A stretch of 61,641 bases of DNA, filler included, from Choristocarpus tenellus KU-1152 (Eukaryota; Protista; Phaeophyceae), in NCBI GenBank assembly GCA_964200185.2. It is 11 parts of 11 records of this genome, joined end to end, with 100 filler letters (N's around TTAATTAATTAA, not from the genome) between each part and the next. Parts side by side here need not be neighbours in the genome. Positions count along the whole stretch, not along the records: positions 58,909 to 61,641 come from CAXNAD020025217.1; 10 more parts are not named here. One strand, written 5' to 3'. Under the pieces are notes generated by a model. The model did not search any database, was not told the DNA's origin, and saw only the letters and a list, made by a program, of their open reading frames with translations. Each line of letters begins with the position of its first letter. Within the stretch, counting starts at the first letter, position 1. Made by a program: the position numbers and the translations under genes. Below, one piece after another: positions 1 to 61,641 of this stretch.

Positions 1-2991
1 CTTGTACCCCAACCCTAACACCTTTTTTCTTTTTTTTTTAAGCCACTCCGGCTCGCATAGCTTCCAAACAACCAGGACCTGCTGCAACTTTCGACTACTA
101 AGATATTCTTCACCCGGGTTTTCGCTTAGGCATTTCCTGGACGCAATGGCACACATTCGCATTGCTCTCTTCCCCAACCTTCCCTTTGAGCGGTCACCCT
201 GGTTCTCCCTTCACCCGCCGTGATCAGGCTTCCCCACAAACTTCGTCACTGTACCACCTGGTGATGGACTCACCAGTCTCTTTCTGCTTTCATGAGGTGG
301 CAGAGACTGCAGAGTAGTGCTCCAACATTGTTGAAGATCCAACCACGTTTGTGTGGTAATGCTCTCCATGCATCTTCTCTAAGCGTCAGTGTTGTGGCCG
401 CGTGATCCATTGGGCGATTTGATCATGCTGCTGCTCTACACTACTCGCACCGTCTCGTCACCCAACATCGCACTGAGTGTCACATGGTACTTGCATTTCC
501 GTCGCCTCTCGATAGAGAAGGTGCCGAGGGTAGATCCAGGGGGCAGAGTGGCCTCGACAGCTCTCCTTGTCTCACCACTGTGGTTCTTGTTGCTGTGTGG
601 GCCACGCATGTGTGTGCTCACAGAAAGTCTCCAAATGGGGTTAAAAAGATGTCCGCAAATCTTAGGTTTTTTTTTCGGTATTGTGATTTTAAAACATAGG
701 CTACTCATTTGTTTTTCTTGATACGATACTGTACCACCAGTCAATGTTGACTGTTGATTGGTCTGTTATGCACTGGTCGATACTCTCCCTACTCAATCAT
801 CTCATCAAATCAATTACTGTCAGAACACCACAGTACAGAACAGTTGCTCCGCATCCCACAAACAGGAATGGTATGCATCACTTGAGTTGCATCATATATT
901 GGTTCGAGCTTGTTCTGCTGTTTGTTTCCCTCCCCTTTTCCCCCCCTCTCTTTCTTCTTCTTAGCAGAAGAAGACCACAGTTGTACATTTACTGTGGTTA
1001 TTATTTCTTTCTTGGTTGTAATTGACCCCACATAATGCACCAAGCTCATTCTGCAATAAGTGTACCTGATGCACACCTGGATGTTATATATTCAGAGTTA
1101 AATCATCCACGGAAACCCTTGTCCGCCAAGGTAACAAGCCTCTCCACACAGTGTGGACTTCTTTCGTTGAGTATCTCATAAAACAACACTGAATACACAC
1201 CACATTATTCTTGACTGATCGATCAATGACCTCAGTTACACCAGAATAAATACATTGGTGCTTTGCAGCACTATCATATCTCTTCACAGCACAGACTGAC
1301 TACGCATTTACTCATCAGTGCTTTGCAGTACCATGATTTCTCCTCCCAACACAGACTACGCATTTTGCACAGAAGTACGATGCATTCGATTCAGGTTTTA
1401 ACATGCCACACGTGCCACATTTGGGCAGTGACCTAACTCGCATCTGAGGTTTGCGGAGAGTTCAGCCAACCACTTTTGTGTCCGTTTCGAAGTCATGTCC
1501 TTCAAGATTCCGTCGGAGATATTCCCCCGCGTTTTTGCCATTATTTGATCGGGACATAGGTCCCGTTCCACCAAGTTAGGACATTTATGAATACAACCTT
1601 CAAACTTTCTTTTCATAAGCTTTCAATTGATACAATTTTTCTGTATAATTCGTGTTGCGATATGATGAAACAAAACAAGATTGCCACGGAGGGTGAAGCT
1701 ACTGGTACCACTTTTGGAGAATACCTACACCTACACCATCACGTATAGACCAACTCCCCCCTCCCACCTGATGAGACCGAAATGGAATTTGCACTTGGAC
1801 GAGCAGCAGCGATCAACCCCGCCCAAGACGGGGCTGAAGGTGCAAATTTCGCAGAGGATGGGGATGGAAGTATCGACCTCGCCCAGGAGGAGGCTAGAGA
1901 AGTCGACTTCGAACAGGATGAGGCTGGAGGTATCGATCTAGCCCACACTATGGCTAGAGATGTCGATCTCACCCAAGAGGGGTGTGGTGGGGACATCAAT
2001 CGAGAAGGATTTTATGATTGAGGCTACTACATCAGTGGAGGATGCTGTCATGATGAGTACGCTTCCCCCCCTGAGGGGGTAGAAGTGAATGCCATTGTCC
2101 CAGAGGGGATTGTTGGGGGGGAGGAACCTGCCGCGAAGATGGCACAGCCGGTGTTTGATCCACGGGGGTCAACTAGGACGAATGTAACATCAGAAGTGGG
2201 TGTTGAGGAACTGGTCGGAAGTATTGCATATACCATAGTCCCAGGGGGGACTGTTGAGGGGGAGGAGCTCGACTCAATTATGGAAACTGGTGATATACAG
2301 CTCGCATCAACACCAGGCAATGATGGACCTGATGAGCTCGTTCAAGGTGGGGCTGGAGCTTTTATCACGGCCCTGTAGGGCCCGAGTGGTGATATGCGAC
2401 CTACTACTATAGAGGATATCAACGAGATACATATGTAACTCAGTCATTGCCATAAGGCGATGGTACGTAGATATGCCAAGGATCGTTGGATTTACTTTAC
2501 TGGGGAGTGGCAACAATACTGCAAGGGGTGCGGTATTGGCTCGACTCATGGGAAACCAGTACCCAAGGTTATAGAGAGGAAAATAGTCAACAGGCGTGAC
2601 TGTGTTTGGGAACCTTATTCTGTTGCTGGGACAAACAAGACTGGGGGTGGAATCTTGGAGGAGAAGCAAGAAGACCTTGGGCTGAGGACTGGAGATTTGG
2701 TGTTGGAGGAAATTTCTTTGTGATCGACAGAAGAGGTTCCAGATGAAATGATTCCAGAATAAGTGTATTTAGAACATGCAGTTTCGGAGATAGACCTTGG
2801 AAGTGAGGGAGGTGGAATATATGCGGAGAAAAATATGGGGGATGAAAGTATTAATAGGATGCTGAACACTGGTGCTGGTGGTATGGATCCACCTACGTCA
2901 CAGCAGGGGAGTGGTGGAAGGTTGTTACTAAGGCTTGCGGATCATAACAGCGACCCCCCACCTGAGCCTGGTGAACCATTGGAGCGTACAT

Positions 2992-3265
2992 GAGTCAAAG
3001 TATCTTAGAGGGTAAAGCCGGGTCCGTTTGATGACCAAAATCCAATGTTACGATTTTGATGTAATTTTGTCTATCGTGTTTGTTAGGAAGTGTCAATATC
3101 CTTGTTCCAGGCACATGTTCCAGGCACATGTTTTCATAACGTAAACACTTTGGCTACTCCAAAATATTTCGGAGTAGGTAAATGCCATGAAAGAACCGTG
3201 GGAAGTCAAGGCCTAAACGGACAAACAGGGCAAAACTTGTACCCTCTAAGAATATACTTTCATTC
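2992..3265 (+). mobile_element. MITE family A copy (Sola-like non-autonomous DNA transposon)
   Basis: TIR GAGTCAAAGTATCTTAGAGGGTA ... TACCCTCTAAGAATATACTTTCATTC; 4-bp TSD ACAT at 2988-2991 and 3266-3269. Confidence 0.88.
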
Positions 3266-3400
3266 ACATTACGGTATGAGCGAAGACTGACTGCTCTGCT
3301 TGTGGGTGGGAACGATACACTCCCGCCAGAACCTAAAACCATGCGAACAAAGATGGTTTTTTATCGAGGCAGATCGATTGGAAAGGGAGAGTGCAGAGGT

Positions 3401-3659
3401 GAGTGAAAGTATCTTAGAGGTTACGAGCTTTTCCTCGTTTGTCCATTTGGGACTTGGCTTCCCGCGGGTTTTTAATGACATTTTACCTACTCCAAAATGT
3501 TTCAAAGTAGTTAAAATTTAAATGTTATGAAAAGGTGTGTCCAGAACAAGGATATTGACAACACCTAACAAACATGATTGCCAAAATTACATCAAAATTG
3601 CAACATTGGATTTTCGCCCCCAAATGGACGCGACTCTACTCTCTAAGATACTTTAACTC
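3401..3659 (-). mobile_element. MITE family A copy
   Basis: Termini GAGTGAAAGTATCTTAGAGG ... CTCTAAGATACTTTAACTC; TSD AGGT on both sides; the interior matches the reverse complement of the 2992 copy. Confidence 0.9.
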
Positions 3660-3755
3660 AGGTCCAAGGCGACACTAGGACTACTGGAAGGATAAACTTT
3701 GCTAGAACAAGGAAACCGGGACACTTGTGGTGGACCAGAGTTGGCAGTTAGAGAA

Positions 3756-4015
3756 GAGTCGAAGTATCTTAGAGGGTAGAGCCGCGTCCATTTGGGGGCC
3801 AAAATCCAATGTTGCCATATTGATGCAATTTTGACTATCGCGTTTGTTAGGAAGGGTCAATATCCTTGTTCAGGACACACTTTTCATAACGTATGCATTT
3901 TACCTACTCCGAAATATTTCGGATTAGGAAAATGCCATAAAAAAAACGGTGGGAAGTCAAGCCCCGAAAACGGACAGACAGGTCAAAACTTCTACCCTCT
4001 AAGATGCTTTCACTC
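3756..4015 (+). mobile_element. MITE family A copy
   Basis: Termini GAGTCGAAGTATCTTAGAGGGTAG ... CTACCCTCTAAGATGCTTTCACTC; TSD AGAA on both sides. Confidence 0.9.
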
Positions 4016-4652
4016 AGAATTGGCATTTTGCGTGGAGAATTCATGTTGGTCTGATTGGTTGAATGCTAAGAAGGTTATTGGGTGCCTGTTGGTACTAAAG
4101 ATAATGGAATTACCTTTGGAGATTTGAGGTTTTATTGGAATGGACGAAGAGTGATCAATTAATTGCCTATACAGATGCTAATTGTGGAAACTGCAAGGAT
4201 AGTAGATTGTCCATCCCTGGTGGTGTTGGAATGTTTGGGGGAGGATGTGTTGATTGGTGGTCTAGGAAGCAGAAAACGGTTACACAGTCTACTACTGAGG
4301 CTGAGTATATTGCACTGTGTGAGTTGGGGAAAGAGGTTACATTCATCAAGCAAGTGTACATGTTCATGTAACCACAATGTAAAAATTAGTTGGTATTAGT
4401 GTTTGAGGACAATGAAGGTGAATAAAGATTTCGCAGAAGACACTATCTGGTGTCAGAACTAAGCACATAGGCGTTAGGTACCACTATGTACGGCAGCTAG
4501 AGAGGGAAAGGAAAGTGAAGAACGGATATGTACCTACGAAGTTCCAACATGCAGATCTTTTTACCAAGGGTTTGTCGAAGGAATAGTTTGATAGGCATGC
4601 GGATACTGTTAAAGTATCCCCAAAATCATCAAAGAGGATAAAGGTGATAAAC

Positions 4653-4752
4653 NNNNNNNNNNNNNNNNNNNNNNNNNNNNNNNNNNNNNNNNNNNNTTAA
4701 TTAATTAANNNNNNNNNNNNNNNNNNNNNNNNNNNNNNNNNNNNNNNNNNNN
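4653..4752. other. Artificial assembly spacer, first of ten (others: 7901-8000, 10673-10772, 13329-13428, 25043-25142, 32116-32215, 43661-43760, 48315-48414, 54365-54464, 58809-58908)
   Basis: Identical 44 N + TTAATTAATTAA + 44 N each time; the 12-mer places stop codons in all six frames. Confidence 0.97.
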
Positions 4753-4781
4753 CCCCCCCCCCCTCCCAGATACTTTGGGTC
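4753..4781 (+). mobile_element. MITE family B right terminus, apparently inserted into a family A copy
   Basis: Poly-C + CCCAGATACTTTGGGTC, directly followed by family A interior sequence. Confidence 0.7.
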
Positions 4782-4975
4782 TTTTTTTTATGACATTTTC
4801 CTATTACGAAATGTTTCGGAGTAGGTAAAATGTATACGTCATGAAAAGGTGTGTCTGGAACAAGGACATTGACACCTCCTAGCAAGTACGATGCAACCAA
4901 AATTACATCAAAATCGCAACATAGGATTTTGACCCCCAAATGGACGCGGCTCTACCCTCTAAGATACTTTGGCTC
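4782..4975 (-). mobile_element. MITE family A, truncated copy
   Basis: Family A interior ending CTACCCTCTAAGATACTTTGGCTC. Confidence 0.85.
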
Positions 4976-5559
4976 AGAGTGCTTGCGGTTCGTTAAACTT
5001 GGGCGGATTGTTCGAGCTCTAAAAACAGGAAGACAAATAGGGCTGGTAACATAGGGTGAAGAGGATGCGTATAGGACTAGTATGTAACCGCGACATAGTT
5101 TCCCTTCTTTTGCCGGGTTCTGTCGATCGGTACAACACAGCGAAAGTATGAATCAATCTGTTCAATGAGCAACTTCGCAATATGTAAAACCGAAAAACCT
5201 TGCGACAATGTTCGTTGTGAAACTGTCAAACGTCGGTAAGATCTGTGAGAGTTTAGGTTGTGTGTTTGGTGTATGGAACCATATGTTTGGATGTTAACCT
5301 ATGGCGATGTTCTACAATGACATAATTGCTTGCTTGTGAGTTCGTCACTCGTGTTCAGGGTAATGCCCTCAGAGTATTTGACGATGTCCAGGTATTTTGT
5401 ACCCTCCTCCACATCCTCCCTCAACACGAGGTCCCTTTCACCTGTGGATTTTATGGGGTTACATTAATGTGCGCAATCAGGGCGTTTATTTTGAGGTGGC
5501 TTGATACGAACTGAAATACGGTGGAGAGATGAGATGATGAACCTCACACTCAGTTGAGT

Positions 5560-7130
5560 ACCTCATCGCTGAGGATGTATTTTTTGGTAGAAGGACCATC
5601 TGTTGAAGACCCTGCTCAGGAGTCATCGGCGTAGGGGTCGATCCCGAGCTTGTCTTTCCTTTTTAGGTCGTTCATAACTTGTATGGCGACCTCCAGGACA
5701 GCCCTCTTGATGAGAACATTTTTGGTGTGCATACGTCTTATGTATGCCAATTGAACTTTCCAGGGTTGAGAAGCCCACTCCTCCTCCGCCTGGACGGCAG
5801 ACGCCGGGTCGGGATCGCCGACCCCTGGTCTGTTCTTCTTCCCTTTTCCTCTTGTCTTCTTCTTTCCTTTTGTCCTGGTCGGCCAGGGGCCGTTTGTTCC
5901 GGATGCCCCTTAGAGTGTGGGAGAACTGTCACGGAGAAGCACATGGGTAGGGGAACGGAAAATCACATGGATGACATGGGTGTCTGCTTTGCGAGGCACG
6001 AACTAGACGGTAAACATTGTGTCTGTTGCAGGGTCAGCAGGGGAGTATATGCATATACATCCATACGTTACTTTAATCCTCACGGTCAAAATCGACTTAC
6101 CCTTTCCTCTGGAAATGTCTCCGTCCCGACAACATACGTCAACAAGAGCGCGTCAGTAGGCAATTTTTTGGCTACCTGTTCTGAGAAGACGTGGGCAGCC
6201 ACCTCGACAATGTCGCGCCAACAATGGTCTTGGGGGGTCTCCCCTCTAAGGATGGCTAAGCCGGCTCCAGCGAGGACATCGGTGCACATTCTTGCGAAAT
6301 AATACTCTCCTTGACCTCGTCTGTGAGCTATATGTACATCAAATGTGCGATAGTGTGTCGTTAGGAGACCAATGAAGAACGAGCTTTTGCGGATGTGGAG
6401 GATTTTGGGTTGACAGTGAATCTATCAGAGAAGGACTATCAGGGGATGCACGTAGTGCAGCAGAACCCTATGGACTTGGAGTTCTTTGGAAACTAATGGC
6501 CTTTACCGTTCGACAGAACACATCAAATTCCTTCATTATTGTCTACCCTTCCACTAAAGCCCAACATAGCTCAAAAAAGATCTGCCTACCCCCCCCCTCT
6601 CACTGTCAGAATCTGACAGAGTGCAAGCTTTACTCCCTCTCTTCTGCTCACCTCTCTATAGTTCCTCGCAATAGCTTCTGCAGCCAGTCCTCAACCATTT
6701 CAGTGGACTCCGGATTTCCTCCTTCCGACTCTCAATCCCTCACAAGGGACATGCCACAGGGGAGATGGCACCACTCAATCTAGAAGTAAACCTTGTCCTG
6801 CCATTTAGTCCTGCAGTACAACAATTCTTTGACAACAAATGGATAGGAGAATTTAACTTCCACTTACTTGTTGTATATGGGAACGTACGCATTGGTGATC
6901 TCTCTTTGAAGTATTTCTTATTGGCTCCAGATGGAGCCAACGTCGTCGGCAAATTTCTTTGACTTTGCCCCCTTTATCACCACTGCCATCATAGGACACA
7001 TGAAAAAAGGTGTTGACACAGTTGATTGTGGTGAGGAATTTCGTCGTACATGCTTTCTATTCCGTCGTAATCCCGTAGATCCCACCAAGTAAGTTTAGGA
7101 ATACCACCATCAGGTCATAATCACATGAAC
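5560..7130 (-). pseudogene. Decayed spliced coding relic(s) of unknown origin, possibly transposon-derived, with a chromodomain-like segment
   Basis: AG/GTAAGT-bounded exon ~6100-6320 (RGQGEYYFARMCTDVLAG..ETFPEER). A stop-interrupted frame at ~6660-7120 includes YPFVVKELLYCRTKWQDKVYF*IEWCHLP..RD*ESEGGN..EMVEDW. Confidence 0.3.
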
Positions 7131-7235
7131 TCACTGCCCATAGTCGTTTGCAGAAAGAGGTCTAATGTCAAGGTACACCTTTCACAGTCGTATACACATT
7201 TTAGGTTACTGTGTCCACACAGAAAACCGAAAAAG

Positions 7236-7314
7236 AGCATTAAAAACCCGTGAGAAGTCAAGCCCTGAACGTACAAACAGGGCAAAACTCCTACCCTCTT
7301 CAATACTTTTACTC
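7236..7314 (+). mobile_element. MITE family A, right-end fragment
   Basis: GAAGTCAAGCCCTGAACGTACAAACAGGGCAAAACTCCTACCCTCTTCAATACTTTTACTC matches the family A right end. Confidence 0.75.
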
Positions 7315-7397
7315 AACCACAAGAGGTGAGGGTAAAGGAAGGAAGGGAAAAAAGGGACTGACATGCTGGGCGTACGTTCGCAGGCTGAGTAACATGT

Positions 7398-7551
7398 TGA
7401 CCAATCGTTACTCTTAACAGCCGATTTCAAAAATTGAGGATGGAGCTTTTCATTGAGGATGGGCTTGACCCAAAATTGACTGCGATAAAGTGTAGATATG
7501 TTTTTTGTTTTAAGTTTTGAAATCGGCTGTTTCTTTCGTTACGATCAGTCA
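7398..7551. repeat. Small foldback element (~35-bp imperfect inverted repeats)
   Basis: AACAGCCGATTTCAAAA (7416-7432) is the exact reverse complement of TTTTGAAATCGGCTGTT (7515-7531); the match extends imperfectly outward. Confidence 0.7.
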
Positions 7552-8582
7552 GAACAGAAAACACAACCTAGGACTTGGCTTGAATCCATCATTCATGTCG
7601 GCATTAATGTGAGCTGATCATGCATCTGGCCAATATCATACGACCTTGACTTGGCCTCAATAGAAAAAGGTGACATGTGCACATGCATATCACTGCGTGC
7701 ATAACTATATCAGTTTGTCACAGGTGGTGATGAAGCCTGACCTTTGATGGTGCTCCTCTCTCCTAAGTTTACGATTGGCCAACCTTAACCTCATACCCTC
7801 GGTCACGGTTCGTCCAAGTTCGTGTGGTCCGTCTTGCCCGGTGATTCTCTTCGCCCTTGCCTGAGTGAACCACGCCGCCATAGAATCACACGATTCACAT
7901 NNNNNNNNNNNNNNNNNNNNNNNNNNNNNNNNNNNNNNNNNNNNTTAATTAATTAANNNNNNNNNNNNNNNNNNNNNNNNNNNNNNNNNNNNNNNNNNNN
8001 ATAAGGCTGAGTAGGCAAAGTCTAACCATTTGACCCGTATTCCAACAGTGGGGGGGGGGGGTTACAAACTGAATAGACTTTCAGGTTTTTTCATGATTGA
8101 CAGGGCATTATTTTCATCAACAGGTCCAGTGAATTGTTGTGTCAGTCCCCTTCAATTTTTGGTTTGGTTCTATTCTTTTGTGCCTTTGTTTGTATTGTGT
8201 GTATTGTTTGTGCTGTTCATTGATGAACGCCTCCTCATGTTACAAAGGTTTTATAACCGTCCCACCTTCCGAGGTGTGGGTAAAAGAGAAGATGAAAGTA
8301 GAAAGTAAGAAATATGGCACAAAGTGCTCATGATTGTTTTACTTGAATTATGGCAGCATGTGACTTTTTTAGGATGGTGCTGCAAGGAAGTTAATATCAT
8401 AGAGTCCTTGTTCATTATGTTCTTTCTACTTCGGAGTATTATGTTCTTAAGCATTCAAAAGTGATAAAGTTGACCTCTTTTCTCAATCCTGAGTTGGCGG
8501 TATCTCCAACTTCAACCCCTCTTCACTGCAGCAGAGTTTGTGTCCTAATCAACCATCCCAAAACCCAAACCACCTTGTGCAG

Positions 8583-10386
8583 GCTATGTTTGTTCTTTAT
8601 CAGACAGAGATGATTGGTGTCATGCGTAAATTTGGAGTCTGGAGTGAGGGAGAGATCATGAGTGGGCAGGTATGATGATGACAGAGGAGGCAGCATGGAT
8701 GGGAAAGGACCCGGAGAGGGCATGTAGGCAGTGAATGTGTGCTTGAAATCACAACTCACAAATCACAAATCACAACATTTAATTACAAACAATCTGGTTG
8801 GTACCCGTCAGATAAAGCTCTTCCATTTCATTCAGGTGCTTGAGTTCAAGGCTAGGACTCTCAAAGGTGCCAAGCTGGAGGATGCACAGTCTCGCCTCAA
8901 CAAGGAGTTCGCTCGGGTGAGGATATGTCTCCCGAATTGTGTCTGTGTGTATGATGGAGAGATAGTCGTGACCCTAACCCTTACTCTGCTTGAGTACATA
9001 CCACTATTTAAAATGCTTCAGTCAGGGTACTTCATAGTCCGGAGTGCTACTACTTGGATTATAATATTACTAGTAGTAGTATTATTTGTATCACTATTTA
9101 CTGTACATGTGATGGTGATGGACAGTTTGCAATTGTCTTGTGAGGTGGGGGGCTATTTTGAATTGTGATGTGATCACTGGTTTGTTGGAAACATACAACT
9201 CACCATCACCGATCAAGCCATGTGTAGATCACCAACGTGAAAGGCCCATGCAGTCCACCTCACATGGAGACACATTTTTGGGGGTATTGTTCTGGTTAGT
9301 GTATATATTGTAACGGCTTGTCTTTATTTGTACAGAAGGATAGGAAGAGGCTATCTCTCTGTCACTTCAAAGCGTTCCAAGGTTATTTGTTATTATTGAG
9401 TATTTTGAAGAGTGCATGTACAATTTTGAAGAGTGCAGAAGAAACAGGTAAGGAACTTGCTTGTTTTGAGAAAGTACTCAACGACATTGAGCTGATGAAA
9501 CCAACCATAATGGGGGTCTGTTTTTTCGGCTAAGAACATACGATTGGGTTATATGGATGTGCAGGCATTATGCTTGAGAGTTTGCACAACACAGGTGATC
9601 CCAGAGTAAACAAAGCTATCGGCGCAGTCTGGATGGAGGCTGTTCACCCCTAGTATTGGTTGTTGTGGTAATTTTTGTTTTGTGCTGTACCTAAGTGAGT
9701 GCGATATAAATAATATATAAATAAAAATATGGAAAGTAAATATTTCTTTTCATGTCATATTTTGTCACTTTGTCACTGTGTGGAAGTGGATTGAAGGTTT
9801 GTTTGTTTGTCGTTTTACTCTTGTTTCCTTTTGAAGTCCTCACTTGGGTCTTACGTGTCCCCGTTGACTGGACGTTGACTGTAAACACGTGATGTTTGTT
9901 GATGTTTGTTGGGCGTTTTTGTGACAACAGATCAAGTCAGTTTTCCGGCGCCACTTTGATGATGGTCTTACCGCTCCTAATGAGCCTCCAATTTTGGAGG
10001 AGAAAGATGTGGATCCAACCTCAGACAATGACTTGAACAACAGTGAGGATGAACACCACAGCGATTTGGAGAGTGATGAGGAACTCCATTTTGGGCGAAC
10101 CTCTAGCCTGAGAGGTGATGATCTGAAGCTGAGGGTCGAGGAGGTTGTCCTGGAACCTGATGACTCAGTAGTGAGGGGGGAATCAGGGCCAATGGGTCCG
10201 GGGGGCTCGGATGCCTTGTGCAAGGCTTCAGCATGGTACTTTGTGAGCCACAATGAAAGGAGGGTGTCGGAGGAGTTGAAAGGACAAGCATGGCGAGAAT
10301 CCCCCCTTCTTTTCCTTAGCTTTCCCTGGGTGGCAGCTCATGACTTGCTCTGCAAGATCAAGCGAATTCGTTGCACAGGCTGCTGA
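8583..10386 (+). CDS. RNA-dependent RNA polymerase (eukaryotic RNAi RDR), 3' exons only: 8583-8669, 8836-8916, 9931-10386
   Basis: Phase-0 AG/GT exons give AMFVLYQTEMIGVMRKFGVWSEGEIMSGQ|VLEFKARTLKGAKLEDAQSRLNKEFAR|IKSVFRRHFDD...KASAWYFVSH...LLFLSFPWVAAHDLLCKIK. The E.EI.SG, KASAWY and LSFPW..D.L..IK motifs are typical of RDR C-termini. The catalytic region is not in this piece. Confidence 0.8.
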
Positions 10387-10633
10387 GTTATCGCTGATTG
10401 CAGCCCAGAGTAGGAAGCTGCTGTGTTGTGTAGCTGGAGGGATTCTTCGACCATCGAATGGGGCTTGAGTTAAATGCACTTGATGGGAACAATTCCTCTT
10501 TGACGGTCAAGCATGGTCATGCCACCTTCACCCTCCCTTGCACATAGATTATTGGGTTCGCTGAATTTGTCTTGTGATGGGTTTTTGTTGGGGGGGTTCA
10601 AGTGACAAGGGTGTGACAAGAGTGGAGTGCCTG

Positions 10634-10672
10634 GGCTCAAAGTATCCGGGGGGGTGGCGGCTGTCCAGTTGG
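10634..10672 (+). mobile_element. MITE family B left end, broken at a spacer
   Basis: GGCTCAAAGTATCCGGGGGGGTGGCGGCTGTCC. Confidence 0.75.
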
Positions 10673-12040
10673 NNNNNNNNNNNNNNNNNNNNNNNNNNNN
10701 NNNNNNNNNNNNNNNNTTAATTAATTAANNNNNNNNNNNNNNNNNNNNNNNNNNNNNNNNNNNNNNNNNNNNGTATAACGGTATATGGCATACGGCAATA
10801 ACGGTATAATAACAGACAAACTAGCTTTCCACATGATGCTCGGTTTTTAATAATAACAATTGTGTTGGTTTGAAAGGTGTATATATATGCTACCTCTTTG
10901 CCATAAGTTTGTGCCACAAAAGATCTGGGCTCGCCAAGCGAGAACGGCGCCGAATCGGACGATAACCCCACAGAATAAAATCGGGTTGACAATCTCAGCT
11001 TTCAGAAAAGGTGGGGTTTGACGATTATCAGGTACCAACTTGAGGTGCTTCAAACCGTCAAAGTAGAGGTCCTTGGGGGTGATTTTGAGGGCCGAGCTGG
11101 GCATGTCAAGGGTCTGTACGTTGGTATGGCAACCCCCCCGTCAAAACCCCCGTGTAGGAAGGGTGCCCAAGTGTCCCTGAATACCAGGGTTGCGCTTGCA
11201 GTGCGGCAGGCTAACAGAATGGTCCCTGGTGAGCATAAACTGCCACGACACGTTGGACCGGCCCTCGCAGCTCGACTAGGCTTGTGACACAGCCATCTAA
11301 CTCCCCCGACATCAATATCAAGGACCTGTGCTAATAATGCAAACGCATGATCTGTGTTGCGTGGAAGAGTGGAGGGAGGGATACGGTGGGTTAGCACCCG
11401 TTGTGTGTGTACACTGATAATGCAGTATGTGACTGGGTACCCTGTGGCGGTTAGGAAACATAGACTTACCCAATCATCACTGTAGCGTGTGTCCTAATAA
11501 TCGAAAGACTATTTCTGCACACACTTTGGCGGGGTGTTTGTTATATAGAACAGTCTCCACTTCACGAATGTTGGCAGACAGGGTATTGGTCCTGACGTCC
11601 TCTCCTGTTCGAATCTCTCGCTGAAGTTGGCGTAGACATCCTCACCTGTCCCAATCTGTGACTTGTTGTCACGTCGGTTGCACCATATGTACGTAGTGTA
11701 ATGTCACAGTTTTGTTGGTCGAGGATGAACATGTTACAATGATTAACCCATATAGTGTCAAGGGGGTGGATATGTGCAATATTTGCGAGGATGACACTCG
11801 CTGGTGTAGAGTACCTCTGAGGCAATCGATTTGAATAGAGAGTGCAGGGGTTATAATCCGGCGGTCTGTGTATCGCGCATTTAAACGATATTTTTTTTAC
11901 ATGCTAAATACACACTCTACTATGTATTAAATAACCCTAACCCTAACCTACAAAGAAAAAAAAACATAATACGTAACAAGTTGCAAGGCCTGCAGTATTG
12001 GCAGTTACAGGGAAAACAACACATAAAAAAATGCCATACA

Positions 12041-12082
<42 letters not shown>

Positions 12083-12291
12083 GGGCCTCTTGTGCCATTA
12101 ATATCATTTCAACGCTGTCTTAACTAGTAACTACTCCACGATTTCATTACTACAACTATCATTACTATTACTTCCACTAATCTTAGCACCAGCCAGAATA
12201 CCACCACGAGGCACCACACTAACAATACATTAAGGGAAACGCCATCCCTTGAATACCAAAACCTTCCACACACATATCCCCATCATCTCAC

Positions 12292-12688
12292 CTCCCCGGT
12301 ACCCGCCACAGCTGCTGTACTTCCAACTCCCCCTTGCCCCCGTGAGTGTGCTGCCTCAGATTGAACCATCCCCTCAGAACCCGAGGTGGTACGACCACCT
12401 GTACCAGCGACCTGAGGTAACAAAGCAGAACGCCTGCGCCCAGGTCCTGGTCCTCCACCTCCAACTCCCCCTCCAAGTAATGAAACCCCTCCAACTCCTG
12501 CCGAGACTGTACCGCGGCTAGCAGTAGTGCTGCTATGTGCCCCCCCCCGTGCCGCCATGTGTGTCATCTATTACGACACCCCAGTAAAATAAGACGCAAC
12601 AGAGCAAGGTGTGCGGTTTGAAGGAGGGGAAGAGGAAAAATCGATGATGCAGTGACCTTCTCATGGGACTCAAGCACTCACTCACTCA

Positions 12689-12719
<31 letters not shown>

Positions 12720-13328
12720 GCGCACGCAAGTACACCGGTGGCTCTTTTCTGTGTTTGAAAGTTGAAGGGGGGTAAATGTGGCAACCAAAAGTACGCCTTC
12801 CCCCCGGCAAAGATCACACAATTTTGAAATTGTGTTCTTGTAATCCGAACGGTACTTTGATGATTTGAACTGAGCGTATTCTTGCGGATACAACAGAAAA
12901 ATTTGAGGATGAACTCGCTGGGGAGTCAAGTAATGCCAACAAGAGTGTCCCCCGGTCCCCAACCAACATCCAAATTGTAACATCCTAATAGAGCCAGTCA
13001 GTCACCGCCAAAAAGACAACCCTAACCCTAAACGTAACTCTCGAGTTGCCAGGTTCATCTAGTGGGCAGACGTTTACAATACAACTAAATTTTGCATGCA
13101 AGAGACCACAGCATTACCTCTAAAGCTATTATGTCAGTTTCTAGCAGGGCTCCATCCGCCTCCCCAAGTCTCCGACAAAAACTAGCAGAAGCACGTCTGA
13201 ACAAGGTAGAGCTCTCACGCATCAGGATCGTAGGAGCAGTCACCACCCCTGTGAGAACAGGGGGGTGGTACCCGCCCCCTCCCCCAGACCCCCCCCTTAT
13301 CCTTCCCCCTTCCCCAGGGGTGCCCTCC
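12292..13328 (-). CDS. Unknown Gly-rich protein, partial; exons 13118-13328 and 12292-12567 (a further 3' exon near 11562-11645 or 11050-11325 is possible)
   Basis: Open, GC-rich, phase-0 compatible exons with GTAATG and GTGAGA donors and a TAG acceptor: ..RRASASFCRRLGEADGALLETDIIALE|MTHMAARGG..AGTGE. Confidence 0.5.
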
Positions 13329-13444
13329 NNNNNNNNNNNNNNNNNNNNNNNNNNNNNNNNNNNNNNNNNNNNTTAATTAATTAANNNNNNNNNNNNNNNN
13401 NNNNNNNNNNNNNNNNNNNNNNNNNNNNGTACAGCTTCGTTCTG

Positions 13445-16106
13445 ATGGGGGTTGTGTGTTTCACCATGGTATCGGCGTTTTCGTTGACTTCGGGATCATG
13501 GATATCATCGGGAAGGGTCCAACCTCGGATGATATCAGCGACCTCAGAAAAGTCGATGGTGGATCGCGTTCCACGCTCACTCAACAAAAGACAGTCGAGC
13601 GGTAAAGGTCGCGCAATTGGTGTCTCACCGTCCCAAGACACTGGACCATCGGTTGTTGGGGTGCGTCAGGTTATTCTCATGTGTGCTTGTAATAGTTTGC
13701 TTTTGACCACCAGATGTCCTTACTCTCAAGCATTATCACGCTTTCAACTCTCAAATGAGAGATTGTTAGTGTCCCCTTTTCCCCTTTGACCTCAGTTTGG
13801 CCATAATCGTTTAATCGTGTTAAGAGTTTAGAGGTCATACCGATCAATGAAAAGTGGCTAAGCAACTTGCAGGTACCTAGCTTGGACTGTCGCTTCCCTG
13901 ACTTCTTGTACGCTGTGTATTCTATCTCCTTTGTCACGTCGTTATCTCCTGTCGTTTTTTCCTTTCTACTTGGGGAAATTTAATACTTCCAGCGAATAAC
14001 GACGGAGGCGGCGTATTACCAGATGCTTGAGTCCAACCCTGACACCTTAGTGGTGGTGAAATTCTTTGCACCTTGGTGCAGATCCTGCAAGGCCATGGAC
14101 GTCAAGTACCAACGTCTGGCGAAGGAAACTCCGGGGGTTAAATTTTTCGAGGTGAGTGTGTGCAGTTGGCACCCACCATCAGAAAAGAAATGTATCGAGC
14201 TGTAACTCATTTCTTCATTGGTTCCTGTGGGTACTCATCTCATTCAACGCAGCGTTGTTCGTGTCTACTTACTGGATACGCCTCGTTGTCTGCCATAACC
14301 TGTATGTGGAGTTGACATCCGTCGTCGATCCCTGCCAGGTTGTGGTTTAGAGTCCATTGATGGAGGTGCATTAACTAGACAAAATCTTTCATTTTTTCCA
14401 CCTGGTGTAATTTTCAAAGTTAAAATAGGAAACCTGCTGTGTTACTAGTGTATTATTTAATCAAAAGTAGAGTTTACTCCACACTCCATTCCTTTTGTAT
14501 TATATACAATATTGCATGGTGTGCAGTCTTCCAATCTCAATACTCTGGGTTACGCAGGCATAACAGTACATCACGGGACAAACTACTTCTATCTTCTGTT
14601 CTTAAGCCCTGTTCTAACCTTGAACCTAAAATTACCAGCTCTTTGACACATCATACCCTTGTGAATTGCACATCAGGTTGATGTGGTGGAGGGAATTGAT
14701 CTCAAAAAGGCGCTGGGTGTGAGAGTGGTTCCGTCTGTTAAACTTTATGCAGGCAGCACCCTTGGGCAGGTAGCCAGCTTCTCATGTGGGCCTCGTAAGG
14801 TCAGAACAAACCTCACTCAGTTGTTGTATGATGTTTTAGTGTCCATATTGCCATGTTGTGGGTTGGCAAAGGTAGTCTCGTTGACTTCTTGCAAATTTGG
14901 ATATTTGATGACCTGTTTGTCAAATGACCAAATTTGTTTGTGGTTGATGCCTTTCACCACATTGGTACTATTGTCTTTCCTTTTGTTTTTCGGAACATGT
15001 GGTTGATGCTTTTCTTTTGTATGTTAGCATCCATTTATCCCCTTCCATCTCAATCTGGATACGCTCTTTGTTTCATTCACACCTCAGTTTCCAGAGCTTG
15101 TTCGCAAATTGGGTCTGTGCAAGGACGTACCTACACTGGTGAGCAAGGTTACTGCAGGCACATCAACCGGCATGATGGAGATGCATGAGGCTAAGTTTAT
15201 CAGCAACCTCAAGGTAAAATTTCAAATACCACACCACCCACTTATGCTCTTAACAGTATTACATTTTTCCTTCACAGTACAGTGTGTTAATTTAATCTTT
15301 ATGGTAATATATGTATGTGCATTTTGAGTCAAAAATGTGCCCAATGCTCAGATGGCATATTGGATATTTACTCATTTGTGCAAGTCATTAATTAATATAC
15401 CAATATTATCATTTGAAGTGGCCGTACAGTTTCATATATTTTTGTGGGTGATGTAAATCAGAAAAAAAATGGTACGATTGGGAGTCTTGTCCTTTGCCGA
15501 CCTCTATCACAGCACCAGCGTCCTTCCTAAACGTTTCTATAACCTGGACTTACATATGCACGATTTTTTCTTCCAAGAAAGTTCACGGCATGATTCTGGC
15601 GCTGTTTTATCTTTGTTTTATCTTCAGGTCCTGTGTAGTTACAGATAATGTTGTGAACCTTGGAGGTATATGTGACCTGGATGGTATGTATAGCTGTATG
15701 GTGAAAAGTTATGTCCAAATTTCTCACTTGGTTGTGGTTGCAGGAGAGGAAGCTATATTATGATTTTTATTTAACAGTCGGTGTCTTTTTCTAAATTGGT
15801 TACATACGTACTATCAAGGGTGTGGTGTGTACCAATTTACATCCTTTTCTTCTTTGAGATACACTTCCCCTTGGTGGTCAGGTGAAAATCACATCTCAGT
15901 ATACCTTGCCCGTTCTATGTTACTTTATTAAACAGGCACAAGTTGATGATGAGGAGTTGGCTCCAACAACATCGAACAGATTAGATACCTCAAAGGAGTC
16001 AGAGCCAAAGGGGTTGGTGATGGGGCTGATGGAGAAATTGGCACGACAGGAAAAGATGGCACGGGCACTAGGGGATGGTCAGCTCGGAGACCTATCCTTC
16101 CTTTAA
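13445..16106 (+). CDS. Atypical thioredoxin (WCRSC), probably plastid-targeted; exons 13445-13660 (or 13669), 13993-14151, 14677-14799, 15088-15213, 15936-16106
   Basis: All junctions are phase 0 with canonical sites. Translation includes LVVVKFFAPWCRSCKAMDVKYQRLAKE..KFFE|VDV..LGVRVVPSVKLY..FSCGPRK. The N-terminus VVCFTMVSA-FSL resembles a signal peptide plus the heterokont ASAFAP-type motif. The true start may lie in the upstream gap. Confidence 0.88.
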
Positions 16107-17104
16107 GGTTAACATTGCAGGGAATTGACAAGAAAGGTCTAGAGTAATGTATTTAGTTGGCAGGCATTACTTACAATAGGAGAGGTTAAGTATGTCTTGG
16201 GCAGTGAGGAAGTTGTCCACCTTCCTGGTCAAGTTTTTTTTGTGTGTGATGGTATCAACAGAGATTGTGTGTTGATTATCACGAAAGTGTTTGCCTGTGT
16301 TCCGACTCAAGTCTGCAGAGAGTGCCTTTCAAAAAATGTACTTTATCAAGACTCATTATTTGCAGGGGTAATTATCGGTTTTTTGCGCCTATTGCAGAGA
16401 TTTATCAATTAGGTGTATGATTGTGTTGTGTCGGTGACATTATTTTCCCGATACTGGGGTTGCCTTTTTTTGCTGTATATAGTTCTGTGAATTCATGTCA
16501 TGAGTAATAATTTCAAGTGTCATGTTGAGCAAGAGGAGAGGTGGGTGTAAACTGACAATTAAAAGAGTAAACCAATCCATATTCTCTACAGGGAATAAAT
16601 AAGCTTTTGGTCCACCAGTGTCGCTTTTCTCAGAACAGAATGGACTTATTTGTACCCAGTTAAAATAACTGAATAACCCATGCAAAAAGCCCTCGCAAAA
16701 TGTGTCCAGTCTGTTGTTGTGTCTGTTACCAAGGACAGTTGCACTTGAAATAGAGACAGTTGAATAGTTCAACAACCAATGGTGTTCCAATATCAGGTAC
16801 AATTTTATCTCCGTATTTATTTAGGAAAGACTTTCCTATCTATATATTAAACACAATCTGCTGTACATGATCATTCTCTCCGTCAAAGATGGTGATACTG
16901 CATTGTGGATGTTGGTCATGAACATACTGTACTAGAAGGAGGCAACTCTTTCTGATATTTCTCCATAGAGTGCATTTATTCATTCAGATCAAAAATGTTG
17001 TTGAGGGACTAATACTGCCCCAAGACTTGATATTTATATCATTGCAACAAAAAAATGGCAAGTTTTGTGAACAGGAAAACTCAGAAGGTGGAAAGAAAAA
17101 GTCC

Positions 17105-20100
17105 TTATGAAATGCGCAACTTCTTCCCCTCCACATTTTCAGATTGATCTGTATCTGTAAGTGGCATCTTGTTGTAATTTGTGTCGCGTGACTCCTCTGA
17201 ATTCAGACCAAGGTAGAGTCGATCGCCAGCATCCCCAATGCCAGGCACCAAATCCAAGCCATTCTGGTATGGTTTCCAGGACACATGCAGTAAATTGCGC
17301 AGATGGGAATGGAGGCAATGGTACCAATGCAATGATGGAGTTGTTCACAAGTAAGAACATCTGACATATAAAAATACTTCTGAAACACAGAAGAATCTGA
17401 TGTGCCTGAAAACATTGGATTTGAAAATTTTGATACGCTGTAGTCATTTGAGATTGTGATTACCAAACAGGTAGCAAATTTTGGATTTCATGACTGGACA
17501 TGCCATGTGATACAACTGTTGAAGGAAGTTGGAAACCAGGTTCAATGGGTTGAATTATATAGATGAAAGTGCAACATGCATGTTAAATTATAACTCCCTA
17601 TGTGTAGAAAGCATTCCTCTCATGAGTAGATCAATATAACTACCATGCTCTGCATGACAAGTCATACCTCAGCAAGGGTGTCAATGGAAGCTACATGAAC
17701 CTCCACATCTGGGTGTTGGTTGGTCAGAGCTAAGATGCCACATTTTGATGCTACCAATGTCACAACCTGAAAGAGGACAAAGATCGATGCATGCAAAACA
17801 CGTTATATGAGGACATTATAGAGAAATGGCAACAAAGCCAGTTTTACGCAGGGGACTATCCTGTGCAGGAAAATCAGAATGAGAAGATGCGAGCAACTTT
17901 TATGCATGTGTGGAGGGCGAAGTTAAGGCATGCCACACTTTACGTGAGGTAGACAAAATTTCATATCCCCATCAGAATCATTTAAATTCTCAGAAAGAGA
18001 TTTAACTTTATCATATAGCACACCAACTAGTCAACACTGACTCAAAAAAATTCAACAGAAGAAATGGACTGTTGTAAGCATTCCATACCCTTGCATGGAG
18101 TAGACTATCTTCCTGCCAATAACACAGGCCCTTTGTAATACATGACTTAATGGTTTATACTATACAATAAAAAAAAATTTGCAAAGAATGTGGATGCCAA
18201 CCAAGTATGTCACCAAAATGACACGGCAAACTTGTGCCATGCAACACCTTCAACTTTCAACCAACATGGCACAACCAATACACACACAGATAGCATGTAG
18301 GTGGGTGAAGCAAGGTGTTAGCACACTCACCTTGACCTTCCTTGCCCCCCACTTCTTCACAATAGAAACCACTGCACAGATGGTGCGAGCTGGCAGGAGA
18401 CAAGACAGGCACATTATATGGGTTAAGATAGTCAATGCAATGACCTTATTCCTCCAATACATCAATTCTTTTCATGTGTCTACAGTTCTATTAATACTAG
18501 AAAAAAGACAAAATTCATGCACAGATGAATTTCACACACATTCATGATGACAAAATATTTGTAGTGCAGCCCTGGACTACCCATGCTGCACTCCTCAAAG
18601 GTACAATAATAATTTTGATGCACTTGGACATAGCTGAAGAGGCAAATGCAGGTCAGGTAATAGGTGAACACTGAGCAATTGAGCGTTATCCATGCACCTT
18701 GTAAGCAGTAGTAATAGCATGTCCTTGGGTAAAACTTAGAACCTGTAACCTTGGTGTCCAATCTTAATGGAGAGACTCCCTATACATAATCCCATAATGG
18801 TATCAAATGTTGTGTACCTGAATTACGAACAAAGAATTCAAGATGCTCACTTGTCAAAAAGGACGCCACAATAATATTTAACATAGGTGTGCCTTATGTA
18901 TCGATCAACAATATTGTTTGGGGATGCTGCATCTAAGCCATTATCTTTAAGGGCATAGAAATTATTCTTACATGATGCAATGATGGGGTCCAGCACAAGT
19001 GCCACATCAGATGGGTGCCCCTTGGGTAGGCGGTTGTAGTATTGGACAGGTATCATGCTACCCGGGTTTCTGTACATGCCAATGTGGTACATAGGAGCAT
19101 TTGGAAGTAACTCCAGAAACACTTCAGACATGCCCAGACCACCCCTGCATTCGTGGACAGAGAGAGAGGACGTCACAACTCAATAGATGAGGAGATGCAA
19201 CTGTAGACCTTCTTCAATGTCTTCCAGTTTCTTTATTGTGGGGAATTGGAAAAGTAAACTTTCCCCCTGATAAATGCTCACCACTACCACCATTACGATA
19301 TAGATTAGTAATTAGTATTTATTGCAACTGCAGGTTGATGATGCAACTTTCATGAACACCACCTAGAGTTGTACTGGAGTGTGTATTACTTCAGTGTAAA
19401 ACTCCCCACTACCCTCTACTCTAATTAATAAAGTCATTTTTTCAGCACAATAAGATGCCTCTCGAGTCTAACATCTAACAGATTAATCGACTGGCGACAA
19501 CTACACAAATAATACACCAAACTACATCTCACTCTAGGGGAACACCCATTTCGGCTAACCTCAGAATTGGCACCACAGACACACTCTCTGCAATCTCGCT
19601 TCCAGGGCACATTAGATCCTGCCCATTACAATTTGTGTAGTTGATGCTAACAGCCTTTGTGCTCAGATCACGGGTGGCATCATACCTGCGATAAGAAAAT
19701 ATGTTGCAGTTAGTTGTTGCTTTGTGGTGTTCTGCACCCATGAGTTATTGCATAACCAGTAATTTTGTCCAAACCTTGTCGTCAGTTCTGACTGTAGGCA
19801 GGCAGGCCATCTTCTGTGCTCTTTCTTCTTTGCCATGGTTTCAGTGTGTTCTACGAACCTGAAAACAATGAACATCCACCCCTCCCATCTCCTCATGGCT
19901 CAACCTGGTTCAGCAGCTCTCCTGATTTTTGGCAAGTTAGCCATTCTCCTTTGCCTCTTCAAATCTTAGAGTGCTCGAATATAGTTACATATATAGTGAC
20001 GATCTACCGATCGTAGCTCGTGTGTAAAGCACAGTGAGCCTCAAGAGGAGGAAGGCCGAAGGAATTGAAGAGCAAAACGAAAGGAGTGTGCCTCTCTCAC

Positions 20101-20578
20101 ATTTACAATGTTCGTTGAGTATCTACTGGTGCCTACCTAAAACTCCATGCTCCCTCTCTCGTTTTCGAAACAGAAGATTACTCTAAATACTTTGCAACTC
20201 CTGGAAGGTTCGCTGTGCACATCACCAACTTCCTACGCCATCTTCCACACTGCTGGACGATGCATATCCGCCCACCAGAAGCCCACAACCAACTCAAGCG
20301 CACCACAGTAACTAGCTCACATAGCTCACCCCAGATAGAAAGTGATCTCACGAAAGAGAGCTCTAAATTCTCTAGAGCTAACCTCCTTCCTTCGCAACAG
20401 AGACAGCTTGTGTTGGAGCACCTGAATGATTCGTGGTGATAAGTTGAAAGGTAAAAGTGCGGGATACTCACTTGTTTTATTACATGAGCCCCATTGTTAG
20501 GAACTCTCGTGCTCTCACCGGGTGCTGGGATACCTCCACCTTCTGAATATTCACGTCAGGCATTGCGACAGTGGCCAT
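17105..20578 (-). CDS. upp: Uracil phosphoribosyltransferase; exons 20578-20519, 20421-20330, 19685-19560, 19144-18972, 18389-18331, 17766-17668, 17263-17105
   Basis: Phase-consistent splicing gives MATV..SQHP|VLQHKLSLLRRKEVSSREFRALFREITFYLG|YDATRDL..VVPILR|GGLGM..HIGMYR..YYNRLP..LDPIIAS|SRTICAVV..|VVTLVAS..HPDVEVHVASID..|..LVPGIGDAGDRLY. These are the recognisable UPRT motifs. Confidence 0.93.
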
Positions 20579-21629
20579 AGTAGTTAGGGGACAGCTGACA
20601 CGTTTGACGCGGTTCGTTTCCTTCTTTAGTGCTGTAAGAAGGTTGACAACCCCTTTCCTATTCAAAACTCTTATCAAAATGTAAACGTAAAGTTAGAGTA
20701 AACGTCAAAATCAAAATTCAACAAATAAATATTCACCTCTACAACAACCGTCCAACCCATACTTAACTCAGTTAAGTATCATCAGTTCGACCAGTTTTTT
20801 AAACCTTTCATATATTATGCATTTGAAGACTTGTGGGAATGTATGCGAAGGAAAAACCACAACAATTTTATTAAAAGAGTTGTCGTTGGTTGATGGTTAT
20901 ACACCTCCCTAAAATATTCACTCTTTAAAAAATTCATGTCCCCTTGAAGATTTTTCACCACTCCGAAATGATGTGTACAACCCTATGCTTAACCTAGGTT
21001 AGCCTGACGAAGGTGGTTGGTGAGGTTGGGAAGTATCCCATGATATAGTCACACCCCTTCTTGCCCACCTGCTGGGTGTCTCTACCTTAAAACGCATGAC
21101 TTGATCCTTATCGACAAAACTGTTCGAACTTGACTGATGATGCTGGAAAGGGGAAGTAGGAAGGACAAGTAAGTGCTCAATTATCAAGTCTCTGGTGACT
21201 GAAGATGGTCCTTGTGGCTGAGTGGTAAGGGTGACAACTACCCACGTGGATTTATTTGGTGGGATCAAACCAGACACCAGACTTCTTTCTATCAAAACCT
21301 GACTTCCTTAATCTTATTCCACATACATGCCAAGCACAACAGATTATACCACTGTGCTATTTCATTTTCCTGACCGTAGCTAAACCACAAAAAACAAAAA
21401 ACAAACAAACATCAAGGTCGAAACTTCGAGGTAAAAATTTCTCATGTCAGCAGAAAGGTGTGACTGTGAAAGAAACCTACTTCATTCAGAATCAAATATA
21501 AGATCAATTTTGCAGCCCCCATGAAGAATCAAGATTTTTCTCACATGTTCATATTTTATTATGGGTGTACTGTGAAGACACCTAAAGGTTGCCCACCAAA
21601 ATCTCAAGCAAAATAGGGCAGCCTACACA

Positions 21630-22930
21630 TATCTTTGATTCTGCCCCCGAGCCCTCCAAAACTCCCATTCCAGCATGCTATTTCGCCCCATCCACTGGAA
21701 CATTTGGTGGGAGTTGGAGCATTTGGTGGGAGTTGCCCGCCTTTTCGGTCTTTTCGTTGCTAAGATGGGGAACTTTGAAGATGCCGTCACCCTTGGACCC
21801 CAGCACTTCACATTTATTCCGAAAGAGACTCTGCCAGACGCGCGCTCTAGTGTCTCCCAGGGGTACATGTCGAGCATCTCCGTTTAGGCCTCCACCAGAT
21901 CCTCTGTGCTGGTCAACCCCACGCCTTCCATGCCTTTTCAGTTGCTGGATGGAATGAGAGAATCCCAAGTTGTTGATGTTGAGGTCAGGTGAGTTGACTG
22001 GCCGGGTCTCTATGACATTGTCGTCCCCCATCGCCCCTCAATTGCCTCCATGATCTCTTCCTTGCTTGGTGTGTGACTTTGCTCCATCCTGCTGCATGAA
22101 GATGGTGTGTCCTTCTGGTCTAGGCATGTGGGCCTTGATTGCCAGCATGACATCCTCAATAAGGACCTTCTTATACCTCTCTCTCCCCATCCACCGTGGC
22201 TGGCACAATCACCTTGATGCCCTTGGGGTGGTGTTTAGCGGAGTACTGAGCGACCTTAGTGTCCACGATTGGCCAGATCCTGATTTGCCCATCGAACCAC
22301 ACCCTGTTGAAGAGCTTCCTAGGGTGGATCACAGCTGCAAGGAACATCACCTTTGTAACGTAATGCTTATTCTGTGCCTGGGGGGTTGGGAGGGTCCTCA
22401 GCGGGTGCAGGCACACACCTTGCACATTTTTGAGGATGAAAAACCACTTCTCGTCCACATGCACCCCACTCTTGTAGATCACCCACTAATACCCCACTTC
22501 CCCACGTCCTGTGCGTTTGGCTGATGACAAAACCCACCCAGTGGACTTTCTGCTGGTCTGAGAGGATTGGCTTGATCCACAACTTCACCTTGTTCACCTT
22601 CTCGTGCTTGCACAAATCTCACAAGGCTAGGGAAACCCCAGCTTTGGCTGCCCATTTGTAGAAGGATATGTGGTGTGCCGATAGGACACACCAAATGTCA
22701 AGAATACTTCTACAATGGTCGCATCACCCCTTGCAGCATCGTGCAAGGTTTATACATTCACCCTGTATGATATGGCTGCCATACTCCTTCAGATGACAGA
22801 ACATGGTGATTCGGGAAATTCCGAATTCCTCTGTGATGATTGCCTCTGTCCTCTGAGGTGTATCCGAGTCTTGCGCCCTCTCACCTATCTCACCTATCTC
22901 ACCTATAGGCATTGCGCCACCACGCATTCT
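21630..22930 (-). mobile_element. Mariner (plant/oomycete DD39D-type) transposase pseudogene
   Basis: Fragments read IKPILSDQQK, VHVDEKWFF, KVMFLAAV..PR..FDGQIRIWP, IFMQQDGAKSH, PVNSPDLNINNLGFSHSIQ and FKVPH; multiple frameshifts. Confidence 0.9.
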
Positions 22931-23699
22931 TCGTCAGGATGTTTTGAAACTGGACCCTGAATAGATTTCTGTGCCAAAGAATTAGGACCAGTGGGTGACA
23001 ACGGGATGAGCAAGCAGCTCAAGCAACAGGGAGCCTTCATCCCAGGCATCCCAATAAACACCCGCTCTAACAGTTTCCCGAGGTTTTTGAACCCTGTCAA
23101 ATGTGACTTGGTCAACTTTGCACTGGTGATCCTCCACAGTCATGACAGTCCACCACCTCAGACTTTGCACGCCTCCCAATCTATACAAGAACTAAGCTTA
23201 GTCTAGAGGGTTTAGCACGTGGGTCATTCCCAGGCGAGAATGGAGGTTGCAAAGGTTACATTACATATAACTCTGAACGGAGGAATTACTTACATACTGT
23301 CATCGGTGTATGTCGATGTAGAGGTAAAAGCTATAACACCCCACTGATCCACCAAAATCCCCAACACCTCTCGTTGGCAGAAACCTCCCGATTTGGCCTC
23401 AAAATTGTCGCCCCAAAGATTTTTTGGTTATATTTGTTTACCTGGTATGGAGTACCTTCTGTGAATTTTCAGTCTTCTCATGTTCTATCTCAAAATCGTT
23501 GCCTCCCAACACCAAAAACAGGTGTTCATGCCTCAAAAATGGACTGCCACGCTCACACTTCTTTGATGACACAATTGTGCAGATGACAATCACGCTCTGG
23601 ATTGGTGTGCATAATGGCGCAGATGAACATCAACCACGGGGAATTTGAATTTTGAATTTGAATTTTGAATTTTGAATCCAGCTAGCGTTTGATACTCGG

Positions 23700-24642
23700 T
23701 TGTGGATGACAAAACAATCATTAGACTCCTACCTTGTCTGAATTACTCAACCAAAATTCACCTTGGGGACACATCCCTTGTGATCCAGCTTTGTTTAGCC
23801 CTCCTCTCCTCATCCACATGTATGTTTAGAAATACATCATTTCACTACTTGCCACATCTATTGGATTGGACAAGGACAAGACCGACCCACTCCTTCCAGT
23901 GGTGGAACAACAGCTTAGGCTTGGTGCACTGGGGCATTTACTTTGCTCCCATGGCCTTCAACCACCACCGGAGCTGCATTTTGGTGATGTCTACATTGAA
24001 TATTTTGCATTTTGGTGATGTTCACATAGAATATTTTGACCTTGGCCTTTAGATGCAAAATGGTCAAATAAATGTCAGCACTCAGAGTTGACCTCAATGA
24101 TCTGTTCCAACTTGGTGAGAGCACCATGACCTTTTCTAGGTGTCAAGATGGAGCGTGTGGCTGGCAGAAAGCTGCTTGCACCACCTTGTTCCACAACTTG
24201 GAGGCATAGCCTTTGGTGACCTTGAAATCAGCCTTGAGAGTCAGACCAACACCTCTTGCAAGGTTCAGTTGTCAAGGAGGCAAAGCAAGCATATATCGCA
24301 CAACCAACACGTAGCAACTCTCCACAGAGACCTCTTTATTGTCATGACGATCTGATGGGCTACCGGGTTCGGCCATCTAGCTGCTGTTGGGGGCCCTCTG
24401 TAGGTGTTGCAGCCTACCCTTGCTGTGCTGCTTGTGAAACACGGCAGAACTTTACCAAAAAAAAAAGTGAAAATTAAGCCGCGATTATCAGAATAAATTC
24501 CATGCTCAATTCTTCAAAAAAATGTATAGATTGTGCAAATCTGGTGCTATTGAATGATATCCTGTTTTCCAAACGTCTTCAGAAGTTGTGGGGATATCAC
24601 ATGCCGACCAAACATCCAACAGACCTATGAGACAGAGGAGTA
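23700..24642 (-). mobile_element. Second mariner-like relic (N-terminal HTH region plus a candidate terminus)
   Basis: Minus frame ~24170-24350 reads VSVESCYVLVVRYMLALPP*QLNLARGVGLTLKADFKVTKGYASKLWNKV, resembling mariner N-terminal HTH spacing. TATGAGACAGAGGAGTA near 24627-24643 resembles the Stowaway/plant-mariner end TGGGACGGAGGGAG-TA. Confidence 0.4.
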
Positions 24643-24899
24643 AATTTCTTTTTTTTTAATATGGTGTGAAGGCGTGGCTAGTGACAATAGAGCAAGGCTA
24701 TTGAAGGCAGACTTTTGTTTCTATTAAGTGAAACAATAATACGTTCTCTATTTTTATATCATACATTAGTTTATGGAGTAATATTTATTATTATTTTTTA
24801 TTATTGTTGTTTGTCACACATTTGTCAGGGATGATCCCCGACATGTGATCAGAGGCACTACAGGCACTACTTTATATCATACATTAGTTTATGGAGTAA

Positions 24900-24934
<35 letters not shown>

Positions 24935-24943
24935 GTTGTTGTT

Positions 24944-25042
24944 GGGTCAAAGTGTCTGGGGGGTTTGCGGTTGTCCATTTGGGGTCAATTTTTTCCTTGT
25001 CGTGATTTGGTTGCATACGTCAGATGGATAATGTAATTGCAC
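24944..25042 (+). mobile_element. MITE family B left part, broken at a spacer
   Basis: GGGTCAAAGTGTCTGGGGGG..GTCCATTTGGGGTCAA..TTGGTTGCATACGTCAGATGGATAATGTAA. Confidence 0.8.
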
Positions 25043-25472
25043 NNNNNNNNNNNNNNNNNNNNNNNNNNNNNNNNNNNNNNNNNNNNTTAATTAATTAANN
25101 NNNNNNNNNNNNNNNNNNNNNNNNNNNNNNNNNNNNNNNNNNGCTGGGGAGAGCATGGTTGGATGGATTGTTGGCGTTCTATGCCCCCCACCCCAAGAGG
25201 GCTTAGGGGAAATTTCTGGCATTCCCTTCTCTATCTCTCGCAGTTCTTACCGTTTTCCCTCGACAGGTGTTGGTGTACAAGTGTTTGTGGACATACATAT
25301 ATTTGTATATCCGAAAGGCATGAAGTTTTGCATCACATCCCCCTGTGGTTTGGACCAAAATTCCACCCTTTATTTGAACCAATTCTGTTTTCAGGTGTGT
25401 GTGGAACACCTTCGCAGCTCCGCAGGGACGCATCGACGACAATACGTATTTCTGCGCTCTGCAGTGGGTGCA

Positions 25473-27282
25473 ATGGCCACTATGAATATGAACCGCAGCC
25501 TCTATACAGAAGAAACAAGAAGGGAAAGGGTATGTGGTGTCAGTCGGAAAAAAGTCAACTGGGACAACGACATTTCCCAATACACCTTTGCACCGCTAAA
25601 TGGGGAAGGAGAAACCTTCTCAGACAGCTCCAATGAAGATACCACAATCCCGGCACATGAGTGGCATATGACAGGTAACGAGGAACTGCAGCGTTTCCCA
25701 CCCCTTGCCCCTTCCCCCCACACCTTCTTTAGGTTGTCCCTTACAACAAATCTAGACCCTCTATGCAGGGTAGGACCCCCGCCCCCCTTTGAGGTTTTTC
25801 GTTTCCCCTGCAGCACACCTCTTGCCAGTAGGGTTTATTTTGAAGGAATCCCAGTATACAATGCGCAATGCACCTCCAGATCTACCCAATTGCAGACTTG
25901 ACCACACAAACTACATCACAAGTTATGCCAGTAAACATTCTGTATCGCCCCTTCCCTTTTCAAAATATGCTGTGCTGCACACACCAGGGGGAGGATGTAG
26001 AGGTAGTGATCAGGAATACTTGGAAGATGCTAGCAGGTACCGCAGACGGGAGGCTAGCTTTGATGAAAGGAGGTAAGAAATTGTTGTCACCTCATGACAC
26101 CCATGCCATTCCTGCCCTTCCCTGCCTGGGGTGCAGCAGAACATGTTCTCTTGCTTTGATGTGGTTTTCTAATTGAAATTATGAGAGGGTGGGAAGGTAG
26201 GAGATGGACCACATTTTTTCCTTTGAAGTTTGAAGGTGTCTATATCAAAATAGATAACGGCAAATGAGATGAAGTAGGAGTGTTTCACTTGAATACTACT
26301 AATATGTAGTAAACCTCCTTGATTAATGTGGTGTGTGTATGTGTCAGGTGTGCGTTCCATGGTTGTGTGCCCTGTCTATTGAGAGGACTGCGTACCATTT
26401 GTAGTAATAATAAAGTAGTATGGTTTTGTGATTGAGGGCAATGGACATATCAAGTAATTGATTTGGTGCAATAGTTACGGCAACGGGTTTTCTTGATTTT
26501 GGTCAGGCGCTGTTGAACGGCTCCTGTTCCAGTGCTCCTGCAGCAGGTGGTTGTGAGTGTAACCCACCTGCACAATGAATCTTCCCATCCGTCTTCTCCC
26601 CCACCCCCTTTCACTATGCCTTTCATGAGACAGATGGTAATTAGTGTGACTGTTTGATGCTAATGCTGCTGATGTTGTACCACACACAGTACACCCATCT
26701 CTTCTGCTACACATGAACCTGCTCAAACCCTTTCCCAGGAACAAGTGCACGTGATTGCAAGAAGCACTTGCTAGTGCTACAGACCGTCCCGAAACATGGG
26801 TGACAACTCAAGCAATGTTTTCTTCCTCCGCTTCACAGGCAATCCTATCGTGGAGGCACCGTTCTCGGACCAATCATAGCAGGTCCTTGGTCTGGGAACC
26901 ATTTTGGTACTCCTGACACCTACTACTGGTACTTACTTGTACTGCCCCCATCTATGGCCCTCCTTTAATATGCGTAGGCGTTTTCTCTCAGACTGGAATG
27001 GCAAGGTGGCCTCCATGCGAGTCCAGTGGACGTCAAAGATTGATTCCATGGCAGGGAGATTTGGTGATGCCTTTGAGGGCTCTACATGGAGGCTGGGATT
27101 GGGAGGAGGTAGCAGGGGTGGCGGTAATAGTACTTCCAGCAGTGTCGGCCCTGTCTCGCAGCCTCTTCACCTCCTAGCACGGATGTTTGCACAAGAGCAG
27201 AAGGCGTTTGATGAACTTGAGGAGGCGTGGAAGATGGACCCAGAGGGCACAGCTTTTTTCCTTCCGCAGGTTTGTTTGTTTG

Positions 27283-27323
<41 letters not shown>

Positions 27324-28283
27324 GTGTGTGTGTATAGATGGTTGAGATGGACATTTCTGTTTTTCTAGTGATGTTACTATGCTTTTATTTTTATTTACTC
27401 TGTGTTCCAAGGGATTGTGTATCTATTTTTTTCATGAACTGTGTGTGTGACTGAGTTTTTCAAGCGTGTTAGGTGCTACTGTGGTCTGTGTTGTGTTGTG
27501 TGTTGTGTGTGTCTGTGTAGCATTGACAAGGTGTGGGATACTATTCTTCAGGGTTTGTGGCTTGTGTTGGTCGGACTGTTCTGTTCTTTCCTATCTTTTT
27601 CCTTGTTTGACGTCGTTAAAATGTGTTCTATGTTTTTTAGCGGTTTTGTTTGAATTGGTATATATTAGTTGATGGATCAGCTTTTGAACGATAGGTAGCA
27701 TTACAATGGAGTCTACATTCATTGCAGGTGGCTCTAATCTGGTGGAAAGCCCTACTTAAAAGCTGTTTCGCTGGGGCTGGCCCACGATCTGGTCGCTTAA
27801 TATTTACCTGGTCCAGCAAGAAGCCCAACCTTTATTGTCTCTATTGTGTTTTTTTTTTACATGTCTTTTTTTTTATATGGGTCGCGTTCACGTTCTTGAA
27901 GAAGAGGTGTTAGCTCTACAGTACAGCAGGGTTAGGGTAGTTGTGTAGACATGATTTGTTAACTATTTAGGTCACGACTTGCTAAAACATTTGCACCTCC
28001 TTGTGCACTCCCCCTCCCCCACGTTTCTTCAATTTGTGTTGCGGTTTTGGTTGTAATGTTGTACTTGCATGTGTCACTCCTCTGTTTTGTGTGTGTATTT
28101 GCAGTACACCCTCTTCTTGCTCTACGCTTCGTTTGTGCACAATGCACGTCTTGAAGCACTCCTCCTTCGGCACTGTGAGAGGGACCTCTACTTTGCGCAT
28201 TCTCTGTACTGGTTCCTCTTGGCATTCTGTGTGCAGGGGGCCGGGGTTACTCCTGTGGGTGTGGAGGCAATTCAGCAGGTACA

Positions 28284-28314
<31 letters not shown>

Positions 28315-31300
28315 ATGTATGTATGTGTGTGTGTGTGAGTTGTACTGTGCTTGAACTATGTGTGTAGGGTTTTAACCTTTTATTTTTATTCCTTTTTTGA
28401 AGCAGCGATGATTGCCAGGATCTTTTAAAAGAAGTCACCTTATTGGTTGAGTGCGACAACTGTGACTGATAGTTTTTTTTATTTTTGTATGTGGTTTGGT
28501 GGCTGTGTTTGTAGGTTATTCTCTGTTGGTATATGGCTCCGTAGTTTACTTCTGTGTAGGTTAAAAATCATTTTCTTTCAGTTTCTGCTTATTTTTGTCC
28601 TTATTTTTGTGCGTATTTTTAGATCCAAGAAAGGAAGGGGGCGGGATGGGAGGGGTTAGAGAGAAAGATGTCTTCTTTTTGTTTTTGGAAACAGTTTGTT
28701 ATCCCTCCCGCTATTGTGGTTGTTTCATCCAAGTATGTCATCGTGTTTGCAATCCTTGTATGGGAGGAAGGTCTTGTTGTACTTGAATTGATTCTGTTTG
28801 GTTAAAGTCCATTTGCCCCCCTAGCATTTTCTATTTCATAACCCAAATATAATATATCCCCTTCTGTGTTTTCCCCCCTTATTCCCTTGGTAGATGCTAG
28901 AGGATGTTGTATCCAGGGGTGAAAAGCCAGCTTGTGTGCTATGGGGTGGGCAAGGTGGAGCTGGGAGGTAAGAGATGAAGACAGAGGCAGGGTGGGGTGG
29001 GGTGGGGAGCTTTTGGATAGTGCTATGATTGAAAGGAACAGGAGAAGAGGTCGGTGAGGGTATGGGTATGTGGGGAGGGGGGGGGGTGCCTAGCAGTAGT
29101 GATGAGTTGGTTTTATTAGATGGGGAGTCAGTTGCTTTTTGAATTGAAAGTTTTGTAAGTCCCAACATTTTCACCAAATTCGCACTGTTACTACCAATGG
29201 TATGTTGTTTCATTAATTATTGTGTGTGCATTTGCAAAGGTCATGCTATTGCTATGAATACAATCTGCTTGGAACTGTAGGATTCTTTGGCAGACAAAAA
29301 CTATAGCACTTCTCAGTAGAAATGTCCATTGGGAGGGAGGGGGGTGGGAGGGGAAACCTGCAAGGTGCATAGAGACAGACCATTGTGTCTGGGGAAGGGA
29401 TATGAGTGGAGGTCGAGGTATTACTCGGAGCCAAAACTGATTGGCCTCAGATAGGAAATGGTGCACCACCTTTCCTTAAAACGTGTTGTTGACACTACAC
29501 ATCAGCGCTCTTTTTTATCTCGAGTATTGTTCCCAGGGACTTCATCATCTTCATCATCGGTGCAGTGTCTTGTTGACAGAAACCCCTCCTCCACCCCCAA
29601 TGCTGCGTGGTGGATTGAATGAAGATGTCTTGAGGACAGGGACATTTTTGACACGTTGGAGAGGGGAAGCCTGTGTCAGCCCTCGGGGAGCCTCTTTCTG
29701 GAGACACCGTCCTTTGTCCAAGAACTGTGCACAGTGAGGCTCATGTCTGTTTCTTGGAATAATGTCGTTGTGTGTGTGTGTGTTGAGAGGATAAATATAT
29801 ATATATATATACGTATGTATGTGTCTATATGTGTATGTAATATAATAATTGCCTACTAATTTTTGGTGCCACTGTGGTACAAAAAAGTACATGACTGGCA
29901 TTATTGTGGAGGTGTTTATACAAAGTATTGTTTAGACAGTTATTCGTTGTAGTAAGTGTATGAAAAGATTTTCTTTTCAAGAGTTTATATATTTGGGAAA
30001 TGAGGACATGGAAGGGTATGTGCTTTCAGTATTTGGTTTGGACAGGAGATTGCACTGGGCTGGTTGGATTACATTTTTCTTTTTAATTATAGTGAAGATA
30101 CGGATTATTGGTAAATCTTCTCCCTTTTTTTTTCTTATTTCTTATTTTCAGCTGTACTTGGTTGTCCTTAGCACTGGTCCTCAGTTTGAAGTTAATAATA
30201 TCAAGTCTGGGTAGGGGATGAGAGGGGATGAGAGGGGATGGGGTAATTTCGTTTCCATTTGATTAAGATTATGACTTGAACAGATGGGTTGTTGATTGTA
30301 GAAGCACTTGTGTGGAGCCTTGGGTAGGACAGACATTTGCTTGTGCAATGGTCAATCCAAGAATCTGGCTTCTTGTGTTAAGTGGAGTTTCTGTATGTTA
30401 AGAGTATAGTGGTGTGTGGTGGTTAGGGGGCACTGTTGACTTTATCTACACTGTGTACTCAAGGATGTGTCTAATTTGCTACATTTACCATACATGTACC
30501 ATGCCTGTACCATACATACACCATACATTCACCATATATATATACCATGTCCTACTCTCACTGGAGGGTGTAAAGAAACCCACCCTCGACTGAGTTAGTG
30601 GAATTGCTGACTGTATACCATACTGTACTGCTGCTGTACTGTATTCATAGCCCTAACCCTTTTCCCTCCTACATCACATCATCAAATCGGTTCATCATCG
30701 CAACTTTACACCCTAACCCTCCCAACACTATTGCTATGACTGACACCAATAGGTGTCACGAATGCTGGTTGGTATGGCACGGGAAGAACGAACAGCTGAG
30801 CTGCGTGTACTACTGCAGGCTGTGCACAAAAAAATTCTCCCTTCCAAGGCTATATACCTCCCGGTTGGGCGAAAGCAACATCGTGTATATCGGATCTGCC
30901 CCGAGGTTTGTCTCCTCCTATCCTTTTGTCCTTTCACCTTGCTTGTCTTGGGCTGCCCCCCTGCCTGCCTCGTGCTTTCGTATACCTAGTTAATGCAAAA
31001 ACTGTATAAACTACCACAAACAACTTGATCTGGGACAGTCAAAAGATGTATGATATGGCATCAGCCCCTAAGTAGAGCCTGTGCTTGGCTGTTGAATATA
31101 ACTTACAATCCTCTATACCCCCCCCCCCCTCCCCTCCCCTCCCCCCAGCCGCCGCCGCTGCCGCCGCCTCTTCGGTCAAGTTTTAAACCTCGTAATTGCA
31201 CTGCTTAGTTCATTTTGCCCACATTTATCCACTCCCCAACCAATCTGTTCTGAAACCTTGATCCCTGCACTCGTGTCATGGTTTTAAATGAAGGAGTCGT

Positions 31301-31618
31301 TTGCCTTCAGCACCAAAGACCGTGTACCATACTTGGTTACCTTGGAGGTGGTTGACTATGGCAGGGATGATCTTGTGAGTGGTGGGAGCAGGTCACTCCT
31401 TCCAGGTCTCAGCCAGGGTGGTGACAGTGTCCGTGGGATGGGGGATGAAGGAGGTGTATGGGGAACTAAGAGAAGGGGGCTGATGGAGTGGGTAAGGGAC
31501 CCAGGGAGGGGTCTTGGATTGTCCTTGGAAGGGGTGAAGGATGGGCTTAGGAAGACGTTTACGAGGATGACATCCAAGGATGGAGGCATGACTACTACAT
31601 CGACAGGTGGGGTAACTG
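25473..31618 (+). CDS. Phosphatidylinositol 4-kinase type III (beta-like), 5' part; exons 25473 (or 25395)-25674, 25988-26072, 26978-27269, 28105-28278, 28894-28967, 29640-29733, 30753-30905, 31294-31618; the gene continues past the gap
   Basis: Intron phases match throughout (1,2,0,0,2,0,0). Translation includes the PIK helical segment AFFLPQ|YTLFLL..LEALLLRHC..FAHSLYWFLLA, then FLETPSFVQELCT|VSRML, and IYLPV..HRVYRICPE|ESFAFSTKDRVPYLVTLEV, typical of the PI4K-III pre-catalytic region. Confidence 0.85.
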
Positions 31619-33025
31619 GTGAGCTGATTGCGATTGGGAGGTGGATAGGGTGTTGTGTGTATTTGATGTGAGGGGTAGATAGTGAAGTGAAGAGAAGGAG
31701 AGATGTGTGAAGATTGGAGGTGGTGAATTTTGTGTGAAGGGCTGCAACTGGCTTCAAAACACACATTTTTTTTGTGGTATGAAGTGGGAAGAGTTTGTTT
31801 GCTTTGCTTTTTTTTTCTTGAGGGTTGTGTTGAGGGTTGTGGTGTTTGTTTATCTGTTTTGTGGAGTGGTGTGTGTTGCAGAGGAAGGCTTCTGATGAGG
31901 ACCAATGACGCATCAAAATGGAAAGAATGAGTGCTGTCCTTTTGTGATGTATGCAGTGTAGGAGTTGCAAAGCATGTGAAGTGTGCCATGACTAAAAGTC
32001 AGTTTTCTTCTTGAATGTTTTTAGTGAAGCTGATAACCTCATCACTCTCTGTACTCTTTCCATCTTCCTCTTCCCTCTCCTTCTGACCCTGACCCTCCCC
32101 CCCCCCCCTCCTTCANNNNNNNNNNNNNNNNNNNNNNNNNNNNNNNNNNNNNNNNNNNNTTAATTAATTAANNNNNNNNNNNNNNNNNNNNNNNNNNNNN
32201 NNNNNNNNNNNNNNNCCCCCTACTCTTCCTCCCGTCGATACATGCATAGTGACCTCAGCTGTCAGTAATGAATGTGTGTATATCTTCGAGAATATCTATT
32301 GTGTACAGAAAGTACATTCTTATATCTGGTTCTATGCAATGGGTCTATCAAGGGTTTCCTATCATACAATTACAGTAATGCCTTTTAGAAAGTATCATAC
32401 AGAATAAAATACTCTGCAGAGTGTACATATACGTGCTATTCTTTCTTGTAGTTCACATGGCCTGAGTTCCTTATTTGAAGATGGTCTTTGTTGTTTGTGT
32501 CTTGATTTTTGAATTCTACATATGTTTAACGTTAATCAATAATTGCTAATGTATTGCATTTCTGCTGTAGGAACAAATGATTTGAAAGGGTTGGCCAAAC
32601 ACAGGAAATAAGACACACACATGTTGTATTCATAAATTATGATGTGTGCCATTTCATAATCATGGTTGCAGCACCTGGTTGTCCTGTCGACGTGGAGCCA
32701 GTGATCCATTAATTAGTAAAAGCAATAGAGTATAATTTTTTTCTTCTGAGGCTACTTGAAACAACTTGTTTATGTGTTGTACAGTGCATTTTCGTTAGAC
32801 CCCCCATCAACTCTGACAGGGCAATTGAGTGAATATCATGCGCTATGGATATAATCTCCACTTTTATGTTTATACAGAACGAGGCCTGCAATCGATTAGT
32901 TGTTGAACTTTATGTTGCAGAGTTTCATTTTTCTTGTTCCAAGGTCCAACGAAGGTATAACTTTTTTTCAAGAAAATAAGTTTAAAGAAACATTTTTGCA
33001 CTCTTGTACCTTATGTTGAACACAG

Positions 33026-36000
33026 CAAGAACGTATAACTGTAGTGAGGGTCATCTATGAGCTGGATGGACCTGATGCCCTCTTCTCTCCTGAAGTTCTG
33101 GGCAGGATCAAGAGTGAGTTTGTCATATTTCATCTTCTTGTGAAGTTTTGTGTGTGAGGGATGTTCATTTGTGCATGAGTAGCAAGAATATTCAGTAGCG
33201 ATACTTGCGTATTGTTGTAATTTGCGAAAATGTTAGAATGTTATATAATCTGCTAATAGCCATTTTCTTTTATACTTGAAGGGTCACTATTAATGTTTCA
33301 TTTCCTACTTCTTTGGTAATTTTTTTTACCTGGACAGTGATACACGTTTTTCACTATACACATTATTATTTTTATGTATGTTGAAAGTTGTATTATTCTT
33401 GCTGTAGTGGAGAGGCACTGTAGTACAATAATGTGCTTCAATAGAGCACAAGCTATTTTAGACGCAATATATGTTTCCAACCAAAGTGGTAGTCCATCGA
33501 GTTCTAACACTGAGCTTTGAACCTTGACACCATATAAGTACTAAAAAAGTAGTGTTGTTTACTTATGCATGTAGGTGTGTGCTCCTATATTCAATCCATA
33601 TCTTTGTTGTCTATTCAGTAAGTACAACATATCGTATTGCCAGAGTAGCCACAACCAAATAACCATTCATGACAGTAGGGTATGTATGGTTATACAAGAA
33701 ACAGTTGACTCATTTTGTCCAATTACTTGTACTAATGGTGGCGAAAAGCAATATTTTTGCTGCTTTGGTGATTCTCGTCTTCTTCTCAGGTAAGATGAGG
33801 AATTTCCTGGATTTACAGGGACTTGGCCAAAAAATGCCCCTTTTGATCAAAAAAACAAATGTTTCACGGCAGTCTGTGTCTGTCACCCATTTAACTGGTC
33901 AAGAGTCCAGTGGGGCTTATATGCCTTAATGTAATCATAAAACAGTAGTATGTGTGTGTGCGCGCGCGTGTGTTTTCTTTCCTTTTTCACCATTTTTTTG
34001 CTTCTCTTGTTTTTTTTTGTGCTGATAAACAAAAAATAGTCCTGGAGGAGAGCATCGTGGCGAATGTTAACTACACAGATTTCTGCTACCTTAACTATGG
34101 ATTTGATGAGGCTAATCCCATCTGCTTGCGACAGTCTTCACCGATTTTCTTCTTTGAACCATGTAAGGCATACTTACGCAAGTAGAGGGGAAAGAAAATG
34201 AGATTTGAAGGATGCACTGTGAGGGTGGGATTGTGTGTGTGTTACGTATATATCTCCTTTGATCTTATTTAACTTGTTGATACATAAAATTTTGTAATTT
34301 ACCTTAAATGTATATTGATATCTATGTACTAGTGCATTTCTGGGTGTCCTGAGTGTGTGACGCACATCTTAAATTTATTCAACTTGCAGGTGCATATATC
34401 TCTATACCTGATTCTTTGAATGTATGTTGATATTTATGTACTCGTGTGTTCATGTGGCATCCCTACTGTAGCCTTCAGTAAGCACAAAATTGTAGTACAT
34501 GGAATGTCAAATGCAGTGCTGCTGCAGTGTTGGTACCAAGGCAATATTGAGTGCCAGTTCTACACTAAAGTGTGTAATGCAGAAGGGAATTCTGTGGTAG
34601 TGGCACCGCTACGGCGAGTTTCAGTACTCTTGCAGCATCGTCACTACTACAAAAAAGCACACGATTCTCACTGCATTGTGTGGAAAGGACTATTGTATTG
34701 ACTTACCTCTACAGAAGATGTCAATATTGCAATACTGGAAGTATGTACTTCTCAGACTGAAGATTTTTTTTTTCTCAACTAATGAGAATATAAGTGCTTG
34801 CACAACTACTCAAAAGAAATACATATCTCTTTCTTTTTAAAAGTTCATCTCATTTGCACATAATAACCATTTATATATCTCAACACAGATTTCAATGACA
34901 TAAGTGTGTTTGTCGTTTCTGAAGCTGATACAATCCTCTATGGTCGTTTTATCTTTTTTGGGTAGTCTCCCACCCCCTTCAAGCAGTCACTCTTTTTCAT
35001 CGCACAATCCCCCCACCACCCCCTTTTCACATTGTCCCATCCCCTCTGTCTTCCTCCTCTTTGTGCCGAACATGTCGCGTTTGTGTAATGAATGAGCTGT
35101 GTTGTGATTTTGAACCAACTACCCTCCACTCTTGTTGGTACCATTACAATTTACTGCTGGTCAGCTTGGTGGCTCCCTGCAACCAGCCCCCCTCCACAGC
35201 CAACAGTGCCCACTGTTTACAATGCCGAATATGCCATTGGTGGTTCTACTTGGACTACTGACAGAGCGTTAAACTACTACCCCTTTGGTTAGTGTACTGA
35301 CAAACTTACATCTCTCTTACCACTGTCCAGTCTAGATCCTCCATACCCTTAGAAATGTATTTCCTTGCTTGTGCTGATATTTTTTTTGAGTTTTTGTGTT
35401 TTGTGAGTGTGTAGGTTTTTGTCTTTGTGTTAACATCCCAGAGTACTACGGCGATGTTTAAATCTTTCTGAACGTTTTTGTGTTGTTTTGTTGCAAAATT
35501 GGACATCTTTTACGTCCTTCCAAACTTCAGATTGTTCATCCTCGCCATCTCTCCCCCCCCCCCAACCTCCAATCAATGTAAAGTGAAAAGACGTATACTT
35601 TGGTAAGCAGAGTTGTCTGTTATCATACCGTTACTGTTCTATGCCATATGCCGTTGTACCGATCGAGATACAATTTTCGATTTTCAGGATCATTCTAAAA
35701 ATCCTCCTATTGCAGAATTCTAAATATCCCTATAGCATCTCATAGCATTTTGTTACAGTATCATCCAGGTGATGTCTTTCTTTGCTACATTTTATTTTAT
35801 TTGTATGGCGGGAATTATTGGAATTGACAGGATTTTCCATCGGGGCATACAATGCACCCAAGCTGATTTCCAACATTGACTTCGAAACATACCAAGAGTA
35901 TACCATGCCTACTGCTATAGTTCCTTCAGAATCGTATAAAATCAGGTTTTGACTTTGCTCACCAAAGGTTCCACCGTGTATTTCCGTCCATTTTGTTATT

Positions 36001-39000
36001 ATTACTAGAATATTAGGCACGTCTATGTAGAAAAAGTCAGGTCGTACCATGTCACTGAATGGATATGACATTGTCTTGAAGGAGTTGAAATTGATAATGG
36101 TTCAGATAACAACGCAGGTGGCACTGTCTAGATGTGCCATGCGTATTAAGCTGGAGTCACCAGGGAGATGAGCAAGAAGGGGTTTGTTCGATTCTTGGGA
36201 TGCCTCCATAGCTCCCATCCTGGGGTGCAGGAATAGGTACAACATATAGAGTAGCGAAAAAAGAAATAGATTAGTGTTTCTCACATTTGTGACATCTTTT
36301 ACTTCTTTAGGGTTTATCTTGACATGTGAATAGTTTTCATTGGTTTTCCCCCTGACACACCTGCAACATGTCAGAGGGCATAATAAAATAATAGTTCAGA
36401 TATGTGAATAGTTGTAAGCTAGAGTATCTAAGGGGGTACGAGTTTTGCCATGTTTGTCCCTTTGATGCCTGACATCCCACGGGGTTTCTTATGACATTTT
36501 CCCACTCCAAAATGTCTCAGAGTAGGTAAAATGTGTATGTTGTGAAAGGTCGTGTCCAGAACAAGGATATTGACACTTCTTAACAACGTGATAGCCAAAA
36601 TTACATCAAAATCGCAACATTGAATTTCTGCCCCCAAACAGGCATGACTCTACCCTCTAAGATACTTTGGCTCTGTCATCAGTTTTTCCCCCGGCACATC
36701 TTCAAAATGTCAGAGGGTATAATAATATTATAATGATTCATCCATTATTGTTTGTCATTGGTCGACTGCATCTGATTTCTCGTAAACTAAGAGAGTCTGA
36801 ATCTTTTCCTAGGGAAAAGTCTTGATAGAACTACTTAGTACATTCGTACAATACCAAAAAGTAGTATGTTGCAAAATGTTTTAAAAGTTTAATGTGTTCT
36901 TGTATGTATTTGTCCATACACAGAAAATCTAAGTGTACTCTTTTGAACCCCCAACTTTTGTGCAGCCAATCCATGGAATATTTCTGCCGTGAGCACTGTG
37001 GACCTGAGCCAGGAGAATGTGGAGACCATTGTTGCTGTGAGAACTTATCACTCACTTCTTTATCGCTTTCCTAATTGATCTAAGCTATATAATCTCTTGT
37101 TATCGTTACATCTGTCGAGTACACTGGTATATTTTGTTTTGTTGATTTCTGGTGTATGTCCATATACGTGTAGTTCTCAACTTCTCTGATGTGATCATAT
37201 CTAAACCTGGTCGATATATATATATTTTTCGTTGATGGTTACATTTGCAGACCTCTGTGTATTACATACCGCTTTCTGTTAACACCGACTACTTCTTCAG
37301 TTGATATTTCGGGGAATGTACCAACCCGTGGTCATAGATAGCACACAATGCACTAGTTCCGATACTGACATCCACCAGCGTATTCTACTGCAGAGCTTCT
37401 TGTACATCGTACATAGTCATGTTCCATGCATTCTTGTGTGTAAATCAATACGACAAATTACAACAGGAGCGTCACAGTAATACGCTCCAAGTTCCGAAGG
37501 AATCGTATCAACATTAACACTAATTGGATGGAATATTGCCGAGAGGATTGGAACTTTTCAACCTGTGCAAGAGTGATCCTTTTAGAGTTCAATGAAGTGC
37601 ACTTTTCCATTTGTGTGTGTTTTATTTCATCCATGATGACAGCGACCCCTCATTGAAATCACTCTGGCTGAATGGCGGGATGGCTGGGAAGCACCATAAT
37701 CTTATCCTAAATCGCATGGCGTTGAGCTGCTTGATCTTTTTACTTCTCCGTGATGGAGCTATTGTAATGGAAATACGATACGCTGATTCTTCAACTACAG
37801 AGATAGAATGGGAGGGGCTTGCGGTATGTGCAATATAAAAACTTGACGGGGAGCATTCTGACAATATGTACAAGTATATTTTACCTTATCCCTAGCAATA
37901 GCTTTATATATTTTCCAGAAGACGGAGTCTCATCGCACCACCAAAAAAGTGGTTCTTGAATTATTTGTTACGTGAATGATTGTTGGAAAAATATAGTCCG
38001 GGGTACAGTGATGCATTCGGGTGCCACGATAGTTCGAGATGTAGAGGGTAAAGTCGGTGATTTCACAGTTTGCCACAGTGGTTAAGGTTTCTATCTCTCC
38101 TAGACATCTTAAGAGTATCATTTAATGGCATGTGGACAGATGGTCCCTACTTGATGTCGAACACCCTGCCAAACAAACTGCGATCTTCCACCAGTCGTTC
38201 AAGAACTTACGACATTTGATGAAAGTGGTAGTGTGAGCTTATGTTAATGTGTGGTGTGAAGGGAGGTGTGGAATGTGTGACTTTATTCATCCGTAAAACC
38301 TATACAGACAGTACCAGCAAGCAGAAAGACCATGATATGATCTTGTACATGAGTGTATTTGTTCAAGTTATTTTTGCATCATTCCCCTGCATCTGGACCT
38401 CAATCCTTCACATCTATGTTCATATGTGTGGTAGCTATTTGGAACCTACAATGCAACAGCAGTCTTACCTACGACCTTGGCCACCAGTGCTTGCCGCTTG
38501 AGACCATGCCAAAATTTTATTGCTTTCTTTTGAGAGATTTTGGTTGAGGCTGCATTCTGCCATCACGTCAAAAACGGTGTTGCTGATGTGGCACTGGAGT
38601 TAGTCAAGTAGACCGCCCAGCGTGGAAAAAAGGCGTTCTGATCGATGTCGAACACCCTGCTAAACAAACTGCGATCACCAGTTGTTCAAGAAATGGTGAC
38701 ATTTAGGAAAAGATGTATGAGCTTACGTTAATGTGTGGGGTCAAGGAAGGTGTGGAGCACTTTGTTCATTCGTATGACATATACAGATAGGCCAGTAAAC
38801 AGAAAGACTATGATATGATCTTGTGCATAAGTGTATTTGTTCAAGTTAGTTTGAAGAATTCTAGTCTCTCTGCTTGCTTCACAAGTCGCTCAAAAATTTC
38901 CACGACATACGTATTGATTAATTGTATGATGATGTAATGTTCCCTTTAATGGGTGTGCTTCTGCGCCTTGGCTCCAGAAGTAGTGACACCATTGCTGATA

Positions 39001-42000
39001 AACAAGTTGATCAGGTGGAAAGCTGCCCAGATCTTGACAAAAATATCCAGGAGTAGGTAGGCCTTTTTCCCAATTGGAGGGGATGAGCCAGTCTCCTTAC
39101 ACATCTGTATTGTAAGGGAACGGATTGAACAGTGTGATACGGTAGTTGTATACTATGCCCTGTTTTTGACTGTTCCATACAGTTTCTCTCACAGTTCGCA
39201 CGATATTTGTGGTATTCCCATGGTTCTCTAAGGTAGCAAATACTTTTGTGTTTTTTCAACAGTAACAGGATGGTTCTTCTGTCATTTCCACGGTATGGTA
39301 CGGTAGCTATTTCCTCTTCTCTTTTGGACACTAACCGTACTATACTGTCGGCATTTCCATGGGACGGTGCGTTAATGATTTACTGTTGTTTTTCTTTTGC
39401 AGCAATAATATGGTGTTTCTGGCAATTCCACGGTATGGTGCGGTAGGTTCTATGTCACTACGAGCAGGGTGGTTTCTACCCTTGATTGGCATGTCTATCT
39501 ACGTTCGGGCGTATCTAGCCAATATGACAAGCCTTATGGCACGAAATTCAAATGTCATTTGCGCCAAGCCCAAATGAGTCGCCTTGATGACAGTTGCGCG
39601 TAATTTAGGTTTTACTTAGAAGGTGTCACAAATTGTTTTATTTTTTCTTCGTCCATAGGCGCCATATTCCATTTGTTTAAGTACTGATGATGACCCACTA
39701 CACTCTTCACAAGGTTGGTTGTGCATAACCTTAATGCATTGTTCAGAAAGATGTTCACTGCACTTGTTCATGAGGGCGAGTACTATCTACACTGCGTTCT
39801 CATCAGTCCATTAGTACTTAGTTCTTCCTTTCTGTTCGCTCTCAATCACTCCGTATTTTATATCGATTCTTCATCCTTTATTACTTTGTTCTACCCCTTA
39901 CTTCTTGTATGTACTTCAGCAAAAGTACAATATCGATTATACCACTATCCCGTGTCAACAGTACAAGCACAAACGACTGTTTGAAACAACTCCGGCTCTT
40001 ATCCGTTCTATTCTTAGAAATTTCAGTTTCTTATCCGTTATGTGCAGAAATATTCTCCACTGTTGTCATTTTGTTATGGAACATTTATGGTGTCCGTATG
40101 TAAATATTTGAGTTCCGTTAAGAGCACTGTCAGTCATTTAGTCAGTGATGGAAAGTGCAAAGCTCAACCATATTGACGCAGTACCAATTTTGTACAGGGT
40201 CAAAGTAGCTGGGGGGGTTAGCAATTGTCCATTTGAGGCTCATTTTTTCATGTCGCGATTTTTTTTGTGAGTTGGTTGCACAGGTCGGATGGATAATATA
40301 AGTTCACTTCTCCAGGTTAGGACCCGAACGGACTCGATGGTGTAGATCCAGCAGGTCCCCCCCGCCCCCCCCCCCGGCCCGCACGCCCCGCACCACCAAA
40401 AAACANNNNNNNNNNTTGGTTGCACCGGTCGGGGTGGTAAAATAAGTTCCCTCCCCCAGGGTTGGCCCCCAACGGGCCCGATGGGTTAAAATCCCCCCCC
40501 CCCCCCTCCCAGATACTTTGACCCACACAAAGTAACAAAAATATGTCTGATTATTTTGATAATAGGGCTGGCCAGGAGAATAAATTATTTTCACAAGGGC
40601 CGTCCAGATAAAATGCTATATACCTTGGCAAGATAAAGCTTACGCATACCAGGTTGCTGCCTGGTCAGGTTATGGTATCTACTAAAGGAGTGTGCGAGGG
40701 CCTTCATAAATGTTAAGAGGCCGGCTTGTGCCCTGACCCCACAGCCTGATCTCCCCTAAGTAACCTGGTTATCTGCTGGGCTTGATGTCAAAGTCCTGGT
40801 AAAAAGGATATTGGGCGTTTCTGTTGATATTTGCAGACATGCACCATTTTGTGTGTGGCAATATATTTAGCTGCCCAAATCTTTGCGGGGCAATGTGGAG
40901 CATTTTAGATTGTACTAAGGAGTACCATTTGCTTTTTTGCACGAGAGTGAGCTACATAATCTCCTTACTTTCCATTTTTGAATCCACAAATATTGTTTTG
41001 TGGGTAATGCCTTTCCCTGCATTAGAAGCATTGTCCAATGGCAGTTAAAATATCCCTCGCTTTACATTTTTGACCGTCATAATACATCTTACTGCTGTAG
41101 TGGGAAAGAAACATGTGTGATACCAGGATCTCATGTCGTGTCCAGATAATGGCCATAAAATGACAATTCAGAGAAACTATCCCATAAATTATTTTTTGGA
41201 ATATTCGCGGTTGTAACCAATGTTTCTGTAGCTCGTTGGGGTCAACTGTGCAACCAAATATTTGCAACTTTTTTTTATCTACGAAGAACGTCTTGACCCG
41301 CCAAAGTTCTTCTAATATATCACGTTAGAAGGTGCAGACAGCACCTGGCCTAACGATTGGTCTCGTAGAGTGAAAGCGCCAAGATTTGAACTTGCTGTCA
41401 TACCATGTACCAGAAATTACAGCCCTGCTGACATGGCGACTCCTTTCAAGAACGACATTGGAGGACTCAACGATGCACCAACAACAGACTTCCACGTGAA
41501 CTCCGGAGAGGGAAAATTTTCTGATACTGATATTCACATGTAGGACGGACTTTGGAGTCTCGACTGTACGTTGCTATGCTGCTGAAATAGCTTTGCACTC
41601 TCTACCCAAACGTGGTGTCCCCACACATATCATTGTGTGTTTGCGCATTTCTAAAACTACCACACACAAGTTGTGCAGAAGATATACTGGGTTGAGTTTG
41701 TGTGATGTGGTGCATTGTGCACTAGATTGCACAAGTGGTGGTCGCACTTAGTAGAACAATGCTAGGAATATGGCATGACTCAGGAAGCAAATAGCTCCGA
41801 TATATTTCATATCTAATTAATCGAATTTGAAGATATTTACTTGTAGAGTGTTTGTACACTACGTCTAAAAAATTGCTTCATGTTCGATTTTTGATCATTC
41901 AGCTTGAAACAGATGATAAGGCCGTTGATCTTGAAAGGATCTTACATAATGTTCCACTCTGCTTTATTTTGTGTTATCCGTTAAATCTTAGTTGGTGATC

Positions 42001-42423
42001 AGATAGTACCATAGTACCAATGTGAGTATTAGATTTAGGAGTTTTGAAACACAAGCTGATACATATCATGCTGATTTGTCCAAGCACATCCAAATACAAA
42101 CTAGAAAGTAGTATCTATTGTGCTTTCTGTCTTCGTAGGAGGTAGAATATAGTGCATTTAGACAAATTAGCTTCGTGAGAGAAAGTAGACACGGATAAAA
42201 ATAACTAAACATTTGTCCCTAGTAGACCTCCCCCACCCTCAATCCACAATCACGCACCTTTTTGTGTGATCGTGCCCATGTCCATGAATTAATAACACCT
42301 TTAACAGTATTGGGCAGGTTACTGCAGCTCACCCGAGTCATGCCCAGCTGCAGCTAATGGAGACAGCACCCCTTATGCTATGACTTTCCTGGGCACCAAC
42401 ATCACCACACCCAGTCTCATACT
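33026..42423 (+). CDS. Dispatched/PTCHD2 (DISP3)-like RND/SSD-family protein, internal exons 33026-33113, 34040-34162, 35165-35287, 36966-37036, 42308-42423
   Basis: Phase-consistent joins give VRVIYELDGPDALFSPEVLGRIKILEESIVANVNYTDFCY..ICLRQSSPIFFFEP..YYPFANPWNIS..ETIVA|YWAGYCSSPESC. The first part parallels the DISP3-type first luminal loop (IF...NIFT.E.L..I...E..I.....F..FC...C..PSS...YFF) as I recall it. No sterol-sensing domain is visible in this piece. Confidence 0.6.
36305..36400 (+). repeat. Dispersed repeat family C (related copies ~36680-36740, ~57305-57400, and reversed at ~60490-60590)
   Basis: Shared core TTTTCATTGG(T/C)TTT(T)CCCCTGACACACCT..ATGTCAGAGGG(C/T)ATAATAA. Confidence 0.7.
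36416..36673 (-). mobile_element. MITE family A copy (intronic)
   Basis: Degenerate left end AAGCTAGAGTATCTAAGGGGGTA, right end TACCCTCTAAGATACTTTGGCTC; the flanks share only TGT. Confidence 0.88.
38150..38850 (+). repeat. Diverged direct duplication (~38153-38370 and ~38644-38848)
   Basis: Both copies run GATGTCGAACACCCTGC(C/T)AAACAAACTGCGATC ... CAGAAAGAC(C/T)ATGATATGATCTTGT..AGTGTATTTGTTCAAGTTA. Confidence 0.85.
40197..40524 (+). mobile_element. MITE family B copy (contains a 10-N gap with a doubled right half)
   Basis: TIR GGGTCAAAGTAGCT ... AGATACTTTGACCC; ACA on both flanks. Confidence 0.8.
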
Positions 42424-42992
42424 GTGAGTATATCCTTCATATTTAAATATCACACGAGAACACTGTGATCTTGCTTATTTTTTTTGAGCTGCAGCAATGA
42501 CTGCTTACTTTGTACTGAGTATTTTTGTTATTGTGCGGGAAGGTATTCTTGGCTAAGATATCAAATGTATCTGTCCTCCTCCTAACCTTCATGTTTATGT
42601 GTTTATGGCTTGTGTGATGAGTCCACTAGCATTTCCACTCATCCAGACCTATTAAGTTCTTCTGTACGTGAAAACCAACAATCAACATGGACTTTTGAAC
42701 ATCTTGCTTGGCATTCATCTACATATTCCGTAAACCACACACTCATTACTATGTCCTACGTGACATTGCAGTATTTTCTTTCGATTTTTTTAAAGTACAT
42801 ATTGTTTTGAATCTACTTTTGAAAAATACGTTTCTTCTCACTTTTAAATGACATGTAAAGAAGTATTTTTGGGCAACGATGAGCTATGTTTCCCTGTGTT
42901 ATGTTTGTATAACATGACACTATTGAAACAGTACTGATATAATAGTGGGTAAATCTTAAGTGTTGAAGAATACTGCAAAATAGCAAGATTAG

Positions 42993-43238
42993 GGTCTAAG
43001 ATGATAGAGCCGTGTCGGTTCGGGGTCAAAAATCCAATATTGCAATTTTCATGTAATTTTGACTGTCCAGTTTATTAGGACATGTCAATATCCTTCTTCC
43101 GGACACACCTTTTCGAAATGTACGTATTTTATCTACACCAAAACATTTCGGGGTCGGAGAATGTAAAAAAACTGTGGGAAGCCAAGCTAAATGAAAACAA
43201 ATAGGGCACAACTCTTACCCTCTACGATACGTTCACTC
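42993..43238 (+). mobile_element. MITE family A copy with a damaged left end
   Basis: Family A interior, right end TACCCTCTACGATACGTTCACTC; TTAG on both flanks. Confidence 0.8.
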
Positions 43239-43574
43239 TTAGTCGATGCTTTTATTTTGTCTGACAATAGAAAAGGAGGTGGGTTTTATGTGTGAAACAC
43301 GGTAGGCAAATAAACCCTTGTGCTTGAAAATAGAGCTGATGATATTCTTATGTACTACAAAGCTCTCTGTTTTCTCTTGTTTTTGTAATTACCTCTTATC
43401 ACCATACACATCAGTCCACTATCTATATATGCTACATGGGAGGTTGGGTCTGCTGGCAAATTCCTTTCTTGTATACTCGCATTAAGATACTGCTGCTACT
43501 GTACCCTGCTCGCTTTAGATCCTAATCATTGATAGTAGAAAATCTAGATCCACTTATGGTTATATGAGAAAGAG

Positions 43575-43779
43575 GGCTTGACGTATCAGGGGGGGGTGGC
43601 AGCTGTCCATTTGGGGCCAATTTTTTCATGTCGTGATTTTTGGGTGATTTGGTTCCATACNNNNNNNNNNNNNNNNNNNNNNNNNNNNNNNNNNNNNNNN
43701 NNNNTTAATTAATTAANNNNNNNNNNNNNNNNNNNNNNNNNNNNNNNNNNNNNNNNNNNNGGGGGTGGTGGGGGGGGGG

Positions 43780-43818
<39 letters not shown>

Positions 43819-43975
43819 GGCGCCTGTCCATTTGGGGCCCATTTTTCCTTGTCGCGATTTTTTGGTGATTTAGTTGCCTGTGTGTTGGATGGATAATGTA
43901 AGGGTACATTTCCTGGTCAGGACCCAAATGGACACCCTGTTGTAGACCCCCCCCCCCACCCAGATACTTTGAGCC
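43575..43975 (+). mobile_element. MITE family B parts on both sides of a spacer (43575-43660 and 43761-43975), probably two different copies
   Basis: Left piece starts GGCTTGACGTATCAGGGGGGG; right piece ends CCCAGATACTTTGAGCC; the same interior segment occurs on both sides of the spacer. Confidence 0.8.
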
Positions 43976-44069
43976 ACATCTGGATTAAGAGGGTGAAGAC
44001 ACACAGCTCTGTCGTTAACACTGATACAATCAGACCGAATGGTCTAGCCAACTTCGCAAGCATTGTCAT

Positions 44070-44365
44070 TATCCTGCCAAACCTTCTTGACCGGACCAGA
44101 GGTGAAATCCTTAACTTCCACGCTTACCACTGCAGTGAAGAAAATGTTGATGAGGATTGGAACAAGAAATATCCCAAGCACACTGTCCAATCTCGAACTA
44201 ACCTGTGCACTCACCATCCACGTGAACACACCTCATTACACCATCATGGGATTGGAGAATGACCGAGATAATCTTCGGAGGTACGCCAAATTCGACCAGC
44301 ATAGCCCATGGAAGATTATAATGAACAAAGTGATAAACTTTATACAGATTGATCGTACACATAAT
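44070..44365 (-). mobile_element. RTE-clade LINE reverse transcriptase fragment
   Basis: Reads LPWAMLVEFGVPPKIISVILQSHDGVMRCVHVDGEC..FEI and, after a frameshift, LVPILINIFFTAVV. This matches the RTE RT pattern LW..L.RFGVP.KMI.VIRQFHDGM.A.V..DG ... LAPLLFNIFF.AV. Confidence 0.75.
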
Positions 44366-44567
44366 CAAATTTCGTTTTCCTACTCAACTTTTCCATAATT
44401 TCCAAACACATGCGACCGTCCATCCGACCACAAATATTTGTGTAACATTCAACACTTACACATCAAACACAATTTTGGTGGGTCAACTTCTTGGTTTTGG
44501 TTCGTCCATATTTGGAGATTTAGATCCTTGTTGTGGTCTGAACAAGTGGTAGAGCTTGTCAATTACT

Positions 44568-45579
44568 ATGAAGAGGGGGTGGGCAGGTACTGCCGTCGTT
44601 ATGATCTGCCTTCTTGCGCGAACGTTCAGCTTCGTTGCCATGGGGTCTCCTTCAAGGATAATGACATCCTTGAGTACATACTCCACGACCACAGACAAAG
44701 GCAGGCCTATGTATCTTGGTGCTTTCGACTTCTATAGCGCATGGAACAGGGGAGACATTGATGCAGCGATGAATAACTTCGCGGACGATGTGATCTTCCA
44801 TGACTTAAATAATAAGGTGATTGTTCGTCAATAGGTGTTCACCTCGCACGATGTCCGTGCGATTCGGATCTCACATGGCAAAAACAAGTGACTGGTTGAT
44901 TTTCTTGTATCACATGAGATACCGTTCGTCGCCTTGACCATTCCTGCACGGGCAGGACCCACTCGTCGGCCGTCAACAGCTGAAACTCTACCTGGAGGAA
45001 TGCGCGGACGCACTGTGAGCCTTTTGGAACCCCCCTCTTTGTACCGAGGTGTTTGGAATGCTACATCATAGTGTTGTTTCTCACATCTCGGAAATATCTT
45101 CTTGCGGTCCACGAGTTTTGATGAGTTTGCCTTGACCCCTCAAAGGGTAGATCTCCACTCCATGACGTTGCCTTCATCTCGTCATCAAACTAGAACTACT
45201 ATACTCGCCCCTATTTCAGAAAGGCTCGAACCAAATGTGTACAATGTGACCGCGGTACTTTCCTCAGGTTCGGCGCGTATTTATAATGTCTTCCTTCTCC
45301 AATATCGTTTTGTCGCCTTCCAACTACAGGCCAGGATGGAAGTTCATAATAGATGAGCATGCCTGGGATGAGCAGCAACGCAAGCTGGCACTATACTGGC
45401 ATGTAGCAAATTCTGAGGGCGATCCTATTCCGTTCCCCGCCAGAGGTTTGAGTTTCCTTTCCTTCAATGAAGCTGGTCTTATTAAGACAAATGTGGATAT
45501 CCCAGAACCGGCAGTAAAGGCAGGGTCTCTACAGCTTCCACTACTAAAGTTCGTTTCGAAGGTCTTCGGCTTCAAGTGA
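44568..45579 (+). CDS. SnoaL-like/NTF2-fold protein, probably plastid-targeted; exons 44568-44816, 44956-45014, 45330-45579
   Basis: Phase 0 and 2 junctions give FYSAWNRGDIDAAMNNFADDVIFHDLNNK|DPLVGRQQLKLYLEECADAL|PGWKFIIDE..LALYWHV..PFPARGLSF..GLIKTNVDIPEP. The N-terminus is hydrophobic and ends TFS-FV. Confidence 0.88.
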
Positions 45580-47576
45580 CTGTTCCGCCAGGACGATTTC
45601 AAAGGTGTATTGGCACCTGCATGCATGAGAATCGACCCCAGTGGAACTTAGCTGAGCTGGACTGAGCTCAGCATCACGGTCACCATGTGCAGGCAAGGTT
45701 GTACTTATCGTTACAAACGTTTACTCGATTGTGCACTGGAAAAATATTGGTATTCACCCCCAATGTCATTGAGCCTGTTGCATTTTGACTTACTGAAGTA
45801 GACTTTAATTAGGTATTCAACCAGTCCTGAAGGTGTAGGCTCAAATTGTGACTGGGAAGTTTCATGTGCACAGAAGGTACGCTGCTTTTCAGGCAAGGCA
45901 ATCCACGAATGGTTACTTGGACTATCAGCAAAAGGTCACATCCCATACCAGCAGGAATATCTTCATCTATGACTGGAATACACTTCCTTGAAGTTTCTAT
46001 TTCGACTGAACTAGGCAGACGCACATTAGACAAGGTTTATGCCTTGAGAGTGTTGCATTTGCAGATACGTAAGGTAGAAAATGTAGAATCATGATATCAT
46101 CTGCTGCACCATTTAGGCGTATCCCTGCTCAAAGCTTAATGTAATAAATCAGTTTTCTTTGGAATAAAAAAGTGAGATATGGCTACTTTTCAGAATACGA
46201 TAACCAATTGCTCAAAAAGATAATCTATGCGCTAATCTTCCTTTGGTAGGACCCTCGCTCTATCACCTCTGCTGCAACCTGCCTCTTTGTGATCTTATCC
46301 ATGGTTTTAGGACTTAGGGTTGATCTTTACCCAAGAGACAGTTTGCTTTGAGAAAGGGGGGCTATACGGCATTTCTCTATAATTTGCTCAGAGCAGGGCT
46401 TCAATCGATGTATCAGTAGGTAATTAAAATGTGTGCATGTTGCCTTCTGCTTCCCCTCTTTTATATGTATATATGTATGTTACTAATCTATGTTCAAGCC
46501 CTGAAAATGCGAGGAGGAAGTTCGCAAGAAAATAATGTTGACACCTTCCCGAGTTGTTGGAAAACCTGTGGGCAATGGTGCAGAAGGCACATGGTATATG
46601 GAACGCAATAACCAGAGAGCACAAGAGGTAGTCATGCTTACTGTTGATATTTCTTGGACAGATTCCCAGGAAGGGCAAATAACTTACAATCAAACAGGCA
46701 GTGGGTGCACCCTTTTGCTAGCACATGGAAGAAGTTGAGGCAAAGGTAGAGACTCAACTCACAAGACTTCTCTTTGCTTGCTATCGCTGCAATGTAGATC
46801 CTCGCTTTGTTTAAGTTCACCCCATACTCTGCATGACCCAGTATGAGCATGGAGACTCTAGTTGTCCTTCCAGGGTGAAGCCTAGTGCTAAAATTATTCT
46901 ACCAGAAAAGAACCACGTCCAGCAATGGAAAGGATGTCACAATGAGACCTCACAACTCCCTACTCACAGCTTCCACTATTTCGTACAAGGGAACCAACAG
47001 CCAATAAACTTGTGAACATTGTTCAGTATGAGGGGTTACTAAGCTCCAGAATACCCCGTGTGAATCATTTGTTGGCTCCCCCACTAAGGTTACCTTAAAT
47101 GGCTTTCATCCCTGCAGTGGTCAAGTGGGCTCTTTTTTACAGATATTGGCAATGTCTGGACATCTTGCTTATGTTGCTGTCTGGAATTTTGACGACAAGG
47201 TCAGGGCTACTCGTAGTTTTCATGGTACTCCTTGTTGGGTCTCCTTACTGCTGCTAGTGGGGTTATGTGGTTGAAATATGCATTGGGAGTTATGTTGTGT
47301 TCACAATTAAGAGGCTAAATCAGTATCAATGATGATGACAGTGCTGGCTTTGCCTGACCTTGAATTTTAATGGTGAAATCGGTCCCCTTTTTGCCTGGTA
47401 CCCATTTTGCGTTCCTGTTGGTCTTGTTGGTCCCATCAATGGGTTATTTACCCCCACCAACAATGGCAGAAATACTGATAAAAGAAAAGAATGGTTGATA
47501 AGTCGATGGGCAAGTCAAGAAGAATTTACACGAGGAAGCAATGCTGGGGCAGGTGGAGGAGTCTGTTTTCGCCAAT

Positions 47577-47754
47577 GGCTCAAAGTATCTGGAGGGGGGA
47601 GGGGGTCTGCAACAGGGTGTCCATTCGGGCCCTGACCAGGAGAAGAGCACTTGCATTATCCATCTGATGCATGAAACCAAAGAACCTGAAAATCGTGACA
47701 TGGGAAAATGGTTCCAATGGACAGTCGCCACCCCCCCCTCAGGTACTTATAGCT
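47577..47754 (-). mobile_element. MITE family B, degenerate full-length copy
   Basis: GGCTCAAAGTATCTGGAGGGGG ... CCCCCCCTCAGGTACTTATAGCT, with the reverse-complement family B interior. Confidence 0.8.
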
Positions 47755-49194
47755 GACTTTCATATGTGCCTGTCCTCTTTCATAAGGAAAAGGTAGGAAA
47801 TATGAGTAGTTTTTTCATGCGAACTTGATTATATGTGAGAAACGGGTGTTGATAGCTCCTACTTGTCCTGAGGCAGGGAACGAACGCACTGCACCTAAGT
47901 TGAGATAACAGCAAGTATCAACTGCATGCTTTGGCCTTGATCAGCCATGAGATCAAGTATAGCATGCTTTTCTTTTTGGTGTCTTCATTAGAGCGAGACT
48001 AATAGTCTGGTCCTCAAACCATATTATTTTTCCATTTGCAAGATTGATCTGGTGGGTGGGTGGATGGATGGATGGATGGATGGAACAACATTTTTCTCGG
48101 TGAGAAAAGCGAAAATGACATCAATGGAAGTCACAAACACATCACTGTTCATTGATGAGGGTATGCGGGGAAAAAGAGACCCAGCGGTAGCAGCATTAAT
48201 CCCTAAACCACGCTCCACATCCTGATTGGTTCACTTCAAACTTCCTGGTGGTGTCTACTGGTGACAGCTTGCCCTTTCCTTGGAACCCCACATGCGACCC
48301 AACGTATCTCGGGGNNNNNNNNNNNNNNNNNNNNNNNNNNNNNNNNNNNNNNNNNNNNTTAATTAATTAANNNNNNNNNNNNNNNNNNNNNNNNNNNNNN
48401 NNNNNNNNNNNNNNTTATTTTTTTTATAATATAAGAGTAAAGATAAGAGAGTGGGGGGGGGGGGGGGGTGGGGGGGGGATGTGAGAAAAATCACTCGTCA
48501 TTGCAATGTGTTTGTTTTTTTTCAGGCTGAGGTGGTGATTTTGTGAAATTTTTGTCAACCTTTCTTGTCTGTTTGATGTCCAGAATGCTTTGAGGATTTC
48601 GTTTCAAGCAATATATATATATATATATATATATGTATTTATTTGTATTTAAATTCGTATTTATATTTATATATACTTTTTGGGGGGGGTTAGGGTTAAA
48701 ATTGGAATTGGATCTGAAGTTCCTGATCTGTTTGTAAGATTCAAGCTCTTATTATCCTCTACGAATGTGTTTTTGTTCTGTTCAACATCTCTTATTTCTT
48801 ATTTCTTACCCTTACATGTATTCATATATGTACGTACATATGTATGTTTTCTATGTGTATGTTTCCTTAGGTGTGTACTTCCCTTGTTCAGATCAGGTCA
48901 AACAGTTTGCAGGGTGGATGAATTACCACATCAGGAAGGCATTTCTTGCATCTTTTGTAGTGGGTGGCGTAGAAAAGAGAGATTTGCATCAGAATTCTCT
49001 GACATGTAGTTAGTAGGTAATGTGTATGTATATATGTATTTATATATGTATTATGTATGTATATATGTATGTGCTTGAATATCCAAGTTATTGGTGTGTA
49101 CATATCAATGCAATCTACGTACCAGTACGTTCTCACAGCAGCAGTGTTTATTATTATTGTTATTATTATTATTATTATTATTAATTGTATTCGT

Positions 49195-49500
49195 GTCAGG
49201 TATCCCAGTTACGTGGTTGAGAAGGTAGTACAAAGAAGGGAATGCACACTTAATGACAAAAGGTAGCAATGATCGTAAAGAAAAGAAAAGAAGTGAATTG
49301 AAAAAGAAGAACAGAATCTGCTGGGCGGGAAAAACAGAATCCTCCGAAATACTTCAGAGAAGCAGAAAAAAAAGAACAAAAGGATGGAAGAGAAACCAAC
49401 CCGAGATAAAAGCAAGCATTCAGCAGACAGTGATAGTGGTGTCGGTGATGGCTCTGGGCTTAGTCTTAGCCGGTGCTGTGGTGCTACGAACATTCACTCG
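49195..49500 (+). pseudogene. Decayed K/E-rich exon-like repeat (paralogue reversed at ~56885-57210)
   Basis: Both copies follow an (ATT)n tract and a TCAG acceptor, read ..V(V/T)EKV(V/A)QR.., and share GCAGACAGTGAT(A/G)GTGGTG; both carry stops. Confidence 0.5.
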
Positions 49501-49640
49501 TGAAGCTTTTTTTGGTGCCATGAGACGCACTCTTTCGTACCACTCCTAGTATGCATGAATGTGAAAGGAAGTGTATCATGTGTGAGGTTAGATTTTAGTA
49601 CTGTCAATGATGAGTATTGTCCTGTTGTGCTGAAATATCG

Positions 49641-49668
49641 ACCCCTAACCCTAACCCTAACCCTAACC
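49641..49668 (-). repeat. Interstitial telomere-type repeat (CCCTAA)4
   Basis: ACCCCTAACCCTAACCCTAACCCTAACCC. Confidence 0.85.
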
Positions 49669-50437
49669 CCCCCCCTTCGGTGTCCTTTGGTTATGATAGT
49701 CTCTGATGTGTTGGGAAAGTGACTGGCTCTTTCTCATGTATACTAAAGCCATAAGCATATCCCTCGACCTTTTTTTTTTGCCCTAACCTTCCGTAACCTT
49801 TATACCCCTAACCTTAGTGCAATCTTGGTGCAATATGTGGTGTAAATGTTTTTTTAGCGGTCCTGATCGTATACCGGTGTGTGTGTGTGTTTTTTTTTTT
49901 CTGACTGTTTCGCTGCTGTTTATTGTTGTTTTTTTTCTGAGGCGATCGTGCGGAGTTCGTCTTCACTTGTGTCTGTTTCCATCATGAAGGACAGGTCTTT
50001 AAGAGGTTATCATATTTATTGTAACTGTGTTTTATTGTGGTCATACACGATTTTAGTGGGATAATAATAGTAGTATTCGTAGTAATGATAATAACAATAA
50101 ATGCTTTTGATAGTATTAATACAAAATGTGTATTTGTGTGTGTGTGTACTTGATTATCTCTCCTCTTCTTAGATTATTTATTGTTTTTTTTAATGTATTT
50201 TGTTGATGCTAGTACACATACACTCTTATGTTCATACCGCTATTGTGTGTGTGTGTGTACGTGTCTTTCTCTCAGGTTTATATGCATTTTTTTTTGTTTA
50301 GTTCATTTTAGACATCTTTTATTTTTAAGTGTACATATGTTAAGTATTTTGTTTGTTTACTGAACCTCTCTCTTTCTCTATCTATCTCTATCTCTGTTGT
50401 TGTTGTTGGTATGGTGTGTGTCTTGTTTTTGTCAACA

Positions 50438-50740
50438 GGGGGATAATACAGAGGGGGATAACACAGAAGGAGATTACACTGAGGGGGATGGAGATGTAGA
50501 GGTGAGATACATTAATACTTTTATTATTATTATTGTTATTATTATTTATTTATTATCACACGAGTCTGGGAAGACACTAGGGAGGCTACACAGAGGGGGA
50601 TGGAGATGTAGAGGTGAAATACTTTAATACTTTTATTATTATTGTTACTATTATTATTATTTTATTATCACATTAGTCACACTGAGGAGGGTAGAGATAT
50701 AGATGTGAGATACATTATTATCATTATTTTTTTATTTTTT
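50438..50740 (+). repeat. Nested tandem repeat: 15-bp units (GDNTE) plus three ~100-bp units
   Basis: GGGGATAA(T/C)ACAGA-like unit x3, then ACA/CTGAGG..GAGAT(G/A)TAGA(G/T)GTGA(G/A)ATAC..(ATT)n repeated at ~50478, ~50589 and ~50679. Confidence 0.8.
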
Positions 50741-52780
50741 CTGTTATATTCATCATCATCATCATCATCAGTAGTAGTACATGAGTGTGGGGGATCCCAG
50801 ACCCGTGGTGAAGAATGTGATGGAGAGAAGGCAAATTGGTAAGAAAGGAGAAGGTTAGCAAGGACCATGTTAAGAGCAGAAACACATACCTCCCCTCGCC
50901 TCCCCTCCCCATGGAAGAAAATATGTTGGGTGCAATACCATAGTTTGCTGTCTTTTTAACTCTCATTTCATGGCGTGCAAGGTGCCTTACCCCACAACAA
51001 GGAGTATCAGCTGCTGGGATGAAAATTGGGTTTCTAGGGACGGTTTGGTAACCTACACACTACTTCTGTGACCTCCCTCTGTGTTTTTGACTGATGGCTA
51101 TACCACCACTATTTTTACTAGTAGATAGAGGGGCTGCTATTCTATGTTATTGGTGAGAAGAAAATAAAAATGACCTTTTTTCCTGCACGATTACTCTCAT
51201 GTGGAGTTTATATATATATTGGGGGCGTTTGTGCAACTTTTCATCTGTGATTTAGTTTTCGATTTCATGCCGGGAGAAATCGGGATGAAAATTATCATCT
51301 TGAAGTTCGAACACACCCGTATCTCATGCACTGTAAGTTGGCTGTTTTTTTATTTTAATTCAACGAATTTTAAAAAAAAGAAAAAAGAGAATTATTTTTA
51401 AGTGTTTGATTGGTAGTCATGATTTGAGGGTCGGGGGGGGGGGTGAGGCTATTTTCACTACAATTGGTTGCATGGAATCTTTTTTTTCGTAAAAAATATG
51501 TCGACTCTTTTTATTTGTGGATGGTTGTAGGAAGTTTATTGAGGCAGGATTTTTTTTTATCTGTTTTATTTGTAAGTTGTATGGGCTCTTCCATTTTTTG
51601 ACAGAACTTTTTTTTTCATTTCTTAACCAGAGTATCTACGTAACACAGTGCATTTTTTAAAGATGAGAAATTATATTGTGAAATTCATCGGGGCAAGAAA
51701 TATGTTGACTTTATTAAATTAAAAAAAAAAAATGTGAGTAAGGTAGGATAAAATGTTCGACATTTCGTTTTCCAAAGAGAGTTTTTGAAATAATGTTGCC
51801 GTTGTAGTTGTATGATCTAGAAGCAACAGCCGCAGCAGTTTTGTTATGATGAGCAAAAAATTATGTGGTTAAATGTGATGGTTAAAAGAGCAGACGTTTT
51901 TTTCTTCCCTGTGTGGATAGAAGATTGTTGACCCCAAGCAATAATACTACCATTGTTGTTGGAGTGGTGGTGTGTTGTACTCAACGTAACACTTGTACAA
52001 CACTTTTGTAACACTTTATTAATGCGAATATTATGTTACCACTGCACTAAGTGTCCTGCATATTTTGGACTGAAGTATTTTGCGGGCTCTACGCATCGTT
52101 GTGCATGTTTTTGAGTTGGTGTTATGGACGTAACACAGTGTTGAGCACTATGTTATGTTGTCCAAGGTATGGTGTGTTGTAGTGTGCGTGTACCAACATT
52201 TGAAACAATAGGACCTTTTTTCAAGTGGAGGGCGACAGACAAATCCTGAAAATATTAAAACGGGTGCCTTCCACCTAAAGGAATCGGAGGTTGACAGAGT
52301 AGGTTGATGATACTATATATATATTTTTGTTACGTGTTGTAAGTGACTCAATCTATATACATGCTGTCGAGGGTTTGTTGCTCAAGTCAGGCGATACCGT
52401 ACACGGCCTATTTGTCTCAAAGTATTCCCAAATTCATGTGGGAATAAAAGAAAGAACGTTTATTATATTTTTATTATCCCTTCAGTCCTGGTGCTATGTC
52501 AAGATTACTGTTGATCGAGGGTTGAGCTGCCTTTAATAATAATGTATAATGCATGTTTTTTTAACCTTGTGTTTGTTGAACATTCAGGTACCACTGTTGC
52601 ACTATCACACAAGATCAGAGTTTTGGAACCTTCCTAGATTATTCTGTTGGTCATCGCCTCATTACTCACATGCTCTCCCCCGTACTGGTCATCTCAGTGT
52701 TCAAATTTACCTGGAGCCTGTCACTGGACCCCTCTCTCACTCAATCTATTTTCTCCCCTGTGTATGTAGTTGGAAAAAGC

Positions 52781-52854
52781 CACTCCAGGTGGGATTCGAT
52801 CCCTCAACCTCTGATTCTTTTATAAGGATTGAAATACCACTGTTCCACGGGGGC
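52781..52854 (-). ncRNA. tRNA-derived element (tRNA pseudogene or SINE head, Arg-like)
   Basis: Minus strand reads GCCCCCGTGGAACAGTGGTA..AATCAGAGGTTGAGGGATCGAATCCCACCTGGAGTG followed by GCTTTTT. It has box A TGGNNNAGTGG, box B GG(A)TCGAATCC, partial acceptor and T-stem pairing and a T-run terminator; the anticodon arm is disrupted. Confidence 0.6.
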
Positions 52855-54464
52855 AGACAGGAACGTCACTCTCTCCACCAGTGGAACAATTGCGCCTGTC
52901 TTCCTATAAGAAACAGTAGTGTTTTCTCAATGTTTTGTCATTCTCAAAGGCTGGACCAAAGAATGGTTAGGTTCCAATACCTATTGGAACCTGATCTTGA
53001 ACCTGGTCTAGACATGTCAGGAAATGTTGAAACCGGTCTGGACTGTGGATTGACCCCTTTGCATTTTCCGTGACCAGGTGAAAAGGTCTGAAGAGATTAA
53101 TAAATAAAAAAAGTGAGAACATGCGAGGGAAGGGCACGGTATAGTTTTGAGGGGTCCTTTTGACTGACTGTCCTTTGTTATACTAGATATAATGTTTTTT
53201 GAGGACTGTGGAAAGTGTATTCAGCTCCCAATGTGTTTACAGCTAATCCTCTCTTCTGTAGTCACACCCTCTCAGATGGGGGTTGATCACATATCACGTA
53301 TGGGCATATTGTTTATTGTAAAAAGGTTTAAAAAAAAAAAAAAATGAGAAAAAAAAAGGGTCAAATTTGATCCCCCTCTTTCATTATTGTTTCACTCCAC
53401 TCTATCAGTTGTGGTGCTGCCATTAACCCCAACCTGATAACGCCTTCCACCCACCTAAAATAATTAAGTCTTTCATTCAAACCTCTATCACTTGTGAAGT
53501 GAGGCTAGGGCCTCCTAAATGAGCCAAGCAACCAATTTTCTGGGAGCAGAGTGCCATTTATCTTCTTTCGACGCGCTTTCTAGACGCTCAATTTTTAAAT
53601 GCTCGATTCTACAACCCCCCTCAAATTGATGTCTCTCTCCGGGTGAGTATATAATATATTATTACAGTGATACTTTGGCAATAATATTATGTATATATAG
53701 ATACATACATAGATAATGTGGGGAAAAAAGCAAAGTGACCGCGGTAAAAAAAAATAAAAAAGTTGGAAAAGAAAAGAATTAGATATTTGAATGAGGGGCT
53801 GGTTCCCCTTCGACTCAACGCTTACACGATCACTCTTCTTTTTTTTTGGTACAGATTTTACGTTTTTCTGATGATAATGCTCGCGAATCTTGAACGACTT
53901 TGCAACCGTTTCATCGATATGAAAACGCCATCCTGACATCTAGTAACCCTGTTAAAACCAACAACAGTACTACGGCACGGAGGACGAAGACCAGCAAGAT
54001 GAAGCTGTGAGCATCTCTAGGTGCAGTACAGCAAGAGGAAGTCTGGCAATGTGGCCTTCCATTAATGACAAGGAAGATACGTTGGGTGAAGGTCATGGAG
54101 GGGGTGATACTGGCAATGGGGAGGGCAGCACCTGGGGCGAAAGGACAGCTGATAGGGACAGTGATAATTTGCGCCGGTCAAGGAGAAGCGAAAGAGGGAG
54201 CAAGAGGGTTTCAAGGTACATTGGGAGGCGAAGGAGACATTTTTCAAGTCGCTGTTTTTTTTTGTTTTAAAGTTCGGCTTGATTTTTTTTTTTTTGGGGG
54301 GGGGGGGGGGGGGGGATGGTTTAAGTTTTTGTTTTTTTTTTTTTTTTTTTTCAATAAACTTTATNNNNNNNNNNNNNNNNNNNNNNNNNNNNNNNNNNNN
54401 NNNNNNNNTTAATTAATTAANNNNNNNNNNNNNNNNNNNNNNNNNNNNNNNNNNNNNNNNNNNN

Positions 54465-54487
54465 CACCCCCCCAGATACTTTGGGTC
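54465..54487 (+). mobile_element. MITE family B right terminus at a spacer
   Basis: CCCCCCCAGATACTTTGGGTC. Confidence 0.7.
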
Positions 54488-54841
54488 GTAAAGCTCCACT
54501 ACTTTCCATGCCCAAACCTCACTCACCCCCGAGTCTAACTCTAGCCATCCTGCATTCATTGCTATAAGATAAAAATGACAAGCAAGAAGTTGGATGTTCT
54601 GGTAAAATGATGTTCTATATAGTCGATAGTTATGTCTGCCTTTCCCCAATTGACCCCAATTTTCCCTCCGACCTCTCACCCCACCCATCCCATCTGGTCC
54701 CCGTTTCCATATGTACGCCAGTGGGCTAAAACACTCACGATTGCATTCTTTGCGGGTCATTACAATATACAAGATCGACACATTTGAAATCACGGCATAA
54801 TCATAAATGGATGTTAAATGACAAATTTTGTGGGGGAGTGA

Positions 54842-55021
54842 GGCTTGAAGTATCTGGGGGGGGGAGTTGCGGCTGTCAATTTGGGATCAATTTTTTGTTG
54901 TCGCGATTTTTGGGTGATTTGGTTGCATTCTTCGGATGGATAATGTAAATACACTTTATCTGATTTTGGTCCAAATGGACACCCTGGTGTAGACTCCCCC
55001 CCCCCACAGATACTTCGGGTC
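54842..55021 (+). mobile_element. MITE family B, intact 180-bp copy
   Basis: TIR GGCTTGAAGTATCTGGGGG ... CCCCACAGATACTTCGGGTC; TGA on both flanks (54839-54841 and 55022-55024). Confidence 0.88.
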
Positions 55022-55087
55022 TGAGGGATGCAAATATTGGTCCCGCCCCTGTACTAGTCTCTGGTATTGCCCTCATCCACCGTATAC

Positions 55088-56316
55088 CTCATTTCACTGC
55101 GACACCCGGTGGTTCTATCCCTGGCCAGCTCGAATACTTGCTTGATGGACTTGTACACTTGCTTCCACTTAACTCTGAATCTGTGAGTTCAGGCTTGTGC
55201 CATTCGGTGTACAAGTTATAGGGGAGAACATGGGGAGGGGCAGAGGTTTCATTCACACTTACATATTTGATGAGCAGGCCGAACTGATTTATCTACAAGT
55301 AGATACACTAATAATATATAAAGTAAGAAGTAAGAGCCACTCCATCTGCTGTGCGTGCTGACCGTTTGTCTGGAGGTATCGATTACATCTGAGGATTGTA
55401 CATATCCATAGGATATATACATTGGAGGTGCTTAGATATTTTTTTGGGGGGAGAGTGAGCAGTGATGTTTTTGTGCAACGTGGAAAATATGGTAGGGTAA
55501 GCCCATACCTACAGTTTTAGTACCGCTTTGGCATAAAGAGAAACTGTTGATTCCCTTGAGGTGCATAAGAATGCACTTGTCACACATTTCGTGCCCAAGA
55601 AGGAGCACCCAATATAAACTGGACCACTGGCTTTTACTATTTGTTTCAAACTGTATGGTTTCTCAGATATATAAACCACTGATCACTACCACTGAGTTGG
55701 GGGTGTGGTTCGTACAAGCAATTGGAACCCTTTGCATATTCGGAAAGTCAAGAACCAGCTCGGTAAGACAACGAACGGCCCAATCGGAAAGGTCTGCCAT
55801 CTGTTGATCATGAATAACTCACACACAGAGAACAGTTGCTGGTGACACTACTGCTGGCATGCCTTTTTGGTATTGTATACTTCCTCTTATTTGCCCTCAT
55901 CTGTGTACTCCCTGAAAACTATAAATAAACTTTTACCATCTTCAATGTGTACTTCAACATGTCCCGGCATTTGTACCCTTTGTTCTTGACATATTTGAGT
56001 GTCAGCTCACTAGCTTATTATAACGTATTATTTTCTAGTTTTGTGTCCTCCCCCGTTACAATTTCCACATAAAATGTAGATGGACGATCCTTTGCCAGCT
56101 TGTGTACATGAAGCACGGCCGGCAAAAATAAGAACGCAGCTCTAAAGGTCAAGAACGTTTAAGTAGAGTGCCATGTGGTTATCAAGATATATATAGAGTG
56201 TAAGGACGGATGGAAGCAAGGTAGTGATGGGTGGCGATTGGATACGTCAACGGATGGCGAACCTCCTGCATGACTATGTAAAGGTCTTCAACCTGTTCCA
56301 CCTTGCTGGAATGTCC
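55088..56316 (-). CDS. Unknown protein with small exons (56316-56263, 55984-55937, 55800-~55729, 55180-55088); model incomplete
   Basis: AG/GT-bounded open exons GHSSKVEQVEDLYIVMQE|NKGYKCRDMLKYTLKM|MADLSDWAVRCLTELVLDFPNMQR and FRVKWKQVYKSIKQVFELARDRTTGCRSEM. The phase link to the last exon is unresolved. Confidence 0.35.
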
Positions 56317-56559
56317 CTTTCATTAGCAAACACGCAGGCCGGCAGGCAGCCAGGCGCGCGCGCTCACACGCAACGACTTCTTCTGCTGATCACCTTTTGA
56401 GACACTGCTCCTTTGCGTTGAACCACAATTGTGTGCATAAATGACCATGCTCTCTCTCTCTATTCCAAGCACCATCCTCCAATGCTTCTAACCACCCGAA
56501 GTTGCAACTACTGTACGTGGTTTGGTCTCCTCAACTATTTTGTCACCTCTACACAACAC

Positions 56560-56875
56560 ATCTGTTATTGGGTGGAGAGCAGGAGCTGAGGCTTGGTGAT
56601 CGCCTCTTCTATAGGGATTGGTGGGACTGCAAGAGTTGCTCGCATGGAGGATAAGTGACTTCCCAATATGTTTATTTTTGGAGACCTTGCAAAGGTAAAA
56701 TGGAAGCAAGATGGAAAGGAGAAGGACTGGTGAACGTATCTCCGAGATGATCTTGACAAGTTTGGGATTAGAGTTGAGGGTTGGAGCACGAGAGTCATTA
56801 ACCAACAGGAGGAGTGGTACAAGTGTGTGACTAACAGCACAACGAGGTTCATAGACGAATGGCATTCCAAGGTAT
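56560..56875 (+). mobile_element. RTE-clade LINE ORF C-terminal fragment
   Basis: Reads ARVARMEDK*LPNMFIFGDL..GKEKDW*TYLRDDLDKFGI..GW..EEWYKCV..RFIDEW, matching the RTE post-RT motif V.RM.D.RLPK...FGEL..G.EK.W...L.DDL..FGI. Confidence 0.8.
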
Positions 56876-58179
56876 CTGTGGATGACTAATGTTTGTCAAA
56901 CCAAACCAGCACCTAAGGTTGCCCAAGCCACCAACACCACCACCATCACTGTCTGCGGAACGCTGTTTTCTTTGTTGGTCTATCCTCTTGTATCCTTGAT
57001 TTATTTTCTTTCTTCTCTTCCCCCTATCAACTTTTTTGGGGTGATGGTGTTTTTCTTCTCTGAATCATATTCTTCCTCCTCAATTCTTTTGTTTTTTTCT
57101 GCTACTGCTTTGTTTTTCTCTAATGGTTCTTGTTGCCTTTTCTCTACCACTGTGCTTTGTGTTCTTTGGGCTACTTTTTCGGTCACAGATCTGCGATCCC
57201 TGAGACTAATGTGATGAAGATGATGATAACAATCATAATAGTAATAATAACAATAATAGCAACAGCAAAATCTACAACACAATAATAGCAGCAATAATAT
57301 TGCTGGGGTTCTTATTATATTGAATTGACTTTTCATTGGCTTTTCCCCTGACACACCTCCAAATATCGAGGGTACAAAAATAAATAACAGTAGTAATAGA
57401 AATAATAATGGTATGAACTTGAGATTACATACTAAACCTGGTTGTGTTCAATCTTCCAGGTGAAAGATATCTTAACAGGGACAGACCCTGAGGAGGCAAT
57501 CGACATTGTAACTGAAAAAGGCTACGGGCTAGGCCCAGCCCCAGTTTGGCCAGTTGGTCCGATTAACTGCTCGTCTGGTGAAAACCCAGGCTATCGTGAG
57601 GAACGTGGAAGCCACTAATCACTCACCAATAATAACAGTCATCTAAAGGAATATTTTTTTTGTTGCTGAGGTTTTCCTTCAACTAGCGCTAGATTCTGCT
57701 GTCTCTAATAGGACTTTTCAACTTTCAATTTTCACCACACTTGGAATCTGACAGGGGCACTACATATGTAACACTAATAAAAAAATACGTAGTTTAATAC
57801 ATATTTCTACATACTATGATGTAACGAAAACGGTCGGGACTGGACCAAGTAAAATATGCTTATATCCAGAATCTTAGTAGGGTTGGACCAGAGACGTCTA
57901 GGTTGTAAACGGACCATACCCGGCTGGCAGGGCAGTCGATCCAGTCACCTGCTGGTCCAGTGCACTGTTCTTCGCACTACTACAAATCTATATTCTGAGT
58001 TTAACTCAATATCCTCTTATAAATCCTCTTCTTACATTCCTTTTCTACCAAGAATACTCATGATTACTTTTCTAAGAATACGTTTTGTTCAAAATGTAAG
58101 TGGGAAATTAAAACAAAAAAAACTTAACTCTGACATTTTTCTATTTAATATTTTTCTACCAGCTATGCTACACCACTGC

Positions 58180-58760
58180 CCTCCTGTCCCTACAACCTGG
58201 CTTAGTCCTGCACCCCACGGTGAGGAGCTAGGGAAGCATCCGAAGAATCTATCAAGCCCCTCCTTGCCCACCTCCCATGTGTCTCCAGCTTAAAACGCAT
58301 GACACATCTAGATAGGGCTACTTACGTTGTGACAGAAACTATTTGTCGTAGACGGGACTTGACAGCCCCTTTTCTGGTGTAGCCTCCTGTCCTTCTCCCT
58401 CGTACGGCGTGCGTAGCTAGCTCATCCAGAAGCCTTTCCGGTTGCTTACCGAGGTGCCCAAAACTTTGCACTGTGAAGGTCTAGATCTTAAAAAATCCAT
58501 TTTGTTGTACTCCGAGTGGGAAAGTTTATGAAGTAATCTGAGTTTTGTGGGCGGAAGAATTCTGATTGGGCTGGGGCACAGGGGAAGGAAGGGGACAGAG
58601 AGAAGAATAAGAATTAGCAAGAAGGGAACGAATAGTCAAGAAATGAGGGGCTAAGAGAGGGAGGAGGGAGAAGTTAAAGAAATGAGTGGTAGGTGTAGGT
58701 ACAGAGGAAGAAGGAATGGTCAGTATTGAAAAGGTTGCCGAGGGCTGGGGGTACAAGAGG
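58180..58760 (+). repeat. Dispersed repeat family D (second copy split into ~60700-60810 and ~61419-61520)
   Basis: Shared GGAGCTAGGGA(A/G)GCATCC..CCCCTCCTTGC..AGC/TTT..CAT at the left and AGAAGGA(A/G)TGG(T/G)CAGTATTGAA..GGCTGGGG at the right. Confidence 0.7.
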
Positions 58761-59014
58761 CTCAAAGTATCTGTGAGGGGGTGCCGGCTGTCCATTTGGG
58801 GTCAATTTNNNNNNNNNNNNNNNNNNNNNNNNNNNNNNNNNNNNNNNNNNNNTTAATTAATTAANNNNNNNNNNNNNNNNNNNNNNNNNNNNNNNNNNNN
58901 NNNNNNNNTTTGGTTGCATACGTCTGAAGGATACTGTAAATGTATTTTTCCTGATTTTGGTCCAAATGGACACCCTAGTGTAGACCCCCCCCCCCCTCCC
59001 AGTTACTTTGGGTC
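58759..59014 (+). mobile_element. MITE family B halves on either side of a spacer
   Basis: GGCTCAAAGTATCTG.. (58759-58808) and ..CCCAGTTACTTTGGGTC (58909-59014); the flanks AGA and GTT do not match. Confidence 0.8.
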
Positions 59015-59189
59015 GTTTTCCAATAAAACCGTCATGTAATCATAGTTTACTGGACCTAGCATGTAAACTTACGCCAACCTCTACAAGTAAATTTAGGGCT
59101 GAAGCGTGGTTTTTGGCTTTGCTTTTCTAGTGTACAAGTCTTTTTTGAGCTATGTACCTATTTGTACCTTTTTTTGTCTTATTACTACT

Positions 59190-59775
59190 ACATAAACTTC
59201 ACATTCCCCCGAAGGTTCAATACAGCTACCTCAATCAGCGCCATTTCACAGAACACATTGGAGACCCTATTAAGATGATATCAAAGTCCCTGCTTGCACC
59301 AGACCAAAGGGAGGGGGTTATTTATTTGTTCAAAACGTTTTTTATGAGTAGGTGTAATAATCTGCCTTGGGCATTAGTTTAGATTTTAGCGAGTGTGATA
59401 GACCGTCATCCTCGCTAACGAATCTCAAAGGCATGTTTTTATCGGTTTTTGAAGCAAGTGTGTACATAATCTGCGATTCTTTCCCCGAAATTTCAATACA
59501 CCTACTCAAGTCAGCGCCATTTCACAGAACACAAGACATTGGAGACCCTATTAAGATGGCATGAAGTCTGCCTCTACCAGTCCAAAGGGAGACCTATACG
59601 TTTAATTTTTAGCATCGCTCAGAACTTTTTTAGTGAGTAGGCATTATTACAATCTGTCTCGGACGCGAATAATTTACTAGGTTGTCTAAAAAAGAACTAT
59701 TTCAGCGAGTGTGATAGATTGTCGTGCTCACTAACAAAACTCAAAAACATATTTTATTGGTGTTCTAGCAACGGT
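59190..59775 (+). repeat. Diverged ~280-bp tandem duplication
   Basis: TCAGCGCCATTTCACAGAACACA..TTGGAGACCCTATTAAGATG..AGCGAGTGTGATAGA occurs at ~59235 and ~59511. Confidence 0.85.
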
Positions 59776-60277
59776 GATGATGTGTGCACTTGTTAAAAAA
59801 GGGTAGCCTTGTAAGTAATGGAGGGATGAAGTGATGTTGTGGACATGGGTGTCAGTACGTCGTAGGAAGTCATACTTGCCTATCTATGAGATTGTATCAA
59901 CTACTGTATGGAAGGACTATCTGCCAAGTTATGGAAGGGATGAAATCGTATTTTGGAAATTGGTGTCAATACGTGGTAACAAGTCGTGTTCGTTTAACGA
60001 GGTATGTATCAGCTACGGTATTGAAGGTCTATCCTTTTTTTCTCGCGCTAGGGTTGTGCTTGACAGATTGCTTACATTAACGTATCCAAGAGGACCTACT
60101 CTTCAAGAGGAGCTCGTTGGTCACCCCCCCCCCCTCCCCAACCCCTACTCTGATTTGTCGAGTGGGAGGATATCATTTTAGGCAGTATACACATCATCAC
60201 GATTGGAGGTGTATTTTTTAGAAAGTGTTAAAGACCATGTTTTTGTGTGTGTTTCATTTGTGCTGGATGTATGAACT

Positions 60278-60386
60278 TAGTCTGCCGTATGTTGCACTAG
60301 ACCTATTGTTGTACTTGTCACTGATTATGCATAGTCTGTCGTATGATGCACTAGACCTAATGTTGTACTTGTCACTGATTATGCAT
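60278..60386 (+). repeat. 54-bp tandem repeat x2
   Basis: TAGTCTG(C/T)CGTATG(T/A)TGCACTAGACCTA(T/A)TGTTGTACTTGTCACTGATTATGCA occurs twice. Confidence 0.9.
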
Positions 60387-60810
60387 ACGACAGCGTCCTC
60401 ATTATCGACCCCAATTCATACCAACTAAATACACTACTACTTCTACTCTCATACACCGATGTTTCATCAGATTGAAGGTTTGGAAATAGATATGAATATT
60501 TATATTATTATGCCCTCTGACAATTTGCAGATATGTCAGGGGGGAAACCAATGAAAACTATACATATATATGTTGTTATTAGCCCTAAAGAAATAAAATA
60601 TCCTAAACATAAGAACACAATAAAACATTGTAAGTGTGGAAAACACTAATCTATCAGTTACTTCACCAATATAAAATATTGTACTAATGTCGTCCTTTGC
60701 TTCCCATCTACCTACTCCTGTGCCCCGGGGGGGGGAGCTAGGGAGGCATCCCAACAATCCAATAGACCCCTCCTTGCTCATCACCCTGGTGACTCTAGTT
60801 TGAAGCACAT

Positions 60811-61192
60811 ATTCATGAAAGATATGTAAAACATATGGTTACTGATTTTATGCATACCTTTTTTGAAAAATCTAATATTAATGTTCGATTTAGACCTAGT
60901 TTTTTCCCATTTACTGAACGGTAAGGATGAATAATTTTAAAAGAAGATGAATGTCTTGATATTTTGGGATGTCAAATGATTCATCCTAATGTATTAAAGA
61001 ATGTTTATCTTGATCCAGAGCAATATCAGGGATTTGAATTTGGTCTTGGGGCAGAACGTTTTGCTATATATGATCAAATACGGTATTCATTCATGATTTA
61101 CGCCATTTTTTGAAGGCGATATACGTTGGCTCGATAATTACATTTTTGTAACGTTTGATATTCCAACACTTTTAGGAGGATTGACCAGATGA
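60811..61192 (+). pseudogene. pheS: Bacterial (Rickettsiaceae-like) phenylalanyl-tRNA synthetase alpha subunit, 3' fragment, decayed
   Basis: Reads [30 protein letters not shown] / VRMN / [39 protein letters not shown] / MIKYGIH / DLRHF / [26 protein letters not shown]. These are the Phe[12 protein letters not shown] and motif 3 (GF.FG.G.ER) signatures. The region is intronless and AT-rich with several indels. Confidence 0.93.
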
Positions 61193-61418
61193 GGTTTACT
61201 ATATTTATATATCTAAAAAAATATATATCATGGCTTTAAAAAAATCTAGAGACTGATGCATCTTTAATAAAATAGCAAATACTCTATGTATGGTTTAGAG
61301 GTTGAGGATATTGATGATAGAGTCAGTCAACTAAAAAAGTTGGAAGTTGGAGAAATTTTAGAAGCAGCACCCAGATTCACACAAGTTAAGCTTTGCAACG
61401 TTCAATCTAAATCAGAAA
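61189..61418 (+). pseudogene. pheT: Bacterial phenylalanyl-tRNA synthetase beta subunit, 5' fragment, decayed
   Basis: The ATG overlaps the pheS stop (ATGA at 61189-61192) with AGGAGG just upstream. It reads MRFTI [insertion] SWL*KNLETDASL / KIANTLC / GLEVEDIDDRVSQLKKLEVGEILEAAP..VKLCNVQSK, matching the PheT start MKFTLSWLK.HL.T...GLEVE...VVG.I...KL.LC.V. Confidence 0.9.
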
Positions 61419-61641
61419 GGGTTGGCAGTCGGAGGCAGGAGTGGAGAAGGAGTGGGCAGTATTGAATCAAAGAGGAAACCTGAGGCTGGGGTGGCAGGAC
61501 GATGAGGGCTAGATCAAGACGACCCCCAAGCAAGCTTTCCCGCCCACCCGCCCTTTCACTTGCTCACGACCGACTTGAATCTTAGGGTGGAAGGGGAGGT
61601 CAAATTCGGGCGGGGTAGATGTCTTTTAGCTCAAAGGCACG

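Follow-up and report, generated by a model that had tools for sequence, protein, structure and literature searches.

A contig of the phaeophycean Choristocarpus tenellus KU-1152 (assembly GCA_964200185.2) carries what is very probably an integrated and decayed pheS-pheT fragment of a Rickettsiaceae bacterium (Megaira group), lying in the repeat-rich DNA of an apparently eukaryotic host. The window is a stretch of 61,641 nucleotides, filler included, in which 11 parts of this genome are joined; the piece analysed here spans positions 58909-61641 (2,733 nt) and belongs to record CAXNAD020025217.1. The bacterial relic lies on the plus strand in two blocks, 60447-60503 and 60809-61418, about 650 bp in all, and contains PheS from motif 2 to the stop codon, an ATGA overlap and about 73 codons of PheT. 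The features of the piece are the following.

58909-60446, no strand assigned: left host flank, non-coding and repeat-rich, GC in the 0.42-0.56 range of the flanks
60447-60503, plus strand: relic part 1, PheS motif 2 region, SHTPMFHQIEGLEIDMNIY (by translation and alignment)
60496-60503, plus strand: left copy of the target-site duplication, 8 bp, ATATTTAT
60504-60808, no strand assigned: inserted dispersed repeat, about 305 bp, high-copy, splitting the relic
60809-60816, plus strand: right copy of the target-site duplication, ATATTCAT, at the start of relic part 2
60809-61192, plus strand: relic part 2, remaining PheS catalytic core and C-terminal tail, with TGA at 61190-61192
61189-61418, plus strand: relic part 3, PheT N-terminus running from MRFTI..SWL to ..VQSKSE (about 73 codons of the reference)
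61419-61641, no strand assigned: right host flank, GC 0.46-0.56, medium- to high-copy repeat, word depth 1e3-1.7e4

Limits of the relic and the repeat that splits it

The relic stands out by its composition as well as by its likeness to bacterial loci. GC content is 0.26-0.35 across 60809-61408 as against 0.42-0.56 in the flanks, which bears out the AT-rich segment described by the first-pass annotation. When compared as DNA with reference pheS-pheT loci the two blocks are collinear with them: 60448-60505 corresponds to reference positions of about 3608-3665, and 60809-61204 and beyond to about 3656-4254. The outer junctions are located at about 60446 to 60447 on the left and between 61418 and 61419 on the right; outside of them the identity to the references is at random level, e.g. 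25-30% to the reference pheS upstream of 60447, and a tblastx search with the entire piece, run against 80 reference loci, revealed no further bacterial DNA outside 60447-61418. The segment had first been delimited as 60811-61418, with host repeat DNA joined on both sides. The right edge proves exact, and host repeat DNA does adjoin it; the left edge was misplaced, since 60811 is the edge of a repeat insertion inside the relic, which resumes at 60447-60503, the true left junction being the one given above.

The nature of this insertion can be read from several of its properties. The two copies of the duplication, ATATTTAT and ATATTCAT, both align to one single reference stretch, AATATTCAT, and the two blocks of the relic share about 10 nt of reference coordinates in the DNA comparison with pheS-pheT loci. 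The summed word depth of 60504-60808 reaches 7.5e4-3.3e5, compared with about 25 for unique DNA; loose ends are numerous at 60497/60503 and at 60810, and variant letters are many within the insert. Neither the DNA comparison nor tblastx against the 80 loci disclosed any likeness of this region to a reference locus. The high copy number, the lack of bacterial likeness and the 8-bp duplication thus identify 60504-60808 as a high-copy mobile repeat of the host, which transposed into the bacterial fragment after its arrival. As for its class, the insert displays no terminal inverted repeats, no tRNA-like head and no Rfam match, and its minus-strand ORF (60539-60808) found no match in the protein collection.

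The left flank is itself crowded with repeats: a very high-copy region at 58909-59000, direct repeats of about 280-316 nt, a 114-nt repeat, a 54-nt tandem pair and C-runs. Its word depth is about 21-24 in the unique parts and climbs to 5.9e5 at 58909-59000. The ORFs of this flank have no Pfam match, its tblastx comparison with the 80 loci gave nothing real, and no host gene was found on 58909-61641.

What remains of PheS and PheT

The small block 60447-60503 translates to SHTPMFHQIEGLEID, the class II motif 2; the motif proper, SHTPMFHQIEGL, occupies 60447-60482 (pattern ..HTPMFHQ.EG.., with FHQIEG present). Motif 3 (GxGxxR) is found further on as GLGAERFA, near 61045-61068, and the order of the motifs is that of the references, with which they are collinear. 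The profile PF01409 matches two pieces of the relic, 60931-61110 (E 3.9e-10) and 60799-60921 (E 6.7e-6), and TIGR00468 (pheS) matches the same two (E 5.5e-8 and 4.4e-6 respectively); these values are fragment scores far under the full-length cut-off, as is expected for pieces. Three-frame translation yields PheS peptides at 60811-60921 (38 aa), 60931-61071 (43 aa) and, in another frame, 61097-61189 (31 aa); the tail ends with GGLTR, followed by TGA at 61190-61192. The first 200 or so codons of pheS are missing and the 3' 40% of the gene is present, without any intact full-length ORF: it is broken by stops at 60922 and 60928, by frameshifts at 61070-61104 and by the 305-bp repeat inside. This portion is therefore a pheS pseudogene fragment.

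PheT begins where PheS ends. At 61189-61192 the sequence ATGA superimposes the pheT start (ATG, 61189-61191) on the pheS stop (TGA, 61190-61192). The PheT N-terminus (B1) matches TIGR00472 weakly (E 0.035), and its peptide MRFTI..SWL..ETDASL..IANTL.M.GLEVEDIDDR.. aligns collinearly with residues 1-73 of the reference PheT, the downstream peptide including MYGLEVEDIDDRVSQLKKLEVGEILEAA; about 9% of pheT is present. The operon order claimed from the start, the C-terminus of PheS followed by the N-terminus of PheT, is thus confirmed by the profile matches on one side and by the collinearity of PheT with the references on the other. A mitochondrial-type PheRS was considered as the source of the PheS sequence and dropped, a bacterial PheT N-terminus coming next via the ATGA overlap.

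Two further details of the junction had been put forward as signs of its origin, and both exist. The ATGA overlap is present on the plus strand as described; it is of no use as a mark of Rickettsiaceae, given that nearly all of the 80 loci fetched (Alphaproteobacteria, Rickettsiaceae included) have an ATGA or GTGA overlap. The Shine-Dalgarno-like AGGAGG is likewise present (61174-61179, plus strand, 9 nt upstream of the pheT ATG), but it is part of the codons for the two glycines of GGLTR; these codons are conserved, and GCAGGAGG occupies the same place in the Rickettsiaceae references too.

Relationship to the Rickettsiaceae

Relic pieces were used singly in the protein and profile searches, not read through their stops. 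A 60-aa piece submitted to phmmer against 1.84 billion representative proteins gave no match above about 68% local identity; the best full-length match was the protein P0004, whose named relatives are all from Rickettsia, Tisiphia, Rickettsiaceae or Rickettsiales. Rickettsiaceae proteins are 58-65% identical to the relic over some 150 aa, and the other phmmer matches mostly 40-55%. The top match, P0001 (2504 aa), was discarded as irrelevant: it is a repetitive protein and the match concerns a 21-aa repeat only.

A search for related loci with the raw 60-aa piece brought up nothing, mutation having altered the 8-mers of the relic. With an intact relative as query (P0231, the best of the relatives of P0004), 80 GTDB loci were fetched; the top 32 are Rickettsiaceae and the rest are other Alphaproteobacteria. 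Among these 32 are Candidatus Megaera venefica, Ca. Megaera polyxenophila, environmental MAGs, Rickettsia species and also a Megaera from the brown alga Nemacystus. The relic is 67-73% identical in DNA to these loci (L001-L032), with 78-86% for part 1, and as frame-corrected peptide it is 67% identical to its closest relatives, of the Megaira group; part 2 displays 70-73% DNA identity over about 380-400 nt with L008, L013 and L014. Whether measured on protein or on DNA, identity is consistently the highest with the group of L001, L008 and L005.

For alignment and phylogeny we used a frame-corrected peptide, mapped codon by codon, with X at each stop or broken codon. The maximum likelihood tree (239 columns from the PheS C-terminus and the PheT N-terminus; 32 Rickettsiaceae and 15 other alphaproteobacteria) nests the relic within a Rickettsiaceae clade supported at 100/100, as had been anticipated, and establishes the family of the donor; Anaplasmataceae, Midichloriaceae and the other Rickettsiales families lie outside the scope of the tree and are excluded only indirectly, by the search of the whole protein library. 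Inside this clade the relic groups (89/75) with the MAGs L001, L002, L005, L008, L009 and L017, beside the Ca. Megaera venefica clade, on a terminal branch of 0.72 where the median is 0.07. In approximately unbiased (AU) tests, grouping the relic with Rickettsia is disfavoured at p 0.046, and grouping it with the M. polyxenophila clade at p 0.022; the tests do not reject a tree in which it is the sister of the whole set of 32 sampled Rickettsiaceae (p 0.31).

Short signatures point in the same direction. Among the sampled alphaproteobacteria the ending GGLT(K/R) and a short linker, EVDI-(K/R)MN..DK-WLE, belong to Rickettsiaceae only, as judged from the loci fetched here and not from a curated definition; the relic has both, and it lacks the 9-residue linker insert found in the other sampled alphaproteobacteria. 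Both had been put forward by the first-pass annotation as characteristic of Rickettsiaceae. The FFEGD.RWL part of the tail, put forward with them, does not hold as such: the pattern FFE.D.RWL..Y.F is broadly alphaproteobacterial. With the group of L001, L008 and L005 the relic shares DRV and, in PheT, MRFTIS, IANTL and VQ(T/S)KSE. Taken at the level of sequence, these comparisons support a Rickettsiaceae bacterium of the Megaira group as the probable donor.

Inactivation and decay

Both genes are interrupted by stops and frameshifts, as first described. Relative to the references the lesions, all on the plus strand, are at least three premature stops and at least nine indels.

Premature stops, plus strand: TAA at 60922, TGA at 60928, TAA at 61237
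Indels in pheS, plus strand: net -9 near 60932; +4 at 61070-61073; +4 at 61084-61087; -1 after 61104
Indels in pheT, plus strand: +24, AT-rich, at 61200-61223; -1 after 61269; -4 after 61285; -5 after 61361; -1 after 61387

The substitutions are no less telling. Between the relic and its nearest references, differences amount to 24%, 15% and 45% at codon positions 1, 2 and 3, as against 7%, 7% and 37-45% for functional pairs within the clade. Of 339 sites at which 12 Megaira-group references do not vary, 50 (14.7%) are changed in the relic, and these changes are distributed nearly evenly over the three codon positions (17.7%, 11.4% and 22.7%). Per site, GC>AT changes outnumber AT>GC changes three to one, and the GC content of the relic is 32% compared with 36-41% in the references. 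The even spread over codon positions fits a long neutral decay of about 0.1-0.2 substitutions per site. Depending on the mutation rate of the host, this value might correspond to tens of millions of years. With no promoter, no 5' part of pheS and almost no pheT, the fragment can never have yielded a working enzyme at this location.

Continuity with the host DNA

The stretch is contained in two short-read runs of one study, X1 and X2, for which Logan contigs were consulted; these runs may be the assembly's own source samples, so that they cannot count as evidence independent of that material. The contigs join the relic to repeat-rich DNA, in agreement with the contiguity first reported. In X1, contig 7 (752 nt, 0 mismatches) covers 60735-61486, crossing the junction between repeat and relic as well as the right outer junction, the latter by 66 nt, and contig 3 (424 nt, 0 mismatches) covers 60106-60528 and crosses the left outer junction. 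This left junction is also crossed in X2 by contig 11 (491 nt, 0 mismatches; 60040-60529); with a bridging threshold set at 31 letters, these last two contigs enter the host repeat by about 25 nt, and X2 bridges the right junction by 23 nt only.

Depth had been proposed as a check on the integration, and it places the relic at the level of the single-copy flanks: 30.9 vs 21-24 for the unique flanks in X1, and 2.4-7.4 vs 7.4 in X2, these contig word depths being rough. With the contigs at flank depth, the repeat insertion and the decay taken together, it is very unlikely that the relic comes from a living contaminant or from a chimeric contig; the earlier argument that a living contaminant would not carry such lesions holds. 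X1 also contains a second variant contig, with A>G at 60869, G>A at 60887 and TT added after 60899, at a depth of 28.7 beside 30.9, which corresponds either to a second allele or to a paralogous copy. A third run of the study, X3, comes from another organism and gave no match, the repeats included, so that it is uninformative on the sharing of the insert. The right junction, searched as an exact 24-mer in JGI metagenomes, had no match either.

Origin and history of the relic

The succession of events that we favour, and hold to be very probable, is the following. Some 650 bp of DNA from a Megaira-group bacterium entered a chromosome of an apparently eukaryotic host rich in repeats, and presumably became fixed in its germ line. 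After its arrival the fragment drifted neutrally, accumulating stops and indels while its AT content rose, and it was split by a high-copy repeat of the host, whose transposition left the 8-bp target-site duplication. What is left today has no function; it is the fossil of a Megaira-like bacterium, or of its DNA, once inside the cells of this lineage.

Some doubt could bear on the reality of this integration or on its location. One may imagine that an AT-rich segment of a co-sequenced living Rickettsiaceae was misjoined to host repeats during assembly, the lesions being consensus errors; the contig is indeed short (2.7 kb) and repeat-rich, a setting prone to misjoins, and the read support comes from one study. 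We give this view almost no credit, since the relic and its junctions recur without a mismatch, and at the single-copy depth of the host, in independently built Logan contigs from two samples, a host repeat with its target-site duplication lies inside the gene, and 9 indels, 3 stops and 15% of change at invariant sites cannot be consensus error. That the insertion took place in an organelle genome, e.g. mitochondrial, and not in the nucleus is highly improbable. Rickettsial DNA in a fern mitogenome is on record (PMC10027690); on the other hand the dispersed repeats of the flanks, by their summed word depth of 1e3-6e5 and their many loose ends, imply thousands of genomic copies, and the depth of the unique parts is low and uniform (21-31), when an organelle is normally far over single-copy depth and without such repeat families. 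The thousands of dispersed copies and the low uniform depth rather suggest a nuclear location.

Other doubts concern the source of a relic that is taken as real. A donor outside the Megaira group, whether from an unsampled lineage branching at the base of the Rickettsiaceae, or below it, or from another family of Rickettsiales, would accommodate the AU test of the sister placement (p 0.31), the long terminal branch (0.72), the subclade support of 89/75, which is not starred, and the other Rickettsiales families left outside the tree. We consider it improbable all the same: identity is highest to the group of L001, L008 and L005 for protein and DNA alike, shared motifs such as MRFTIS, IANTL, DRV and VQ(T/S)KSE point to this very subclade, and the short linker and GGLT(K/R) are common to all sampled Rickettsiaceae. 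A Megaira-like donor that never was a stable symbiont deserves somewhat more attention, though it too seems unlikely. A transient infection would then have supplied the DNA, or else bacteria present in ingested prey or in an associated protist; Megaira-group bacteria inhabit many protists, which are possible prey or neighbours (PMC4324946), and nothing in a single 650-bp fragment distinguishes a lasting symbiont from an intracellular bacterium in transit. Against this, Rickettsiaceae are obligately intracellular, and a germ-line nucleus would be most easily reached from within the same cell, an argument already made for Volvox (PMC4324946). A resident endosymbiont may have been the source of the integrated and decayed Megaira-group fragment that we favour.

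Going further, it is conceivable, though we hold it as a tentative idea only, that the relic is the surviving piece of an old and possibly large transfer from the Megaira group, tens of millions of years old, in a host lineage without known rickettsial partner. If so, the insert should be common to related species, and as a fossil it could serve to date a Rickettsiaceae symbiosis, extinct or cryptic, in hosts other than arthropods. Where a lineage has no symbiont today, its past intracellular infections have left no record but relics of this sort, and this one carries its own clock, made of neutral decay and of the later insertion of a host repeat. It is without functional consequence for the host; on a practical level, sequences of this kind can mislead contamination filters and symbiont screens.

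Comparison with other rickettsial inserts and with the functional operon

The relic is a further case of documented transfer of DNA from bacterium to host and not a new kind of phenomenon, its architecture having a precedent. In Volvox carteri strain EVE an insert of about 9 kb, originating from Rickettsiaceae of the Megaira or 'hydra group', has kept the rickettsial gene order (PMC4324946). It contains four genes (16S, murB, ddlB and ftsQ), with the ddlB-like sequence split by a host multicopy element of 1,021 bp, and its authors attribute it to endosymbiotic gene transfer, the symbiont having disappeared afterwards (PMC4324946). The literature search found no report of Megaira-derived inserts other than this one. 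Both inserts thus combine a Megaira-type donor, bacterial gene order, truncated genes and a host multicopy element within one gene. They differ in size and in state: about 9 kb in Volvox, with most genes reported to be free of frameshifts and premature stops and a young appearance, and about 650 bp, heavily decayed, in the relic. They differ also in the genes concerned, and the nearest relatives of the relic are MAGs on the side of M. venefica, not M. polyxenophila. This older-looking relic, which seems to come from a subclade of Megaira other than that of the Volvox insert, widens the evidence for long associations of Megaira with non-arthropod hosts.

Wolbachia DNA in the chromosomes of arthropods and nematodes, e.g. 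Drosophila ananassae, offers a second comparison (PMC4558871). These inserts resemble the relic in being DNA of obligate intracellular Rickettsiales fixed in a chromosome, mostly non-functional, decaying and interrupted by transposable elements; unlike the relic, they come from a donor of the Anaplasmataceae, are often very large and recent, and usually coexist with the living symbiont.

With the functional operon of Rickettsiaceae (Ca. Megaera venefica L010, M. polyxenophila L020, Rickettsia spp. L025-L034) the relic shares the gene order and the ATGA overlap, the GGAGG in the Gly-Gly codons, the short linker, the GGLT(K/R) ending and a PheT start of the type MRFT/MKFT. It departs from this operon by what it has lost and acquired: 40% of pheS and 9% of pheT are left, the frames are broken, a host repeat is lodged inside, and the GC content has come to 32% vs 36-41%.

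Second variant of the relic

In the run X1, one of the two sequencing runs from a single study that match the piece, the stretch 60841-60932 of the decayed pheS-pheT relic is covered by a second contig at depth 28.7 alongside the main contig at depth 30.9. The two differ at three points, the second contig reading G for A at 60869, A for G at 60887 and carrying an additional TT after 60899; the X1 sample therefore contains the relic in a second version, either allelic or paralogous. For alleles, three differences within ~90 nt are many.

The pheT part of the relic carries, directly after its codon 5, an insertion of 24 nt made only of A and T (TATATTTATATATCTAAAAAAATA, 61200-61223). It looks like a local slippage or a duplication of the neighbouring TATAT, and it keeps the frame by chance.

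Repeats around the relic

The DNA upstream of the relic contains several repeats, and a motif in which a long C-run leads into TCCC recurs, as such or as its complement, at three places of the piece (58909-59000, 60123-60140 and 60727-60740).

Repeated elements and motif copies on the piece
59204-59313 / 59480-59591, repeated block pair, left flank
59383-59449 / 59699-59764, repeated block pair, left flank
59813-59921 / 59926-60033, 114-nt direct repeat, 74% identity, just upstream of the relic
60278-60385, 54-nt tandem pair in perfect register, 94%, just upstream of the relic
58981, C-run/TCCC motif copy, TAGACCCCCCCCCCCCTCCCA
60123, C-run/TCCC motif copy, ACCCCCCCCCCCTCCCCA
60727, C-run/TCCC motif copy, GGGGGGGGAGCTA, within the inserted host repeat

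The two block pairs, spaced by ~276-316 nt and 79-82% identical, together form a duplicated unit of ~300 nt; because its depth is single-copy, this unit is a local tandem duplication and not a dispersed repeat. The final 20 nt ahead of the left junction (60446|60447) are simple sequence rich in ACT/TCT, which might have a bearing on how the fragment was captured.

The highest word depth on the piece, 5.9e5 in X1, is that of its first 90 nt (58909-59000). Members of a highly abundant family of host repeats may share the C-run/TCCC motif as their end.

Reference loci and database proteins

Three of the reference loci, L011, L014 and L023, come from lake MAGs that carry the record title 'Rickettsia typhi'. 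The maximum-likelihood tree places them inside Megaira-group clades, not with Rickettsia, and these titles look like misassignments. Several database 'proteins' (P0122, P0026, P0036 and P0087), which stem from GC-rich alphaproteobacterial contigs, fuse PheS and PheT by read-through or in scrambled form; P0122, for example, has PheT MKTTLAWLK joined directly onto the PheS C-terminus. The probable source of these entries is a frameshift or a gene-calling error at the ATGA overlap.
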